Shown: one piece after another, positions 1 to 64,000 of the stretch
How the letters are laid out: every line of letters starts with the position of its first letter
Numbering within the stretch: position 1 is the first letter of the stretch
Origin: Candidatus Oscillibacter excrementigallinarum
GTDB lineage: Bacteria > Bacillota > Clostridia > Oscillospirales > Oscillospiraceae
Length of the DNA: 64,000 nucleotides
Direction: 5' to 3'
Assembly (NCBI GenBank): GCA_019118245.1
Contig: DWZJ01000085.1
Location: 2,822-66,821, forward strand
The notes under the pieces: generated by a model
Seen by the model: only the letters and a program-made list of their open reading frames with translations
The model's database searches: none
Told to the model about the DNA's origin: nothing
Translations under genes and position numbers: made by a program

Positions 1-40
1 CTGGCCGCCGAAGCCGGAAATGATGATCTCTTTTTTCATC

Positions 41-799
41 TCACTTCACCTCCGCGTTCTCCAGAGCCGTCTCCTTGATGACGCCCAGAGGATAGTACGG
101 GACCATGTTGTCCTTCAGCCACTCGTTGGCCTTCAGCGGCGTCATGCCCCAGTTGGTGGGACAGGTGGACAGCACCTCGATGAAGGTGAAGCCCTCGCCG
201 TCCATCTGCTTCTGGAAGGCCTTCTTGATGGCCTTCTTGGCCTTGTTGATGTTGGCGATGTCCGTGACGCACACGCGCTCGGCGTACACGCAGCCGTCCA
301 GAGTGGACAGCAGCTCCGCCATGCGGATGGGCATACCGGCCTGCTCCTTGGTGCGGCCGTCCTGGCAGGTGGTGGCCTTCTGGCCGATCAGGGTGGTGGG
401 AGCCATCTGGCCGCCGGTCATGCCGTAGATGGCATTGTTGACGAAGATGGTGGTGAACTTCTCGCCCCGCATGGCGGCGTGGACGATCTCCGCCGCGCCG
501 ATGGAGGCCAGGTCACCGTCGCCCTGGTATGTAAACACCGCCTGATGGGGATGGGTGCGCTTGATGCCGGTGGCAACGGCCGGCGCGCGGCCGTGGGCAG
601 CCTCCTGCATATCACAGTTGAAATACTTATAGGCAAACACGGAGCAGCCTACGGGGCAGACGCCGATGGCGTCATCCAGCAGGCCCAGTTCCACCAGGGA
701 CTCCGCCACCAGCTTGTGGATGATGCCGTGGTGGCAGCCGGGGCAGTAGTGGAACTCCACGTCCGTCAGGCCCCGGGATTTCTCATATACGATCGCCAT
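41..799 (-). CDS. 2-oxoacid:ferredoxin oxidoreductase beta subunit (TPP-binding)
   Basis: YCPGCHHG N-terminal motif, GCS, and TPP-binding GDGD...NNAIYGMTGGQ motif; follows alpha subunit in operon. Confidence 0.93.
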   Translation of the reverse strand: MAIVYEKSRGLTDVEFHYCPGCHHGIIHKLVAESLVELGLLDDAIGVCPVGCSVFAYKYFNCDMQEAAHGRAPAVATGIKRTHPHQAVFTYQGDGDLASIGAAEIVHAAMRGEKFTTIFVNNAIYGMTGGQMAPTTLIGQKATTCQDGRTKEQAGMPIRMAELLSTLDGCVYAERVCVTDIANINKAKKAIKKAFQKQMDGEGFTFIEVLSTCPTNWGMTPLKANEWLKDNMVPYYPLGVIKETALENAEVK

Positions 800-800
800 T

Positions 801-1871
801 TCACTTGCCCTCCTTCAAAGCGGCCTTGACAGCCTCCACCATCTCTTCCACCGTGGGCATCACGCCGCCGGCATGGCCCAGGTAGTGGATGGGCTTTCTG
901 CCCTCGACAGACAGCCGCACATCGTCGATCATCTGGCCGGTGGAGCTCATCTCCACGTCCACGAAGGCCTTCACATGGTCGGCCTTGGAGAGCTTGCGCA
1001 GCGCCTCCTCCGGGAAGGGCCACAGGGTGATGGGACGGAACAGGCCCACCTTCAGCCCTTCGGCCCGCAGGGTCTCCAGGGCGGTCAGGGCGATCCGGGC
1101 GGGGGTGCCGTAGGCGGTGATGACGATCTCGGCGTCCTCGCACTCCGTCTCGGACCAGCGGACCTCGTTCTTCTCTATCAGAGCGTACTTCTCCGCCAGA
1201 TGGTCGTTGTGGCGGTCGCACTCCTCGGGATCCATGTACAGGGAGTTGATGATGTTGTTGTGGTCCCGGTCCTTGCGGCCGGTGGTGGCCCAGTCCTTGG
1301 CAGGCAGGTCCCGCTTGGGGATGGGATGCCACTCGATGGGCTCCATCATCTGGCCGATCAGGCCGTCCATGACCACCATGACGGGGTTGCGGTACTGGTC
1401 GGCGATGTCAAACGCCTCCTGGACGAAGTCCACGGCCTCCTGCACGTTGGAGGGGGAGAGGACCAGCGTCCGGTAGTCACCGTTGCCGCCGCCGCGGGTG
1501 GCCTGGTAGTAGTCGCCCTGGCCGGGCTGGATGGTGCCCAGGCCCGGGCCGCCGCGCATGCAGTTGACGATGACGCAGGGCAGCTCGGCGCCGGCGATGT
1601 ATGTGATGCCCTCCTGCTTCAGGCTGATGCCGGGAGAGGAGGAGGAAGTCATGGCCCGCATACCGGCGCCGGCAGCGCCGTACACCATGTTGATGGCCGC
1701 GACCTCGGACTCAGACTGCAGGAACACGCCGCCTGCCTTGGGCAGGTGGGCGGACATATATTCCGGGACCTCGCTCTGCGGGGTGATGGGATAGCCGAAG
1801 AAGCAGTCGCACCCGGCACGGATGGCCGCTTCGGCAATGGCTTCGTTGCCTTTCCAAAGTTCTTTTTCCAC
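801..1871 (-). CDS. 2-oxoacid:ferredoxin oxidoreductase alpha subunit
   Basis: KGNEAIAEAA, GYPITPQSE, ESEVAA, TSSSSPG motifs; start moved to GTG at 1871 behind an AGGAGGT SD because the track ORF (to 2051) overlaps the ferredoxin gene. Confidence 0.92.
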   Translation of the reverse strand: MEKELWKGNEAIAEAAIRAGCDCFFGYPITPQSEVPEYMSAHLPKAGGVFLQSESEVAAINMVYGAAGAGMRAMTSSSSPGISLKQEGITYIAGAELPCVIVNCMRGGPGLGTIQPGQGDYYQATRGGGNGDYRTLVLSPSNVQEAVDFVQEAFDIADQYRNPVMVVMDGLIGQMMEPIEWHPIPKRDLPAKDWATTGRKDRDHNNIINSLYMDPEECDRHNDHLAEKYALIEKNEVRWSETECEDAEIVITAYGTPARIALTALETLRAEGLKVGLFRPITLWPFPEEALRKLSKADHVKAFVDVEMSSTGQMIDDVRLSVEGRKPIHYLGHAGGVMPTVEEMVEAVKAALKEGK

Positions 1872-1888
1872 TGTCGATGACCTCCTTC

Positions 1889-2101
1889 TCAGAACTTTTC
1901 CACGGTGATGATGGAATCCGGGCAGATCTTTGCGCAGCTGGCGCAGGCGATGCACGCGGTGATGTCCGTCACATGGGCGGGGTGATACCCCTTGCGGTTG
2001 ATGACGGTCTGATCGATGGCCACGATGTGCTTCGGGCACACGGTGGTGCACAGCTCACATCCCTTGCACCGGTCAGAGTTGAAGGTTACCTTGGCTGTCA
2101 T
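1889..2101 (-). CDS. 2x[4Fe-4S] ferredoxin-like delta subunit
   Basis: Two CxxCxxCxxxCP motifs (CKGCELCTTVCP; CIACASCAKICP) in 70 aa, upstream of alpha subunit. Confidence 0.93.
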   Translation of the reverse strand: MTAKVTFNSDRCKGCELCTTVCPKHIVAIDQTVINRKGYHPAHVTDITACIACASCAKICPDSIITVEKF

Positions 2102-2138
2102 GTCTGAAAGACGCCTCCTTTTCCCTGTTGCCGCGGGT

Positions 2139-2822
2139 TCAGCGCTCCCACGGCTTTTTCATGTTTATGGTGATGGGGAACACGGGTCCCCCCAGGTCTG
2201 ACACATCTTGTAAGAACCGCTTTTCCGCCGTGTGGCACAGGACGGGAAGGCCGGTCTGCCGGGAGACCTCCTCTGCCAAGGCCGCGCCCTTGCGGATCTC
2301 CGCCGGCGTGGTCTCGCCGCACAAATGGGTGTTGTTGACGATGCCGGAGCAGGTGAGGCCGGTGGTGGCCTCGATGGCCCGGAGATAGGCGATGGCGGAC
2401 TCCGGCGTCCGTACCTCCGGCCGGTTGGCGTTGAGGACGAAGATCAGCTGGTAGTCCTCCGCGATGATCTTGGGCTGGAACCGGGCCAGCACCCGGGCGC
2501 CCACGGGATCGCCGCCGATGTCCAGGATGCCCCGGACGTCCCGGTTTTCCAGGATGGCCAGCAGCTCCGCCGGCAGGGCGGGCACATCCGCGTCCGAGCA
2601 GGCCTGGGAGGAGGAGATCACCTGCACGCCGGCGGACTCCAGCAGAGGGCGCCGCTCCCGGGAGCGGAAATAGGGATTGACGATATCCAGGTCTGCCAGC
2701 ATGACCCGGCACCCCTCCCCGGCCAAGGCCAGGGCCAGATTGACCGCCAGTTCCGTCTTTCCCGTGCCATAGTGGCCGGTGATGATGGAGATCCGGTGTG
2801 AAAAAATGCTTTGCGCCGTCAC
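2139..2822 (-). CDS. P-loop NTP-binding protein (MinD/ParA/CooC-like), first gene of oxidoreductase operon
   Basis: Walker A GHYGTGKT, DLDIVNPYFRS, DIGGD. Confidence 0.8.
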   Translation of the reverse strand: MTAQSIFSHRISIITGHYGTGKTELAVNLALALAGEGCRVMLADLDIVNPYFRSRERRPLLESAGVQVISSSQACSDADVPALPAELLAILENRDVRGILDIGGDPVGARVLARFQPKIIAEDYQLIFVLNANRPEVRTPESAIAYLRAIEATTGLTCSGIVNNTHLCGETTPAEIRKGAALAEEVSRQTGLPVLCHTAEKRFLQDVSDLGGPVFPITINMKKPWER

Positions 2823-2855
2823 CGACAGATCACCTCACTTTTTTCTGAAAAAGGG

Positions 2856-2884
2856 TTGTATTATTTTTACTTTTGTTGTATGAT
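2856..2884 (+). promoter_or_regulatory. sigma-A promoter for gntR-family gene
   Basis: TTGTAT (2856-2861), 17 bp, TATGAT (2879-2884). Confidence 0.55.
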
Positions 2885-2887
2885 GTC

Positions 2888-2916
2888 ATTGTACCTTAAA
2901 AGAGATATGATGTCAA
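2888..2916 (-). promoter_or_regulatory. sigma-A promoter for the oxidoreductase operon
   Basis: Minus strand TTGACA (2911-2916), 17 bp, TACAAT (2888-2893). Confidence 0.75.
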
Positions 2917-2989
2917 GTGCATTCCCGGATATTTCTGCCCGGATAGGGACCTCTGGCAGAACGGTACCACGGCACACGGAGGAATCAAT

Positions 2990-3673
2990 ATGGGAGACGG
3001 AAGGAAAGTCAAACTGTCTGAGCGGACGGCGGACCATCTGTACGAGCTGATCATGGAGGAACGGCGGTTCGCGCCGGGGAGCAAGCTGCCCAATGAGAAC
3101 GAGCTCAGCGAGGCACTGCACGTCAGCCGCACCACCCTGCGGGAGGCCATCTCCTTCCTGGTGGCCCAGGGAGTGCTGGAGATCCGGCGGGGCAAGGGCA
3201 CCTTTGTGGTGGAGGACCTGCCCTCCAGCGCGGTGGATCTGACGGCCCTGTCGGGGCTGCGCTCCCGGGTGCGGGCCCGGGATCTGTTTGAGATGCGGCT
3301 GATTTTTGAGCCCGCCACCGTGGCCCTGGCCTGCCAGCGGGCCACGGACGAGGAGCTGGTCCAGATCCAGCACAAGGCCGCCAAGATGGAGCGGATCGCC
3401 CGGGAGGGAGGCGACTGGCCTCTGGCGGACCAGGAGTTCCACATGGCCATCATCAAGGCGTCCCACAACGAATATATGCGCCGGCTGTACCCCATCATCA
3501 ACAGCGCGGTGAACGAGATCCTCCAGGTCTCCGCCAACCGGGAGCATATGCAGAGCGTTGCCATCGCGGACAACAAGATGATCCTGGATTTCCTGATGCA
3601 GCGGGACGAGGCGGGCGCCCGCCACGCCATGAGCATCCACATCCGCCATCTGCTGAACACCCTGAAGGGCTGA
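2990..3673 (+). CDS. GntR/FadR-family transcriptional regulator
   Basis: wHTH KLPNENELSEALHVSRTTLREA...RGKGTFV; FCD C-terminal domain (DQEFH, SHN). Confidence 0.93.
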   Translation: MGDGRKVKLSERTADHLYELIMEERRFAPGSKLPNENELSEALHVSRTTLREAISFLVAQGVLEIRRGKGTFVVEDLPSSAVDLTALSGLRSRVRARDLFEMRLIFEPATVALACQRATDEELVQIQHKAAKMERIAREGGDWPLADQEFHMAIIKASHNEYMRRLYPIINSAVNEILQVSANREHMQSVAIADNKMILDFLMQRDEAGARHAMSIHIRHLLNTLKG

Positions 3674-3704
3674 CGGACCGCCCCAGGCCAAACAGACCCA
3701 AAAC

Positions 3705-3732
3705 GCGCCCCCGGGAATGCCCCCGGGGGCGC
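3705..3732. terminator. GC-rich hairpin between convergent genes
   Basis: GCGCCCCCGGG / CCCGGGGGCGC inverted repeat. Confidence 0.55.
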
Positions 3733-3755
3733 GCTGTTTGAGCGGGACAGAACGA

Positions 3756-5630
3756 TCAGGCCCGCCGCCTCCATTTCAGCAGCAGGGAGGAGTTGACGAT
3801 CACCAGCACGGATCCGGCGTTGTGGACCAGGGCCCCCACCACGGGGTTCAGGATGCCGGTGATGGCCAGGGCGATGGCCAGGAAATTCAGGGTCATGGAA
3901 AAGGTCAGATTGACCTTGATGGTCCGCATCATCCGCCTGGAGAGGGCCAGCAGGTGGGGCAGCTCCCGGATGTCGTCGTTCACCAGGGCGATGTCCGCCG
4001 CGTCCACGGCGATGTCGCTGCCCACGCCCCCCATGGCGATGCCCACGTGGGCCCGCTTCAGGGCCGGGGCGTCGTTGATGCCGTCCCCCACCATGCAGAC
4101 CAGCTGGCCTGAGCGCTGGCTACGGTCGATCCAGGCCAGTTTGTCCTCCGGCAGGCACTCCGCCTGGAAGGCGGAGATGCCCAGCTGTCCGGCGATGTGG
4201 CGGGCGGCCTTCTCGTGGTCGCCGGTCAGCAGCACCGGCGTCACGCCGGCGGCCTGGACGTTCCGGATGGTCTGGGCGGCATCGGGCCGCACCGTGTCCG
4301 CCAGGGCCAGGAAGCCCGCCGGACGGCCGTCCACGGCGATGTAAATGACGGTGCAGCCCTGCTCCAGGGCAGGGGCCGCGGCCCGGGACAGGGGCTCCCA
4401 GGGGATGTTCCGCTCCGTCAGCAGCTCCCGGTTGCCGGCGATGACCTGATGGCCCGCAACGGCGGCAGACACGCCCCGGCCGGGGAGCATCTGGAAGTCC
4501 TCCGCCTCCGGCGGCGCCCCGCCGGTCTCGGTCCGCCAGCCCTGGATGATGGCCCGGCCCAGCGGGTGCTCGGACCGGAGCTCCGCACCGGCGGTCCAGC
4601 CGTAGAGGTCCTGCCGGGAGATGTCCGGCAGCAGGCTTTCCACCGCCGTCACCTGGGGGGCGCCGAAGGTCAGGGTGCCGGTCTTGTCAAAGGTCACCTG
4701 GGAGACGGAGGCCAGCTGCTCCAGGGCGTCCCCCTCCCGCACCAGGAAGCTGTGCCTGGTGGCGTTGCCGATGGCAGCCATGATGGCCGTGGGCGTGGCC
4801 AGCACCAGGGCACAGGGGCAGAACACCACCAGGATGGTCACCGCCCGGATGGGATCCCGGGTGAGGAGGCCCGTGAGGGCGGCGGCGGTGAGGGCCGCCA
4901 CCACGATCCAGGTGGCCCAGCGGTCCGCCAGCCCCACGATCTTGGCCTTGCCGGCGTCGGCGGACTGGACCAGTCGGATCATCCGCTGGATGGAGCTGTC
5001 CTCCCCCACCTTGGTGGCCCGCATCTCGAAGGCGCCGAACTGGTTCACCGTGCCGCTGGACACCTGGTCCCCCGGCCCCTTGTCCACCGGCAGGGACTCG
5101 CCGGTCATCACCGCCTGGTTGATGGAGGTGTGTCCCGTGAGGATGACGCCGTCCACGGGGACGGTCTCCCCCGGCAGGACCCGGAGCACGTCGTCCACCG
5201 CCACCTGCTCCGCCGGGATGACCTCCTCCCCGCCGTCATGGAGGCGGCGGGCGGTCTGGGGGGTCAGGTGGACCAGCTTCTCGATGCCCGCCCGGGCCTT
5301 TGCCACGGTCAGATCCTCCAGCAGGGCCCCCAGCTGCATGATGAAGGCCACCTCGCCGGCGGCGAAGTCCTCCCCGATGAGGAGGGAGGCGATGAGGGCG
5401 ATGGACACCAGCACGTCCGCCTTGATGTCAAAGGCCGTCACCAGGCCGATGACCGCCTCCAGAATGATGGGGACGCCGCAGAGGATCACCGCCGCCCAGG
5501 CGGCGTCAAAGGGCAGCTGGGGCAGGAGGTCGAAGATGCTGACGAGCAGGGCGGCGCCGGAGAGGACCAGGCAGGTCACGTCCTTCTTCACGCCGCCCCA
5601 CTCCAGAAACCGCTCCAGGGCATGGATCAC
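3756..5630 (-). CDS. P1B-type heavy-metal-translocating ATPase without N-terminal metal-binding domain
   Basis: TGES, CPC, DKTGT, SEHPL, TGD, GDGIND motifs; start at GTG 5630 or 5639 behind AGAAAGGA (track start 5678 runs into operator/promoter). Confidence 0.92.
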   Translation of the reverse strand: MIHALERFLEWGGVKKDVTCLVLSGAALLVSIFDLLPQLPFDAAWAAVILCGVPIILEAVIGLVTAFDIKADVLVSIALIASLLIGEDFAAGEVAFIMQLGALLEDLTVAKARAGIEKLVHLTPQTARRLHDGGEEVIPAEQVAVDDVLRVLPGETVPVDGVILTGHTSINQAVMTGESLPVDKGPGDQVSSGTVNQFGAFEMRATKVGEDSSIQRMIRLVQSADAGKAKIVGLADRWATWIVVAALTAAALTGLLTRDPIRAVTILVVFCPCALVLATPTAIMAAIGNATRHSFLVREGDALEQLASVSQVTFDKTGTLTFGAPQVTAVESLLPDISRQDLYGWTAGAELRSEHPLGRAIIQGWRTETGGAPPEAEDFQMLPGRGVSAAVAGHQVIAGNRELLTERNIPWEPLSRAAAPALEQGCTVIYIAVDGRPAGFLALADTVRPDAAQTIRNVQAAGVTPVLLTGDHEKAARHIAGQLGISAFQAECLPEDKLAWIDRSQRSGQLVCMVGDGINDAPALKRAHVGIAMGGVGSDIAVDAADIALVNDDIRELPHLLALSRRMMRTIKVNLTFSMTLNFLAIALAITGILNPVVGALVHNAGSVLVIVNSSLLLKWRRRA

Positions 5631-5646
5631 GGGGGTCACATCCTTT

Positions 5647-5668
5647 CTTATACCTATAGGGGTATAAG
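5647..5668. promoter_or_regulatory. CsoR-type operator upstream of the ATPase
   Basis: CTTATACC-TATAGG-GGTATAAG inverted repeat just downstream of minus-strand promoter TTGACA(5693-5698)-17-TACGAT(5670-5675); resembles the ATACC...GGGGTAT CsoR boxes of Bacillus copZA. Confidence 0.75.
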
Positions 5669-5717
5669 TATCGTACACCAGAGAAGGGCCACTGTCAAGG
5701 AAAAGATGTGCCCGCCC

Positions 5718-5746
5718 TTGCCTTTTGGGGCGGTGGTCCGTATAAT
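5718..5746 (+). promoter_or_regulatory. sigma-A promoter for the hypothetical gene
   Basis: TTGCCT (5718-5723), 17 bp, TATAAT (5741-5746). Confidence 0.6.
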
Positions 5747-5780
5747 GGGGTTGTCTGAAATTCTGCGCCGCTGAAGGTGC

Positions 5781-6305
5781 GTGGGGGGGATCGTGCGATG
5801 GGCTTTCTCAATAAAAAAACCGATTATCAAGACTGAGGGCTTTCAGCCGCTGGAACTGAACGAGGGCAATGTCCAGGCCATCTTCAATCGGTGCTTGGCG
5901 AAAGAGGGCGAGGACTTCTATAATGTTCAGGTGGTCGGCTCAGAACTGTCAAAGAACCCTTCGGATATTGTCCGGTTGTCCGGGGAGAAAATGGAAAAAA
6001 ACGGTCAGAATATCCGTTATCTGCTGGGCCAGTTGAAAACAATCCATCTCTCCGATGTAAAAGCAATCACACTGCAAGAGGGTTTCTTCCGATATGACAA
6101 TCATGTGTGGACGAAAGACTTTAATTTCCTTTTTCAACTCTATGCATTGGCGTTGGGCTGTGTCTATTTCCGTGGCTTTAGCCAAACAAAGGACGGGAAT
6201 ATTACCAGCCTGATAGATTACAACCGTTGTACTCCCACCCTCTCCCTCAAAGACCCGGCGTTCCCGGCGTGGTGGGAACAGCATAAATCTGAATGGGAAG
6301 CATGA
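5781..6305 (+). CDS. hypothetical protein, possibly frameshifted near the 5' end
   Basis: 174-codon open frame, visibly more AT-rich than its neighbours; the best SD+ATG (5798) is out of frame by one A in an A7 run at 5813-5819. Confidence 0.6.
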   Translation: MGGIVRWAFSIKKPIIKTEGFQPLELNEGNVQAIFNRCLAKEGEDFYNVQVVGSELSKNPSDIVRLSGEKMEKNGQNIRYLLGQLKTIHLSDVKAITLQEGFFRYDNHVWTKDFNFLFQLYALALGCVYFRGFSQTKDGNITSLIDYNRCTPTLSLKDPAFPAWWEQHKSEWEA

Positions 6306-6309
6306 CCCT

Positions 6310-6469
6310 GTAGGGGCGGACCTATGTGTCCGCCCGTCCCCCATCTCCGCACCAGTTCCCCCGGGCGGCAGATTGCCGCCCCTACGGCGCAGAACGGGGC
6401 CGGTCCGTCATCGAGGGACGGGGCCATTTCATCATCGAAAAGCGGGCCGACACGCAGGCCGGCCCCTGC
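6310..6469. repeat. cluster of three GTAG-type REP-like palindromes
   Basis: GTAGGGGCGGACCTATGTGTCCGCCC (+, 6310-6335); GTAGGGGCGGCAATCTGCCGCCC (-, 6363-6385); GCAGGGGCCGGCCTGCGTGTCGGCCC (-, 6444-6469). Confidence 0.75.
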
Positions 6470-6498
6470 GGGGACATCCCGCCGGAAAGGAGCATCCC

Positions 6499-6966
6499 AT
6501 GGACCTGCGCCGCTACCGCACCGAGGACCTGCCCGCCCTGGCCCGCCTGTTCGGCGAGACCGTCCGGCGGGTGAATATCCGGGACTACACCCCCGCCCAG
6601 GCCGAAGCCTGGGCCGCCGGAGAGGCGGACCTGCTGACCCGGGACGACTGGTTCCGCCGTCTGTACACCCTGGTGGCGGAGATCGACGGCCAGATCGCGG
6701 GCTACGGCAACGTGGACGCCACCGGCTACCTGGACCATCTGTTCGTCCGGTGGGACTGCCAGGGCCGGGGCATCGCCACAGCGATCTGTGACGCGCTGGA
6801 GGAACACTGCCGGGACCTGGGGCTGGAGGCAGTCACCGTCCACGCCTCCAAAACCGCGCTGCCGTTTTTCCTCCACAGAGGATACCGGGTGGAGTGGGAG
6901 CAGCAGGTGCCGGTACGGGGGCAGGTGCTGACCAACTACGCCATGCGCAAGGAATTACGCAGATAG
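6499..6966 (+). CDS. GNAT-family N-acetyltransferase (YafP-like)
   Basis: LDHLFV...QGRGIAT motif A, VHASKTALPFF; ATG 6499 behind AAAGGAG. Confidence 0.88.
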   Translation: MDLRRYRTEDLPALARLFGETVRRVNIRDYTPAQAEAWAAGEADLLTRDDWFRRLYTLVAEIDGQIAGYGNVDATGYLDHLFVRWDCQGRGIATAICDALEEHCRDLGLEAVTVHASKTALPFFLHRGYRVEWEQQVPVRGQVLTNYAMRKELRR

Positions 6967-6978
6967 GAGATGCGGGAA

Positions 6979-7081
6979 AATTAGGAATTAGGAATGAGAA
7001 ATTAGGAATTTCGGTGTCCGGCGGAGCCGGACGAATTGGAATTGCCGCCGCAGGCGGCTCCGCAATTCCTAACTCCTAACT
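6979..7081. repeat. dispersed element with (AATTAGG)n / (AATTCCT)n inverted heptamer arms, copy A
   Basis: 4 left heptamers 6979-7006, core hairpins GTCCGGC-GGA-GCCGGAC and GCCGCC-GCA-GGCGGC, inverted arms 7064-7081; homologous to 25020-25139. Confidence 0.85.
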
Positions 7082-7112
7082 GAAAAAGAGGCGCCGCAGG
7101 CGCCTCTTTTTC
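7082..7112. terminator. bidirectional intrinsic terminator
   Basis: GAAAAAGAGGCGCC-GCA-GGCGCCTCTTTTTC, perfect 14-bp stem between convergent genes. Confidence 0.85.
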
Positions 7113-7388
7113 TTATCCCATGTTGGAGAACCGCTCCACCGCCTTGGTGAAGCTCTCTATGGTCTTGTCCGCGTCGCCGTGCTGAATGCCGTCCCGGACG
7201 CAGTGCTGGATGTGTCCCTCCAGCACCACCTGCCCGCACTTGTGGAGGGCGGACTTGGCGGCGTTGATCTGGGACAGCACGTCCTCGCAGGGCACGTCCT
7301 CGTCCACCATGCGGTCAATGGCCTGCACCTGGCCGATGATTTTCTTCAGCCGCCGGTGCAGATTCTCCGCGTCCATACATTGTCTCAT
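7113..7388 (-). CDS. csoR: CsoR/RcnR-family metal-sensing repressor
   Basis: RLKKIIGQVQAI...PCEDVLSQINAAKSAL...LEGHIQHCV with Cys/His/Cys ligand pattern; GGAGG SD. Confidence 0.9.
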   Translation of the reverse strand: MRQCMDAENLHRRLKKIIGQVQAIDRMVDEDVPCEDVLSQINAAKSALHKCGQVVLEGHIQHCVRDGIQHGDADKTIESFTKAVERFSNMG

Positions 7389-7403
7389 ACCGACACCTCC
7401 CGG

Positions 7404-7419
7404 ATACCCAACGGGGTAT
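7404..7419. promoter_or_regulatory. CsoR-type operator (autoregulation)
   Basis: ATACCC-AACG-GGGTAT downstream of minus-strand promoter TTGACA(7449-7454)-17-GATAAT(7426-7431); same ATACC-N6-GGTAT core as 5650-5665. Confidence 0.75.
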
Positions 7420-7450
7420 GGGCATATTATCCGTCAGAGGCCGTGGTTTG

Positions 7451-7885
7451 TCAAGTGTCCGCGCCGCAGAGGAGCCGCAGAGCGTCCAGATATCCCGGCA
7501 GTCCCCGGCCCTTGATGGTGGCGGTGCAGGCCGCCCGGATGTAGGAGACGTGACGGAAGTCCTCCCGGCTGTCCGGGTCCGACACGTGGACCTCCACCGT
7601 GGGGATGCCCACGGCCTTCACGGCGTCCAGCAGGGCCACGCTGGTGTGGGTGTAGGCCGCCGGGTTGATGATGATGCCGTCCACATGGTCAAAGTAGGCC
7701 TGCTGGATGGCATCCACCAGGGCCCCCTCGTGGTTGGACTGGAAGAAGGAGACGGTCACCCCCAGACGGTCCGCCTCCGTCTGGATCATGGATTTCAGAT
7801 CCTCATAGGTGGCCTTGCCGTAGATCTCCGGCTGGCGGATGCCCAGCATGTTCATGTTGGGGCCGTTAATCACCAGAATGTGCAC
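7451..7885 (-). CDS. aroQ: type II 3-dehydroquinate dehydratase
   Basis: LVINGPNMNMLGIRQPEIYG, QSNHEG, INPAAYTHTS, EVHVS. Confidence 0.95.
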   Translation of the reverse strand: MHILVINGPNMNMLGIRQPEIYGKATYEDLKSMIQTEADRLGVTVSFFQSNHEGALVDAIQQAYFDHVDGIIINPAAYTHTSVALLDAVKAVGIPTVEVHVSDPDSREDFRHVSYIRAACTATIKGRGLPGYLDALRLLCGADT

Positions 7886-9110
7886 AAAAATCCCTCCAGA
7901 TGGCGGCGGCAGTGTCCTCCACCGTGCCGTTGTTGTCGATCACCGCGTCCCGGAACCGGGCATACAGAGGGGCCCGCTCCCGCCACATGGCATCAAGGTC
8001 CGCCCCCTGGGACAGGGGCCGCCCCTCGGTGGGCAGCAGGGAGAGGTCCCGCACCAGCTGATAGATGCGGCCGTTCTGATGCAGGGCGCCGTAGTTGGCC
8101 GCCGTTTTGACGATGCCGCCGCCAGTGAGGAGAATCACGCCGGTGCGCTTCCCGGCCTCCTCCGCTGCCGCGGCCTCCCGCGCCCGGAAGCCGGCCTCGC
8201 CCTCTTGGGCGAAGATCTCCGGGATGGAGCAGCCGGCATCGGCCGCGATCATCTGATCCAGATCCACGGCTTCCCGGCCGGTGAGACGGGCCAGAGCCTC
8301 CCCTACCGTGGTTTTGCCGCTGCCGGGCATCCCGATCAGGACGATGTTGGTCATCTCCCGCCGCAGCTGGGCCAGGATGCGCTCGTTCTCGCTGGCGGGA
8401 ATCGCCTTGTCAAAGAACCGCTCCTCCGCCACCACCGCCTGGGCCACCAGCATGGGCAGCCCGTCGGAGCAGGGGATGCCCAGCGCTGACCCCTGGAGCA
8501 GCAGCGCCGTGCGGCGGGGGTTGTAGACCACATCCAGCACTCCCTCCAGGGCCGGGAAGGCCGTCAGGTCCACGGGGGAAGCCCCGTTGCCCGGGTACAT
8601 CCCCACCGGGGTGGCGTTCACCAGCACCTGGGCGTCCGCGTGGCGGGAGAGGTTCTCGTAGTTGTCCGGGCCGGAGCGGGAGATGACGATGATCTCCGCC
8701 GCCCCCTCCTGCCGGGCGGCGGCCTGGGCCGTCAGGGACGCCCCGCCGCTGCCCAGGATGACCACCTTCTTCCCGGCCAGGGAGATGCCCGCCCGGCGGG
8801 CCATGTAGCGGAAGCCGTCGATGTCCGTGTTGTAGCCCACCAGCCTGCCGTCCGGCTGCCGGACGATGGTGTTGACGCTGCCGATGGATTCCGCCGCCGG
8901 GTCGATGGCATCGCACAGGGGCATCACGTCCCGCTTGTAGGGGATGGTGACGTTCAGCCCGCCGATGTCCTCCCGGCGGAGGAAGGGGGCCAGCTGGTCC
9001 GGCTCCAGCTCGATGAGGCGGTATGCGCCGTTGCCCAGGGCGGCGTGGATGGGCACGGACCAGCTGTGGCCCAGCTTCCGGCCCAGCAGGCCGTATACGC
9101 GTTCTCCCAT
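7866..9110 (-). CDS. aroE: shikimate dehydrogenase fused to shikimate kinase
   Basis: N-terminal HSWS, NVTIPYK, GSVNT, YNTD, GSGGA; C-terminal kinase IVLIGMPGSGKTTVG, TGGG, RPL. Confidence 0.9.
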   Translation of the reverse strand: MGERVYGLLGRKLGHSWSVPIHAALGNGAYRLIELEPDQLAPFLRREDIGGLNVTIPYKRDVMPLCDAIDPAAESIGSVNTIVRQPDGRLVGYNTDIDGFRYMARRAGISLAGKKVVILGSGGASLTAQAAARQEGAAEIIVISRSGPDNYENLSRHADAQVLVNATPVGMYPGNGASPVDLTAFPALEGVLDVVYNPRRTALLLQGSALGIPCSDGLPMLVAQAVVAEERFFDKAIPASENERILAQLRREMTNIVLIGMPGSGKTTVGEALARLTGREAVDLDQMIAADAGCSIPEIFAQEGEAGFRAREAAAAEEAGKRTGVILLTGGGIVKTAANYGALHQNGRIYQLVRDLSLLPTEGRPLSQGADLDAMWRERAPLYARFRDAVIDNNGTVEDTAAAIWRDFCAHSGD

Positions 9111-9113
9111 GGG

Positions 9114-10250
9114 TCAGATCTCGGCGTAGTTGCCCAGGAAGTGGAAGCCCTCGCAGCTGCGCTCCAGCTCCTCCAGCATGGGCAGCACGCCGGGGGCCTG
9201 GACGGAGGCCTCCAGCTCCAGGAAGAAGATGAACTCGAAGTTCCGGCCGGTGACGGGGCAGGACTCCAGCTTGGTCATGTTGATGCCCAGGGCCGCCAGC
9301 TTGGAAAGGATCTCATACAGGGCGCCGGGCTTGTTGTCGCAGGCGATGATCAGGCTGATGCGGTTGGCGCCGGCGTAGATGACGGGGTCCTTGGTGACGC
9401 AGATGAAGCGGGTGTAGTTGTTGTCGCTGTCCTGGATCTCGTCGCTGACGGTCTCCAGCCCGTACAGGGCGGCGCAGGGGTGGGAGGAGATGGCGGCCGC
9501 ATGGCGGTCGCCCCGCTCCGCCACCATCTTGGCGGCCATGGCGGTGTTGTCGCAGGGAATGACCCGGACGCCGTTGAGGCCGTTCAGGAACTTGCTGCAC
9601 TGGCCGATGGCCTGCTCGTGGGAGTAGATCTCCGTGATGTCCTCCATCTTCACGCCGGGCAGGGCCAGCAGCTCGTGGCGGATGCACAGCCGGGTGGAGC
9701 GGACGATGGACAGGTTGTGGTCCTGGAGCAGCTCATACACCGCCCGGACGGAGCCGTTGGAGCTGTTCTCGATGGGCAGCACGCCGAACTTGCACAGGCC
9801 AGACTCCACGGCGGACACCACCGCCTGGAAGGTCTTGACATAGACGATGTTGCCACGGGGCAGCAGCCGGTCGCAGGCCACCTGGGAGTTGGCGCCCTCC
9901 ACGCCCTGGCAGGCCACCAGGCCCGTCTGGGGGAACACCTCGTTCATGTCCGCCAGGGCGGCCTTGATCTGGGCGCCTACACGGGTGGGGGCGGAGATCA
10001 GCTCCGCCTGCCGGGACCGGGCCAGCTCGAACAGGGTGGAGAACAGGTGATAGGCAAAACGCTCCTTTTCCCCGGACTTCTCGGTGACCTTGGCCAGGAT
10101 GGCCCGCTCCCGCTCCTTGTTCAGGATGGGGAGATGATGCTCGTTCTTATAGGCGGCCACCTCCTCGGACAGGTCCATGCGCTGCAGGAACAGGTCCAGC
10201 AGCTGGTCGTCCACTGCGTCGATCTTCTCGCGGATCTCAGAAAGTTCCAT
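9114..10250 (-). CDS. pheA: chorismate mutase / prephenate dehydratase (P-protein) with ACT domain
   Basis: IREKIDAVDDQL CM domain; QGVEGANS, PIENS, SHEQAIGQC, NYTRF, ESCP. Confidence 0.94.
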   Translation of the reverse strand: MELSEIREKIDAVDDQLLDLFLQRMDLSEEVAAYKNEHHLPILNKERERAILAKVTEKSGEKERFAYHLFSTLFELARSRQAELISAPTRVGAQIKAALADMNEVFPQTGLVACQGVEGANSQVACDRLLPRGNIVYVKTFQAVVSAVESGLCKFGVLPIENSSNGSVRAVYELLQDHNLSIVRSTRLCIRHELLALPGVKMEDITEIYSHEQAIGQCSKFLNGLNGVRVIPCDNTAMAAKMVAERGDRHAAAISSHPCAALYGLETVSDEIQDSDNNYTRFICVTKDPVIYAGANRISLIIACDNKPGALYEILSKLAALGINMTKLESCPVTGRNFEFIFFLELEASVQAPGVLPMLEELERSCEGFHFLGNYAEI

Positions 10251-11328
10251 GATTTCCCTCCAATAATAAGTCTAGCAAAACGGCGGCGGTGACCGCCTCC
10301 ACCACCGGGACGGCCCGGTGGGCGATGCAGGGGTCGTGCCGGCCGTGGATCACAAGCTCGGTGCCCGCTCCGGCGGACAGGCTGACGGTCCGCTGGGGCC
10401 GGGCGATGGACGGCGTGGGCTTCATAGCCGTCCGCAGGACGATGGGCATCCCGCTGGTGATGCCCCCCAGGATGCCGCCGGCGTGGTTGGTCTCCGCCGC
10501 CACCCGGCCGCCCTCCATGATAAAGGGGTCGTTGTTCTCGGAGCCATGGGCCCGGGCGGCGGCGAAGCCGTCCCCGAACTCCACGCCCTTCACGGCGGGG
10601 ATGCCGAAGAGGGCCGATGCCAGCCGGTTTTCCACCCCGCCGAACATGGGATCCCCCAGACCGGCGGGCATTCCCGTGGCCGCGCACTCGATGACGCCGC
10701 CCACGGAGTCCTGCGCCTGGCGGGCCTCCAGGATCAGCGATTGCATCCGCTCCCCGGCCTGGTCGTCCAGCACCGGGAAGGGCTTGGCGGCAACGGCTTC
10801 AAACAGCTCCCTCGTGGGACGCAGGGGGAAGGGGGTATCCCGCTCCGTGCCCACGGACCAGAGGTGGGCCCCCACGTACACGCCCCGGCGGGCCAAAATC
10901 TGCCTGGCGATGCCGCCGGCGATGCACAGCGGCGCCGTCAGCCGGCCGGAGAAGTGGCCGCCGCCCCGCATGTCCGCTTGACCGCCCCACTTGACGAAGG
11001 CGGTGTAGTCCGCGTGACCGGGCCGGGGCTTGTCCCGGAGTTCCGTATAATCCGAAGAGTGCTGGTCGCTGTTTTCGATGACGGCGCACAGCGGCGCGCC
11101 GCAGGTGACGCCGTTCTCCAGGCCGGAGAGGAATACCGGCGCGTCGGACTCCTTCCGGGCGGTGGAGAGGGGGCTCTTTCCCGGCTTCCGCCGGGCCAGA
11201 AAGGCGTTCAGCTCCTCCAGGTCGATGGCCTCCCCGGCGGGGAGACCGTCCACCACCACGCCGATGGCCTTTCCGTGGGACTGGCCGAAGACGGAGATCT
11301 TCAGCAGATTGCCGAATTCAGAGGACAT
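10237..11328 (-). CDS. aroC: chorismate synthase
   Basis: GQSHG, PRPGHAD, GGGHFSGRLT, NHAGGILGGIT, KPTPS, GRHDPC; ATG 11328 behind GGAGG. Confidence 0.95.
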   Translation of the reverse strand: MSSEFGNLLKISVFGQSHGKAIGVVVDGLPAGEAIDLEELNAFLARRKPGKSPLSTARKESDAPVFLSGLENGVTCGAPLCAVIENSDQHSSDYTELRDKPRPGHADYTAFVKWGGQADMRGGGHFSGRLTAPLCIAGGIARQILARRGVYVGAHLWSVGTERDTPFPLRPTRELFEAVAAKPFPVLDDQAGERMQSLILEARQAQDSVGGVIECAATGMPAGLGDPMFGGVENRLASALFGIPAVKGVEFGDGFAAARAHGSENNDPFIMEGGRVAAETNHAGGILGGITSGMPIVLRTAMKPTPSIARPQRTVSLSAGAGTELVIHGRHDPCIAHRAVPVVEAVTAAVLLDLLLEGNHGTF

Positions 11329-12562
11329 GGATGTCACCTCCCAGGGATCGATAGACCTCCCAAAAGTCCGGGTAGGATTTTTGCACGCACTCCGCGCCCC
11401 GGATGGTCACGGGGCCGGTGCAGGCGGTGGCGGCGATGGCCGCCGCCATGGCGATCCGGTGGTCGTTGGCGCTGTCCACCGTGCCGCCGGTGAGAGGGCC
11501 GCCGTGGACCGTCAGAAAGTCCGGCCCCTCCTCCGCCCGGCCGCCCAGGGCGGCCAGCGCCGCGGCGGTGGTAGAGAGCCGGTCGCTCTCCTTCATCCGC
11601 AGCCGGGCGGCGTTCGTGAAGCAAGTGGTGCCGGAGCGCACCGCCGCCATCACCGCCAGGGGCGGCAGCAGATCCGGGCAGCCGGAGACGTCGATCTCCG
11701 CATCTCCCGGCCGGGCCAGCTTCCAGTAGAGCTCGCTGACCACCTTGTCCCCCTGGGCGGAGTCCGGGTCCAGGCCCCGGGTCTCCACCTGGCTGTCCAG
11801 GAAATCAGCGGCGTACCAGAACCCCGCCTGGGACCAGTCCGCCTCCACCGTGGCCGTAAAGGGCTGGTAGGCCTGGCCGCCGGGGACACAGAGGGTGTTT
11901 TCGTCTGCCCACCGGGTGGTGACGCCGGCGGCGGCCAGTGCCTGCCGGGTCATCTCCAGGTAGTCCCGGCTCTCCAGAGGCGTGGTGGATACCAGAATGG
12001 AGTCCCCGTTCAGCAGGGGGAGGACAAACAGCAGTCCGGTGAAGAACTGGCTGGACACGTTGCCGGGCAGGCGGTACGCGCCGGAGTCCAGAGCCAGGGC
12101 ATCGTACCCCCGGCCGCCGTTCACGGTGAGGACGTTGTCCTCCAGCTTCCAGGCGACGCCCTTCTCCCGGAACAGGTCCTCATAGGGTTTCAGCGGGCGC
12201 TCCATCAGCCGGCCGCGGCCGGTGAAGGACGCCTCCCCCTGCACCAGCAGGGCCACGGGGATGAGGAACCGCAGGGTGGAGCCCGATTCCCCGCAGTCCA
12301 GCAGGGCGTAGGGGGGCGCCATGACGATGCCGTGCCCCAGGCCGTGGACCCGGAGGGCGCCGTCCGGCAGGTCCTCTATCCCGGCCCCCAGGGCGGACAG
12401 GCACCGGCGGGTGGCCTGGATGTCCTGGGACTCCGCCAGGCCGTGGAGGACGCTGACCCCGCCGCTGAGGGCGGCGGCGATCAGCAGCCGGTGGGCCTGG
12501 GACTTGCTGGGGGGCGGCGTCACGGCGCCGGAGAGTTTTTTCGGGATGATCTGAAGGTCCAT
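11318..12562 (-). CDS. aroA: EPSP synthase
   Basis: PSKS, DCGESGSTLRF, VSSQF, RMKESDRL, NDHRIAM. Confidence 0.95.
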   Translation of the reverse strand: MDLQIIPKKLSGAVTPPPSKSQAHRLLIAAALSGGVSVLHGLAESQDIQATRRCLSALGAGIEDLPDGALRVHGLGHGIVMAPPYALLDCGESGSTLRFLIPVALLVQGEASFTGRGRLMERPLKPYEDLFREKGVAWKLEDNVLTVNGGRGYDALALDSGAYRLPGNVSSQFFTGLLFVLPLLNGDSILVSTTPLESRDYLEMTRQALAAAGVTTRWADENTLCVPGGQAYQPFTATVEADWSQAGFWYAADFLDSQVETRGLDPDSAQGDKVVSELYWKLARPGDAEIDVSGCPDLLPPLAVMAAVRSGTTCFTNAARLRMKESDRLSTTAAALAALGGRAEEGPDFLTVHGGPLTGGTVDSANDHRIAMAAAIAATACTGPVTIRGAECVQKSYPDFWEVYRSLGGDIHVL

Positions 12563-12563
12563 G

Positions 12564-13634
12564 TCACCCCTCCAGTCCTGCCCGGATGATGGGCAGCAGG
12601 TCCGCCACCGGCACCTTCCGCAGCTGGCAGGCGCCGATCCGCCGGGGGATCACCAGGGTGATGTCCCCGCCGGCGCGCTTTTTGTCGGAGAGGGCGGCCT
12701 CCGCCAGGGCTTCGGCGGAGAAGTCCGTGCCCGTGGGCAGGCCGTTTTTGGCGAGACAGGCGGCGATCCGCGCCGCGATGGGTTCCTCCGTCCAGCCCAG
12801 GGTCTCGGCGGACCGGGCGATGACGGCCAGCCCCGCCGCCACGGCGTGGCCGTGGGGGATGGAATAGCCGCTGCACTTCTCGACGGCGTGGCCCACGGTG
12901 TGGCCCAGGTTCAGGAGCTTCCGCTCCCCCTGCTCCTTTTCGTCCCGCTCCACCACGCCGGCCTTGTAGGCCACGCACCGGGCGATGACCTCGCCGGGGT
13001 CGGCGGTGAGGGTGCCATCCTCAAACAGGGCGAAGAGGGACTCGTCGGAGAGGACGCCGGTCTTGATGGCCTCGGCGGCCCCGTCGGCGAACACGTCGGG
13101 CGGCAGCGTTTTCAGGCAGTCCGTGTCGCAGATGACGGCGGCGGGCTGGCAGAAGGCCCCGGCCAGGTTCTTCCCGGCCGTCAGGTCCACGGCGGTCTTG
13201 CCGCCCACGGAGGAGTCCACCGCCGCCAAAAGCGAGGTGGGCAGCTGGACGTACCGGATGCCCCGGAGGTAGACGGCGGCGGCAAAGCCCGCCATGTCCC
13301 CCACCACGCCGCCGCCCAGAGCGGCCACGCAGTCGGTGCGGGTCAGATGCTGCGACGCCAGGAACTCCAGCAGCTCTGCCAGGGTGGCGAGGTCCTTGTG
13401 CCTCTCTCCCGCCGGGAACACATGGGAGCAGACCGCAAAGCCCGCATCCTCCAGGGCGGCGGTGACGGTATCCAGGTACAGGGGGGCCACGGTGTCGTCG
13501 GTCAGGACGGCGACCTTCCGCTGTCCCAGCAGGGCGGCCAGGTAGTCTCCGCACCGGCCCAGCAGGCCGCTGCCGATGAGCACATCGTAGGGCGGCTGGA
13601 CCCGGACGGGAATGGTTCGGATGGAGTCAGACAT
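12564..13634 (-). CDS. aroB: 3-dehydroquinate synthase
   Basis: GGGVVGDMAGF, PTSLLAAVDSSVGGKT, EAIK, LNLGHTVGHA, HGHAV. Confidence 0.95.
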   Translation of the reverse strand: MSDSIRTIPVRVQPPYDVLIGSGLLGRCGDYLAALLGQRKVAVLTDDTVAPLYLDTVTAALEDAGFAVCSHVFPAGERHKDLATLAELLEFLASQHLTRTDCVAALGGGVVGDMAGFAAAVYLRGIRYVQLPTSLLAAVDSSVGGKTAVDLTAGKNLAGAFCQPAAVICDTDCLKTLPPDVFADGAAEAIKTGVLSDESLFALFEDGTLTADPGEVIARCVAYKAGVVERDEKEQGERKLLNLGHTVGHAVEKCSGYSIPHGHAVAAGLAVIARSAETLGWTEEPIAARIAACLAKNGLPTGTDFSAEALAEAALSDKKRAGGDITLVIPRRIGACQLRKVPVADLLPIIRAGLEG

Positions 13635-13684
13635 GGAAAAACTCCTTTATATAATAGTGTCGCGCAGCGGCGGCCGGAAATGGG

Positions 13685-14521
13685 TCAGTTGCCGCCGGCG
13701 GTGGCCTTCAGCTCCCGGCCCTCCTTCAACAGGTCGTGGAGCCGCTGGGCGTCCTTGTCCCGCAGGGCGTTCCGGTAATCCGTCAGGTGGCCGATGAGCT
13801 CGTCCAGCTCCTTGGTCAGGAAGTCCTCGTCGTCCAGGAACAGCTCCGTCCACATGTCCTCGTCCAGCCGGGCCACCCGGGTCATGTCCTGGAAGCTGCC
13901 GGCGGAGAAGCCCCGGCGCTTCTGGGCCTCCGGCGACTTCACGTAGGCGCTGGACACGATGTGGGCCAGCTGGGAGGTGAAGGCGATGATGCGGTCGTGC
14001 TCCTCCGGGGTGGAGAAGGTGAGGCCCGCGAAGCCCAGGTCCAGGAAGAAGGCCTTCAGCGTCTCCAGCAGGTGCATATCCGTCCGCTTGTCCGGGGTCA
14101 GGATCATGGAGGCGCCCACATACAGGTCCTCGGTGGAGGCGGTGAAGCCGCCCCGCTCCCGGCCGGCCATGGGGTGGCCGCCGATGTAGGCGAAGCCGCA
14201 GCGCTCCGCGATGGGCGCGATGGCCGCCACCACGGTCCGCTTCACGCCGCACAGGTCCACCAGGATGGCGGATTTGGCGATGCGGTCCGCGTGCTGCCGG
14301 ACCCATTCGATGGCGGCGCCGGGCCGGATGGCCACCAGGATCAGATCCGCCTGGGGCAGATTCTCCGCCGTCAGCGGGGTGTCGATGGCGCCGCACATCC
14401 GGGCCATGGTCATGGTCTCACTGTTCAGGTCCGCGCCCCAGACGGTGTGGGCGGTGCGGTTCTTGATGCTCTTGGCCATGGACCCGCCGATGAGGCCCAG
14501 GCCGACGATGGCGACGTTCAT
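13685..14521 (-). CDS. tyrA: prephenate dehydrogenase
   Basis: GLGLIGGS Rossmann motif, HPMAG, EEHD...TSQLAH, GSFQDMTR. Confidence 0.94.
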   Translation of the reverse strand: MNVAIVGLGLIGGSMAKSIKNRTAHTVWGADLNSETMTMARMCGAIDTPLTAENLPQADLILVAIRPGAAIEWVRQHADRIAKSAILVDLCGVKRTVVAAIAPIAERCGFAYIGGHPMAGRERGGFTASTEDLYVGASMILTPDKRTDMHLLETLKAFFLDLGFAGLTFSTPEEHDRIIAFTSQLAHIVSSAYVKSPEAQKRRGFSAGSFQDMTRVARLDEDMWTELFLDDEDFLTKELDELIGHLTDYRNALRDKDAQRLHDLLKEGRELKATAGGN

Positions 14522-14524
14522 GGC

Positions 14525-15538
14525 TCACTCCTCCAAGGTCTTCATGAAATCATGGAGCTTCAGCAGCTTCTTTGCCACCTGGTCAAACACCTCCGGCTTC
14601 AGGGACTGGGGGCCGTCGCACAGGGCGTGGGCCGGGTCGTTGTGGACCTCGATCAGCAGTCCGTCCGCGCCGGTGGCCACGGCGCCCATGGCCAGGGGGT
14701 CCACCAGCCAGCTCTTGCCGGTGGCGTGGCTGGGGTCAATGATGATGGGCAGGTGGGTCAGCTTCCGCAGCACCGGGATGCAGGCCAGGTCCAGCGTGTT
14801 GCGGGTGTAGCTCTCGAAGGTGCGGATGCCCCGTTCGCAGAGGATCACGTTCTCGTTGCCGCCGGCCATGACGTATTCGGCGCTCATCAGCCACTCCTCA
14901 TAGGTGGCGGACATGCCGCGCTTGATCATGACAGGCTTGTCCTGATGGCCCACGGCCTTGAGGAGGTCAAAGTTCTGCATGTTCCGGGCGCCGATCTGGA
15001 TCACGTCCACATCCTTGAACAGGGGCAGCTGGCTCAGGTCCATTAGCTCCGTCACGATGGGAAGGCCAGTCTCCTGCCGGGCCACCTTCAGGTACTCCAG
15101 GCCGGTGGCCCCCAGGCCCTGGAAGGAGTAGGGGGAGGTCCGGGGCTTGAAGGCGCCGCCCCGCAGCATGGTGGCGCCGCTGGCCTTCACGGCCTTGGCG
15201 ATGGCCACCACCTGCTCCTCGCTCTCCACGGAGCAGGGGCCCGCCATCAGGGTCAGGCTGCCGCCGCCGATCTGGGTGTTGCCCACCTTCACCACCGTGT
15301 CCTCCGGGTGGAACTTCCGGTTGGCGTTCTTGTAGGGCTCCTGGACCCGCTTCACGTCCTCCACGATGTCCAGGGCGGCGATCAGGTCGATGTCCAGCTG
15401 GCTGGTGTCGCCCACCAGGCCCAGGATCGTGTGGGCCTCGCCGATGCTGGTGTGGATGATGATGCCCTTTTCCTGGAGCCAGGAGATCAGGCTCTCCAGC
15501 TGTTCTCGGTTGGGGTTGGATTTCAGAACGACGATCAT
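14525..15538 (-). CDS. aroF: DAHP synthase type I-beta with N-terminal regulatory domain
   Basis: AGPCSVES, RGGAFKPRTSPYSFQG, QIGARNMQN, ERGIRTF, DPSH. Confidence 0.95.
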   Translation of the reverse strand: MIVVLKSNPNREQLESLISWLQEKGIIIHTSIGEAHTILGLVGDTSQLDIDLIAALDIVEDVKRVQEPYKNANRKFHPEDTVVKVGNTQIGGGSLTLMAGPCSVESEEQVVAIAKAVKASGATMLRGGAFKPRTSPYSFQGLGATGLEYLKVARQETGLPIVTELMDLSQLPLFKDVDVIQIGARNMQNFDLLKAVGHQDKPVMIKRGMSATYEEWLMSAEYVMAGGNENVILCERGIRTFESYTRNTLDLACIPVLRKLTHLPIIIDPSHATGKSWLVDPLAMGAVATGADGLLIEVHNDPAHALCDGPQSLKPEVFDQVAKKLLKLHDFMKTLEE

Positions 15539-15572
15539 ATGGGATTCCTCCTAAAATAAGTTCGACTGGTAC

Positions 15573-15605
15573 AAAAAAGACCCGCAGCCGGTTCGGCTGC
15601 GGGTC
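15573..15605 (-). terminator. attenuator terminator of the aro operon leader
   Basis: Minus strand GACCCGCAGCCG-AAC-CGGCTGCGGGTC-TTTTTT (12-bp stem plus U6), between the leader peptide stop and aroF. Confidence 0.9.
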
Positions 15606-15633
15606 GTCATGCACTGATAGCCTTCTAAGGGTG

Positions 15634-15738
15634 TCAGACACGATCACGCACGTTTTCAGCCAAACCGAAATAAGCCTTACCATAAAAGTAGGTAAAGCTA
15701 AAGTAACGGTATTCGGCAGAACGGGCGATGTTGGTCAT
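15634..15738 (-). CDS. Tyr/Phe-rich leader peptide MTNIARSAEYRYFSFTYFYGKAYFGLAENVRDRV (34 aa)
   Basis: Hand-translated, not in ORF track; GGAAAGGAA SD upstream of ATG 15738; 5 Tyr + 4 Phe within codons 10-24; TGA at 15634-15636. Confidence 0.88.
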   Translation of the reverse strand: MTNIARSAEYRYFSFTYFYGKAYFGLAENVRDRV

Positions 15739-15772
15739 GACTGGGTTCCTTTCCGAGTCCTTTGATAGATTC

Positions 15773-15781
15773 AGGATAGCA
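15773..15781 (-). promoter_or_regulatory. possible extended -10 promoter for the aro leader
   Basis: TGcTATCCT on minus strand about 35 nt upstream of the leader ATG; -35 weak. Confidence 0.4.
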
Positions 15782-15867
15782 CCAGAAAACGCAAAAGGAA
15801 ATTGGCAATGCTTCCAAAGAATCGCGCGGCGCGGGAATGCGCGCTGTGCGCTTTTCCCAAACGGAGC

Positions 15868-16446
15868 TTACGCGGCCGCGGGTGCCGCCGGGAGGGCGCC
15901 GTCCTCCGCCGGCAGGCAGCCGGCCATCAGGATGGAGGTGGCCTTCAGGATGAACTGCACGTCCTTGCGCATATCCGCCACGCCGGCCATGTACTGCCGG
16001 TGCAGCTCCTGCAGAGCGCCCGCCACGTCCTGGCGGAACTTTTCCCGCCGCAGGGCCCGGGTGGTCAGATATTCCTCCAGATAGGCCCGGAGGTCCGTCT
16101 CATACTGGTGGTGGCAGAGCATGCTGTCGGGATAATTCTCGTTGTGGGGGTAGGTGAAGGCATCTGCCAGATAGTGGGTCAGCTTGCCCAGGGTGTAATA
16201 CTGCCAGATGGTCCACCGGTCCCGGCGCTGGAGCCGGGAGATGCGGGAGTAGATGTAGCACTGGGAGTTGGAGTAGTTATGCCCCCGGAGCTTATAGGCC
16301 CGGAGAGAGCCCTTCAAATAGGTGAGGGGGTTGCAGTCCGGCTGAAAGGAGCCGAACAGGAAAGCGAGCTCGAATCGTCTGGCCCGGAACCCCTGGACAT
16401 TTTCCAGCAGGGTCGAGGCCAGCAGCTTGTGACTGCGTTTCTGCAA
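15868..16446 (-). CDS. zinc-dependent phospholipase C family protein
   Basis: N-terminal SH, GSFQPD, HNY, GKLTHYLADAFTYPHN, HHQYE Zn-ligand pattern; TTG start behind GGAGGT. Confidence 0.75.
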   Translation of the reverse strand: MQKRSHKLLASTLLENVQGFRARRFELAFLFGSFQPDCNPLTYLKGSLRAYKLRGHNYSNSQCYIYSRISRLQRRDRWTIWQYYTLGKLTHYLADAFTYPHNENYPDSMLCHHQYETDLRAYLEEYLTTRALRREKFRQDVAGALQELHRQYMAGVADMRKDVQFILKATSILMAGCLPAEDGALPAAPAAA

Positions 16447-16644
16447 AATGCACCTCCATGGGAAAAATTCAAGAGCAACGCAAGTATAACACGGCCTTTA
16501 CGTCGGAAGCAAGCAAAATCATTTGAAATTTGTGTTAACAAACTTTGCAAAAAAGAGGATTGTGCCGCAGCGGGTTCTGCGGTAAAATAAGTGGGAACTG
16601 ACGATAAACGCGCCGCCCCGCCGGGTGCGGCAAAGGAGGATACC

Positions 16645-17997
16645 ATGGCAACACTGACACCTACCCGCCGGGGCCGCTGCGCCGGCATGGGGGACTGGCA
16701 GGCCCAGTATCAGGCCCTGCGGATGACCGCCCGGGAGGCGGCGGAGCTGATCCGGGACGGAGAGCAGATGGCATTTGCGGCCATGTCCAACTGGCCCTGG
16801 GAGCTGGACGGCGCCCTGGCGGAGCGGCTGCTGGAGACCGGCGGCCATGTGGCCATCTACGGGCACTTCATCCCCGCCGGGGCCCGGCTGCTGACGCCGG
16901 AGCTGGCGGGACAGGTGACCTATGACTCCAACTTCTACGGCGTGGAACGGGGCCTGGAGCCCATGGGCAACGTCCACTACGCCCCCTCCAACCTGAGCCA
17001 GACCCCGGCCTGGCTCCTGGCCCGGCGTCCCCGGGTGGCGGCGCTGACCTGCTCCCTCCCGGATGAGAACGGGTGGATGAGCCGCTCCCTGTGGGGCACG
17101 GCCCTGAGCCGAAGGGTGCTGGAGCAGTGCGAGGTGGTGCTGGTGGAGGTGAACCCCCGGATGCCCAATATCCCCAGTGACGGGGAGGCCCACACCCGCC
17201 TCCATGTCTCGGAGGTGGACGGGATCATCGAATCCAGCCGCCCTCTGGTGGAGACGCCCATCGCGGAGGGAAATGAGACGGACAGCCGCATCGCGGGATA
17301 CATCGCGGACCTGGTGCCGGACGGCGCCTGCATCCAGCTGGGCCTGGGCGGGCTGGCCAACACCGTGGGCGAGTGCCTGGCCCACGCGGGAAAGCGGGAT
17401 CTGGGCGTCCACACGGAGATCCTGAGCACCGGCGTCATGGAGCTGATGCGCCGGGGCGTGGTGAACAACAGCCGCAAACAGACCTGCCCGGGGCGGAGCG
17501 TATACGCCAACATGGTGGGCGGGCCGGAGCTGTGGGACTTTGCCAATGACAATCCCGCTTTCTGCCAGAAGGAGATCGACTGGGTGAACGATGCCCGGAA
17601 CATCGCCCGGAACGACCAGGTGGTCTCCATCAACAACGCCATGGAGATCGACCTCACCGGCCAGGTGAACGCGGAGACCATCGGCCCCCGGCAGTACTCC
17701 GGCACCGGCGGCCAGCTGGAGTGGGTAGTCGGCTCCCAGTGGTCCAGGGGCGGAAAGAGCATCCTGGCCCTCCGCTCCAGCTACCGGGACAAGGCGGGGG
17801 TGCTCCACTCCAAGATCGTGCCCCAGCTGGCACCGGGCAGCGTGGTGACCACGCCCCGCACCTGCGTGCAGTACGTGGTGACGGAGTACGGCGTGGCGGA
17901 CCTGAAGTACAAGAGCGTGGTGGAGCGGGCCCGGGCCCTCATCGCCATCGCCCACCCGGACTTCCGGCGGGAGCTGGAGCGGCAGATGCCCCTTTGA
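16645..17997 (+). CDS. acetyl-CoA hydrolase/CoA-transferase family protein (4-hydroxybutyrate/butyryl-CoA transferase-like)
   Basis: IQLGLGG, GVHTE, INNAMEIDLTGQVNAE, SGTGGQLEW, VVTEYGVADL, IAIAHPDFR; ATG 16645 behind AAGGAGG. Confidence 0.9.
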   Translation: MATLTPTRRGRCAGMGDWQAQYQALRMTAREAAELIRDGEQMAFAAMSNWPWELDGALAERLLETGGHVAIYGHFIPAGARLLTPELAGQVTYDSNFYGVERGLEPMGNVHYAPSNLSQTPAWLLARRPRVAALTCSLPDENGWMSRSLWGTALSRRVLEQCEVVLVEVNPRMPNIPSDGEAHTRLHVSEVDGIIESSRPLVETPIAEGNETDSRIAGYIADLVPDGACIQLGLGGLANTVGECLAHAGKRDLGVHTEILSTGVMELMRRGVVNNSRKQTCPGRSVYANMVGGPELWDFANDNPAFCQKEIDWVNDARNIARNDQVVSINNAMEIDLTGQVNAETIGPRQYSGTGGQLEWVVGSQWSRGGKSILALRSSYRDKAGVLHSKIVPQLAPGSVVTTPRTCVQYVVTEYGVADLKYKSVVERARALIAIAHPDFRRELERQMPL

Positions 17998-18111
17998 CCG
18001 TCGGTCCGCATTTCCTTGGATGAACCTGACAAGGTCCCGCCTGCAAGCGGCGGGGCCTTGTGCTGTTTTGCTGAATTTTGCCATGGCGGCGGGAAAAGGG
18101 GGCGGAGGGAT

Positions 18112-18140
18112 TTGACATTTCTTCGCCCCCTCCGTAAAAT
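18112..18140 (+). promoter_or_regulatory. sigma-A promoter for cidA/lrgB
   Basis: TTGACA (18112-18117), 17 bp, TAAAAT (18135-18140). Confidence 0.75.
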
Positions 18141-18224
18141 AAAAAGGTTGATAACAATCCGCGCCGGACTGACAAGACGGCGCAAAGAAACGCGGCGGGG
18201 GACCGCCGGGAGAGGCGGCGTATC

Positions 18225-18587
18225 TTGAAACTCTTGACGCAAATCGGCATCATCTTCGGCATCTGCTGGATCAGCACCTGCATCGAGCGGGTGCTGCCCT
18301 TCACCCTGCCCGCCAGCATCATCGGGATGCTGCTGCTTCTGGCGCTGCTGCTGGCGCGGGTGGTGAAAACGGAGCACATCCGGGAGAAATCCGACTACCT
18401 GCTGGGGAACCTGCCCTTCTTTTTCATCCCTGCCAGCGTCAGCATCCTCAACTATGTGGATGTGCTGCGGGAGAATCTGCTCCCCCTGCTGGTGATCTGT
18501 ACGGTGTCGCTGGCGGCGACCTTTGCCGTCACCGTGTGGACGGTGCGGCTGACCAGCCGCCTGCTGGAGAGGGGGAAGCGGAGATGA
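18225..18587 (+). CDS. CidA/LrgA family membrane protein
   Basis: PASIIGMLLL, LPFFFIPASV; hydrophobic 120 aa, coupled to lrgB. Confidence 0.88.
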   Translation: MKLLTQIGIIFGICWISTCIERVLPFTLPASIIGMLLLLALLLARVVKTEHIREKSDYLLGNLPFFFIPASVSILNYVDVLRENLLPLLVICTVSLAATFAVTVWTVRLTSRLLERGKRR

Positions 18588-19273
18588 GCGCATTGTGGGA
18601 GTCCCCCTTTTTCGGCGTGACGCTGACCATCCTGGCCTACTGGGCCGGCTGCAAGATCCAGAAAAAGACGGGTCTTGTCATCTGCAACGGCCTGGTGCTG
18701 GCGGTGCTGATGATCATCGCCGTGCTGGTGGTGTTCGACATCCCCTACGAGGCCTACAACGCCGGCGGCAGCCTCATCAACCTCTTCCTGGGGCCGGCCA
18801 CCGTCTGCCTGGCGGTGACCATCTACTCCCAGATCGACCTGCTGAAGAAGAATCTCCTGCCCATCCTGGCGGGCTGCGCCGCGGGGGCGGTGACCTCGGT
18901 GTTCAGCATCTGGGGAATGTGCCGCCTGTTCGGCCTGGACGGCGCGCTGACGGCATCCCTTCTGCCCAAATCCGTCACCACGCCTATCGCCACCGCCATC
19001 TCGGAGGGGCAGGGTGGCATCGTCTCCATCACCGTGGCCGCAGTGATCTACACCGGCATCCTGGGCAACCTGTGCGCCCCGGCGCTGGTGCGGCTGCTGC
19101 GGGTGAAGGACCCGGTGGCGGCGGGGCTGGCCATCGGCGCCTGCAGCCATGCCATGGGCACCGCCCGGGCCCTGGAACTGGGGGAGACGGAGGGCGCCAT
19201 GAGCGGCCTTGCCATCGGCCTGTGCGGCATCGCCACCACGGTGCTGGCCCTGTTTTTCGATGTGCTGATCTGA
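18584..19273 (+). CDS. LrgB/CidB family membrane protein
   Basis: LGPATVCLAV, PKSVTTPIA, GLAIGACSHAMGT; ATGA overlap with cidA stop. Confidence 0.9.
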   Translation: MSALWESPFFGVTLTILAYWAGCKIQKKTGLVICNGLVLAVLMIIAVLVVFDIPYEAYNAGGSLINLFLGPATVCLAVTIYSQIDLLKKNLLPILAGCAAGAVTSVFSIWGMCRLFGLDGALTASLLPKSVTTPIATAISEGQGGIVSITVAAVIYTGILGNLCAPALVRLLRVKDPVAAGLAIGACSHAMGTARALELGETEGAMSGLAIGLCGIATTVLALFFDVLI

Positions 19274-19292
19274 GCGCAGACCCATCCGGATA

Positions 19293-19331
19293 CAAAACAA
19301 GGTCCCGGCCAACGGCCGGGACCTTGTTTTG
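19293..19331. terminator. bidirectional intrinsic terminator
   Basis: CAAAACAAGGTCCCGGCC-AAC-GGCCGGGACCTTGTTTTG, perfect 18-bp stem. Confidence 0.9.
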
Positions 19332-19338
19332 CTTGCTT

Positions 19339-21426
19339 TTACACATAGAACAGCAGGTCGCTGTACACCGGGAAGGGCCAGTAGTCGGAGGCGGTGAGGG
19401 TCTCCAGCTGGTCGGCGGCCTTCCGGGCCTCGTCCATGTCGGGGATCAGCACGTCGTGGCAGTAGCGCATGGCCTTGGCGGAGTCGCCGGGGATGACGTC
19501 CACATCGGCCTCCAGCTTGTCGCAGGCGGCCATCAGCGCGTCCGTCAGGGCGGAGATCTCCTTGGCGGTGGTGGTCTCGTACTGGCGGGAGACACCCATG
19601 GCGTCCTTGTGATAGGCCCGCTGGCACAGATCGTCGGCGTACTTGGAGACGGCGGGCAGGATCTGATGGCGGATCATATCCGCCATGGTCTTGGCCTCAA
19701 TGGTCAGGACGGTGGAGTAGTTCTCAATGTGGATCTCCGCCCGGGCCTCGATCTCCTCCTTGGTGTAGATGCCGTGCTTGATGAACAGGTCCATGTTCTT
19801 CGGGGCGGTGTACATGGGCAGGGCGTCCGCGGCGGAGACCAGATTGTACAGCCCCCGTTTCTTGGCCTCCTCCAGCCAGGACTCGTCGTAGCCGTTGCCG
19901 TTGAAGATGATCCGCTGATGCTCGGTAAAGGTCTTTTTGATGAGCTTCTGCAGATCCGCCTGGAAGTCCTTGGAGGGCTCCAGCGCGTCGGCGAACTGCT
20001 TGAGCTCCTCGGCCATGATGGTGTTCAGGGCGATGTTGGGGCCGGAAATGGACTGGGAGGCGCCCAGCATCCGGAACTCGAACTTGTTGCCGGTGAAGGC
20101 CATGGGAGAGGTGCGGTTGCGGTCCGTGTTGTCCTGGCGGATGGCGGGCAGGGCGTCCACGCCGATCTCCAGCGTGCGCTTGCCGGTGTCCTGGAATTCC
20201 GTGCCGCGGATGATGGAGTCCACCACGGCGGAGAGCTCATCGCCCAGGAAGATGGACAGCACAGCGGGCGGCGCCTCCTGGGCGCCCAGCCGGTGGTCGT
20301 TGCCGGGGAAGGCCACCGTGGCCCGCAGGAAGTCCTGATAGTCGTCCACGCCCTTGACGAAGGCCGCCAGGAACAGCAGGAACCGGGCGTTCTGCCGGGG
20401 GGTGGAGCCAGGCTTGAACAGGTTCTTGCCCGTGTCGGTGGACAGGGACCAGTTGTCGTGCTTGCCGGAGCCGTTGACGCCGGCAAAGGGCTTTTCATGG
20501 AGCAGGCAAACCAGGCCGTGGCGGTCCGCCACCTTCTTCATGATCTCCATCACCAGCTGGTTCTGGTCGCAGGCGGAGTTGGCGTCGGTGTAGATGGGGG
20601 CCATCTCATGCTGGGAGGGGGCCACTTCATTGTGCTTGGTCTTGCTGAGGACGCCCAGCTTCCACAGTTCCTCGTCCAGGTCCTTCATATACGCGGCCAC
20701 CCGGGGACGGATGGCGCCGAAGTAGTGGTCCTCCAGCTCCTGGCCCTTGGGAGGCTTGGCGCCGAACAGGGTGCGGCCGGTCATCCGCAGGTCCTCCCGC
20801 TGGGCGTACAGGGCCTTGTCGATCAGGAAATACTCCTGCTCCGGGCCCACCTGGGCAGTGACCCGCTTGGTCTCCGTGTCGCCGAACAGCCGCAGGATGC
20901 GGACCGCCTGGCGGCTGACCTCCTCCATGGAGCGCAGCAGGGGCGTCTTCTTGTCCAGAGCCTCGCCGGAATAGGAGCAGAAGATGGTGGGGATGCAGAG
21001 GGAGCCCTCCTTGATGAAGGCAAAGGAGGTGGGGTCCCAGGCGGTGTAGCCCCGGGCTTCGAAGGTGGCCCGCAGGCCGCCGGAGGGGAAGGAGGAGGCG
21101 TCTGGCTCGCCCCGGACCAGCTCCTTGCCGGAGAACTCCATCATGATCTTGCCGCCGCCCACCGGGGCGATGAAACTGTCGTGCTTCTCGGCGGTGACGC
21201 CGGTCATGGGCTGGAACCAGTGGGTGTAGTGGGTGGCGCCCTTCTCCACGGCCCATTGCTTCATGGCCTCGGCGATCTCGTTGGCAGTGGAGATGTCCAG
21301 AGAGGTGCCGTCGGTGACGCTCTTCTTCCACGCCTCATAGGACGCGGAGGAGAGGCGCTCCTTCATGGTCTCCTCATTGAAGACCATGCTGCCGAACAAC
21401 TCGGGAAGTTTCATGGTGGTACTCAT
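19339..21426 (-). CDS. glutamine synthetase type III
   Basis: THYTHWFQP, EKHDSF, GEPDASSFPSGG, HNEVAP, NGSGKHDNWS, HRLGAQEAPP, DRNRTSP; ~695 aa; ATG 21426 behind AGGAGG. Confidence 0.94.
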   Translation of the reverse strand: MSTTMKLPELFGSMVFNEETMKERLSSASYEAWKKSVTDGTSLDISTANEIAEAMKQWAVEKGATHYTHWFQPMTGVTAEKHDSFIAPVGGGKIMMEFSGKELVRGEPDASSFPSGGLRATFEARGYTAWDPTSFAFIKEGSLCIPTIFCSYSGEALDKKTPLLRSMEEVSRQAVRILRLFGDTETKRVTAQVGPEQEYFLIDKALYAQREDLRMTGRTLFGAKPPKGQELEDHYFGAIRPRVAAYMKDLDEELWKLGVLSKTKHNEVAPSQHEMAPIYTDANSACDQNQLVMEIMKKVADRHGLVCLLHEKPFAGVNGSGKHDNWSLSTDTGKNLFKPGSTPRQNARFLLFLAAFVKGVDDYQDFLRATVAFPGNDHRLGAQEAPPAVLSIFLGDELSAVVDSIIRGTEFQDTGKRTLEIGVDALPAIRQDNTDRNRTSPMAFTGNKFEFRMLGASQSISGPNIALNTIMAEELKQFADALEPSKDFQADLQKLIKKTFTEHQRIIFNGNGYDESWLEEAKKRGLYNLVSAADALPMYTAPKNMDLFIKHGIYTKEEIEARAEIHIENYSTVLTIEAKTMADMIRHQILPAVSKYADDLCQRAYHKDAMGVSRQYETTTAKEISALTDALMAACDKLEADVDVIPGDSAKAMRYCHDVLIPDMDEARKAADQLETLTASDYWPFPVYSDLLFYV

Positions 21427-21510
21427 GCGTTTCATCCTCCTGTATTGATCAAATGGTATCGTATCATATCAGATGCTGAGAACTCAATAGGACAAGACGT
21501 TTTTTCAGAA

Positions 21511-23094
21511 TTATTTGCCGCTGTCGCCGTAGTTGGACAGGACCCGGGCGGAGGGATCATCCACGTCACAGCCCTCCCAGGACTTGTTGGGCATCCAGAA
21601 GTCCCGGATCATCCGGGCCTGGCCGGGGTAGTACTGCTCGAAGATCTCCCGGTACAGCAGGCTCTCCTTGGTGAAGGGCGGGCAGTAGTCGTACTTGCGC
21701 CGCAGTGTCTCAAATTCGGAGTCCGTGTACTTCTCCTCGGCGTAGGCCTTCAGGTCGTCCACCATGGAGTGGCCCACCGCGTCGGAGAAGGCGGCCTTCT
21801 GCCGCCAGAGGATGCTGTCCGGCAGCAGGTGGTCTTTTTCAAAGGCGTGGCGCAGCAGATACTTGCCCATGTGATAGGTGTTCTGCTTCAGCCTGGGGTC
21901 GATGGACATGACATATTTCACGAAGTCCAGGTCGCCGAAGGGGACCCGGGCCTCCAGGGAGTTGACGGAGATGCACCGGTCCGCCCGCAGCACATCGTAC
22001 ATGTGGAGCTCATCCACCCGCTTTTTGGACTCGGCCTGAAAGGCTTCGGCACTGGGGGCGAAGTCCGTGTACTTGTAGCCGAACAGCTCGTCGCTGATCT
22101 CGCCGGTCAGCAGCACCCGCACGTCCGTCCGCTCGTGGATGGCTTTGCAGCACAGGTACATCCCCATGCTGGCCCGGATGGTGGTGATGTCCCAGGTGCC
22201 CAGGGCGGCGATGACGATGGGCAGCGCCGCCAGGACCTCCTCCCGGGTCATGTAGACCTCCGTGTGGTCGGCACCGATGAACTCCGCCACCTCCCGGGCG
22301 TACTTCAGATCGATGGCGTCCGTGTCCATGCCGATGGCGAAGGTGCGAATCTTCTTCCCCAGCACCACCGAGGAGATGGCGCACACCAGGGAGGAGTCCA
22401 GCCCGCCGGAGAGCAGGAAGCCCAGGGGGGCGTCCGCGTCCAGCCGTTTGTCCACGGCGGCGATCAACTTGTTGCGGATATTGCGGCAGACGGTCTCCAG
22501 GTCGTCGGCGGAATACTGCTGAACGGTGGTCAGGTCCGCGTAGCGGACGAATTTGCCGTCCGCGTAGTAGTGTCCCGGCGGGAAGGGGCGGATCTCCTTA
22601 CACAGCCCCACCAGGTTCTTCGGCTCGCTGGCAAAGACGATGGCGCCGGCGCGGTCATAGCCGTAGTACAGGGGCCGGATGCCGATGGGGTCCCGGGCGG
22701 CGATGAGATCGTCTTTCTTGGCGTCGTAGATGATGAGGGCGAACTCCGCGTCCAGCTTGGCGAACATCTCCAGGCCGTACTCCTGGTACAGGGGCAGCAG
22801 GATCTCGCAGTCGCTGCCGCTTTGGAACTGGTAGCCTTTTTCCGCCAGCTGCCGCTTCAGGGGGCGGAAGCCGTAGATCTCGCCGTTGCAGACCACGTAG
22901 TTGCCGTCCAGCGCAAAGGGCTGCATGCCCGCCCCCGTCAGGCCCATGATGGCCAGCCGGTGGAAGCACAGCCAGCCGGACGGGGTCTCGATGATCCGGG
23001 ACATGTCCGGCCCCCGGGAGCGGGTCCGGTCAAAGAAGGGCAGCAGCTCTTCCTTCGTGTGGGTCTTTCTGGAAAATCCCATGATCGCGCACAT
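21511..23094 (-). CDS. asnB: asparagine synthase (glutamine-hydrolysing)
   Basis: N-terminal Met-Cys (Ntn amidotransferase), RGPD, FHRLAI, CNGEIY, RDPIGIRPL, LSGGLDSS, GEISDE; ATG 23094 behind GGAGGT. Confidence 0.95.
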   Translation of the reverse strand: MCAIMGFSRKTHTKEELLPFFDRTRSRGPDMSRIIETPSGWLCFHRLAIMGLTGAGMQPFALDGNYVVCNGEIYGFRPLKRQLAEKGYQFQSGSDCEILLPLYQEYGLEMFAKLDAEFALIIYDAKKDDLIAARDPIGIRPLYYGYDRAGAIVFASEPKNLVGLCKEIRPFPPGHYYADGKFVRYADLTTVQQYSADDLETVCRNIRNKLIAAVDKRLDADAPLGFLLSGGLDSSLVCAISSVVLGKKIRTFAIGMDTDAIDLKYAREVAEFIGADHTEVYMTREEVLAALPIVIAALGTWDITTIRASMGMYLCCKAIHERTDVRVLLTGEISDELFGYKYTDFAPSAEAFQAESKKRVDELHMYDVLRADRCISVNSLEARVPFGDLDFVKYVMSIDPRLKQNTYHMGKYLLRHAFEKDHLLPDSILWRQKAAFSDAVGHSMVDDLKAYAEEKYTDSEFETLRRKYDYCPPFTKESLLYREIFEQYYPGQARMIRDFWMPNKSWEGCDVDDPSARVLSNYGDSGK

Positions 23095-23118
23095 AAATAA
23101 AAGCACCTCCGGATATTG

Positions 23119-23382
23119 AAAAACGCAGCTTCCTCCTAAAATTTTAGGACGAATAGCTGCGATCCGCGGTGCCACCTAATTTGCCCCCGTATGGGGACCC
23201 CTTTCAAAGCTCCAACAAGCCCGTGTGAGATAACGATCACAACTCGTCGCACTTACTAACGGAGACCCGCGTTCGGATTGCAGCTACGGAGTGTTCTTCC
23301 CGCGGACTCTTTGTACAGGGTTCCCACTGCCCCCCGCTCACTGAACCGGAACTTCCACGGTACTTTTCTCCATCAACGCCTT
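23119..23382 (-). ncRNA. T-box riboswitch with Asn (AAC) specifier, plus terminator
   Basis: Stem I start GGCGTTGATGGAGAAAAGTA, 3' side AAG-AAC-A-CTCC (AAC at 23293-23295); T-box AATTAGGTGGCACCGCG (23165-23181); terminator GCAGCT...TCCTAAAATTTTAGGA...AGCTGCGTTTTT. Confidence 0.88.
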
Positions 23383-23559
23383 TGCTGATGTCTGATTGTC
23401 CTCGATGTTTGAATCGATGGTAGAAGTCTATCACTATGGCCGGAGCACTGTCAATGTGAAAATTCACAAAATCGGGCTGCGTTTTTTGACGCACTTTTTG
23501 GGACAGCTGCCCCCTGGATGGACAGCGGCGGAGTGCGTCCGCACTCCGCCGCCAGTGGT

Positions 23560-24978
23560 TCAGAGGTTGATCTCCGGCACATCCTGACTGGCGCCGGTGA
23601 GCAGGGGCCGCACCTGAGAGAGGAACACGTCCACCTGTTCCGGGCAGCGGCCGATGTACAGTTTCGGGTCCAGGACAGCCTCCATCTCTGCCTCCGTCAT
23701 GCCGAAGGCGGGCTCCGCCGCCAGACGGGCGAGCAGGTCGCAGGGCTCCCCCTCCTTCATTTTGGCGGTGGCGGCCATGGAGCAGGTGCGGATGATCTCG
23801 TGGAGCTCCTGGCGGTTGCCGCCCCGCTTGACGCCTTCCATCATCAGGTTCTCCGTGGCGATGAAGGGCAGATACTCCCGGCAGGTCCGATCCACGATCT
23901 TCTCGTTGACGTGGAGCCCGTCGGTGACGTTCTGGGCCAGACGCAGGATGGCGTCGGCGCAGAGGAATCCCTCCGGCATGGAGATGCGGCGGTTGGCGGA
24001 GTCGTCCAGCGTCCGCTCCAGCCACTGGACGGAGGCGGTCATAGGAGCGTTCGTGGCGTCCGCCATCAGGTAGCGGGCCAGGGAACAGATCCGCTCGGAC
24101 CGCATGGGGTTGCGCTTGTAGGCCATGGCGCTGGAGCCGATCTGGTTCTTCTCGAAGGGCTCCTCCACCTGCCGGTCGTGCTGGAGCAGGCGGATGTCGT
24201 TTGCCATGCGGTAGCAGCTCTGGGCGATGGCGGAGAGGCAGTTCAGGATGCGGCTGTCCGCCTTCCGGGGATAGGTCTGGCCGCAGACGGAGAAGCACTG
24301 GTCAAAGCCGAACTCCGCGGCGATCCGCCGGTTCATCTCGTCGATCTTGGCGCCGTCCCCGTCGAAGAGGTCCACGAAGCTGGCCTCGGTGCCGGTGGTG
24401 CCCCGGCAGCCCAGGAACTTCATGTGGGAGAGGACGAAGTCCAGCTCCTCCAGATCGGCCAGGAAATCCTGCATCCACAGCGTGGCCCGCTTGCCCACCG
24501 TCACCAGCTGGGCGGGCTGGTAGTGGGTGTAGCCCAGGGTGGGGGTGGCCTTGTACCGGTCCGCGAACTTGGCCAGGTTGGCCACCACCGCCAGCAGCTC
24601 GCCCCGGAGGTACCGCAGGCCCTCCCGGTAGATGATGAGGTCCGCGTTGTCGGTGACATAGCAGCTGGTGGCCCCCAGGTGGATGATGCCCGCGGCGGAG
24701 GGCGCCGCCTTGCCGTAGGTGTAGACGTGGGCCATCACGTCGTGGCGGACCTCCTTCTCCCGCGCTGCCGCCGTCTCGTAGTCGATGTCGGTGATGTGGG
24801 CCTCCAGCTCCGCCACCTGCTCCGCCGTGATGGGCAGGCCCAGCTCGTGCTCCGCCCGGGCCAGGGCCACCCACAGCCGCCGCCAGGTCTGGAAGCGCAT
24901 ATCCGGAGAGAACAGGTGCAGCATGAAGTTCGAGGCGTACCGGGACGCCAGGGGAGATTCGTATTTGTCCTTGGACAT
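23560..24978 (-). CDS. purB: adenylosuccinate lyase
   Basis: YESPLASRY, RHDVMAH, HLGATS, GYTHYQPAQ, GSSAMAYKRNP, ERTLDDSA. Confidence 0.95.
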   Translation of the reverse strand: MSKDKYESPLASRYASNFMLHLFSPDMRFQTWRRLWVALARAEHELGLPITAEQVAELEAHITDIDYETAAAREKEVRHDVMAHVYTYGKAAPSAAGIIHLGATSCYVTDNADLIIYREGLRYLRGELLAVVANLAKFADRYKATPTLGYTHYQPAQLVTVGKRATLWMQDFLADLEELDFVLSHMKFLGCRGTTGTEASFVDLFDGDGAKIDEMNRRIAAEFGFDQCFSVCGQTYPRKADSRILNCLSAIAQSCYRMANDIRLLQHDRQVEEPFEKNQIGSSAMAYKRNPMRSERICSLARYLMADATNAPMTASVQWLERTLDDSANRRISMPEGFLCADAILRLAQNVTDGLHVNEKIVDRTCREYLPFIATENLMMEGVKRGGNRQELHEIIRTCSMAATAKMKEGEPCDLLARLAAEPAFGMTEAEMEAVLDPKLYIGRCPEQVDVFLSQVRPLLTGASQDVPEINL

Positions 24979-25019
24979 GGGAAGGACCTCCTTTTCCGCA
25001 GAGAATAGACGCTGGAACG

Positions 25020-25139
25020 AATTAGGAATTAGGAGTTAGAAGTTAGGAATTGAGGTGTCCGGCGCAGCCGGACAGATTTCATTCAATCGTCGCCGAAGGC
25101 GACTCCACAATTCCTAATTCCTCATTCCTAATTCCTAAC
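25020..25139. repeat. dispersed heptamer-arm element, copy B (between purA and purB)
   Basis: Left arm AATTAGG-AATTAGG-AGTTAGA-AGTTAGG, cores GTCCGGC-GCA-GCCGGAC and GTCGCC-GAA-GGCGAC, right arm AATTCCT-AATTCCT-CATTCCT-AATTCCT. Confidence 0.85.
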
Positions 25140-25163
25140 AATAAAATGTTCGCAGAAGTCAGC

Positions 25164-26438
25164 TTATCTTACAATAATAGAGTCCCGCTCCGGTCCGACG
25201 GAGACGTAGGTGATGTGGCAGCCGATGGCTTTTTCCACGTATTCCACGTAGTCCCGGGCGGCCTGGGGCAGGTCCTCCCACTTCCGGACGCCGGAGATGT
25301 CGCACTTCCAGCCGGGCATGGCCGTCATCACGGGCTTGGCATCCGGCAGGATGGCCGGGAAGGGGAATTCGTCGGTTTCCTGGCCGTTCAGCTCATACCG
25401 GGCGCAGATGGGGATCTGGTCCATGTAGCTCAGCACGTCCAGCTTGGTGAGGGCGATGTCCGTGGCGCCCTGGCACTGAACGCCGTAGCGGGTGGCCACG
25501 ATGTCGATGGGGCCCACCCGGCGGGGCCGTCCGGTCTTGGCGCCGTACTCGCCGCCGGCCTCCCGCAGCTTCTCCGCCTCCTCACCGAACCACTCGCAGG
25601 TGAAGGGGCCCTCACCCACGCAGGAGGAGTAGGCCTTCACCACGCCGATGACCTGGCCGATCTGGGCGGAGGGCAGGCCGGAGCCCACGGGGGCATAGGC
25701 CGCCACCGCGTTGGAGGAGGTGGTGTAGGGATAGATGCCGTAGTCCAGGTCCCGCAGGGCGCCCAGCTGGGCCTCGAACAGGATGCTCTTCCCCTCCGCC
25801 TGGGCCTGGCGCAGGAAGGCGCCGGTGTCGCAGATGAAGGGCTTGATCTTCTCGCCGAAGTCCGCCACCCAGGCCTTCAGGTCCTCCAGAGTGTAGGGCT
25901 TGGCACCGTAGACCCGCTCCAGGGTCAGGTTCTTCCACTCCAGGATACCTGCCAGGTGCTCCCACAGCTTCTCGGGATACAGAAGCTCGCCGGCCATGAC
26001 GGTCTTTTTCTGATACTTGTCGGAGTAGAAGGGGGCAATGCCCTGCTTGGTGGAGCCGTACTTCTTGTCCGCCAGGCGGGCCTCCTCCAGGGAGTCCAGA
26101 TCCCGGTGCCAGGGCAGCAGCAGGGACGCCCGGTCGCTGATCTTCAGGTTCTCCGGCGTGATGGCCACGCCCTTGCCCATGACATCGGACATCTCGGTCC
26201 ACAGGCTCTCGCAGTCCAGGGCCACGCCGTTGCCCAGGATGTTCACCACGCCCTTGCGGAAGATGCCGGAGGGCAGCAGATGCAGGGCGAACTTACCGAA
26301 CTCATTCACCACGGTATGGCCGGCGTTGCCGCCGCCCTGGTAGCGGACCACCACGTCATAATCCTTGGTGATCAGGTCCACCATGCGGCCCTTGCCCTCG
26401 TCGCCCCAGTTGATTCCCACGATGGCACAATTTGACAT
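25164..26438 (-). CDS. purA: adenylosuccinate synthetase
   Basis: GINWGDEGKG, YQGGGNAGHT, LLPSG, EAQLGALRDLDYGIYP, TGRPRRVG; ATG 26438 behind GGAGG. Confidence 0.95.
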   Translation of the reverse strand: MSNCAIVGINWGDEGKGRMVDLITKDYDVVVRYQGGGNAGHTVVNEFGKFALHLLPSGIFRKGVVNILGNGVALDCESLWTEMSDVMGKGVAITPENLKISDRASLLLPWHRDLDSLEEARLADKKYGSTKQGIAPFYSDKYQKKTVMAGELLYPEKLWEHLAGILEWKNLTLERVYGAKPYTLEDLKAWVADFGEKIKPFICDTGAFLRQAQAEGKSILFEAQLGALRDLDYGIYPYTTSSNAVAAYAPVGSGLPSAQIGQVIGVVKAYSSCVGEGPFTCEWFGEEAEKLREAGGEYGAKTGRPRRVGPIDIVATRYGVQCQGATDIALTKLDVLSYMDQIPICARYELNGQETDEFPFPAILPDAKPVMTAMPGWKCDISGVRKWEDLPQAARDYVEYVEKAIGCHITYVSVGPERDSIIVR

Positions 26439-26518
26439 ATCCAAAAACCTCCCGGTTTTGATTTACAGACTCTCCGGTCAGGTCGACCTTTTTTCACCAA
26501 AGATGCCCAACCTTAATT

Positions 26519-26547
26519 ATTATATCGGTAGAATCCCCATAAGTAAA
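26519..26547 (-). promoter_or_regulatory. sigma-A promoter for purA-purB
   Basis: TTTACT (26542-26547), 17 bp, TATAAT (26519-26524) on minus strand. Confidence 0.65.
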
Positions 26548-26686
26548 GCATGAACTTGTAATAATAAGCATTATTTTTTCTGATGAGGTCGACCTTTCAA
26601 GCTGCCGCTTTGCAAATGGATCGGAATGTGATATACTCGTTGCGGTCAAAAAATCAGAAAGCCAGAAAGAGAGAGGTTGTGTGTCT

Positions 26687-28171
26687 ATGCCGGCCATCGG
26701 TTTTGACAATCAGAAGTATCTCACCACCCAGTCCGAGCAGATCAAAAAGCGCATCGCCCAGTTCGGCGGCAAGCTGTATCTGGAGTTCGGCGGCAAGCTG
26801 TTCGACGACTATCACGCCTCCCGGGTCCTGCCGGGGTTCGAGCCGGACAGCAAGATCCGGATGCTCCAGCAGCTGCAGGACGATGTGGAGATCCTCATCG
26901 CCATCAACGCCGCGGACATCGAGAAGAACAAGGTCCGAGGGGACCTTGGCATCACCTATGACGACGACGTGCTGCGGCTGATCGACATCTTCCGGGGCAT
27001 GGGCTTCTACGTGGGCGGCGTGGTGATGAGCCGCTACAGCGGCCAGGGGGCGGCGGACGCCTTTTTGAAGCGGCTGACGGCCCTGGGCATCCGGTGCTAC
27101 CGCCACTATCCCATCGCGGGGTATCCCTCCGACGTGCAGCACATCGTCAGCGACGAGGGCCTGGGGAAGAACGACTATGTGGAGACCACCCATCCCCTGG
27201 TGGTGGTGACGGCGCCGGGCCCCGGCAGCGGAAAGATGGCCACCTGTCTGAGCCAGCTCTACCACGACTACAAGCGGGGCATCGCCGCTGGCTACGCCAA
27301 GTTCGAGACGTTCCCCATCTGGAACCTGCCCCTGAAGCACCCGGTGAACCTGGCCTATGAGGCGGCCACGGCGGACCTGAACGACGTGAACATGATCGAC
27401 CCCTTCCACCTGGAGGCCTACGGCAAGACGGCGGTGAACTACAACCGGGACGTGGAGATCTTCCCGGTGCTGAACGCCATCTTTGAAAAGATCCAGGGGA
27501 CATCCCCCTACCAGTCCCCCACGGACATGGGGGTGAACATGGCGGGCAACTGCATCTGCGACGACGAGGTGTGCTGCGCCGCCAGCCGGATGGAGATCCT
27601 GCGGCGGTACTACACCGCCTGTGTGGAGCGGCTGCGGGGCAAAGCCGGGGACGAGCCGGTGCGGAAGCTGGAGCTGGTGATGCAGCAGGCGAACGTCACG
27701 CCGGAGATCTGCCCGGCAGTGTCCGCCGCCCTGCTGAAGGCGGAGACCACCGGCGGCCCCGCCGGTGCCATGGTGCTGCCGGACGGCCGGGTGGTCACCG
27801 GCAAGACCTCCGACACCCTGGGGGCCGCCTCCGCCCTGCTGCTGAACGCGCTGAAGGCCGTGGGCGGCATCGGCGACCAGTTCGAGCTGATCTCCGCCCA
27901 GGTGCTGGAGCCGGTGTGCCGGCTCAAGACCCAGTATCTGGGCCACAAGAACCCCCGCCTTCACACCGACGAGGTGCTGATGGCCCTTACCATCTCCGCC
28001 CTCACCAACCCCCTGGCGGAACTGGCGCAGCAGCAGCTGCCCAAGCTGCGGGGCTGCGACGCCCACTTCACGGTGATCCTCAGCGACGTGGATGAGAACC
28101 TACTGCGGCGTTTGGGCATCAACGTCAGCTGCGAGGCCCGGTACGAGACGAAGAAGCTGTATCATAAATAA
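26687..28171 (+). CDS. DUF1846-family protein (P-loop)
   Basis: GKLYLEFGGKLFDDYHASRVLPGF, TAPGPGSGKMATCLSQLY, KFETFPIWN, NYNRD; recognised family signature. Confidence 0.85.
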   Translation: MPAIGFDNQKYLTTQSEQIKKRIAQFGGKLYLEFGGKLFDDYHASRVLPGFEPDSKIRMLQQLQDDVEILIAINAADIEKNKVRGDLGITYDDDVLRLIDIFRGMGFYVGGVVMSRYSGQGAADAFLKRLTALGIRCYRHYPIAGYPSDVQHIVSDEGLGKNDYVETTHPLVVVTAPGPGSGKMATCLSQLYHDYKRGIAAGYAKFETFPIWNLPLKHPVNLAYEAATADLNDVNMIDPFHLEAYGKTAVNYNRDVEIFPVLNAIFEKIQGTSPYQSPTDMGVNMAGNCICDDEVCCAASRMEILRRYYTACVERLRGKAGDEPVRKLELVMQQANVTPEICPAVSAALLKAETTGGPAGAMVLPDGRVVTGKTSDTLGAASALLLNALKAVGGIGDQFELISAQVLEPVCRLKTQYLGHKNPRLHTDEVLMALTISALTNPLAELAQQQLPKLRGCDAHFTVILSDVDENLLRRLGINVSCEARYETKKLYHK

Positions 28172-28187
28172 GAGGGACGATGAGGGA

Positions 28188-29219
28188 ATGGGAGATCCGG
28201 TGACTATATCCTCCCGGACAGGGGGATACCAAAACCTCAGCCGTTTTCGCGGAGAGCTGATGGGGCTTGCGATGCTGTGGGTCATGCTGTTTCACGCATA
28301 CCCGTTCCGGTTTCAGGTCCGGATCCTGGACGAGATCAAGAGCGCGGGCTTTGCGGGCGTGGATGTCTTTATATTGCTGTCGGCAATGGGATTGTATGTT
28401 TCCATCAAAAGGATGGGCGGGCCCCTCCGTGACTTTTACAGCCGGCGGGCTGCCCGGATATTGCCCGCCTTCTGGCTGGTTGTGGGAGTGTACAGCCTGT
28501 GGCTGCGGCTGCAGGGCCGCATCTCCCTGACCGTGGCCGCCTGGAGTATGTCCACGCTTTATTACTGGTTTCATGTGCCGGGTACATTCAACTGGTATGT
28601 GCCGGCGCTTCTGGCGTTTTACCTGCTGACGCCCCTTTACGTCCGGATTTTTGACCGCTGCCCGCGGAAGGAGTGGATGACGGCGGCCATGTTTCCCCTG
28701 GCCTACGGCGTCTACCGGCTGACCATTCCTCTGGGGATCAATTATACAGAGGATTTTGTCAACCGCCTGCCGGCCTTTGCGCTGGGGATCCTGGCCGGGT
28801 ACTACCTATTGGAGGGCCGCCGGCTCACAGCCCGCCATGCCTTGACCTGGGGATTGCTGGCGCTCTGCGGCATATCGTTGGAAGTGCTTCGGAGACTGCA
28901 CGTGTTTTATATCTCGCCCTGCTATGTGATTGCCGGCGTTCTGATGGGATTTTGCCTGCTGGCGGCCAAGGGCATTTCCAGGCTTGGGGAGGGGCCGCGG
29001 CGGATCCTGCGGCTGCTGGGGTCATGCAGCCTGGAGATCTATCTTCTGAACGTCATCATCACCCGGGAATTCGACACGCTGGCGCCCCTGCTGGACCGGG
29101 GGCCCCGCCATCTCTTCTACTACGCCGTGGTATACACGCTGAACATTCTGCTGGCGCTGCTGCTGCACCGGGGGATCGAGGCGGTCCGCTCCCGCTGGAA
29201 GAAGCGGGCGGCCGCCTGA
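28188..29219 (+). CDS. acyltransferase family 3 membrane protein
   Basis: LMGLAMLWVMLFH, GVDVFILLSAMGL, RRAARILP, WYV, LGSCSLEIYL; multiple TM segments. Confidence 0.85.
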   Translation: MGDPVTISSRTGGYQNLSRFRGELMGLAMLWVMLFHAYPFRFQVRILDEIKSAGFAGVDVFILLSAMGLYVSIKRMGGPLRDFYSRRAARILPAFWLVVGVYSLWLRLQGRISLTVAAWSMSTLYYWFHVPGTFNWYVPALLAFYLLTPLYVRIFDRCPRKEWMTAAMFPLAYGVYRLTIPLGINYTEDFVNRLPAFALGILAGYYLLEGRRLTARHALTWGLLALCGISLEVLRRLHVFYISPCYVIAGVLMGFCLLAAKGISRLGEGPRRILRLLGSCSLEIYLLNVIITREFDTLAPLLDRGPRHLFYYAVVYTLNILLALLLHRGIEAVRSRWKKRAAA

Positions 29220-29262
29220 CGCCCCGGGCACCGCGGCCTGGCTGTTACGGAAAGGAATCACT

Positions 29263-31431
29263 ATGGACGCGATCATCCAACGCATTGCCCAGGAGCTGGA
29301 TCAAAAGGCGGAGCACGTGGAAAACGTGGTGCGCCTTCTGGACGAGGGCAACACCATTCCCTTCATCGCCCGCTACCGCAAGGAGCTCCACGGCGCCATG
29401 GACGACACCGCCCTGCGGACACTGGAGGAGCGCCTTCAGTACCTGCGGAACCTGGCGGACCGCCGGGAGGCGGTGAAGAAGGCCATCGAGGAGCAGGGCA
29501 AGCTGACGGAGGCGCTCTCCGCCGCCATCGACGCCGCCCAGACGCTGGCGGAGGTGGAGGACCTGTACCGCCCCTACAAGCAGAAGCGCCGCACCCGGGC
29601 CACCGCGGCCCGGGAGAAGGGCCTGGCCCTGCTGGCGGAGGTGCTGTTCGCCCAGGGGCCGGACTGCCCGGACCCGGCGGCGGAGGCGGCGAAGTACGTG
29701 GACCCCGAAAAGGGCGTGGAGACCGTGGAAGACGCCCTGGCCGGCGCCTCCGACATCATCGCCGAGACCATCAGCGACGACGCGGCCCTCCGCAAGACCC
29801 TCCGATCCCTGCTGGAGCGGGAGGGCAAGCTCTGCTCCCAGGCGGCGGGGGAGGAGGACTCCGTCTACCGGCTGTACTACGACTTCTCCCAGGCCCTCTC
29901 CCGGCTCCAGGGCCACCAGGTGCTGGCCATCAACCGGGGGGAGAAGGAGGGCTTTTTGAAGGTCCGCGTGGAGATGGATCGGGACCGGGCTCTGCAGACT
30001 GTCCGGCGCCACGTGATCGTCCCCGGCAGCGCGGCCATGGCGTTTGTCAAGGCCGCGGCGGAGGATGCCTATGACCGGCTCATTTTCCCGGCCCTGGAGC
30101 GGGAGGCCCGCTCCGTCCTGACGGACCAGGCGGACGAGGGGGCCATCGGCCAGTTCGCCCTGAATTTGAAGCCCCTGCTGATGCAGCCGCCGGTGAAGGG
30201 CAAGGTCACCATGGGCCTGGACCCGGGGTACCGGATGGGCTGCAAGGTGGCGGTGGTGGACGGCACCGGCAAGGTCCTGGATACCGCCGTGGTGTACCCC
30301 ACCTACGGCGAGCGGCAGGAGAAGGAGGCCATCGCGACGCTGGCAAAGCTGATCCGCAAGCACGGCGTGGAGCACATCGCCATCGGCAACGGCACCGCCA
30401 GCCGGGAGACGGAGCAGATGGCGGTGAAGCTGATCCATCAGGTGAACGAGGCCGGCGCCCACGTCAGCTATATGATCGTATCCGAGGCCGGGGCCAGCGT
30501 GTACTCCGCCAGCCCCCTGGCGGCGGAGGAGTTCCCCCAGTACGACGTGAACCTGCGGTCCGCCGTGTCCATCGCCCGGCGGCTCCAGGACCCCCTGGCG
30601 GAGCTGGTGAAGATCGACCCCAAGGCCATCGGCGTGGGGCAGTACCAGCACGACATGCCTCCCAAGCGGCTGGACGAGGCGTTGAACGGCGTGGTGGAGG
30701 ACTGCGTCAACGCCGTGGGCGTGGACGTGAACACCGCTTCGCCCTCCCTGCTCCAGCGGGTGGCGGGGCTGAACGCCACCACGGCGAAAAACGTGGTGGC
30801 CTACCGGGAGGAGAACGGCCCCTTCACCTCCCGCAAGCAGATCTTGAAGGTGCCCAAGCTGGGGCCCAAGGCCTTTGAGCAGTGCGCCGGCTTCCTGCGG
30901 GTGCCGGAGAGCAAGTCCGTCCTGGACAACACCGCCGTCCACCCGGAGAGCTACGGCGCGGCGGAGAAGCTGCTGGCCCTCACCGGCCACACCCTCACGG
31001 ACGTGCGGGACGGGAAGCTGGGGGACCTGAACGCCCAGATCAACGACTACGGCGTGGAGAAAGCGGCGGCGGACTGCGGCGTAGGCGTGCCCACCCTGCG
31101 GGACGTGGCGGCGGAGCTGATGAAGCCCGGCCGGGACATCCGGGACGAGCTGCCCAAGCCCATTCTCCGCACGGATGTGCTGGAGATGAAGGACCTGAAG
31201 CCCGGCATGGTGCTGACGGGCACGGTGCGGAATGTCATCGACTTCGGCGTATTCGTGGACATCGGCGTCCATCAGGACGGCCTGGTCCACATCTCCCAGG
31301 TGTCCAAGAAGTTCATCAGGCACCCCTCGGAGGTGGTGTCCGTGGGGGACATCGTGGACGTGGTGGTGCTGGAGGTGGATGAGAAGAAAAAGCGCATCAG
31401 CCTCAGCATGAAGCAGGTGAAGCAGGAGTGA
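29263..31431 (+). CDS. tex: Tex-family RNA-binding protein (YqgF/HhH/S1)
   Basis: GNTIPFIARYRKE, GLDPGYRMGCK, GNGTASRE, SIARRLQDPLAELVKI, C-terminal S1 domain. Confidence 0.95.
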   Translation: MDAIIQRIAQELDQKAEHVENVVRLLDEGNTIPFIARYRKELHGAMDDTALRTLEERLQYLRNLADRREAVKKAIEEQGKLTEALSAAIDAAQTLAEVEDLYRPYKQKRRTRATAAREKGLALLAEVLFAQGPDCPDPAAEAAKYVDPEKGVETVEDALAGASDIIAETISDDAALRKTLRSLLEREGKLCSQAAGEEDSVYRLYYDFSQALSRLQGHQVLAINRGEKEGFLKVRVEMDRDRALQTVRRHVIVPGSAAMAFVKAAAEDAYDRLIFPALEREARSVLTDQADEGAIGQFALNLKPLLMQPPVKGKVTMGLDPGYRMGCKVAVVDGTGKVLDTAVVYPTYGERQEKEAIATLAKLIRKHGVEHIAIGNGTASRETEQMAVKLIHQVNEAGAHVSYMIVSEAGASVYSASPLAAEEFPQYDVNLRSAVSIARRLQDPLAELVKIDPKAIGVGQYQHDMPPKRLDEALNGVVEDCVNAVGVDVNTASPSLLQRVAGLNATTAKNVVAYREENGPFTSRKQILKVPKLGPKAFEQCAGFLRVPESKSVLDNTAVHPESYGAAEKLLALTGHTLTDVRDGKLGDLNAQINDYGVEKAAADCGVGVPTLRDVAAELMKPGRDIRDELPKPILRTDVLEMKDLKPGMVLTGTVRNVIDFGVFVDIGVHQDGLVHISQVSKKFIRHPSEVVSVGDIVDVVVLEVDEKKKRISLSMKQVKQE

Positions 31432-31453
31432 ACCGGGACAGGAGGGGACGCAG

Positions 31454-32179
31454 ATGGCGGTTTGGGACCGCTGGCTCTGCGGCGGAGACAGCCTCGTTTT
31501 GACGCCGACGGAATGGAAGACTCTGATGGATGAGGCGTTTTCGCCCCTGCTGGAGCGGAAACTGGGGCTCTCCTATCTGGGAAGCTATTTCTGGGCGGGA
31601 CCCTGGGAGGATCACCGGCGGCGGATGGTGCGGGTGTTCCTGATCAACCAGAGCTCCGGCACTCTGCAGTGGGGCTGGGCCTTTGACTTCGCGCCGCACC
31701 TTTCCGGGAAGCGCCTGGCCTGGCACCGGACGGATCGGTCCGCCCGCCAGGATGTGTGGGAGGTATCCCCGGACTTTGTGAAGAGCACCGGCCCGGCCCG
31801 GGACCGGGTGACATTCAGCGCCTGGGGCCGGGATCACAGGGCGATCCTGCGGGAGCACCGCCGGGCGGCCCTGGCCCTGCTCCCGCAAATCCGGCGCTAC
31901 TATGCGGGGACTGCCCGGCCGGAAGCGCTGCTGCGGTCTATGGAGACAGCATTGGAGGATCCCTACGTTCGGTTTACCCAGGGGACGCAGCTGACCATCT
32001 CCGCCGCGTTTCTGGCGGCCGCCCTGGGAAGAACGGAGCATGGCAGAGAGCTGCTGGCCCAGCTGAATTTTTCAGAGCAGTATCAGGAGACGAGGCATCT
32101 GCTGGCGGAGCGGCTGGACAGGCAGCCACGGCTGTGGCCTGAGAAAGGAGAGATGGGAGATGATCCTGACCATCGATGA
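31454..32179 (+). CDS. hypothetical protein
   Basis: 241-codon ORF with SD (AGGAGGGG), same strand as the neighbours; no motif recognised. Confidence 0.6.
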   Translation: MAVWDRWLCGGDSLVLTPTEWKTLMDEAFSPLLERKLGLSYLGSYFWAGPWEDHRRRMVRVFLINQSSGTLQWGWAFDFAPHLSGKRLAWHRTDRSARQDVWEVSPDFVKSTGPARDRVTFSAWGRDHRAILREHRRAALALLPQIRRYYAGTARPEALLRSMETALEDPYVRFTQGTQLTISAAFLAAALGRTEHGRELLAQLNFSEQYQETRHLLAERLDRQPRLWPEKGEMGDDPDHR

Positions 32180-32546
32180 GGTGAACGACCTGCTGGACGA
32201 TATGGCGGACAGCTTTCCGGAGGCGCTGTTCGACGGCCTCAACGGCGGCATCAACCTGCTGGAGGAGGCCAAGCCGGACCCGGAGTTCCCGGAAGGGGAG
32301 ATGTATATCCTGGGGGAGTACTGCGACGATCTGCTTGGCCAGTACATCAACCTGTACTACGGCTCCTTCGCCGCCCTGGCGGCGCGGGAGGACTGGGACC
32401 GGGAGACCTGGGAGGACGAGCTGTACACCACCCTCTCCCACGAGCTGACCCACCACATGGAGGGCCGGGGCGGGCTCCACGCCCTGGATGACCGGGACGC
32501 GGAGGAGCTGGAGGAATACCGCCGGGAGTACGGCGGAGAGACATGA
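32160..32546 (+). CDS. small acidic zincin-like metallopeptidase
   Basis: HELTHH (HExxH), ILGEY, INLYYGSF. Confidence 0.8.
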   Translation: MILTIDEVNDLLDDMADSFPEALFDGLNGGINLLEEAKPDPEFPEGEMYILGEYCDDLLGQYINLYYGSFAALAAREDWDRETWEDELYTTLSHELTHHMEGRGGLHALDDRDAEELEEYRREYGGET

Positions 32547-32555
32547 CGCAAAAGG

Positions 32556-32587
32556 ACCGCCCCGTGCCGCAGGCACGGGGCGGTTTT
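32556..32587. terminator. intrinsic terminator between convergent genes
   Basis: ACCGCCCCGTGCC-GCA-GGCACGGGGCGGT followed by TTT. Confidence 0.75.
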
Positions 32588-32603
32588 GGTATCCGGAGGG
32601 GAA

Positions 32604-33377
32604 TCAGCCCTTGTCCTGCCGGATGATCCGGCGCAGGGCCTCGATGGCGGAGAGGATGGGCTTCTGGATGCTGTCGGTGGGATAGACGTCGGCGCTGGAG
32701 CGCTTGGACACAGAGCCGTCGAAATTGGTGGCGGACACCAGGATGGAGGCGGTGCGCACCCCCAGGCTGGACCCCACGGAGAAGAGGATGGACTCCTCCA
32801 TGGAGGTGCAGACGGCGCCGCCCCGGACGTAGCTCTGCCAGCGGCGGATCAGCTCGTCGGACACCGGCTTGGTCTCCGGCTCCGTCTGGGTGTAGAAGGA
32901 GTCCTTGGTGATGCTGACGCCCACCGTGGTGTGGAAGCCCAGGGAGACGGCGCTCTCCTCCAGGGCCTTCAGCAGCTGGTAGCTGGGCACGGCGGGGAAC
33001 TCCAGGGGCAGGTAGTGGCGGCTGGTGCCGTCCATGCGGACGCTGCCGCTGACCACCACGATGTCGCCGCACTGGACGTCGGCGCAGGTGGAGGCGCAGG
33101 TGCCCACCCGGATGAAGGTGTCCGCCCCGCACTTGTGGAGCTCCTCCACGCAGATGGCGGTGGAGGGGCCGCCGATGCCGGTGGAGGTGACGGTGACCCG
33201 CTCTCCCTCCAGGGTGCCCTCCCAGGTGGTGAACTCCCGCTTCCGGGTCACCATGCGGGGATGGTCCAGATGGGCGGCGATGAGCTCGCACCGGTCCGGG
33301 TCCCCGGGAACGATGGCGTAGCGCCCCGCCTCGCCCGGGGCCAGATTGATGTGGAGCAGTTTCTGAGAGCCTGCCAT
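32604..33377 (-). CDS. udp: uridine/nucleoside phosphorylase (PNP_UDP_1)
   Basis: LHI, PGDPDRC, REFTTW, TGIGGPS, IRVGTC, DSFYTQ, SMEES. Confidence 0.85.
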   Translation of the reverse strand: MAGSQKLLHINLAPGEAGRYAIVPGDPDRCELIAAHLDHPRMVTRKREFTTWEGTLEGERVTVTSTGIGGPSTAICVEELHKCGADTFIRVGTCASTCADVQCGDIVVVSGSVRMDGTSRHYLPLEFPAVPSYQLLKALEESAVSLGFHTTVGVSITKDSFYTQTEPETKPVSDELIRRWQSYVRGGAVCTSMEESILFSVGSSLGVRTASILVSATNFDGSVSKRSSADVYPTDSIQKPILSAIEALRRIIRQDKG

Positions 33378-33447
33378 GGGATCGTCTCCTTTTGTCGATG
33401 ATTGAAAGTGTCTGTGATATTACCGGAACGTTCTGCCGGGAAAGGGG

Positions 33448-35292
33448 TCAGCTCAGCTCGAACATCCCGTGGTAGAGCTGGTAATACTCGCCCCGCTGGG
33501 CCAGCAGCGTCTCGTGGTCGCCCCGCTCCACCACCTGGCCCTGTTCCAGCACGATGATGGCGTCGGCATTGCGGACGGTGGAGAGCCGGTGGGCGATGAC
33601 AAAAACGGTCCGGCCCTCCATCAGCTGGTCCATGCCCTGCTCGATCAGGGCCTCGGTCCGGGTGTCGATGGAGCTGGTGGCCTCGTCCAAGATCAGCACC
33701 GGCGGGTCGGCCACGGCGGCCCGGGCGATGGCCAGCAGCTGCCGCTGGCCCTGGGAGAGATTGGCGCCGTCGGCGGTCACCAGGGTGTCATAGCCCTGGG
33801 GCAGGCGGCGGATGAAGGAGTCCGCGTTGGCGATGCGGGCGGCCCGCTCCACCTCCGCCTGGGTGGCGTCCAGCTTGCCGAAGCGGATGTTGTCCGCGAT
33901 GGTGCCGGTGAAGAGGTGGGTGTCCTGCAGGACGATGCCCAGGCTGTGGCGGAGGGCGTCCTTCCGGATGTCCCGGACATCGATGCCGTCGTAGAGCACC
34001 TGGCCCCCGTTCACGTCGTAGAACCGGTTGATCAGGTTGGTGATGGTGGTCTTGCCGGCACCGGTGGAGCCCACGAAGGCGATCTTCTGCCCGGACTTGG
34101 CGTAGAGGCTGATGTCACGGAGGATCAGGTGGCCGGGGGCGTAGCCGAAGTCCACGTGCTGGAACCGCACGTCGCCCCGGAGGGGCACCAGCGTCCCGTC
34201 CGGCCGCTGCCAGGCCCACAGGCCGGTTTTTTCCCGGCAGGGGACCAGGCGGTCTCCCTCCCGCCGGACGCGGACTAGGTCTGTGGCGCCGTCGTCTGCC
34301 TCCGGCGGCTCGTCCATGGCGGCAAAGACCCGCTCCGCGCCGGCCAGAGCCGCCAGCAGCAGGTTGGACTGCTGGGTGAACTGGTTGATGGGCAGGGCCG
34401 CCTGCCGGACAAAGACCAGATAGCTGGCCAGGCTCCCCACATCGGTGGCGCCCCGCAGGGCCATGATGCCGCCCAGCACCGCCACGACGGCGTAGTTGAT
34501 ATAGGAGATGGTGACCACCGCCGGGATCATGGTGGCTGCGTAGCTCTGGGCGCCGGTGCCCGCCCGGCGGAGGGCCTCGTTCTTCTCCCGGAACTGCCGG
34601 AGGCTCTCCGCCTCGTGGTTGAACACCTGGACCACCTTCTGACCGGCCATCATCTCCTCGATGAAGCCGTCCAGATCCCCCAGGCAGGCCTGCTGCCTGG
34701 CGTAGTATGCGGTGCTGTGGGCTCCGCTGAAGCGGATGTAGCCGAACATGGCGGCGTATCCCACCGCCACCACCAGCGTCAGCCGCCAGTTGAGGAGGAA
34801 GAGGAGCGCCAGGGTGCCCACCACCTGGATGAAGCTCTGGATCACCATGGCGAAGCTGTTGTTCAGCGCGTCGGCGATGGTGTCCATGTCGTTGGTGAAG
34901 TAGCTCATCACGTCGCCGTGGCGCCGGGTGTCGAAGAACCGCAGGGGCAGGGTCTGGAGATGGGCGAACAGGTCCCGGCGGATGTCATAGAGCACCTTCT
35001 GGGCCGCCTTCACCATGGTCTGGGTGTACCCTAGGGCGCACAGGGCCCCCAGAGCGTAAATGGCGGCCGTCACGGCGACCCCCAGGACCAGGGCGTGGAA
35101 GTCCCCGTCCGTCAGAGTGTTGACCACCGGACGGATCATATAGGTGCCCAGCAGGTTGGCCAGGGCACTGATGGTCACCAGCACCGCCACGGCCAGCAGG
35201 AGAAACTTGTGCCGTCCCATATAGGCCAGCAGCGTGCGGACGGTGTGCCACAGATCCTGAGGCTTTTTACCGCCGGTCGGCTTCGCGGCCAT
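33448..35292 (-). CDS. ABC exporter, fused TMD-NBD subunit
   Basis: GSTGAGKT, LSQGQRQ, ILDEATSSID, IAHRLST; N-terminal TM helices. Confidence 0.93.
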   Translation of the reverse strand: MAAKPTGGKKPQDLWHTVRTLLAYMGRHKFLLLAVAVLVTISALANLLGTYMIRPVVNTLTDGDFHALVLGVAVTAAIYALGALCALGYTQTMVKAAQKVLYDIRRDLFAHLQTLPLRFFDTRRHGDVMSYFTNDMDTIADALNNSFAMVIQSFIQVVGTLALLFLLNWRLTLVVAVGYAAMFGYIRFSGAHSTAYYARQQACLGDLDGFIEEMMAGQKVVQVFNHEAESLRQFREKNEALRRAGTGAQSYAATMIPAVVTISYINYAVVAVLGGIMALRGATDVGSLASYLVFVRQAALPINQFTQQSNLLLAALAGAERVFAAMDEPPEADDGATDLVRVRREGDRLVPCREKTGLWAWQRPDGTLVPLRGDVRFQHVDFGYAPGHLILRDISLYAKSGQKIAFVGSTGAGKTTITNLINRFYDVNGGQVLYDGIDVRDIRKDALRHSLGIVLQDTHLFTGTIADNIRFGKLDATQAEVERAARIANADSFIRRLPQGYDTLVTADGANLSQGQRQLLAIARAAVADPPVLILDEATSSIDTRTEALIEQGMDQLMEGRTVFVIAHRLSTVRNADAIIVLEQGQVVERGDHETLLAQRGEYYQLYHGMFELS

Positions 35293-37021
35293 CGCCGTCC
35301 CCTCCTTTCATCTGGGATGCGTAGATCTCCTGGTAGATGGGATCGGAGGCCAGCAGGGAGTCGTGGGTGCCCACTGCGTGGACCCGGCCGTCCTCCAGGA
35401 TGACGATCTGGTCCGCCTCCATCACCGAGGTGACCCGCTGGGCGATGATGATCTTCGTCACATCCGTCAGCTGAGCCAGGGAGGCACGGATCCTGGCCTC
35501 GGTGGCGGTGTCCACCGCGCTGGTGGAGTCGTCGAAGATCAGGATCTTGGGGTGCTTCAGCAGGGCGCGGGCGATGCACAGGCGCTGCTTCTGCCCGCCG
35601 GAGACGTTGACGCCCCCCTGGCCCAGGTCCGTGTCCAGGCCCTTGGGCATCCGCTCCAGGAATTCGTCGGCGCAGGCCATCCGGCAGGCGGCCCACAGGG
35701 CGTCATCGTCCGCCGACGGGTCGCCCCACTTCAGATTCTCCCGGATGGTGCCGGAGAACAGGACGTTTTTCTGGAGCACGATGCCTACCGCGTCCCGCAG
35801 GGCCTGGAGGTCGTATTCCCGCACGTCCCGGCCGCCCACCAGCACCGCGCCCTCCGTCACGTCGTACAGGCGGGGGATCAGCTGGACCAGCGTGGACTTG
35901 GCGGAACCGGTGCCGCCCAGAATGCCCACCGTCTGCCCGGCCTCCATCCGGAGGTCCACGCCGGAGAGGGCATAGGCCTTGGCGCCCGCGTGGTATTTGA
36001 AGGAGACGCGGCGGAACTCCACGCTGCCGTCCGGCACCGCGGTCACGGCCCCCTGCGGAGAGGTGATGGCCGCCGGTTCGTCTAGTACCTCCGCGATCCG
36101 GCGGGCGCTGGCCAGGGAACGGGTCAGCAGCAAAAACACGTTGGAGATCATCATCAGCGAGTTCATCACCTGCATGACGTAGCTGAGCACACCGGTCAGG
36201 TCGCCCACCTGAAGCGTTCCGCCCAGGACCATGTTGCCGCCAAACCACATCAGCAGCACGGTGGCCAGATACATCACCAGTTGGAAGGCAGGCAGATTCA
36301 GCACCGCATAGTGGAAGGTCCTCTGGCTGGTGGCCGTCAGCTCGCGGTTGACGGCCTGGAATTTCTCTGCCTCATAGTCCCCCCGGACAAAGGCCTTCAC
36401 CGCCCGGATGGCGGCCAGACCCTCCTGGACCATGTTGTTCATGTGGTCCATGGACTGCTGCAGGCGGCCGTACATGGGGGCCACCTTCCGCACCACGCAG
36501 AACAGGATCACCGCCAGGGCGGGAATGCATACCAGAAACACCAGGGCCAGCCGGGCGCTCATCCAGAAGGAGAGGCCCACGCCCAAAATCAGCATCACCG
36601 GTCCCCGGGCAAGAGGCCGCAGGCCGCCGTTCACCGCGTTTTGGAGGACGGTGACGTCTGTGGTCATCCGGGTCACCAGGGAGGAGGTCTCGAACCGGTC
36701 CAGGTTCACGAAGGCGAATTGCTGCACCCGCTCATACTGGGCCTCCCGGATCCGGGCGCCCCAGCCATAGGCAGCCCGGGCGGCAAAGCGGGCGTACAGC
36801 AGCCCGGTGACCAGGGCCAGCAGGGCGCAGACACCCATCTGGACGCCCTTGTGGAGAATGTAGGGGATATCCTTTGCGGCCACGCCCACGTCGATGATGT
36901 CCGCCATCAGCACGGGGATCACCAGCTCGAAGGCGCTCTCCACCAGCACCATCACGGCGCCCAGCAGCAGGTCCCGGCGGTAGGGGCCCAGCAGCCCCAG
37001 CAGACGCTTGAGATCGTTCAT
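35267..37021 (-). CDS. ABC exporter, fused TMD-NBD subunit (heterodimer partner)
   Basis: GGTGSAKST (degenerate Walker A), VSGGQKQR, IFDDSTSAVD, IAQR; SSLVTRMTTD. Confidence 0.93.
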   Translation of the reverse strand: MNDLKRLLGLLGPYRRDLLLGAVMVLVESAFELVIPVLMADIIDVGVAAKDIPYILHKGVQMGVCALLALVTGLLYARFAARAAYGWGARIREAQYERVQQFAFVNLDRFETSSLVTRMTTDVTVLQNAVNGGLRPLARGPVMLILGVGLSFWMSARLALVFLVCIPALAVILFCVVRKVAPMYGRLQQSMDHMNNMVQEGLAAIRAVKAFVRGDYEAEKFQAVNRELTATSQRTFHYAVLNLPAFQLVMYLATVLLMWFGGNMVLGGTLQVGDLTGVLSYVMQVMNSLMMISNVFLLLTRSLASARRIAEVLDEPAAITSPQGAVTAVPDGSVEFRRVSFKYHAGAKAYALSGVDLRMEAGQTVGILGGTGSAKSTLVQLIPRLYDVTEGAVLVGGRDVREYDLQALRDAVGIVLQKNVLFSGTIRENLKWGDPSADDDALWAACRMACADEFLERMPKGLDTDLGQGGVNVSGGQKQRLCIARALLKHPKILIFDDSTSAVDTATEARIRASLAQLTDVTKIIIAQRVTSVMEADQIVILEDGRVHAVGTHDSLLASDPIYQEIYASQMKGGDGDGREADRR

Positions 37022-37446
37022 GGCATCGTCTCCCCCTGCTTCCCATGGATATTCTGGTACGCCCGGACCAGATAGTCCGCAAAGCGCTCCCGCTCCTCCG
37101 GTGTGAAGCCCTGGAGCAGGACCGCCTCCATCTGGCGGCAGCGGGCCTGCCAGACAGCGCTGGCATCACGGCCCCGGGCGGTGACCTCCACCAGGTCCCG
37201 GCGGCCGTCCGTCCGCCGGGCCACGAAGCCGCCCCGCTCCAGACTGTCCACCATGCGGGAGATGTTGGCGGGGTCCACGTCAAAGTAGTCCGCCAGCTGC
37301 TTCTGGTGGCAGGGACCTCTGGCGGACAAATAGGCCAGGAGCTTGGGCTGTCCCGTGCCCAGCCCCAACTCCTGCAGGCTGGGACGCAGATAGTTGCGCT
37401 GGGCGTGGAATGTGCGGTAAAGCAGGATGTGCAGGGAGCGTTCCAT
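37018..37446 (-). CDS. MarR-family regulator
   Basis: GQPKLLAYL, CHQKQLADYFDVDPANISRMVDSLERGGFV, DGRR; ATG 37446. Confidence 0.9.
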   Translation of the reverse strand: MERSLHILLYRTFHAQRNYLRPSLQELGLGTGQPKLLAYLSARGPCHQKQLADYFDVDPANISRMVDSLERGGFVARRTDGRRDLVEVTARGRDASAVWQARCRQMEAVLLQGFTPEERERFADYLVRAYQNIHGKQGETMP

Positions 37447-37463
37447 CCCCACATCCCCCTTTC

Positions 37464-37475
37464 TTGATATATCAA
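37464..37475. promoter_or_regulatory. candidate MarR operator
   Basis: Perfect palindrome TTGATATATCAA between the promoter region and marR start. Confidence 0.45.
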
Positions 37476-37603
37476 TAAACTGTAGCAATCTTATAATGCG
37501 CGGCTCTGTTTGTCAAGGAAGTTTCTCCATAAAATGAGCCGCCATGCAGGCGACCGAAAACGAAAAAGAGAGAGATGGTCAAAGCTGGCGCCCCAGTCCC
37601 ACC

Positions 37604-37896
37604 GGCCAAAGGCCGCCGGAACCCAAAAAAGAAGCACCTGCAAAGCAGGTGCTTCTTTTTTGGGAAGGGACGGTTAAAATCGATATTTTAGATTGACAGG
37701 ACCGTTGCAGGAGAACTACCCCACCGGCCTTCTGGCCGGCGGCGCCAATGCGCCGTACGAGCGTTTTGCCGCAAGCAAAACCTCGGCGCAGGCGGAATTC
37801 ACTTCCGCCGGGCATTTGGATCACCGGAGGGGGGAGCGGGCCAACGGCCTGCGGAACCCAAAAAGAAAGACACGACATTTGTCGTGTCTTTCTTTT
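37604..37896. repeat. highly structured tRNA-adjacent element with ~30-bp direct repeats and two terminator-like hairpins
   Basis: GGCCAAAGGCCGCCGGAACCCAAAAAAGAA (37604-37633) vs GGCCAACGGCCTGCGGAACCCAAAAAGAA (37839-37867), each leading into a hairpin; several internal hairpins. Confidence 0.6.
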
Positions 37897-37984
37897 TGGT
37901 GCGCGAGGCGGGACTTGAACCCGCACGTCCGTAATGGACACTAGAACCTGAATCTAGCGAGTCTGCCAATTCCACCACTCGCGC
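37897..37984 (-). tRNA. tRNA-Leu(CAG)
   Basis: 88 nt cloverleaf, anticodon arm CTAGA-TTCAGGT-TCTAG, long variable arm, GGTTCAAGTCC T-loop, encoded CCA. Confidence 0.97.
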
Positions 37985-38054
37985 ATATATGAACTTCTGC
38001 TCCCGTTCGATCCCCGAGGGGCGTTCCACCGGAAGGGAGCCCTCCGGTGGAACA

Positions 38055-38142
38055 TGGTGCGCGAGGCGGGACTTGAACCCGCACGTCCGTAATGGACACT
38101 AGAACCTGAATCTAGCGAGTCTGCCAATTCCACCACTCGCGC
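38055..38142 (-). tRNA. tRNA-Leu(CAG), identical copy
   Basis: Sequence identical to 37897-37984. Confidence 0.97.
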
Positions 38143-38172
38143 ATAGAGCGGCATCTTTTCCAGGATGTCAAA

Positions 38173-38259
38173 TGGTGCGGCTGACGGGATTTGAACCCAC
38201 ACGTCGATTCGGACACCAGCACCTCAAGCTGGCCTGTCTACCAGTTCCAGCACAGCCGC
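38173..38259 (-). tRNA. tRNA-Leu(GAG)
   Basis: 87 nt, anticodon arm CCAGC-TTGAGGT-GCTGG, GGTTCAAATCC, encoded CCA. Confidence 0.97.
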
Positions 38260-38292
38260 AAATGTCTGTCCCCTAAAAAAGACTGCTCGATT

Positions 38293-38321
38293 ATTATAGC
38301 GGGAAGAAATCGAAATGTCAA
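38293..38321 (-). promoter_or_regulatory. consensus sigma-A promoter for the tRNA-Leu cluster
   Basis: TTGACA (38316-38321), 17 bp, TATAAT (38293-38298). Confidence 0.92.
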
Positions 38322-38329
38322 CCATTTTT

Positions 38330-38554
38330 CTCAGCTTGTGTGAAAAAATTTCCACAGAGGCCGAAAGGTCGGGGCGTAAACGCGGCCCCGGCCAGACTGC
38401 AGAGAAGACCGGCTATTTCGGATGACGAGAAGGTAGGGGGGCGCAGGAAACCCAGGAAGGGTGTCCTGCGCCTGTCAAATCGAAAGTTTTCAGAACGTTT
38501 CGAAAGTTCTGAAATTTACTCAGCTTGTCGAAAAGGATTTTTCGACAAGCTGAG
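38330..38554. mobile_element. MITE-like non-autonomous element with CTCAGCTTGT(C/GT)GAAAAA ends
   Basis: Left end CTCAGCTTGTGTGAAAAA (38330); right end TTTTCGACAAGCTGAG (38539-38554), also paired with CTCAGCTTGTCGAAAA (38519-38534); internal hairpins; no transposase or clear TSD. Confidence 0.5.
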
Positions 38555-38578
38555 CCGGGGCCGCAGATGCGGCCCCGG
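38555..38578 (-). terminator. hairpin downstream of citrate synthase
   Basis: CCGGGGCCGC-AGAT-GCGGCCCCGG. Confidence 0.55.
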
Positions 38579-38592
38579 CAGAGGGTATCTCA

Positions 38593-39966
38593 TTACCGCT
38601 GGTCCATGGGGGTGTATGCGCGGTGCTCCTCCACGCACTCGTACCGGGGGCGGATCAGCTTGCCGCCCACGGAGAGCTCCTCCATCCGGTGGGCGCTCCA
38701 GCCGGCGATCCGGGCCACGGCGAACAGGGGCGTGTACAGCTCCATGGGCAGGCCCAGCATCTCATAGACAAAGCCGCTGTAGAAGTCAATGTTGGTGGAG
38801 AGCACGGACTTGTGCTGCCGCTCCATCAGCAGCTGTTTGCCGATCTTCTCCACATTGGCGTACAGAGCCAGCTCATTCTCCAGACCCTTTTCCTTTGCCA
38901 GGTGGTTCACATAGGCCCGGAAGACCTCGCACCGGGGATCGCTCTTGGTATACACCGCGTGGCCCAGGCCATAAATCAGGCCGCTGCGGTCAAAAGCCTC
39001 CTTGTTCAGCAGCTTGGTGAGGTAGTCGGCCACGCAGCCCTCGTCGTTCCAGTCCTGCACATGCTCCTTGATGTCGTCCATCATGGCCATGACCTTGTTG
39101 TTGGCGCCGCCGTGGCGGGGCCCCTTCAGGGAGGCCATGGAGGCCGCGATGGCGGAGTAGGTGTCCGTGCCGGAGGAGGTGACCACGTGGTTGGTGAAGG
39201 TGGAGTTGTTGCCGCCGCCGTTGTCCGCGTGGAGGATCAAGGCCACGTCCAGGGTCCGGGCCTCCAACTCCGTGTAGCTGCAGTCCTCCCGCAGCATCCG
39301 CAGGAAGTTCTCCGCCGTGGACAGATCCGGCTGGGGCACATGGATGAAGAGACTCTCCCCCTGGCTGAATCGCCAGGCCTGATAGGCGTAAATGGCCAGC
39401 ACGGGCATATTGCTCATCAGCTGCAGGCACTGGCGCAGCACATTCTCCAGCCCGATGTCGTTGGGCTTGTCGTCATAGCAGAACAGCGTCAGAATGCCCC
39501 GCTGCATGGTGTTCATCAGGTCCCGGGGCGGCGCCTTCATGATGACGTCCCGGAAGAAATTGGTGGGCAGCGTCCGGTAGGAGGCCAGCTGTTCGCAGAA
39601 ATCTTTCAGCTGGGCGGCGGTGGGCAGCTCGCCGAAGAGCAGGAGGTAGGCCGTCTCCTCGAAGGCAAAACGACGCCCCACAGAGCCCTTCACCAGTTCC
39701 CGGCAGTCGATGCCCCGGTAGTAGAGCATACCGTCCTCGGGGTGGATATGCTCTCCTTGTTCCACACTGTAGGACTGGATCTCGCCCACCCGGGTCAGGC
39801 CGGTGAGCACACCGCGGCCGTCTTCGTCCCGGAGACCGCGCTTCACGTTGTATTCCTTGTAGAGCTTGGGATCGATATAATTCTTTTTCTCCCACTGCTC
39901 CTTCAGTGCCAGAATGGCAGGGGTGATCTCACAGTAGGCGTTCTCGCGGTTCTCTTTCCAGACCAT
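38593..39966 (-). CDS. gltA: citrate synthase
   Basis: KRGLRDEDGRGVLTGLT, LYYRG, HADNGGGNNSTF, GPRHGGAN, GLGHAVY, DPR, NIDFYSG, ARIAGWSAH. Confidence 0.93.
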   Translation of the reverse strand: MVWKENRENAYCEITPAILALKEQWEKKNYIDPKLYKEYNVKRGLRDEDGRGVLTGLTRVGEIQSYSVEQGEHIHPEDGMLYYRGIDCRELVKGSVGRRFAFEETAYLLLFGELPTAAQLKDFCEQLASYRTLPTNFFRDVIMKAPPRDLMNTMQRGILTLFCYDDKPNDIGLENVLRQCLQLMSNMPVLAIYAYQAWRFSQGESLFIHVPQPDLSTAENFLRMLREDCSYTELEARTLDVALILHADNGGGNNSTFTNHVVTSSGTDTYSAIAASMASLKGPRHGGANNKVMAMMDDIKEHVQDWNDEGCVADYLTKLLNKEAFDRSGLIYGLGHAVYTKSDPRCEVFRAYVNHLAKEKGLENELALYANVEKIGKQLLMERQHKSVLSTNIDFYSGFVYEMLGLPMELYTPLFAVARIAGWSAHRMEELSVGGKLIRPRYECVEEHRAYTPMDQR

Positions 39967-40183
39967 AGGGGGCGCGCTCCTTTCAGCGGCGGATCATCCG
40001 CTTTTATTTTCCTGCAATTTTAGCACGGATAACTTTCATTTTCAATAGGAATTTTCAGAAAAATTAAAAATACAGAAAAAGTTTTTGAATTTTTCGAAAT
40101 TCAAACTTGCATTTTAGGGAAAATCACAGGCAGCTCTCCCGACGGGAGGGAGCTGCCTGTGCAGATTTGCCCGGCAAACCCGG

Positions 40184-40900
40184 TCATACCTGTGACAACG
40201 TTTGGCCGATGGGATCAGTGATGACCAGGTCCGCCGCCAGGTCCTGGGCCACCGGAGACTTGTTGATCAGCACCAGGTGGCGGCCGCCAAAATAGCGGAT
40301 CAGTCCCGCAGCTGGGTAGACGTTCAGGGAGGTGCCGCCGATGATCAGCAGGTCCGCCGCCGCGAGGCAGCGGACGGATTCCTCCAAAGTCCTCTGGTCC
40401 AGGCCCTCCTCGTAGAGCACCACGTCCGGCTTGATGATACCGCCGCAGCTGCACCGGGGCACCCCCTCTGTATGGAGGATATGGTCCGGACCGTAAAATT
40501 TGCCGCATTTTTCACAGTGATTCCGATGGACGCTGCCATGGAGCTCCAGCACCCTCCGGCTGCCGGCGGCCTGGTGGAGCCCGTCGATGTTCTGAGTGAT
40601 GACGGCCTTCAGCTTGCCCGTCGCCTCCCACTCCGCAAGCTTTTTGTGGGCATCGTTGGGCTTGGCGTCCGGCGCCAGCATTTTGGTCCGGTAGAATCGG
40701 AAAAATTCTTCGGGGTTGCTTTCGTAAAACGTATGGCTTAAAATCACTTCAGGCGGATATTTCCATTCCTGGTGGTACAGGCCGCCGGTGCTGCGGAAGT
40801 CCGGGATGCCGGATTCCGTGGAAACGCCGGCGCCCCCGAAAAACACGATGTTGTCAGAGCCTTCCACCAGCTCCTTCAGATGTTTGACCTTGTCCGTCAT
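40184..40900 (-). CDS. cobB: NAD-dependent protein deacylase (sirtuin)
   Basis: GAGVSTESGIPDFRS, TQNIDGLH, ELHG, CxxC..CxC, KPDVVLY, GTSL. Confidence 0.94.
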   Translation of the reverse strand: MTDKVKHLKELVEGSDNIVFFGGAGVSTESGIPDFRSTGGLYHQEWKYPPEVILSHTFYESNPEEFFRFYRTKMLAPDAKPNDAHKKLAEWEATGKLKAVITQNIDGLHQAAGSRRVLELHGSVHRNHCEKCGKFYGPDHILHTEGVPRCSCGGIIKPDVVLYEEGLDQRTLEESVRCLAAADLLIIGGTSLNVYPAAGLIRYFGGRHLVLINKSPVAQDLAADLVITDPIGQTLSQV

Positions 40901-40954
40901 ACGGGACCCTCCATTCCATATCAGATATTGATTTTTTGAGACAGGAGCGCAGCA

Positions 40955-41290
40955 ATGAATATTCAGATCTTTGGTTCCTCCAAGTCCTTCGACTCCAAGA
41001 AGGCGGAGCGGTGGTTCAAGGAGCGCCGCATCAAGTATCAGTATATCGACCTGCCCTCAAAGGGATTATCCCCCCGGGAGTACCAGTCCGTCAAGCAGAA
41101 AGTGGGCTTTGACGCCCTGGTGAACACGAAATGCCGGGCCTATGAGGACCTGTACATGGCCTACATCACTCCGGAGGCCCGGGAGGAGAAATTGCTGGAG
41201 CATCCGGAGCTGTTCGTGAGCCCCATCGTCCGCAACGGGAAGGAGGCCACGGTGGGCTACTGCCCGGAGGTGTGGCAGACCTGGGAATAG
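40955..41290 (+). CDS. ArsC/Spx-family thioredoxin-fold protein
   Basis: KKAERWFKER, IDL, LLEHPELFVSPIV, VGY; lacks the CxxC. Confidence 0.8.
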   Translation: MNIQIFGSSKSFDSKKAERWFKERRIKYQYIDLPSKGLSPREYQSVKQKVGFDALVNTKCRAYEDLYMAYITPEAREEKLLEHPELFVSPIVRNGKEATVGYCPEVWQTWE

Positions 41291-41380
41291 TGCTCCGACA
41301 GGATTTTGCACTGCCAGCGCACGAAGCAGTGGTAAACTGTGCATACTAAGAGACGCCGCGCCCGGAGGGGAGGGGACTGC

Positions 41381-42244
41381 ATGAGGAGACGCGACTGGAT
41401 GGAGCTGCCGAAAAACCGCTTTCTGCGGGGGATCTATCTGCTGGTGCAGCGGTATCTGCGGCACAACGTGGGGATGCAGGGAGCGGCCCTGGCCTTCTAT
41501 CTGCTGTTCATGATCTTCCCTCTGCTGATCTTCATCAGCTCACTGCTTGGCCTGCTGCAGCTGAACGTGGACGCGATCCTGGAGGCGCTGGAAAATTTCC
41601 TGCCCCGGGAGGTGGTGTCCTTCATCGGGGTCTACCTCACCTATGTGGGAAGGAACCCCAGCGTGAAGCTACTGCTGTTCGGACTGTTTTTCTCTCTGTA
41701 TTTTCCCATGCGGGCCACCAACACACTGATGCGCTCCGTACGCATCGCCTATCATCTGGGCCCGCCCCGGGGAGCCCTGTCCCAGCTGGTGAAAACGCTG
41801 CTGTACACCGCGGTGCTGATCGCCACCATCGCCCTGACCCTGACGCTGATGAGCGTGGGGGACCGGCTGCTGCTCTATGCAGTGGATCACTTTGGACTGC
41901 CCCGGTTTTGGGCGGCGCTGTGGGCGAACCTCCGATTCCCGGTGGCGGCGGTGGCGGGCTACTTTGCACTGTTTTTCCTGTACGCCCTGTCTCAGGACGG
42001 CCGTCAGCCCTGGCGGAACATCTGGCCAGGCACCATCACGGCCCTGGCGGCCTGGCTGGCACTGAACTGGCTGTACGCCTCCTATGTGCAGAACTTCGCA
42101 GACTACTCCCTGCTGTACGGCTCCATCGGCACGGCCATCGCCCTGCTGATCTGGCTGTATATGACCGCTGTCACCCTCATCATGGGGGCGGAGTTCAACG
42201 CCACGCTGATCTCCCTGCGGAAGGACCGGGCGGGGGAATCGTAA
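41381..42244 (+). CDS. YihY/BrkB family membrane protein
   Basis: GAALAFYLLFMIFP, IWPG, YSLLYGSIG..IALLIWLY, GAEFNA. Confidence 0.9.
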   Translation: MRRRDWMELPKNRFLRGIYLLVQRYLRHNVGMQGAALAFYLLFMIFPLLIFISSLLGLLQLNVDAILEALENFLPREVVSFIGVYLTYVGRNPSVKLLLFGLFFSLYFPMRATNTLMRSVRIAYHLGPPRGALSQLVKTLLYTAVLIATIALTLTLMSVGDRLLLYAVDHFGLPRFWAALWANLRFPVAAVAGYFALFFLYALSQDGRQPWRNIWPGTITALAAWLALNWLYASYVQNFADYSLLYGSIGTAIALLIWLYMTAVTLIMGAEFNATLISLRKDRAGES

Positions 42245-42341
42245 ACGATTTTTGAATCCCGGCGGCCGCCGCTTTACTTTGAGCCGCAGATGCTCTACAA
42301 TGAATCCCAGGTGAGAAAAAAGTTGGAAAGGACGGGATCGA

Positions 42342-43583
42342 ATGGGATCCATGGAAGAAAAGCTGAAAGAATACGCCCAGCTGCTGGTGCGGGTGGGCCT
42401 GAACGTCCAGAGGGGACAGACGCTGGTGATCTCCTCTCCGGTGGAGTGCGCCTTCTTCGCCCGGCTCTGCGCGGCGGAGGCCTACGAGGCCGGCTGCCGG
42501 GAAGTGGTGATGAACTGGAGCGACGACGAGCTGGGCCGCATGAAGTACCTCCACGCCGCGGACGACGTGTTCGACACCGTGCCGTTGTGGCGGCGGCACT
42601 TCTACAACGACTATGCCCTGGAGGGGGCGGCGTATCTGGCCATCTCCGCCAGTGACCCGGAGAATCTCAAGGGCGTGGATCACAGCCGCATCGTCCGGGC
42701 CCAGCAGGCCAGCGGACGGGCGCTGAAGGACTTTGACCGCCTCCAGATGTGCGGCGGGTTCCCTTGGTGCATCGCCTCCATCCCCATCCCCAGCTGGGCC
42801 AGGAAGGTGTTCCCGGACCTGCCGGAGGATGAGGCGATGGAAAAGCTGTGGGAGGCCATCTTCCGGGCGGTCCGCATCTCCGGCGACGGCAGGTGCGTGG
42901 ACCAGTGGCACCAGCACATCGAGACCCTGGCCCACCGGGTGGAGAAGCTGAACCAGCTGAACTTCAAGTCCCTCCGCTACACCAACTCCCTGGGCACGGA
43001 CCTGACGGTGGAGCTGCCGGAGGGCCACATCTGGGAGGCGGGCAACGACGTGACCCTCGCCGGTCAGACGTATATCGCCAACATCCCCACGGAGGAGGTG
43101 TTTACCTCCCCCCTGAAGACCGGCGTCAACGGCGTGGTGTACTCCGCCCTGCCCCTGTCCCACAACGGCACCATCATCGACAGGTTCCACTTCGTGGTGA
43201 AGGAGGGGAAGATCGTGGAGGTCCACGCGGAGCAGGGGGAGGAGGCCCTCAAGGCCGCCGTCACCGTGGACGAGGGAGCCAGCTACTTCGGCGAGGTGGC
43301 CCTGGTGCCCTACGACAGCCCCATCTCCAACCAGAAGATCCTGTTCTACAACACGCTGTTCGACGAGAACGCCGCCTGCCACATCGCCTTCGGCGAGGCG
43401 TATCCCTGCCTGAAAGGCGGCCAGGAGATGAGCAAGGACGAACTGAAAGCCCGGGGGCTCAACGACTCCATCACCCATGTGGACTTCATGGTGGGCACAG
43501 CGGACCTGAACATCGTGGGCACCACCCACGACGGGCGGGAGATCCCGGTGTTCGTGAACGGCAATTTCGCGGAAGGGATCTGA
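42342..43583 (+). CDS. M29 aminopeptidase (AmpS/PepS-like)
   Basis: YAQLLVRVGLNVQ, ANIPTEEVFTSP, GEVALV, LFDENAACHIAFG, NDSITHVDFM. Confidence 0.94.
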   Translation: MGSMEEKLKEYAQLLVRVGLNVQRGQTLVISSPVECAFFARLCAAEAYEAGCREVVMNWSDDELGRMKYLHAADDVFDTVPLWRRHFYNDYALEGAAYLAISASDPENLKGVDHSRIVRAQQASGRALKDFDRLQMCGGFPWCIASIPIPSWARKVFPDLPEDEAMEKLWEAIFRAVRISGDGRCVDQWHQHIETLAHRVEKLNQLNFKSLRYTNSLGTDLTVELPEGHIWEAGNDVTLAGQTYIANIPTEEVFTSPLKTGVNGVVYSALPLSHNGTIIDRFHFVVKEGKIVEVHAEQGEEALKAAVTVDEGASYFGEVALVPYDSPISNQKILFYNTLFDENAACHIAFGEAYPCLKGGQEMSKDELKARGLNDSITHVDFMVGTADLNIVGTTHDGREIPVFVNGNFAEGI

Positions 43584-43585
43584 GC

Positions 43586-43682
43586 AGATAAAAGTGAAGA
43601 GATAAAAGATAGAAGATGATCTGATCCGTCCGGCGGAGCCGGACACCATAGTTTTTACCTTTTCCCTTTTATCTCTTATCTC
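43586..43682. repeat. heptamer-arm element variant, copy C (AGATAAA-type arms)
   Basis: Left AGATAAA-AGTGAAG-AGATAAA-AGATAGA, core GTCCGGC-GGA-GCCGGAC (43628-43644) identical to copy A, right TTTATCT-CTTATCT. Confidence 0.7.
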
Positions 43683-43707
43683 AAGCGGCACATAGGAGGA
43701 AATGACC

Positions 43708-44202
43708 ATGATCTATGAACTGAGAAAGACCGACAAGAACGCGCTTATCACCGAGGGCGCCTTTGTCACCGGCGATGTGCGGCTGGCCAAGGGCGTCAGC
43801 ATCTGGTACGGCGCTGTCCTCCGGGGCGACATGGGCCCCATCACCATCGGCGAGGACACCAACATCCAGGACGGGGCCATCCTCCATGAGGAGACGGTGG
43901 TGGGCAAGGGCTGCACCATCGGCCACGGGGCCATCGTCCACGGCTGCACGGTGGGGGACAACACCCTCATCGGCATGGGGGCCACCGTCCTCAACGGGGC
44001 GAAGATCGGCAGCGACTGCATCGTGGGCGCCGGGGCCCTGGTCACCGGCAAGATGGATGCGCCGGACGGATCCATGATCCTGGGCAGCCCCGCTAAGGTG
44101 GTCCGCCCCCTGACACCGGAGGAAATCGCAGGCAACCGGGAGGCTATGGAGGAGTATCTGGAGGCCGCAGCCCACTATCGGAACGAGCGGGAGACCCGCT
44201 GA
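43708..44202 (+). CDS. gamma-carbonic anhydrase family (left-handed beta-helix) protein
   Basis: IWYGAVLRGD, TNIQDGAILH, IGHGAIVHGC, IGMGA hexapeptide repeats; ATG 43708 behind GGAGG. Confidence 0.92.
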   Translation: MIYELRKTDKNALITEGAFVTGDVRLAKGVSIWYGAVLRGDMGPITIGEDTNIQDGAILHEETVVGKGCTIGHGAIVHGCTVGDNTLIGMGATVLNGAKIGSDCIVGAGALVTGKMDAPDGSMILGSPAKVVRPLTPEEIAGNREAMEEYLEAAAHYRNERETR

Positions 44203-44238
44203 GACAGGCCCACGGGCCGGAAAGAGAGTTTGCCATTC

Positions 44239-45426
44239 ATGGAATGGAACAAGCAAAATATCAAGGGCCTGCTGCTGGTGGTGTGCGGCGGTGTGGCGTT
44301 TTACTGCGCCCTGCAGAACCTGGACGTGGTCTGGGGCGCGGTGCGGGCGCTGCTGGGGATCCTGGCTCCCTTCCTGCTGGGCGGGGCGCTGGCGTTCATC
44401 CTGAACGTGCCCATGCGTGCCATTGAACGGCATCTGTTGAAAAACAGCCGCAGGGGCGCGAGGCTCCGCCGCCCCCTGGCCCTGGTGCTGACACTGCTGG
44501 CAGTGCTGGGGGTGCTGGCTCTGGCCTCCCTGGTCATCGGGCCCGGCATCGCGGACGCGGTGATGTCCATCATCCGGGAGATCCCCGCCGCCTTCGATCG
44601 GCTGCAGAAGCAGCTGAACGGCCTTTCGGAATCCCTTGCGGAATACCTGCCCATTATCCAGGAGTGGCTGGCGGGTGTGAACATCAACTGGGAGAGTCTC
44701 TCCCGCAAGGTCCTGGAGTACGCCCAGGCCCTGGGCACCGGCCTCGTCTCCTCCGGGAGCGGATTCATCGGCGGGGTGGTCAGCGGCGTCAGCACCTTTG
44801 TCATCGGCCTGATCTTCTCATTTTACATCCTGCTGCAGAAGGAAAAGCTCAGCCGCCAGGGCCGTCAGGTGATCTACGGCCTGCTGCCTCTGGGGCAGGC
44901 GGACCGGACCCTGGATATCCTGCGGCTGGCCAGCCGGACGTTCTCCAGCTTCCTCTCCGGCCAGTGCCTGGAGGCCTGCATCCTGGGGACGCTGTTCGTG
45001 GCGGCCATGACCATCTTCCGGATGCCTTACGCATTGCTGGTGGGCGTCCTCATCGCTCTGACAGCCCTGATCCCCATCGTGGGCGCCTTCATCGGCTGCG
45101 CCGTGGGGGCCCTGCTCATCGCCATCGACGACCCCTGGAAGGCGCTGTGGTTCATCGTGCTGTTCCTGGTGCTGCAGCAGATCGAGGGGAACCTGATCTA
45201 TCCCCATGTGGTGGGCTCCTCCGTGGGCCTTCCCTCCATCTGGGTGCTGGCCGCCGTGACCCTTGGCGGCAGCCTGATGGGTATCACGGGGATGCTGTTC
45301 TTCATTCCCCTGTGCTCAGTGGTTTACGCCCTGTTCCGCAGCTATGTGAAAGGGCGGCTGGAGAAAAAGGCGGTCCCTGTGGAGAAGTGGCGGGACCCGC
45401 CGCCCGCGCCCCCCAGGCGCAGATAG
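44239..45426 (+). CDS. AI-2E family transporter
   Basis: PFLLGGALAFILN, FLSGQCLEACILG, LIPIVGA, QQIEGNLIYP.VVG, GMLFFIP. Confidence 0.92.
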   Translation: MEWNKQNIKGLLLVVCGGVAFYCALQNLDVVWGAVRALLGILAPFLLGGALAFILNVPMRAIERHLLKNSRRGARLRRPLALVLTLLAVLGVLALASLVIGPGIADAVMSIIREIPAAFDRLQKQLNGLSESLAEYLPIIQEWLAGVNINWESLSRKVLEYAQALGTGLVSSGSGFIGGVVSGVSTFVIGLIFSFYILLQKEKLSRQGRQVIYGLLPLGQADRTLDILRLASRTFSSFLSGQCLEACILGTLFVAAMTIFRMPYALLVGVLIALTALIPIVGAFIGCAVGALLIAIDDPWKALWFIVLFLVLQQIEGNLIYPHVVGSSVGLPSIWVLAAVTLGGSLMGITGMLFFIPLCSVVYALFRSYVKGRLEKKAVPVEKWRDPPPAPPRRR

Positions 45427-45506
45427 CGCATCTCACCGGCACATCCCAAGGCCGGCTGCCCGAATCGGGCGGCCGGCTGATTTTTTGCAAAAATCAAAAT
45501 CTCCTA

Positions 45507-45577
45507 TTGACAAGGATCCTTGTCAATGCTATACTATATGACAAAGATAGTTGTCAATTTGACTTGGATCATTGTCA
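45507..45577 (+). promoter_or_regulatory. sigma-A promoter overlapped by three TGACA-N8-TGTCA boxes
   Basis: TTGACA(45507)-17-TATACT(45530); boxes at 45508-45525, 45539-45556, 45560-45577. Confidence 0.8.
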
Positions 45578-45601
45578 AAACCGGGAGAGGAGCTGAGAGG
45601 A

Positions 45602-45823
45602 ATGCCGCTGTACAACCGGCTGAAGGAGCACCGGGCCCGGCTGGGGGTCAACCAGCAGGAGATGGGCGCCCTGGCGGGCGTCTCCCGCCAGACCATCAGC
45701 CAGATCGAGCGGGGGGACTACTCCCCCTCGGTGACGCTGGCGCTGAAGCTGGCCAGGATCTGCGGTGTGACCGTGGAGGACATTTTTACCTATCAGGAGG
45801 AGGAACACCATGAACACAACTAA
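45602..45823 (+). CDS. XRE-family HTH regulator
   Basis: NRLKEHRARLGVNQQEMGALAGVSRQTISQIERGDYSPSV. Confidence 0.93.
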   Translation: MPLYNRLKEHRARLGVNQQEMGALAGVSRQTISQIERGDYSPSVTLALKLARICGVTVEDIFTYQEEEHHEHN

Positions 45824-46577
45824 CAAGAACCTGAATCGGAGGGCCCTTCCGAAATTCCTGCTGTGGGTCGGCATCGGCGCCCTGGTGGGCTTCTGCGCCG
45901 GCCTTGCCAGCGGCATCCTGGGAGGGCTGAACGCCGAGGAGTGGGTGTCCGTCCGTCTCCCCGCCGCGCTGGGAGCCGTCGCCCCCTGGGGGATCCCGGT
46001 GACCTCCGCCATTCTGCTGGGTGTATGCCTGGGGCAGTATCGGGCTGCGAAAAAGCTCTGCGACAGCTGGGACGGGGAGGATGAGACCGCCCCGGACCAG
46101 GCGGACCAGCGGCTGAATATCGTGCTGCTGTGTTCCTCCCTTGCCATGATCCTGGACTTCCTGTTTTTGGGGATGGGGGTCCTGTATACAGAGGGCGTGG
46201 CCACGGCGGCGGTGACTGTGGCGGAGATGCTGGTCTCCTGCGCCCTGGTGGTCCTGGCCCAGCAGAAAACGGTGGATCTGACACGGAGGATGAATCCGGA
46301 GAAGCAGGTCAGCGCCTATGACAGCAAGTTCCAGGAGAAGTGGTACGAGGTATGTGACGAGGCGGAGCGGGCCCAGATCGGCCGGGCGTCCTACCGGGCC
46401 TTCCGGGCGGTGAACCGGTTTTGCCCATTCCTCTGGCTGGCGCTGCTGCTCCTCAGCTATGTATTTCCCATCGGCCTGATGCCCCTGGCCGCAGTCCTGC
46501 TGGTGTGGGCGGTGCTGGAGGTGACCTATATCCTGGAGTGCATCCGGCTCAGCAGGAACAAGGAAGCGGCCCAATAA
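45810..46577 (+). CDS. DUF3169-like membrane protein
   Basis: Multi-TM; QQKTVDL..RMNPEK, DEAE..QIG.ASY; typical partner of a small XRE gene. Confidence 0.75.
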   Translation: MNTTNKNLNRRALPKFLLWVGIGALVGFCAGLASGILGGLNAEEWVSVRLPAALGAVAPWGIPVTSAILLGVCLGQYRAAKKLCDSWDGEDETAPDQADQRLNIVLLCSSLAMILDFLFLGMGVLYTEGVATAAVTVAEMLVSCALVVLAQQKTVDLTRRMNPEKQVSAYDSKFQEKWYEVCDEAERAQIGRASYRAFRAVNRFCPFLWLALLLLSYVFPIGLMPLAAVLLVWAVLEVTYILECIRLSRNKEAAQ

Positions 46578-46751
46578 CCCCTGCCGCCGCAGCCATCCCC
46601 CCGGAGACGCCCGGGAAATTCCTGAAGCCGGCCCGCTTGTCAGCGGGCCGGCTTTGTGGTATTCTAATTCTATTCGGAAAAACTGGCGGAGAGGTTGACC
46701 TTTTTGAAGAACGCCGCTCCGCCATGCGGCATCTGAGGGACGGAGGTACCC

Positions 46752-47606
46752 ATGTTTGAAATGCTGTTGGTCCTGGCGGGGGCAGCCGTTGGGGTGGCCC
46801 TGCTGGTGGCTCTGGGGTATGGACTGGCCTGGGCTGTGCTCCACGGCCGGAGGGACGGCCCCGGCTGGGAGAGGCTGGACGGCTTCCGGTATGCCCACCG
46901 GGGGCTTCACGGCTGCGGCGTGCCGGAGAATTCCCTGGCGGCCTTCCGCCGGGCGGCGGAGGCGGGATACGGCGCGGAGCTGGACGTACGTCTGACAAAG
47001 GACGGCCGCCTGGCGGTGATCCACGATGCCACGCTGGACCGGGTGTGCGGCGTCTCCGGCAGGGCAGCGGAGCTGACGGCTGCGGCCCTGTCTGCGCTGC
47101 GGCTGGAGGGCACGGAGGAGCGTATCCCCTTTCTGGAGGAGGTGGCGCCGCTGTTTGCCGGGCGGGCACCCCTGATCGTGGAGTTGAAGACCGACTGGCG
47201 CAGCGCCGCCGAGCTGGCCCGCAGGACAGTGGAATGCCTGGACCGCTTCTCCATAGACTACTGCGTGGAGAGCTTCGACCCCCGGCCGCTGCTGTGGCTG
47301 CGCCGTCACAAGCGGTCGGTGCTGCGGGGCCAGCTGTCCCAGAATTTCCACCGCCGGCCCTCGGGCCAGGGGCTCTGGAACCGGCTGGCGCTGACGAACC
47401 TGCTTTACAATGTGTTCACCCGGCCGGACTTTGTGGCCTACCGCTTCGGCGATCAAGAGCGGCTGGCAGTGCGGCTGTGCCGCAGATCCGGGGTCAGAAT
47501 GGCCTATTGGACGCTCCGCTCCTGGGCCGATATCATCCTGGCGGAGCAGGAGGGCGCTCTGGTGATTTTTGAGGAGCCCGATCAGTTGAAGGAGGAACCC
47601 TGTTGA
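46752..47606 (+). CDS. glycerophosphodiester phosphodiesterase family protein
   Basis: AHRGLH, PENSLAAF, ELDVRLTKDG..VIHD, VELK. Confidence 0.92.
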   Translation: MFEMLLVLAGAAVGVALLVALGYGLAWAVLHGRRDGPGWERLDGFRYAHRGLHGCGVPENSLAAFRRAAEAGYGAELDVRLTKDGRLAVIHDATLDRVCGVSGRAAELTAAALSALRLEGTEERIPFLEEVAPLFAGRAPLIVELKTDWRSAAELARRTVECLDRFSIDYCVESFDPRPLLWLRRHKRSVLRGQLSQNFHRRPSGQGLWNRLALTNLLYNVFTRPDFVAYRFGDQERLAVRLCRRSGVRMAYWTLRSWADIILAEQEGALVIFEEPDQLKEEPC

Positions 47607-48523
47607 AGCGAACGAAAAAAGAGAAGAGACAGTATAAAAAGGCGTTCCAGGAGGCTATGGCAAAGGAGCTGCGGGAGCACAGAAGCTCCTTTATCGTCTT
47701 TCTCATCCTGCGGCTGCTGGTGATCGTGGTGCTGGTGCGCCAGCTGATGCTGGCCAACTACGCGGGCGCGTTTTTCTGCATTCTGGCGTTGCTGCTGCTG
47801 TATGTGCCCAGCTGGATCCAGGTGAAGCTGCGGATCGAGCTGCCGCCGCCTTTGGAGATCACCATCTTCTGCTTCATCTTCGCGGCGGAGATCCTGGGCG
47901 AGGTCAACGCTTTCTACGTGGTGATCCCCGGGTGGGACACCATGCTCCACACCATCAACGGCTTCCTGGCCGCGGCGGTTGGCTTCTCCATGGTGATGCT
48001 GCTGAATGAGGACGAGCGGGTCACGTTCCGCCTGTCTCCGGCATTCCTGGCCATGGTGGCCTTTTGCTTCTCCATGACTATCGGCGTGCTGTGGGAGTTC
48101 TTCGAGTTCGGCATGGACTTTTTCCTCGGCACGGATATGCAGAAGGACACCATCGTCCACGCCATCCACACCGTGACCCTGGACCCCACCCTGTCCAACA
48201 AGGTGGTGACCATTCCGGATATCCAGGACGTGATCATCAATGGGGAGAGCCTGGGCCTGGGGGGCTATCTGGACATCGGCATCATCGACACCATGAAGGA
48301 CCTGTTCGTGAACTTCATCGGCGCGGTGGTGTTCTCCGTCACCGGCTTCTTTTATGTAAAGAGCAAGGGCCGGAAAAAGAGCGCGGCCCAGAGCTTCGTG
48401 CCCAGCAAAAAGACGGCGGAGCAGGACTATCTCCAGCAGGCACTGGAGGAGGTCGTCCAGGAAGAGGAGCGGCCGTCCGATCAGGAGGGGACCTCCGCTC
48501 CTGGGGAACCGGAGGGGGCCTGA
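47603..48523 (+). CDS. conserved integral membrane protein
   Basis: WDTMLHTING, GVLWEFFEF, DTMKDLFVN pattern of putative metal-binding membrane hydrolases; TTG start behind GGAGG. Confidence 0.75.
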   Translation: MKRTKKEKRQYKKAFQEAMAKELREHRSSFIVFLILRLLVIVVLVRQLMLANYAGAFFCILALLLLYVPSWIQVKLRIELPPPLEITIFCFIFAAEILGEVNAFYVVIPGWDTMLHTINGFLAAAVGFSMVMLLNEDERVTFRLSPAFLAMVAFCFSMTIGVLWEFFEFGMDFFLGTDMQKDTIVHAIHTVTLDPTLSNKVVTIPDIQDVIINGESLGLGGYLDIGIIDTMKDLFVNFIGAVVFSVTGFFYVKSKGRKKSAAQSFVPSKKTAEQDYLQQALEEVVQEEERPSDQEGTSAPGEPEGA

Positions 48524-48631
48524 CCGGGAAGAAACGAAAGCCGTCGGGGGTCCGGCGGCTTTTCCCTTTGGGAAACGGCAGAAAAGAGCGGCTGGCCATC
48601 TGGCCAGCCGCTCTGTGCTGTGATCACGCGG

Positions 48632-50128
48632 TCAGTCGTCGATCTCCTGCTCCGCCTTGAGGATAGCTCCCGTATAGGCGTCGATCTCGTAGCTGTACTC
48701 CGTCCGGCCCACGTGGAACTCCACCTCGTACAGGGTCTGGCCGTCGTCCCGGTCCAGCTCCACCTGGATGCGGGAGGCGCTGCTCTCACTGACCCCGGCG
48801 TGGGCCAGCGCGGCGGACCTGGCCGCCGCCTCACCGATCATGCTGGAGGAGCCGGAGGCGCTTCCGCTGGAGGTATTTCCGCCGGAGGCGCCGCGAGTCT
48901 CCCGCTCGCTCTGGAGGATGGCACCGGTGTACAGGTCGATCTCGTATTGGTATTCCGTGGAGCCCGCCAGGAACTCCACCTCGTAGCACTCCGCCCGGCC
49001 GTCGTCATGCTCCACCCAGCAGCGGAGATAGGTGGTGTCCCCCTCGCTGATCCCGGCGTCCGCCAGCGCGGCGGCGGTGGCCGCTGCCTCGCCGATGTAG
49101 GTGCCGGAGCTGCCGGAGGAGGTGGCCCCGCCGCCGGTTGCGCTGCCGGAGCCGCCCTCCCGGGAGAACTTCACCACCTCGCCGGTGCGGGCGTTGATGT
49201 CGTAGTCGTACTCCGCGCCGCCGGCGTAGAACTCCACCTCGTAGACCATCAGGCCGTCCTCGCTGTCGAACTCGATCTCCATCTGGGCCACGCTGCTCTC
49301 GCTGACCCCGGCGTGGGTCAGGGCGGCGTTCTTGGCCTCCTCCGCCGTGATGTAGGCCTTGGTGCTGGCGCTGCCCGTCTGGGTGACGGACTGGGAGGCC
49401 AGGTGCCGGGACTCGGAGATGAGGGCGATCTCATTCACGGAAAGGGGGGCCAGGGCTTCAAAGGTCAGGGTGCTGTCCTGGGCGATGACCTCCTGGATCA
49501 GGGCTGCCTTGCCCACGGAGATGCCGTACTGCTGGGCTAGGGCGTTCAGGTCCGCGCTCTCCGTCACCGTCTGGCTGAGGACGGCCCCGTCCAGGGAGCC
49601 GCCCTGGAAGACGCTGTTGATGGTGTCCGTCAGGTGCTGCTGGAGCTGGGCGGACTTGGCGGCGTCCTGGTTCTCCACAGACACCAGGATGGCGTTCTGC
49701 AGGTCGCTGAGGTAGCCGTTCTGGAGCATGGAGCCGATGAGGGCGTTCACTGCCACGTCCAGGTCCGTGCCCGTCAGGTCCATGTCGCCCAGGATGGTCT
49801 CCGCGTCCTGGTTGAAGGGGGTGACGGAGAGCACCCGCTCCTGAGCGCTGACCTCCATGGACAAACTGGGGTTCACATCCAGCATCACCACGGAGTCCAC
49901 GGTGTTGGCACCCCGCCAGCTGGTAATGCCGAATGCACCGCCGCAGATGACCAGGGCCAGGGCGGCGACCGCTGCCAGGGGCGCCCAGCGGCGCTTCTTC
50001 CTGGGGGGAGAGAAGGGGATGACCTCGGCCCGCTGGGGGCCGCAGGAAGCCAGAATGCGGTCCAGCGGGTCCGGCGCGGCGTGTTCCACGGCGGTCCGCA
50101 GGCGCTGTTCCAATTCGCGTTCGTCCAA
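48632..50128 (-). CDS. membrane anti-sigma factor with RsgI-like DVNPS domain and three PepSY repeats
   Basis: Short cytoplasmic N-terminus, one TM helix, VMLDVNPS (49865-49879), three repeats ending YEVEF...Y.Y.I.A.TG.I; directly downstream of ECF sigma. Confidence 0.82.
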   Translation of the reverse strand: MDERELEQRLRTAVEHAAPDPLDRILASCGPQRAEVIPFSPPRKKRRWAPLAAVAALALVICGGAFGITSWRGANTVDSVVMLDVNPSLSMEVSAQERVLSVTPFNQDAETILGDMDLTGTDLDVAVNALIGSMLQNGYLSDLQNAILVSVENQDAAKSAQLQQHLTDTINSVFQGGSLDGAVLSQTVTESADLNALAQQYGISVGKAALIQEVIAQDSTLTFEALAPLSVNEIALISESRHLASQSVTQTGSASTKAYITAEEAKNAALTHAGVSESSVAQMEIEFDSEDGLMVYEVEFYAGGAEYDYDINARTGEVVKFSREGGSGSATGGGATSSGSSGTYIGEAAATAAALADAGISEGDTTYLRCWVEHDDGRAECYEVEFLAGSTEYQYEIDLYTGAILQSERETRGASGGNTSSGSASGSSSMIGEAAARSAALAHAGVSESSASRIQVELDRDDGQTLYEVEFHVGRTEYSYEIDAYTGAILKAEQEIDD

Positions 50129-50129
50129 G

Positions 50130-50696
50130 TCAGTCTGCCTCCTTCCATGCGAGTTGGAGCTTTTTCAAAGCCCGGCTGTATTTGGAGAGAACAGTGGGAA
50201 GCGGCAGGCCCAGCAGGGCGGCGATCTCCCGGTGCCGCAGGCCCGTCAGGGCGTGGAGGGTGACGATCTGCCGCTCCTGGTCGCCGAGGGCGGAGAGCAT
50301 GGCCTGCAGCATCAGACGGTCCTCGTGGGTGACGGCGGGATTGTCGGCGATGCGGTCCTGCCAGTCCTCCTGGGCCAGGGGCTCCGTCCGCCCGTGCTCC
50401 CGCAGGCGGCTGATGGCCAGGTTCCGGGTGATGGTCAGCAGCCAGGCCATGGGCTTGCCCTGGGCACGGTAGCCCGGGGCGGCGTTCCACACCTGTAAAT
50501 AGGCGTCCTGGAGGATGTCCTCCGCGTCATGGGCGTTTTTCACGATGGACAGGGCAAACCCGTAGATCGCGGGGCGTGTGCGGCCGTACAGATCGGCCAG
50601 GGCGTCCTTGTCCCCTCCGGCGATGCGGGCGATGCACGCCTCCAGGGCGGCGTCCGCGCCCGGGTCCGGCTCCGCCACGGTCATGCAGAATATCAT
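50130..50696 (-). CDS. ECF sigma factor
   Basis: Region 2 DAEDILQDAYL..W, AWLLTITRN; region 4 ERQIVTLH..GLRHREIAALLG..TV. Confidence 0.93.
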   Translation of the reverse strand: MIFCMTVAEPDPGADAALEACIARIAGGDKDALADLYGRTRPAIYGFALSIVKNAHDAEDILQDAYLQVWNAAPGYRAQGKPMAWLLTITRNLAISRLREHGRTEPLAQEDWQDRIADNPAVTHEDRLMLQAMLSALGDQERQIVTLHALTGLRHREIAALLGLPLPTVLSKYSRALKKLQLAWKEAD

Positions 50697-50719
50697 GGGG
50701 CTTCCTCCTGTTCACACAG

Positions 50720-50767
50720 ACAACGCGCCAGAGGCGCGTTTTATTGCATCGCGGCCAAAAAAATTTT
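50720..50767 (-). promoter_or_regulatory. candidate ECF promoter (autoregulatory)
   Basis: Minus strand A/T tract, TGCAAT (50743-50748), AAAAC+N12, CGTTGT (50720-50725); same layout at 51890-51937. Confidence 0.7.
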
Positions 50768-50858
50768 ACCGGCCGCGCCCCTATGATAGCACATCCCACA
50801 GCAGTTTCCAACCCCGGACAGAAAATTTCCGGGGCAGCGGCCGCTGTCCCGGAACGGG

Positions 50859-51443
50859 TCAGGGGAGCATCCGGTCCCCCTCGGTGATGGGGCGGATGGG
50901 ACGGCAGGGGACGCCCGCAGCCAGCACCCCGGCGGGGATGTCCCGCGTCACCACGCTGCCGCCGGCGATGACGGCCCCGTCCCCGATGGTGACGCCGGGC
51001 ATCACCTGGACGCCGGCGCCGATCCAGACGTTGCTGCCCACCCGGATGGGGCGGGCGTATTCCAGGCCGCGGTTCCGCTCCTCCGCCGCCAGAGGGTGGC
51101 CGGAGGTGTGGAAGCCGCACTGGGGCCCGATGAACACATCGTCCCCAAAGGTCACGCCGCCGGCGTCCAGGATGACGCCGCCGTGGTTCATGTAGAAGTT
51201 CCGGCCCACGGTGATGTTCCAGCCGTAGTCGCACCAGAAGGGGGGCTCGATCCGCAGCCCCTCCCCGGCGGCGCCCAGCAGGCGGCGCAGCAGTGCCTGG
51301 GCGGACTCGATGTCCTCCGCCTGATAGGCCAGCGCATTGAACTGCCGGCACAGGGCCTTACAGGTGGCCAGATCCGCCAGCAGCTCCTTGTCATGGGAGG
51401 GCGTGAAAAGCATCCCCCGTAGCATCTTCTCTTTTTCCGTCAT
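50859..51443 (-). CDS. sugar O-acetyltransferase (maltose acetyltransferase family)
   Basis: MTEKEKMLRG, IEPPFWCDYGWNI, IGPQCG, VWIG, GSVVTRDIP; ATG 51443. Confidence 0.92.
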   Translation of the reverse strand: MTEKEKMLRGMLFTPSHDKELLADLATCKALCRQFNALAYQAEDIESAQALLRRLLGAAGEGLRIEPPFWCDYGWNITVGRNFYMNHGGVILDAGGVTFGDDVFIGPQCGFHTSGHPLAAEERNRGLEYARPIRVGSNVWIGAGVQVMPGVTIGDGAVIAGGSVVTRDIPAGVLAAGVPCRPIRPITEGDRMLP

Positions 51444-51531
51444 AGAGCAGTTCCTCCTGTACTGGCGGCTCCGGGCCGCGGTCTGTCCTGCCATTATACA
51501 GGAAGAGACTGGCCGGCGCAAGGGCCGCGGG

Positions 51532-51831
51532 TCAGTCCCGGGGATACTGGCCGGTGCCGCTCTCCATCTCCGTGACATTGCCGAAGCCGCTGACCTCGAT
51601 GTCATACCAGGTGTCGCCGTTGACGATCTTGTAGCTGTACTCGTTCCAGAGGCCCTCGCTGCTGACCTCCTGGGAGATGACCTCTCCGCCTCCTGCGGTG
51701 TCCAGGGCGATCTGCCGGGCCTCGGTGCCGTCCACCCGCAGGGCGAAGATGGCCGCCAGGGCGATGACGGCCAGCACCACCACGGCGCCGACGATGATCC
51801 CGACCAGTTTTTTCACAGACAGATGTTTCAT
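51532..51831 (-). CDS. small membrane-anchored PepSY-domain protein (99 aa)
   Basis: N-terminal basic plus hydrophobic segment; EARQIALDTAGGGEVI...YSYKI...YDIEVSGFGNV; ATG 51831 behind GGAGGT. Confidence 0.75.
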   Translation of the reverse strand: MKHLSVKKLVGIIVGAVVVLAVIALAAIFALRVDGTEARQIALDTAGGGEVISQEVSSEGLWNEYSYKIVNGDTWYDIEVSGFGNVTEMESGTGQYPRD

Positions 51832-51889
51832 GGATGATACCTCCTGCTCGATGTTCCGGGCGTGTGCCCAGTCCGTTCTTTCTGTCCAT

Positions 51890-51937
51890 ATAACGGGGGT
51901 GCTGGTTGTTTTATTGCAGGGAGGCGAAAAAATTTTT
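51890..51937 (-). promoter_or_regulatory. candidate ECF promoter for the PepSY gene
   Basis: TGCAAT (51913-51918), AAAAC+N12, CGTTAT (51890-51895); A/T tract 8 nt upstream of -35 as at 50720-50767. Confidence 0.7.
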
Positions 51938-51996
51938 CTGGCTTGACAGCCATCCGCGGAGCCTCCACTGTGAAAGACAGAAAGAAGGTGAATTTG

Positions 51997-52620
51997 ATGA
52001 AGTACGGAAAGATCCGGCAGCCCTCGCCGCGGAGGACCAGCCGGCGGGAAGAGGACTACCAGCAGGTCCAGGCGTTTTTGGACAGCGGCGACCAAGCGCT
52101 GTGGAAGGCACTTTACGAGGATGCCTATGAGACCGTGCGCCAGTGCGCGGCATACACAGACTTCGGCCATCTGCTGGACCCGGAGGAGTACCGGGAGATC
52201 GCGGACGAGGCGTTTGCCCGCTGCTATGAGCAGCTGGAGCGATACCAGGGACGCAGCCGCTTCTCCGGCTGGGTGGGCGGATACAGCAAGAACATCACCC
52301 GCACCCGCTGCCGCCAGATCCTGACGGGGATGCGGTACCGGCGGCAGCTCTATGAGCGGTCCACCGGCAGGTTCATGGACTGGGATCCCCTGTGGCTCCT
52401 CCTGCGGCTGGAGCGGGACGCCTGCCTGTGGCGGGCCATCTCCGACATCTCCGAGACGGGATGGCGGATCCTGGAGGCCCGGGCTTTGGAGAAGCTGACC
52501 TTCCGGGATATCGCCCGGGAGCTCCAGCTGACCAGGCGGGAGGTCCAGACACGGTATGAGGCGGTCTGCACGGCGGTGCGGCGGCGCTACCTGCGCTATT
52601 GCGAAGAGAGAACCCTTTGA
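51997..52620 (+). CDS. divergent ECF-like sigma factor
   Basis: Region 2-like EIADEAF..CY..LERY.G.SRFSGWV...KN; region 4-like LTFRDIARELQL...V. Confidence 0.65.
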   Translation: MKYGKIRQPSPRRTSRREEDYQQVQAFLDSGDQALWKALYEDAYETVRQCAAYTDFGHLLDPEEYREIADEAFARCYEQLERYQGRSRFSGWVGGYSKNITRTRCRQILTGMRYRRQLYERSTGRFMDWDPLWLLLRLERDACLWRAISDISETGWRILEARALEKLTFRDIARELQLTRREVQTRYEAVCTAVRRRYLRYCEERTL

Positions 52621-52670
52621 GGGAAATAGAAATGGAAAAGGGCCAATATTTACGAAAGGAATCGTGACAT

Positions 52671-53408
52671 ATGGGCAAAAAGAAATGGGAACATCAAGTA
52701 GACAGGACCCCGGAGGAGCTGCTGGACGACCTGTGTAAGCAGCTGAAATTGCTGTGGGATGCATGTAAACAGTACGACGCGGGCAATGGGATATACGGCG
52801 TTCAGATCGCCGTCAAGCTCCGGGTGCTGCTCCACCAGACAACGCAGTCGGAATCCCTTCTGAGGCAGGTCTCCCGGAGGTTCGCGTTCAGCTGCCCGGA
52901 TTTTCTCAGCCTCAGCACGGTCCGGGGCGAGATGGTCAACAAGGGCAAGACGGACTTCGTCCGCTCTCCGCTGGTACAGTATCAGATGGTCCACCAGCCG
53001 GAGGTGCCGCCGGTCCTGACCGTGGAGCCCCTGCTCCCGGAGCCCGGGAAGCGGTATGTCCGGAGGGCCTTCAAGACCTGGTGGGACGGGATCGACGTGG
53101 TCCTGATCGACCGGGAGCGGTTTTTGACCCGCAAGGGCGTGGTGTGCCTGCTGGCGAACCAGGAGGGCGGCGCCCACCTCCAGCCCGGCATGGATGAGAA
53201 GACGGCCCTGCTGCGCCGGAGAGAGGCGAATCCCCTCCAGATCACCGCGCCGCTGCCGGACGGGCCGACCCGGGTGTATGCCGCGGAGACCGACCGGATC
53301 CTGGCGGCGGTGGCGCGCACCATTGCGGCGGAGACCCTGTACACCTTCCAGAAGGAGATCCTGCCCCGCTGCCAGACGGCGCTGGCGGCCGAAATGGAAA
53401 GACGCTGA
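52671..53408 (+). CDS. hypothetical protein
   Basis: 245-codon ORF with AAAGGA SD; motifs KQYDAG..IAVKLRVLLHQT..SESLL and WW..TRK..LLANQEGGAH. Confidence 0.7.
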   Translation: MGKKKWEHQVDRTPEELLDDLCKQLKLLWDACKQYDAGNGIYGVQIAVKLRVLLHQTTQSESLLRQVSRRFAFSCPDFLSLSTVRGEMVNKGKTDFVRSPLVQYQMVHQPEVPPVLTVEPLLPEPGKRYVRRAFKTWWDGIDVVLIDRERFLTRKGVVCLLANQEGGAHLQPGMDEKTALLRRREANPLQITAPLPDGPTRVYAAETDRILAAVARTIAAETLYTFQKEILPRCQTALAAEMERR

Positions 53409-53425
53409 GATCGCGCGGGGCGGCG

Positions 53426-53454
53426 TTGACATTTCCGGCGATTTCCGATATGCT
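53426..53454 (+). promoter_or_regulatory. sigma-A promoter for mscS
   Basis: TTGACA (53426-53431), 17 bp, TATGCT (53449-53454). Confidence 0.7.
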
Positions 53455-53494
53455 GGTGCTATCCTAATTACATTACGAAAAGGAGGCGGCGCAG

Positions 53495-54310
53495 ATGCCG
53501 GACCTCACCTCCATGGTCACGGACACCCTGGCCAAGTTCTCCCTGAGCACGGTGCTCTCCGCCGTGGCCATCCTGCTGATCTGCCTGGTGGTCGTCCACC
53601 TGCTGAGCAAGCTGCTGCGGCGGCTGCTGGCCCAGACCAAGCTGGACGAGCGCATCCAAAAATACGCCTTGGCCGGCATCCGGCTGCTGCTCTACATCAT
53701 CACCGTGCTGATCGTGGCGGAGAGCCTGAACATCCCCATGACCTCCCTGGTGGCGCTGCTGTCGGTGGGCTCCCTGGGGGTGACCCTGGCGGCGGAGGAC
53801 ATCCTGGGCAACGTGGCCGGCGGGCTGGTGATCCTCTCCTCCCATCCCTTCTCCATCGGGGACTATGTGGAGGTGGGCGGTGTGGCCGGCACGGTCCAGG
53901 AGATCAGCCTGAACCACACCAAGCTGGTGACGCCGGACGGACACCTGGTGATGCTGCCCAACAAGGAGCTGGCCTCCTCTCAGATGACCAACTACACTGT
54001 GCTGGGGAAGCGCCGGGTGGTGCAGAGAGTGACGGCCTCCTACGACGCGCCCACGGAGACGGTGAAGGCCGCCTGCCGCCGGGCCCTGGAGATGACGGAG
54101 AACCTCCTGGAGGACCCGGCACCCGCCGTCTACCTCACCGCCTACAAGGAGAGCTCCATCGAGTATACCGTCTACTGCTGGGCCACGCCGGAAAACTGGT
54201 GGGGCGCCTACCTTGCATTGGGAGAGCACCTGCGGGAGGCGTTCCGGGAGTACGGCGTGGAGATGACCTATGAGCACCTGAACGTCCACATCGTTGAAAA
54301 CCGGACCTGA
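53495..54310 (+). CDS. mscS: small-conductance mechanosensitive channel
   Basis: LGVTLAAEDILGNVAGG, PFSIGDYVEV, GTVQEI..T.L.T.D, PN. Confidence 0.9.
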   Translation: MPDLTSMVTDTLAKFSLSTVLSAVAILLICLVVVHLLSKLLRRLLAQTKLDERIQKYALAGIRLLLYIITVLIVAESLNIPMTSLVALLSVGSLGVTLAAEDILGNVAGGLVILSSHPFSIGDYVEVGGVAGTVQEISLNHTKLVTPDGHLVMLPNKELASSQMTNYTVLGKRRVVQRVTASYDAPTETVKAACRRALEMTENLLEDPAPAVYLTAYKESSIEYTVYCWATPENWWGAYLALGEHLREAFREYGVEMTYEHLNVHIVENRT

Positions 54311-54367
54311 GACGAAAGCGAGGCCGCCCGCCGGGCGGCCTCGCTGTTTTGTTCTCTCGATGCGTCC

Positions 54368-55771
54368 TCAGACGCTGCGGGCCAGGTTGGTGTAGCCCAT
54401 CAGATACTGGTCCACCTCCGCCGCGGCGGAGCGGCCCTCGGCGATGGCCCACACCACCAGGGACTGGCCCCGGCGCATATCGCCGGCGGCGAATACCTTC
54501 TCCACGTTGGTGGCGTAGCCTCCCGGCGCTGTGCGGACCGTCCTGTCCGCCGTCACGCCGAAGGCCTCGCACACGCCCGGCTCACACCCGGCGAATCCGG
54601 TGGCGCCGATCAGCAGCTGGCAGGGCAGGGTGTCCCCATCCGTGGTGACCACGCCGGCCAGGGCACCGTTCTCCCCGGTGACCAGGCTCTTCACCTGGAC
54701 ACCGAACCGGCGGGGATCCCGGCCAGTGACAGCCTGAGCCTCCTGGTGGGCGTAGTCCGCCGGCAGACGGCCCTGGGCGTCCAGATAGACCGCCTGGGGG
54801 CGGCGCACCAGCTGGGTCACGGACCGGCAGCCCTGCCGCAGGGCCGTGGCCACACAGTCGCTGGCGGTGTCGCCGGTGCCGATGATCACCACATCCAGGC
54901 CGGCGGCGGAGGGGACCGCAGCCTTCTCCTTGCCGAGCTGTGCCCGCTCCACGGCGGACTTCAGAAACTCCGTGCCGTAGCATACGCCGGTGACGCCCTG
55001 GGTGTCCAGCCCCAGGGGCCGGGGCTCCCCGGCGCCGCAGCACAGCAGCACGGCGTCGTACTCCCGCAGCAGCCGCTTGGCGGTGGCTCCGTCGGACGCG
55101 TCCAGCCCGCAGACGAAGGTGACGCCCTCGTCGGTCATCAGGTCGATCCGCCGCTGGACCACGTCCTTGGGCAGCTTCATGTTGGGGATGCCGTACATCA
55201 GCAGGCCGCCGGGCTTCTCCGACCGCTCCACCACCGTCACCAGGTGGCCCCGGTGGTTCAGCTGGTCTGCGGCCGCCAGGCCCGCCGGGCCGGAGCCCAC
55301 CACGCAGACCTTCTTCCCGGACCACTGGGGCGGGCGGCGGGGCCGGATGCGGCCCACGGCGAAGGCCTCCTCAATGATGCTCAGCTCGTTGTCACGGATG
55401 GTGATGGCGTCCCCGTAGATGCCGCAGATGCAGGCATGCTCGCAGGGAGCGGGGCACACCCGACCGGTGAACTCCGGAAAGTTGTTGGCCTTGGTCAGGC
55501 GGCTGAGGGCGTGGCCCCAGTTGCCGGAGAGGATCATGTCGTTCCACTCCGGGATCAGGTTGTGCAGGGGGCAGCCGAAGGCCCTGCCCTCGTACACCAT
55601 CCCCGTCTGGCAGAAGGGGACGCCGCAGTTCATGCAGCGGGCCCCCTGCTGGCGCCGGAGCTCCTCCGGCAGGGGGAGGTGGAACTCCTCCCAGTCATGG
55701 ACCCGTTCCGCCGGGTCCCGACTGGTATCCTCCCGGCGGGTATATTCCAAAAAGCCAGTGGGTTTTCCCAT
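54368..55771 (-). CDS. gltD: glutamate synthase small subunit
   Basis: [62 protein letters not shown]. Confidence 0.95.
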
Positions 55772-55787
55772 GTCGTCCAGCCTCCTC

Positions 55788-58700
55788 TCAAGCTCTGGTA
55801 TTGGCGTAGAACGCCTCGATCTCCGCCTGCTCCCGGGTCATGCCCTTCTCCTCGTACTGGGCGATGGACCGGAGCATCCGGTCATAGTCCCGGGGCATGA
55901 CCTTCTTGAAGCAGGGGATGTAGGAGTGGAAGGCCGCCAGGATCTTCTTGCCCCTGGGGGAGCCGGTGGCGGCCACATGGGCCTCGATGAGGGACCGGAG
56001 CTCGGCGATGTCGTGGGGCTCCGTCAGGGTGTCCGTCATCACCTGGTCCTTGTTGAGGCGCATATAGAGATCGTGCTTTTCGTCCAGCACATAGGCGATG
56101 CCGCCGGACATCCCGGCCGCGAAGTTCTTCCCCGTGGGGCCCAGGATGACGCACCGGCCGCCGGTCATGTACTCGCAGCCGTGGTCCCCCACGCCCTCCA
56201 CCACGGCGATGGCGCCGGAGTTGCGGACGCAGAACCGCTCGCCGGCGCAGCCGTTGATAAACGCCTGGCCGGAGGTGGCGCCGTACAGGGCCACGTTGCC
56301 CACGATGATGTTCTCACCGGGATCGAAGGTGCTGCCCTTGGGCGGGTAGAGCACCAGCTTGCCGCCGGAGAGGCCCTTGCCCAGCCCATCGTTGCAGTCG
56401 CCCTCCAGCTCCAGGGTCAATCCCTTGGGGATGAAGGCACCGAAGGACTGGCCCCCGCCGCCGCGGCAGGTGATGACGTAGCTGTCGTCCGGCAGGGAGT
56501 CCCCGCACGCCCGGGTGATCTCGGACCCGAACAACGTGCCGAAGGCCCGGTCTGTGGAGGAGACCTGCAGGTCCAGCCGGCCGGTCCGCTTGCCCTTCAG
56601 GGTCTTGCCCAGCTTGGAGAGCAGCACGCTCTCGTCCAGCGTCCGCTCCAGGTGGAAGTCGTAGACGTCCCGGGGGTCAAAGTGGGTGGGCGCGCCGCCC
56701 CAGGGATTTTCCAGCAGGCCCCGCAGGTCCAGGGTCTCCGCCCGGTGGGTGATGAGCTTCTCCCGGACCCGCAGCAGGTCGCTGCGGCCCACCAGCTCAT
56801 CCACCGTGCGGATGCCAAGCCGGGCCATATACTCCCGCAGCTCCTGGGCCACGTATTCCATGAAGTGCACCACGTACTCCGGCTTGCCGGAGAAGCGCCT
56901 GCGCAGCTCCGGGTTCTGGGTGGCGATGCCCGCCGGGCAGGTGTCCAGGTTGCACACCCGCATCATGCAGCAGCCCAGGGCCACCAGGGGCGCGGTGGCA
57001 AAGCCGAACTCCTCCGCCCCCAGCATGCAGGCGATGGCCACGTCCCGGCCGGTCATCAGCTTGCCGTCCGCCTCCAGGGCCACATGGCTCCGCAGGCCGT
57101 TGGCGATCAGGGCCTGGTGGGCCTCCGCCACGCCCAGCTCCCAGGGCAGGCCCGCCCCGTGGATGGAGCTGCGGGGCGCGGCGCCGGTGCCGCCGTCATG
57201 GCCGGAGATCAGCACCACCTGGGCGCCGGCCTTGGCAACGCCGGCGGCGATGGTGCCCACCCCCGCCTCGCTGACCAGCTTCACGCTGATGCGGGCGCGG
57301 CGGTTGGCGTTTTTCAGATCGTAGATCAGCTGGGCCAGGTCCTCGATGGAGTAGATGTCGTGGTGGGGCGGCGGGGAGATCAGCGTCACGCCGGGGGTGG
57401 AGCACCGGGTCTTGGCGATCCAGGGGTAGACCTTTTTGCCGGGCAGATGGCCGCCCTCGCCGGGCTTGGCCCCCTGGGCCATCTTGATCTGGATCTCCTG
57501 AGCGCTGGTCAGGTAGGCGCTGGTGACGCCGAACCGGCCGGAGGCCACCTGCTTGATGGCGGAGCACCGCTCGTCCCGCAGTCGCTCCGCGTCCTCACCG
57601 CCCTCGCCGGAGTTGGACTTGCCGCCGATGCGGTTCATGGCGATGGCCAGGCACTCGTGGGCCTCCTGGGAGATGGAGCCGTAGCTCATGGCGCCGGTCT
57701 TGAACCGGCGGACGATGGACGCCACGGGCTCCACCTCGTCGATGGGGATGCCGCCGTTGGGGTCGAACTGGAAGTCCAGCAGGCCCCGCAGGGTGTGGGG
57801 CTTGGCGGGCTCATCCACCAGGGCGGAGTATTCCTTGAAGGTCTCGTAGCTGCTCTCCCGGACGGCCTTCTGCAGCAGCAGGATGGTCCGGGGGTTGTAC
57901 ATGTGGTCCTCCTTGTCGGGACCGGACCGCAGCTTGTGGATGCCGGTGGAGTCCAGGGTGGAGTCGTAGCCCAGGCCTAGGGGGTCGAAGGCCTGGTTGT
58001 GGTTCCACTCCACGCCCTCCTCGATCTCCGTGAGGCCGATGCCCTCCACCCGGCTGACGGTGTTGGTGAAGTACTTGTCCACCACGTCCCGGTTGATGCC
58101 GATGCACTCAAAGATCTGGGCGGACTGGTAGGACTGGATGGTGGAAATGCCCATCTTGGAGGCGATCTTCACGATGCCGTGGAGAATGGCGCTGTTGTAG
58201 TCATTGACCGCGGCGGTGGGGTCCTTGTCCAGCATCCCCAGGGTCACCAGCTCCTCCACGCACTCCTGGGCCAGATACGGGTTGATGGCCTGGGCGCCGT
58301 AGCCCAGGAGGGTGGCGAAGTGGTGGACGTCCCGGGGCTCCGCGCTCTCCAGGATCATGGAGACGGCGGTGCGCTTTTTCGTCCGCACCAGATACTGCTC
58401 CAGGGCACTGACCGCCAGCAGGGAGGGGATGGCCACGTGGTTCTCATCCACGCCCCGGTCGGAGAGGATCAGGATGTTGGCGCCGTTCTTGTAGGCCCGG
58501 TCCACGTTGACGAACAGCCGGTCCAGGGCGTTCTCCAGGGGAGAGCCCTTGTAGTACAGCAGGGAGATGGTCTCCACATGGAAGCCGGGCCGGTCCATGT
58601 AGCGAATCTTCATCAGGTCCACGGAGGTGAGAATGGGGTTGTGGATCTGGAGCACCGTGCAGTTCTCCGCCTTCTCCTCCAGCAGGTTGCCGCCGGAGCC

Positions 58701-60317
58701 CACATACACCGTGGTGTCGGTGACGATCTCCTCCCGGATGGCGTCCATGGGCGGGTTGGTCACCTGGGCGAAGAGCTGCTTGAAGTAGCTGAACAGGGGC
58801 TGGTGCTTTTCCGACAGCACCGCCAGCGGCGTGTCCACGCCCATGGCGGAGGTGGGCTCCGCCCCGTCCCGGGCCATGGGGAGGATGGCGTCCTTCACCT
58901 CCTCATAGGTGTAGCCGAAGGCCTTGTACAGCCGGTCCCGCCGCTCCTGGGAGGCCCGCTCCACCTGCCGGTTGGGGATGCTGAGGTCCCGCAGGTGGAC
59001 CAGATGGGCGTCCAGCCACTCGCCGTAAGGCTGCTGGCGGGCATACCGGTCCTTGACCTCCGCGTCGTCCACCAGCCGGCCGGCGGTCAGGTCCGCCAGC
59101 AGCATCCGCCCCGGCTGGAGCCGGGACTTCTTCACGATCCGCTCCGGCGGGATGTCCAGTACCCCCACCTCGGAGGAGAGGATCAGCTGGTCGTCGGTGG
59201 TGAGGTACCACCGGCAGGGCCGCAGGCCGTTCCGGTCCAGCACCGCGCCCACGGAGTCCCCGTCGGAGAACACGATGGCCGCCGGACCGTCCCAGGGCTC
59301 CATCATGGTGGCGTAGTAGTGGTAGAAGTCCCGCTTCTCCCGGCTCATCTTCCGGTCGTTGGCCCAGGGCTCGGGAATGCACATCATCACCGCCTGGGGC
59401 AGGGGGATGCCGTTCATCAGCAGGAACTCCAGGGTGTTGTCCAGCATGGCGGAGTCGGACCCGCTCTGGTCCACCACCGGCAGGACCTTGTCCATGTCCG
59501 CCTCCAGCACCGGGGAGTGCATGGTCTCCTCACGGGCCAGCATCCGGTCCACATTGCCCCGGATGGTGTTGATCTCGCCGTTGTGGAGGATGTAGCGGTT
59601 GGGATGGGCCCGCTGCCAGCTGGGGGTGGTGTTGGTGGAGAACCGGGAGTGGACCAGGGCGATGGCGCTTTCACAGTCGCTGTCCGTCAGGTCGGCGTAG
59701 AACTTCCGCAGCTGTCCCACCAGGAACATGCCCTTGTACACGATGGTCCGGCTGGAGAAGGAGCAGATGTAGGTGTTGACATTGGACTGCTCAAACTCCC
59801 GGCGGACCACATACAGCTTCCGGTCAAAGTCCAGGCCCCGGGCGCAGTCCGCGGGCCGGGCCACAAAGCACTGGCAGATGCAGGGCATGCAGTCCAGGGC
59901 CTTCTGGCCCAGCACCTCCGGGTGGGTGGGCACCTCCCGCCAGCCCAGGAAGGTCAGCCCCTCTTTGGCCGCGATGATCTCCAGCATCTTCTGGGCCTGG
60001 GCCCGCTTCAGCTTGTCCGCGGGGAAGAAGAACATCCCCACGCCGTAGTCCCGGGGACCGCCCAGGTCGATGCCGTCTGCGGCGGCCACCTTCACCATCA
60101 GCTTGTGGGGCACCTGGATCATCAGGCCCACGCCGTCTCCGGTCTCGCCGGAGGCGTCCTTGCCGGCCCGGTGCTCCAGCTTCTCCACGATTTTCAGGGC
60201 GCTGTCCACAGTGGCGTGGGAGGGCGCCCCCTTCAGATTCACCACGGCGCCGATGCCGCAGGCATCGTGTTCCACCCGGGGATCATAGATCGGTATTTGT
60301 CTCTGGCTTGGTTCCAT
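55788..60317 (-). CDS. gltB: glutamate synthase large subunit
   Basis: EHDACG (Ntn Cys), HSRFSTNT, HNGEINT, PWDGPA, QVASGRFG, QGAKPGEGG, PPPHHDIYSIEDL, GXGXG C-terminal domain; ATG 60317 behind GGAGG. Confidence 0.96.
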   Translation of the reverse strand: MEPSQRQIPIYDPRVEHDACGIGAVVNLKGAPSHATVDSALKIVEKLEHRAGKDASGETGDGVGLMIQVPHKLMVKVAAADGIDLGGPRDYGVGMFFFPADKLKRAQAQKMLEIIAAKEGLTFLGWREVPTHPEVLGQKALDCMPCICQCFVARPADCARGLDFDRKLYVVRREFEQSNVNTYICSFSSRTIVYKGMFLVGQLRKFYADLTDSDCESAIALVHSRFSTNTTPSWQRAHPNRYILHNGEINTIRGNVDRMLAREETMHSPVLEADMDKVLPVVDQSGSDSAMLDNTLEFLLMNGIPLPQAVMMCIPEPWANDRKMSREKRDFYHYYATMMEPWDGPAAIVFSDGDSVGAVLDRNGLRPCRWYLTTDDQLILSSEVGVLDIPPERIVKKSRLQPGRMLLADLTAGRLVDDAEVKDRYARQQPYGEWLDAHLVHLRDLSIPNRQVERASQERRDRLYKAFGYTYEEVKDAILPMARDGAEPTSAMGVDTPLAVLSEKHQPLFSYFKQLFAQVTNPPMDAIREEIVTDTTVYVGSGGNLLEEKAENCTVLQIHNPILTSVDLMKIRYMDRPGFHVETISLLYYKGSPLENALDRLFVNVDRAYKNGANILILSDRGVDENHVAIPSLLAVSALEQYLVRTKKRTAVSMILESAEPRDVHHFATLLGYGAQAINPYLAQECVEELVTLGMLDKDPTAAVNDYNSAILHGIVKIASKMGISTIQSYQSAQIFECIGINRDVVDKYFTNTVSRVEGIGLTEIEEGVEWNHNQAFDPLGLGYDSTLDSTGIHKLRSGPDKEDHMYNPRTILLLQKAVRESSYETFKEYSALVDEPAKPHTLRGLLDFQFDPNGGIPIDEVEPVASIVRRFKTGAMSYGSISQEAHECLAIAMNRIGGKSNSGEGGEDAERLRDERCSAIKQVASGRFGVTSAYLTSAQEIQIKMAQGAKPGEGGHLPGKKVYPWIAKTRCSTPGVTLISPPPHHDIYSIEDLAQLIYDLKNANRRARISVKLVSEAGVGTIAAGVAKAGAQVVLISGHDGGTGAAPRSSIHGAGLPWELGVAEAHQALIANGLRSHVALEADGKLMTGRDVAIACMLGAEEFGFATAPLVALGCCMMRVCNLDTCPAGIATQNPELRRRFSGKPEYVVHFMEYVAQELREYMARLGIRTVDELVGRSDLLRVREKLITHRAETLDLRGLLENPWGGAPTHFDPRDVYDFHLERTLDESVLLSKLGKTLKGKRTGRLDLQVSSTDRAFGTLFGSEITRACGDSLPDDSYVITCRGGGGQSFGAFIPKGLTLELEGDCNDGLGKGLSGGKLVLYPPKGSTFDPGENIIVGNVALYGATSGQAFINGCAGERFCVRNSGAIAVVEGVGDHGCEYMTGGRCVILGPTGKNFAAGMSGGIAYVLDEKHDLYMRLNKDQVMTDTLTEPHDIAELRSLIEAHVAATGSPRGKKILAAFHSYIPCFKKVMPRDYDRMLRSIAQYEEKGMTREQAEIEAFYANTRA

Positions 60318-60366
60318 AACAGGAGACCTCCATTCCTTTTGATACGTTCTCATGGCGCCGGCGGAC

Positions 60367-60906
60367 CTATCCGGCGTAGTGCTCCAGCACCAGCCGGGCG
60401 GTCTCCGCCAGCTTCAGCCCGGCGTCCATGCTGCGCTTTTGCAGAAAGCGGTGGGCCTCCGCCTCGCTCATGCGGTTGACCTCCATCAGCAGCTCTTTGG
60501 CCCGGCGGATCAGCCGGACCTCCTCCTCATCCCGCTGGGGCGGGGACCGGCGGGGGCGCCGGGCCTCCTGCCGGCAGAGCATGTCCAGCGAAGCGAAGAA
60601 GTCCGACCGGGCGGCGGGGGTGGGCAGCTTGAACAGGTTCTCCCCCTCGCAGAAGTCCAGGTGGGCGGCGGAGGCCAGCACCAGCAGCACGGCGGTGGCA
60701 CGGAGACTGGCGGCCACCTCGCTGGCCGTCATGTCCCGGAATTTGAAGCCGCAGATCACCACGGCGCCGCCCAGCTTCCGGACAGTGCGGATGGTCTCGC
60801 CTCCGCTGGAGCAGCAGGCGGCGGGAGAGCAGCCGGCGGATTCCAGCAGCCGCAGGATGCGGCGCTGGGCCTCCTCGTGGGAAAAAGCCACCACGATCCG
60901 CTCCAT
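60367..60906 (-). CDS. ANTAR-domain antiterminator with degenerate receiver domain (NitR/AmiR-like)
   Basis: C-terminal IRRAKELLM...MSEAEAHRFLQKRSMD...A; N-terminal REC-like fold with VVICG at the phospho-Asp position. Confidence 0.88.
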   Translation of the reverse strand: MERIVVAFSHEEAQRRILRLLESAGCSPAACCSSGGETIRTVRKLGGAVVICGFKFRDMTASEVAASLRATAVLLVLASAAHLDFCEGENLFKLPTPAARSDFFASLDMLCRQEARRPRRSPPQRDEEEVRLIRRAKELLMEVNRMSEAEAHRFLQKRSMDAGLKLAETARLVLEHYAG

Positions 60907-60937
60907 ATGCGCTCCCTCCTCTCACAGACCTGTCTGT

Positions 60938-62266
60938 TCAGCAGGTGACCAGGTACCGGTCCAGCTCCCACTGGGTCACCTGGGTCCGGTATTCCTCCCA
61001 TTCCCGCAGTTTGCCGGTGACGTACTGCTCCGTCACATGGCTGCCCAGGGCGGCGGTGACCACGCGGTCCGCCTCCAGGGCGTGGATGGCCGCCTCCAGA
61101 GAGGCGGGCAGCCGCCGGACCCCCTGGGCTTCCAGGTCCGCGGCGATGGCGTAGAGGTTCTCGTTGCTCTCCGCCGGCGGCGTCAGCTGGCGCTGGATGC
61201 CGTCCAGCCCGGCGGCCAGGCACACGGCAAAGGCCAGGTAGGGGTTACAGGAGGGGTCCGGGCTCCGCAGCTCCACCCGGGTGCCATCTCCCCGGGGCGT
61301 GGGGATCCGGATCAGGGCGGAGCGGTTGCCGGTGGACCAAGCCAGGTGGCAGGGGGCCTCGTAGCCGGGCACCAGCCGCTTGTAGCTGTTCACCAGCGGG
61401 TTGGTGACGGCGCAGAAGCCCTGCACGTGCTCCAGCAGGCCCGCGATGAACTGATAGGCCAGGGGAGACAGCCCCCGGGGGTCCGCTCCGTCGAAAAAGG
61501 CGTTCTGCCCGTCCCGGAACAGGGACATGTTCACGTGCATCCCGCTGCCGGCGGCGCCGTGGACGGGCTTGGGCATGAAGGTGGCGTGGAGGCCGTTCTT
61601 CTGAGCCAGGGTCTTCACCGCCAGCTTGAAGGTCATGATGTTGTCCGCGGCCTGGAGGGCCTCGGTGTACTTGAAGTCGATCTCGTGCTGGCCGGCGGCC
61701 ACCTCGTGGTGGCTGGCCTCGATCTCAAAGCCCATCTCCTCCAGGCAGAGGCAGATCTCCCGCCGGGTGGACTCGCCGTGGTCCAGGGGGCCCAGGTCGA
61801 AATAGCCCGCTTCGTCGCTGGTCTTCGTGGTGGGGTTGCCGTCGTCATCGGTCTGGAACAGGAAGAACTCCAGCTCCGGCCCCACGTTGAAGGTGAAGCC
61901 CAGCTCCCCGGCCCGGGCCAGGACCCGTTTCAAAACGCCCCGGGGATCCCCCACGAAGGGGGTGCCGTCAGGGTTGTGGACGTCGCAGATCAGCCGGGCC
62001 ACCTTGCCGTACTGGGGCCGCCAGGGCAGGATGGCAAAGGTGTCCAGGTCCGGCCAGAGGTACTGGTCCGACTCCTCGATGCGGACGAATCCCTCGATGG
62101 AGCTGCCGTCCATCATGACCTGGCCCGCCAGGGCCTTTTCGATCTGTGACGCGGTGATGGCCACGTTTTTCATCTGGCCGAAAATGTCTGTAAACTGCAT
62201 CCGGATGAACTGAATGTCCTCATCCCGGACCAGGCGGAGAATCTCCTCTTTCGTGTATCTGCCCAT
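60938..62266 (-). CDS. glnA: glutamine synthetase type I
   Basis: [75 protein letters not shown]; ATG 62266. Confidence 0.96.
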
Positions 62267-62332
62267 GGCGCGAACCTCCATATCAGGCTGATTTTGACCG
62301 GCTGGCTTCCCGCGGAGGGCAGCCGGAAAATG

Positions 62333-62375
62333 AAAAAAGAGCGCAAGACGACCATAAGAGTACGCCTTTGTGCTC
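62333..62375 (-). promoter_or_regulatory. ANTAR-type hairpin overlapping an intrinsic terminator in the glnA leader
   Basis: GAGCAC-AAAGGC-GTACTC (62358-62375), hexaloop with A1/G4; the same 5' arm can pair with CGTCTTGCGCTC (62339-62350), followed by T6. Confidence 0.7.
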
Positions 62376-62385
62376 CTTACTGGGA

Positions 62386-62415
62386 ATTATACGATTGTCC
62401 GCCCCTGACTGTCAA
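62386..62415 (-). promoter_or_regulatory. sigma-A promoter for glnA-ANTAR-gltBD
   Basis: TTGACA (62410-62415), 18 bp, TATAAT (62386-62391). Confidence 0.8.
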
Positions 62416-62588
62416 TGGTTTTCGAGCGCTGGACGGTCGGGCGGGGGATTTTTCGCTCTTCTGCACAGCCGCCGCCCCGCTCGGACGAAAAAGGCTGGGG
62501 GGATTGACGAGGCATTTGCAGGCAAAAGGGGCGTCCCGGTCCCCGTCCAAGCGGGGAGCGGGACGCCCAAAAGCGCGCAGGCGGAGGG

Positions 62589-63998
62589 TCAGTAGCGGCC
62601 GGCCCAGTCCGACAGGATCAGCACCGGCAATGTCCACAGCAGCAGGAACACCAGCAGGGCCAGGGGCGTCAGCAGGTTGTAGGCCCCCTGGAACACCAGG
62701 TAGAAGGCCAGCAGGGTGCCGGCCGCGCTGCCCAGCACCGACAGTGCCGTGGCCCGCCGCACGGCCTTGCAGAGCCGCCGGCTGCCCACCACCGCCTCCG
62801 CGTAGGGCAGAAGGCCCTCCCGGAACAGCAGGGCCCGGGGCATCCCCCGGTCCAGCTCTGCTTCGCTGTAGGCCACCCGGTCCGTCAGGCTGGGGAACTC
62901 CACCTTCACGCCCTTGTGGAACTTGCGCTTCAGCAGCGCCGGGGTGATGTTGGGATCCCGGGACGCCAGGATGGGCGTGATGCGGCTGCGGCGCATCATC
63001 CGCAGGGCGAAGTCCACATTTTCCGAGGGCTGGTACTTCACGGCGAACACGGCGGCCAGCTGGCGGTCCATGGCCAGGAAGATGCCGGTCCGCAGGTTGA
63101 TGCCGGCGGGCAGGCGCACCTCCATCTTCCGCATGAAGGAGGCGGTGCCCAGCAGCACCGACTCTCCCCGGATGGTGGCGGAGTAGCCGCCCTCCTCATA
63201 GAAGCTGAAATCGTCCACCTTCTGGTAATGGCCGCCCTCGCCGCGCAGCAGCCCGTCGAACAGCCGCTGGAGGCCGCAGTCCGCGGCCCGGGTCATGGAG
63301 GCGGCATAGGAGTAGACCTTTGACAGGTCCTCGCCGAACACCTTCACGCCGTTGAGCTGGATGGTCCCCGGCGGGAACAGGTCCCCGTCCGTCAGGATCA
63401 TGGCCCGCCGGCGGCTGATCCTCTCCGCGCCGCACCAGCCGGCCACGGCGCACCCCGCCTTGTGGAAGTGGGCGGCCAGCTTGGAGAAGGGCATCCCCCA
63501 GCACAGGGGCAGGGCGAAGGTGGTGCCCGCCCCCAGGATGGCGGACCAGTTCAGCAGGAAGTCGTCTCCCCGCCCCTGGCCCAGGGAGCTGAGCCCCGCG
63601 AACACGATGGAGGCCACCAGCACCACCGGCATCAGGGCCGTCTGCCAGATGGCGGCGGTGTCCTCCCGCAGGGCGGTGGTGTAGAAGCCGGGGACGGAGC
63701 CCGCCTGCTTGCAGGCGCCCTTCTCCGTCTCCGTCACCAGATAGGGCGGCTCGTCGTCGGTGGAGGCCATCCGGAAGGTGTCCCACATCCCCCGGCTCTC
63801 CCGGGCGCCGCCCCACATGGCGAACACCAGAGCGAAGCACCCCACCGGGGCGTAGCAGGCGGCGGCGCTCCGGTCCGGCAGCAGCAGGCGGGCCACGCAG
63901 TCCGCCGCCATCACCACCGCGGAGATCACCGCCAGCAGCTCGCTGGTGCAGCGCCTTCGCGCCAGCAGCCGGAAGGCCTTGGCGAATACCTGCCGGGC
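62589..63998 (-). CDS. membrane protein with degenerate P1B-ATPase-like cytoplasmic domains (5'-partial)
   Basis: Frame open to window edge; colinear by eye with the ATPase at 3756-5630 but TDGDLF in place of DKTGTL and SRD in place of TGD. Confidence 0.7.
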   Translation of the reverse strand, partial: ARQVFAKAFRLLARRRCTSELLAVISAVVMAADCVARLLLPDRSAAACYAPVGCFALVFAMWGGARESRGMWDTFRMASTDDEPPYLVTETEKGACKQAGSVPGFYTTALREDTAAIWQTALMPVVLVASIVFAGLSSLGQGRGDDFLLNWSAILGAGTTFALPLCWGMPFSKLAAHFHKAGCAVAGWCGAERISRRRAMILTDGDLFPPGTIQLNGVKVFGEDLSKVYSYAASMTRAADCGLQRLFDGLLRGEGGHYQKVDDFSFYEEGGYSATIRGESVLLGTASFMRKMEVRLPAGINLRTGIFLAMDRQLAAVFAVKYQPSENVDFALRMMRRSRITPILASRDPNITPALLKRKFHKGVKVEFPSLTDRVAYSEAELDRGMPRALLFREGLLPYAEAVVGSRRLCKAVRRATALSVLGSAAGTLLAFYLVFQGAYNLLTPLALLVFLLLWTLPVLILSDWAGRY

Positions 63999-64000
63999 CA

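Follow-up and report, generated by a model that had tools for sequence, protein, structure and literature searches.

The aroF-tyrA-aroBAC-pheA-aroEK operon of Candidatus Oscillibacter excrementigallinarum is, with a probability that we put at about 85% from sequence comparison and folding, preceded by a ribosome-mediated leader-peptide transcription attenuator, and the Tyr/Phe pathway is very probably switched on only when ribosomes stall for lack of Tyr or Phe. The element lies on the minus strand of the 64,000-nucleotide stretch of contig DWZJ01000085.1 analysed here (the window), and its parts are collected in Table 1. The sequence hallmarks of the leader-attenuator class are found together at this site, namely a short ORF preceded by a Shine-Dalgarno (SD) sequence, a cluster of cognate codons, a terminator, an antiterminator and an anti-antiterminator with a 5' arm that a stalled ribosome covers in a masking simulation. 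The E. coli pheL and trpL regions are leader-peptide attenuators, and their logic, which a first-pass annotation had proposed for this site, is supported by a conserved upstream ORF (uORF), by a covarying antiterminator and terminator, and by an anti-antiterminator helix added here.

The leader, its RNA structures and the operon behind them

The leader ORF had been described as 34 codons long, with its own SD, nine Tyr/Phe codons and no Trp codon, and the present analysis agrees on each of these points as well as on the translation of the peptide. The purine-rich SD and the ATG of the leader are conserved (alignment A1), and scans of the leader peptide against NCBIfam and Pfam gave no match. 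Upstream of the leader, a GTG(C/T)TAT(G/C)CT block and its spacing are conserved among upstream regions of the same genus. The putative promoter in Table 1 is drawn from this conservation only and is proposed with low confidence, because a consensus promoter scan of the leader region returned no sigma-70 match. Transcription may start near 15766, and the leader of 34 codons would then begin about 30 nt 3' of the transcript start.

The 12-bp terminator with its T6 run, previously placed 28 nt past the leader stop, was called independently by a terminator scan. The antiterminator suggested earlier is likewise reproduced, with leader strand UCGGUUUGGCUG pairing with CAGCCGAACCGG over 12 bp that include two U-G pairs, as is the hairpin formed by AGCUUUACC and GGUAAGGCU over the control codons, which is probably a pause or nucleation hairpin. 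The MFE fold contains a long imperfect hairpin, the anti-antiterminator, whose 5' arm consists of codons 4-16 and whose 3' arm holds the antiterminator strand. Between the stop codon and the terminator lies a middle hairpin that is nested inside the antiterminator; it is variable in sequence and weakly supported, as it is paired to 49-58% (alignment A2). The leader region folds with a z of -6.0 against dinucleotide shuffles, none of which matched it (0/200). Before the terminator is formed, the anti-antiterminator and the middle hairpin together amount to -42.8 kcal/mol, and the antiterminator with the middle and inner hairpins to -40.9 kcal/mol, so that the two pre-terminator states are nearly balanced.

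The operon that follows reads, by NCBIfam matches, aroF-tyrA-aroB-aroA-aroC-pheA (CM/PDT)-aroE/aroK fusion. Its products are DAHP synthase, prephenate dehydrogenase, those of aroB, aroA and aroC, chorismate mutase/prephenate dehydratase, and a shikimate dehydrogenase-shikimate kinase fusion, and the operon encodes the common pathway together with both the Tyr and the Phe branches. The earlier statement that it holds no trp genes stands; however, it does not end in tyrA and pheA as had also been stated, because tyrA is gene 2 and pheA gene 6. The aroF gene is 98% identical to that of 'Ca. Oscillibacter excrementavium' and 88% identical to that of O. valericigenes Sjm18-20, a strain in which the element is present as well (L034:1011-1176). 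On the other side of the attenuator, upstream ORFs at 15868-16446 (-) and 16519-18084 (-), of 192 and 521 aa, have no NCBIfam match. In four chicken-gut metatranscriptome runs inspected over 14800-16299, assembled contigs cover the upstream gene and the intergenic region, and they mark no start or end of transcription. Metatranscriptome run X2 has unitigs that break at the terminator (15566-15595), with a word depth of 18.4 upstream and 8.1 just downstream, which hints at termination but is far too weak to count.

Table 1. Positions of the attenuator parts, of the operon genes and of two related copies; positions are those of the window, except for the last row, where they refer to the contigs named.
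Feature	Positions	Strand	Remarks
Putative promoter	15773..15801	-	-35-like TTTCCT 15801-15796; 17-nt spacer; TG-extended -10 TGcTATCCT 15781-15773
Leader SD region GGAAAGGAA	15746..15754	-	AAGGA core 8 nt 5' of ATG at 15738
Leader ORF, 34 codons + stop	15634..15738	-	Tyr/Phe control codons 10, 12, 13, 15, 17, 18, 19 (and 23, 24)
Anti-antiterminator, long imperfect hairpin	15645..15730	-	MFE fold; -31.3 kcal/mol
Inner hairpin AGCUUUACC/GGUAAGGCU	15673..15699	-	over control codons; -11.6 kcal/mol
Antiterminator 5' strand UCGGUUUGGCUG	15657..15668	-	codons 24-27
Middle hairpin	15607..15643	-	stop codon to terminator; -11.5 kcal/mol; nested inside antiterminator
Antiterminator 3' strand CAGCCGAACCGG	15588..15599	-	upper 5' arm, loop and first 3 nt of 3' arm of terminator
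Intrinsic terminator	15573..15605	-	stem 15605-15579, 12 pairs (10 G-C), 3-nt loop, T6; -26.3 kcal/mol
Regulated operon (candidate)	7866..15538	-	NCBIfam matches; adjacent genes abut or overlap
aroF	14525-15538	-	start codon at 15538
tyrA	13685-14521	-	
aroB	12564-13634	-	
aroA	11318-12562	-	
aroC	10237-11337	-	
pheA (CM/PDT)	9114-10250	-	
aroE-aroK fusion	7866-9110	-	
Attenuator copies in genome G145	L129:1497-1681; L128:1001-1169	-; +	

Conservation of the uORF and covariation of the helices

Conservation of the uORF, which the first-pass annotation had named as a check on its proposal, was assessed in 107 regions upstream of aroF, each no shorter than 300 nt, taken from 30 related genomes and 80 public contigs. 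In 79/107 of these regions an ORF of 10-60 codons follows an SD and has six or more Tyr/Phe within a 10-residue window, compared with none of their reverse complements and 0.2 per set of dinucleotide shuffles, and none of the other amino-acid pairs tested rises above 8 loci. A terminator stands between the leader and aroF in 78/79 of the uORF-bearing loci. The leaders range from 14 to 53 codons, and the aromatic run is the sole feature common to them; before aroF they contain on average 3.9 Tyr, 4.6 Phe and 0.17 Trp, with any Trp at all in 13/78. Within the Oscillibacter group, changes at the control positions are almost exclusively between Tyr and Phe (for example, 16 Tyr to 12 Phe and 17 Phe to 8 Tyr) or synonymous (TAC/TAT, TTT/TTC), a pattern expected under selection on the codons and not on the peptide.

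Contigs labelled as Alloprevotella, Spirochaetales, Bacteroidaceae, Kiritimatiellae and Lentisphaerae (L044, L049, L080, L082, L084, L098) carry a Clostridia-like aroF that is 61-68% identical, and part of them also have aromatic-rich uORFs; the presence of such an aroF on contigs of other phyla could reflect horizontal transfer or mis-binning. In a member of another family of the same order (L030), a T-box-core-like GGGTGGTAACACGG and a terminator lie ~190-170 nt 5' of aroF with no leader peptide, and this would be a sensor swap at the same gene, a putative T-box taking the place of the leader peptide. The second aroF paralogues of two genomes, L133 (G034:C2) and L132 (G026:C45), have no leader, and both are found inside other operons; one of the two follows a trpF-like gene, apparently in a trp operon, and the other a shikimate-kinase-like gene.

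Pairing was counted in a MAFFT alignment of 30 Oscillibacter-group leaders and, more widely, in a covariance-model alignment of about 46-47 sequences. The covariance model was built from the 30-leader alignment and encodes the anti-antiterminator and the terminator, the antiterminator being left out; it recovers divergent members 5' of aroF with E-values to 1e-18 and beyond. By these counts the antiterminator and the terminator both covary, as the earlier proposal required of its stems. The terminator is 94.9% paired in the 30 leaders, with double-sided changes at 11/12 pairs, and 95% paired in the wider set, with such changes at 12/12. For the antiterminator, 90.8% pairing and double changes at 6/12 pairs are seen in the 30 leaders, matched by 0/500 shuffles, and pairing ranges from 15 to 51% when the partner is slid. 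In the wider set it is 86.4% paired (23-46% with the partner slid), with 41 double-change cells against 15.8 +/- 3.1 after shuffling (0/500). The inner hairpin hardly varies and is paired to 98-99%, with compensatory replacements of A-U by G-C; it might also do more than pair and act, for instance, as a binding site or pause signal.

In addition, codons 8-11 (GCCGAAUACCG) pair with the antiterminator strand in a helix that was absent from the earlier annotation. This extension of the anti-antiterminator is about 80% paired in the wider set and has double-sided changes at 9/9 pairs. The leader strand of the antiterminator thus covaries with two partners, a segment upstream of it and a segment of the terminator, which gives the 1:2 / 2:3 / 3:4 topology of trpL. 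A matched triple change is seen in locus L037, where the leader changes from GGCUG to GGCCA, the terminator 5' arm from CAGCC to CGGCC and the 3' arm from GGCUG to GGCCG. In an alignment-free comparison of leaders with terminator halves, corrected for row and column effects, duplexes between a leader and its own terminator half are better than expectation by 5.0 kcal/mol, compared with +0.6 +/- 2.6 for unrelated terminators. The own terminator is in the best 10% for 82% of the leaders, a figure that, like the other covariation and duplex statistics, overstates independence because the sequences compared are mutually related, though they span many families.

Ribosome position and alternative explanations

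Folding under a ribosome mask, the other computational check proposed at the outset, succeeded in one form and failed in another. The equilibrium fold of the full transcript contains the terminator at every ribosome position; as full-transcript folding cannot discriminate between the states, a transcript cut before the terminator 3' arm was folded instead, with a mask that reached from -15 to +11 nt relative to the A site, and this one does switch with the position of the ribosome. While the A site is anywhere from codon 2 to codon 21, the antiterminator has a probability of at least 0.83; at codons 23-32 this drops to ~0. Since the complete terminator always wins at equilibrium, the attenuation decision must be kinetic, as in classical systems. 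With no ribosome the cut transcript, too, prefers the antiterminator (P = 0.94), so that the default without translation would hinge on which structure folds first.

The spacing of the parts was compared across loci. From the last Tyr/Phe codon to the antiterminator strand the median distance is 17 nt (IQR 13-19; 78 loci), and it is 10-24 nt in 64/78, which in the masking model puts the start of the antiterminator strand just clear of a stalled ribosome. Here the antiterminator strand is followed by the stop codon after 22 nt, and among loci the interval between the two ranges from -43 to +47 nt; occlusion of the strand by a ribosome that terminates is for this reason not a family-wide rule.

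The proposed switch would operate between two states that the leader RNA can adopt. In the first, the anti-antiterminator, with codons 4-16 as its 5' arm, sequesters UCGGUUUGGCUG and leaves the 12-bp terminator free to form; in the second, UCGGUUUGGCUG forms the antiterminator by pairing with the terminator loop and the upper part of its 5' arm. When Tyr-tRNA or Phe-tRNA is scarce, the ribosome would stall at codons 10-19 and cover the 5' arm of the anti-antiterminator, so that the antiterminator strand would be free to pair with the newly transcribed terminator arm and transcription would read through into aroF. With Tyr-tRNA and Phe-tRNA both charged, it would pass on to codons 22-32 and occlude the antiterminator strand; behind it the anti-antiterminator would re-form, the terminator would fold, and transcription would stop at the T6 run. 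Without translation the anti-antiterminator would presumably form first, making termination the default in that case as well.

The same helices could in principle serve a translation-independent RNA switch in which the ligand of the hairpins is a protein, tRNA or small molecule and the Tyr/Phe frame is a by-product of U/A-rich pairing. The near-invariance in nucleotides of the inner hairpin and its flanks across families would be in keeping with such a switch, as would the many T-boxes of the source genome and the use of TTT for Phe in the leader, which, set against the preference of the operon for TTC (64:15), suggests RNA constraints. However, no Rfam family, including the T-box, matches the region at E <= 10, and the enrichment in aromatic codons is confined to one frame, which always has an SD and a start codon in front of it, and neither the opposite strand nor the shuffles show it. 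Substitutions moreover retain the aromatic codon class, and a tyrA-linked paralogue goes over to Tyr codons, all of which makes a switch of this kind very unlikely. Least credible, if only slightly, is a function of the peptide itself, either as an aromatic-rich product or as a TnaC-like arrest peptide whose signal would be free Tyr/Phe inside the ribosome tunnel and not tRNA charging. Such a role would agree with the conservation of AEY.YFSFTYF.GKA within the genus, yet the peptide varies from 14 to 53 residues across lineages with the Tyr/Phe run alone kept, its conserved non-aromatic residues fall on paired RNA segments, and a terminator and antiterminator are always attached.

Translation or mRNA stability might also be the main level of control, or the terminator might be a leaky constitutive brake, with no Tyr/Phe-responsive switch at all. 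Contigs in RNA libraries do cross the terminator, as such a brake would allow. Yet the terminator is strong (-26.3 kcal/mol, T6), lies clear of the aroF SD, 34 nt ahead of the start codon of that gene, and covariation between the antiterminator and the terminator arm would be purposeless in a constitutive terminator; we consider this arrangement, too, quite improbable.

Specificity, spread and relation to known systems

One genome, the Clostridiales MAG G145 (= G178), has two copies of the attenuator (Table 1). In the copy 5' of aroF-aroB the leader is mixed (6 Tyr, 4 Phe), and in the one 5' of a detached tyrA it encodes 9 Tyr and 1 Phe (...AAAYYYLSLVYYYYYYDKAF...). The codons thus appear retuned to the downstream product, which is the strongest single argument for codon-level sensing. 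A weaker member in genome G301 (L152, 1501-1689 (-); E about 9e-5) has a Tyr/Phe-rich leader 5' of a pheA (CM/PDT) homologue, followed by aroB. That one leader may sense both Tyr and Phe, as first suggested, fits the interchange of Tyr and Phe codons and the Tyr-only paralogue before tyrA; dual sensing is nevertheless not guaranteed, because the aroR leader of Corynebacterium glutamicum is reported to respond to Phe limitation only (PMC11802643).

The narrow covariance model finds one true copy in the source genome; weak matches elsewhere in this genome and in G072 were rejected as plain terminators. In an order-wide sample, matches occur in at least 39/151 genomes and at least 17/30 families, and in a class-wide sample in at least 14/151 genomes, these counts being lower bounds. 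The best order-wide matches (L117-L127 and three further places) lie directly 5' of aroF, except for the tyrA copy of G145, and 10/13 of the class-wide matches outside the source genome lie 5' of aroF-tyrA or aroF-aroB. Taken together, matches to the model are found nearly always directly 5' of aroF and once 5' of pheA. A whole-genome scan for leader-peptide candidates returned no second Tyr/Phe leader. A Trp-rich mini-ORF considered as a trp leader was discarded as an artefact, lying inside one of three tandem tRNA genes (window 37900-38259 (-)).

No Rfam 15 family matches 15560-15800 at E <= 10, and this includes the T-box (RF00230) and the leader families such as Phe_leader, Trp_leader and leu/phe leader. 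The sole match in a 3.5-kb Rfam search, a radC match upstream, was set aside as due to chance. The T-box mentioned in the first-pass annotation is present at 23142-23385 (-) with 98 bits, above the Rfam gathering score, and the genome has 18 T-box matches, of which 9 exceed the Rfam cut-off; T-boxes and a leader-peptide attenuator thus coexist in the source genome.

Like E. coli pheL-pheA and trpL-trpEDCBA, the element places its control codons in the 5' arm of 1:2, with 2:3 as the antiterminator, 3:4 as the terminator and termination as the presumed default. It differs from both in showing no sequence or covariance-model similarity to them, in the proposed sensing of two amino acids, and in the predicted control of the common pathway together with both branches; unlike in trpL, a ribosome at the stop codon does not mask segment 2.

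The closest described case is aroR of C. glutamicum, a validated Phe-Tyr-Phe leader before aroF at which stalling raises transcription of the operon (Neshat et al. 2014, via PMC11802643). As here, a mixed Phe/Tyr leader precedes a DAHP synthase gene. Only Phe limitation is reported to have had an effect experimentally, and aroR is from Actinobacteria and has one Phe-Tyr-Phe triplet, compared with 7-9 aromatic codons here. In Acholeplasma, the predicted uORFC-13-1, a uORF with Phe codons 5' of aroF (Brewer et al. 2021, PMC8632094), resembles the present element by description in that the uORF adjoins an intrinsic terminator before aroF in a Bacillota-related lineage; its 24 representatives come only from Acholeplasma and environmental DNA, and its U-run codes for at least one Phe (PMC8632094). 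His leader-peptide attenuators have been described in the B. cereus group, Peptostreptococcaceae and Erysipelotrichales (PMC2965389, PMC9413887) and, as here, are classical leader peptides that at some amino-acid operons of Firmicutes take the place of T-boxes, although they concern another amino acid, other operons and unrelated sequences.

Given these precedents, the novelty claimed in the first-pass annotation was overstated: leader peptides are known in Firmicutes (PMC2965389, PMC9413887), a uORF before aroF has been predicted in Acholeplasma (PMC8632094), and aroR is reported as validated (PMC11802643). With the mechanism a textbook one and an analogue validated in C. glutamicum, the element would be only a mild surprise to a specialist. 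The Clostridia family itself appears uncatalogued, as neither the mini-ORF nor the RNA is annotated or represented in Rfam, Pfam or NCBIfam, and no description of it was found in the literature searched, which covered few subscription journals.

It is possible, if doubtful, that the element belongs to one large and old Clostridia RNA family that was transferred to other gut phyla and whose specificity is retuned by editing of the control codons; the pattern may then be a mixed Tyr/Phe leader before aroF and a Tyr-only leader before a detached tyrA. If true, this would amount to a natural modular sensor with programmable specificity. For the aromatic amino-acid genes of Firmicutes, the attenuator described here would correct the common picture of control by T-boxes, TRAP or repressors alone, as we propose that many gut Clostridia gate the whole Tyr/Phe pathway by a classical leader peptide instead. 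A covariance model of the leader family would improve annotation and help to predict which gut anaerobes make Tyr and Phe and which import them.
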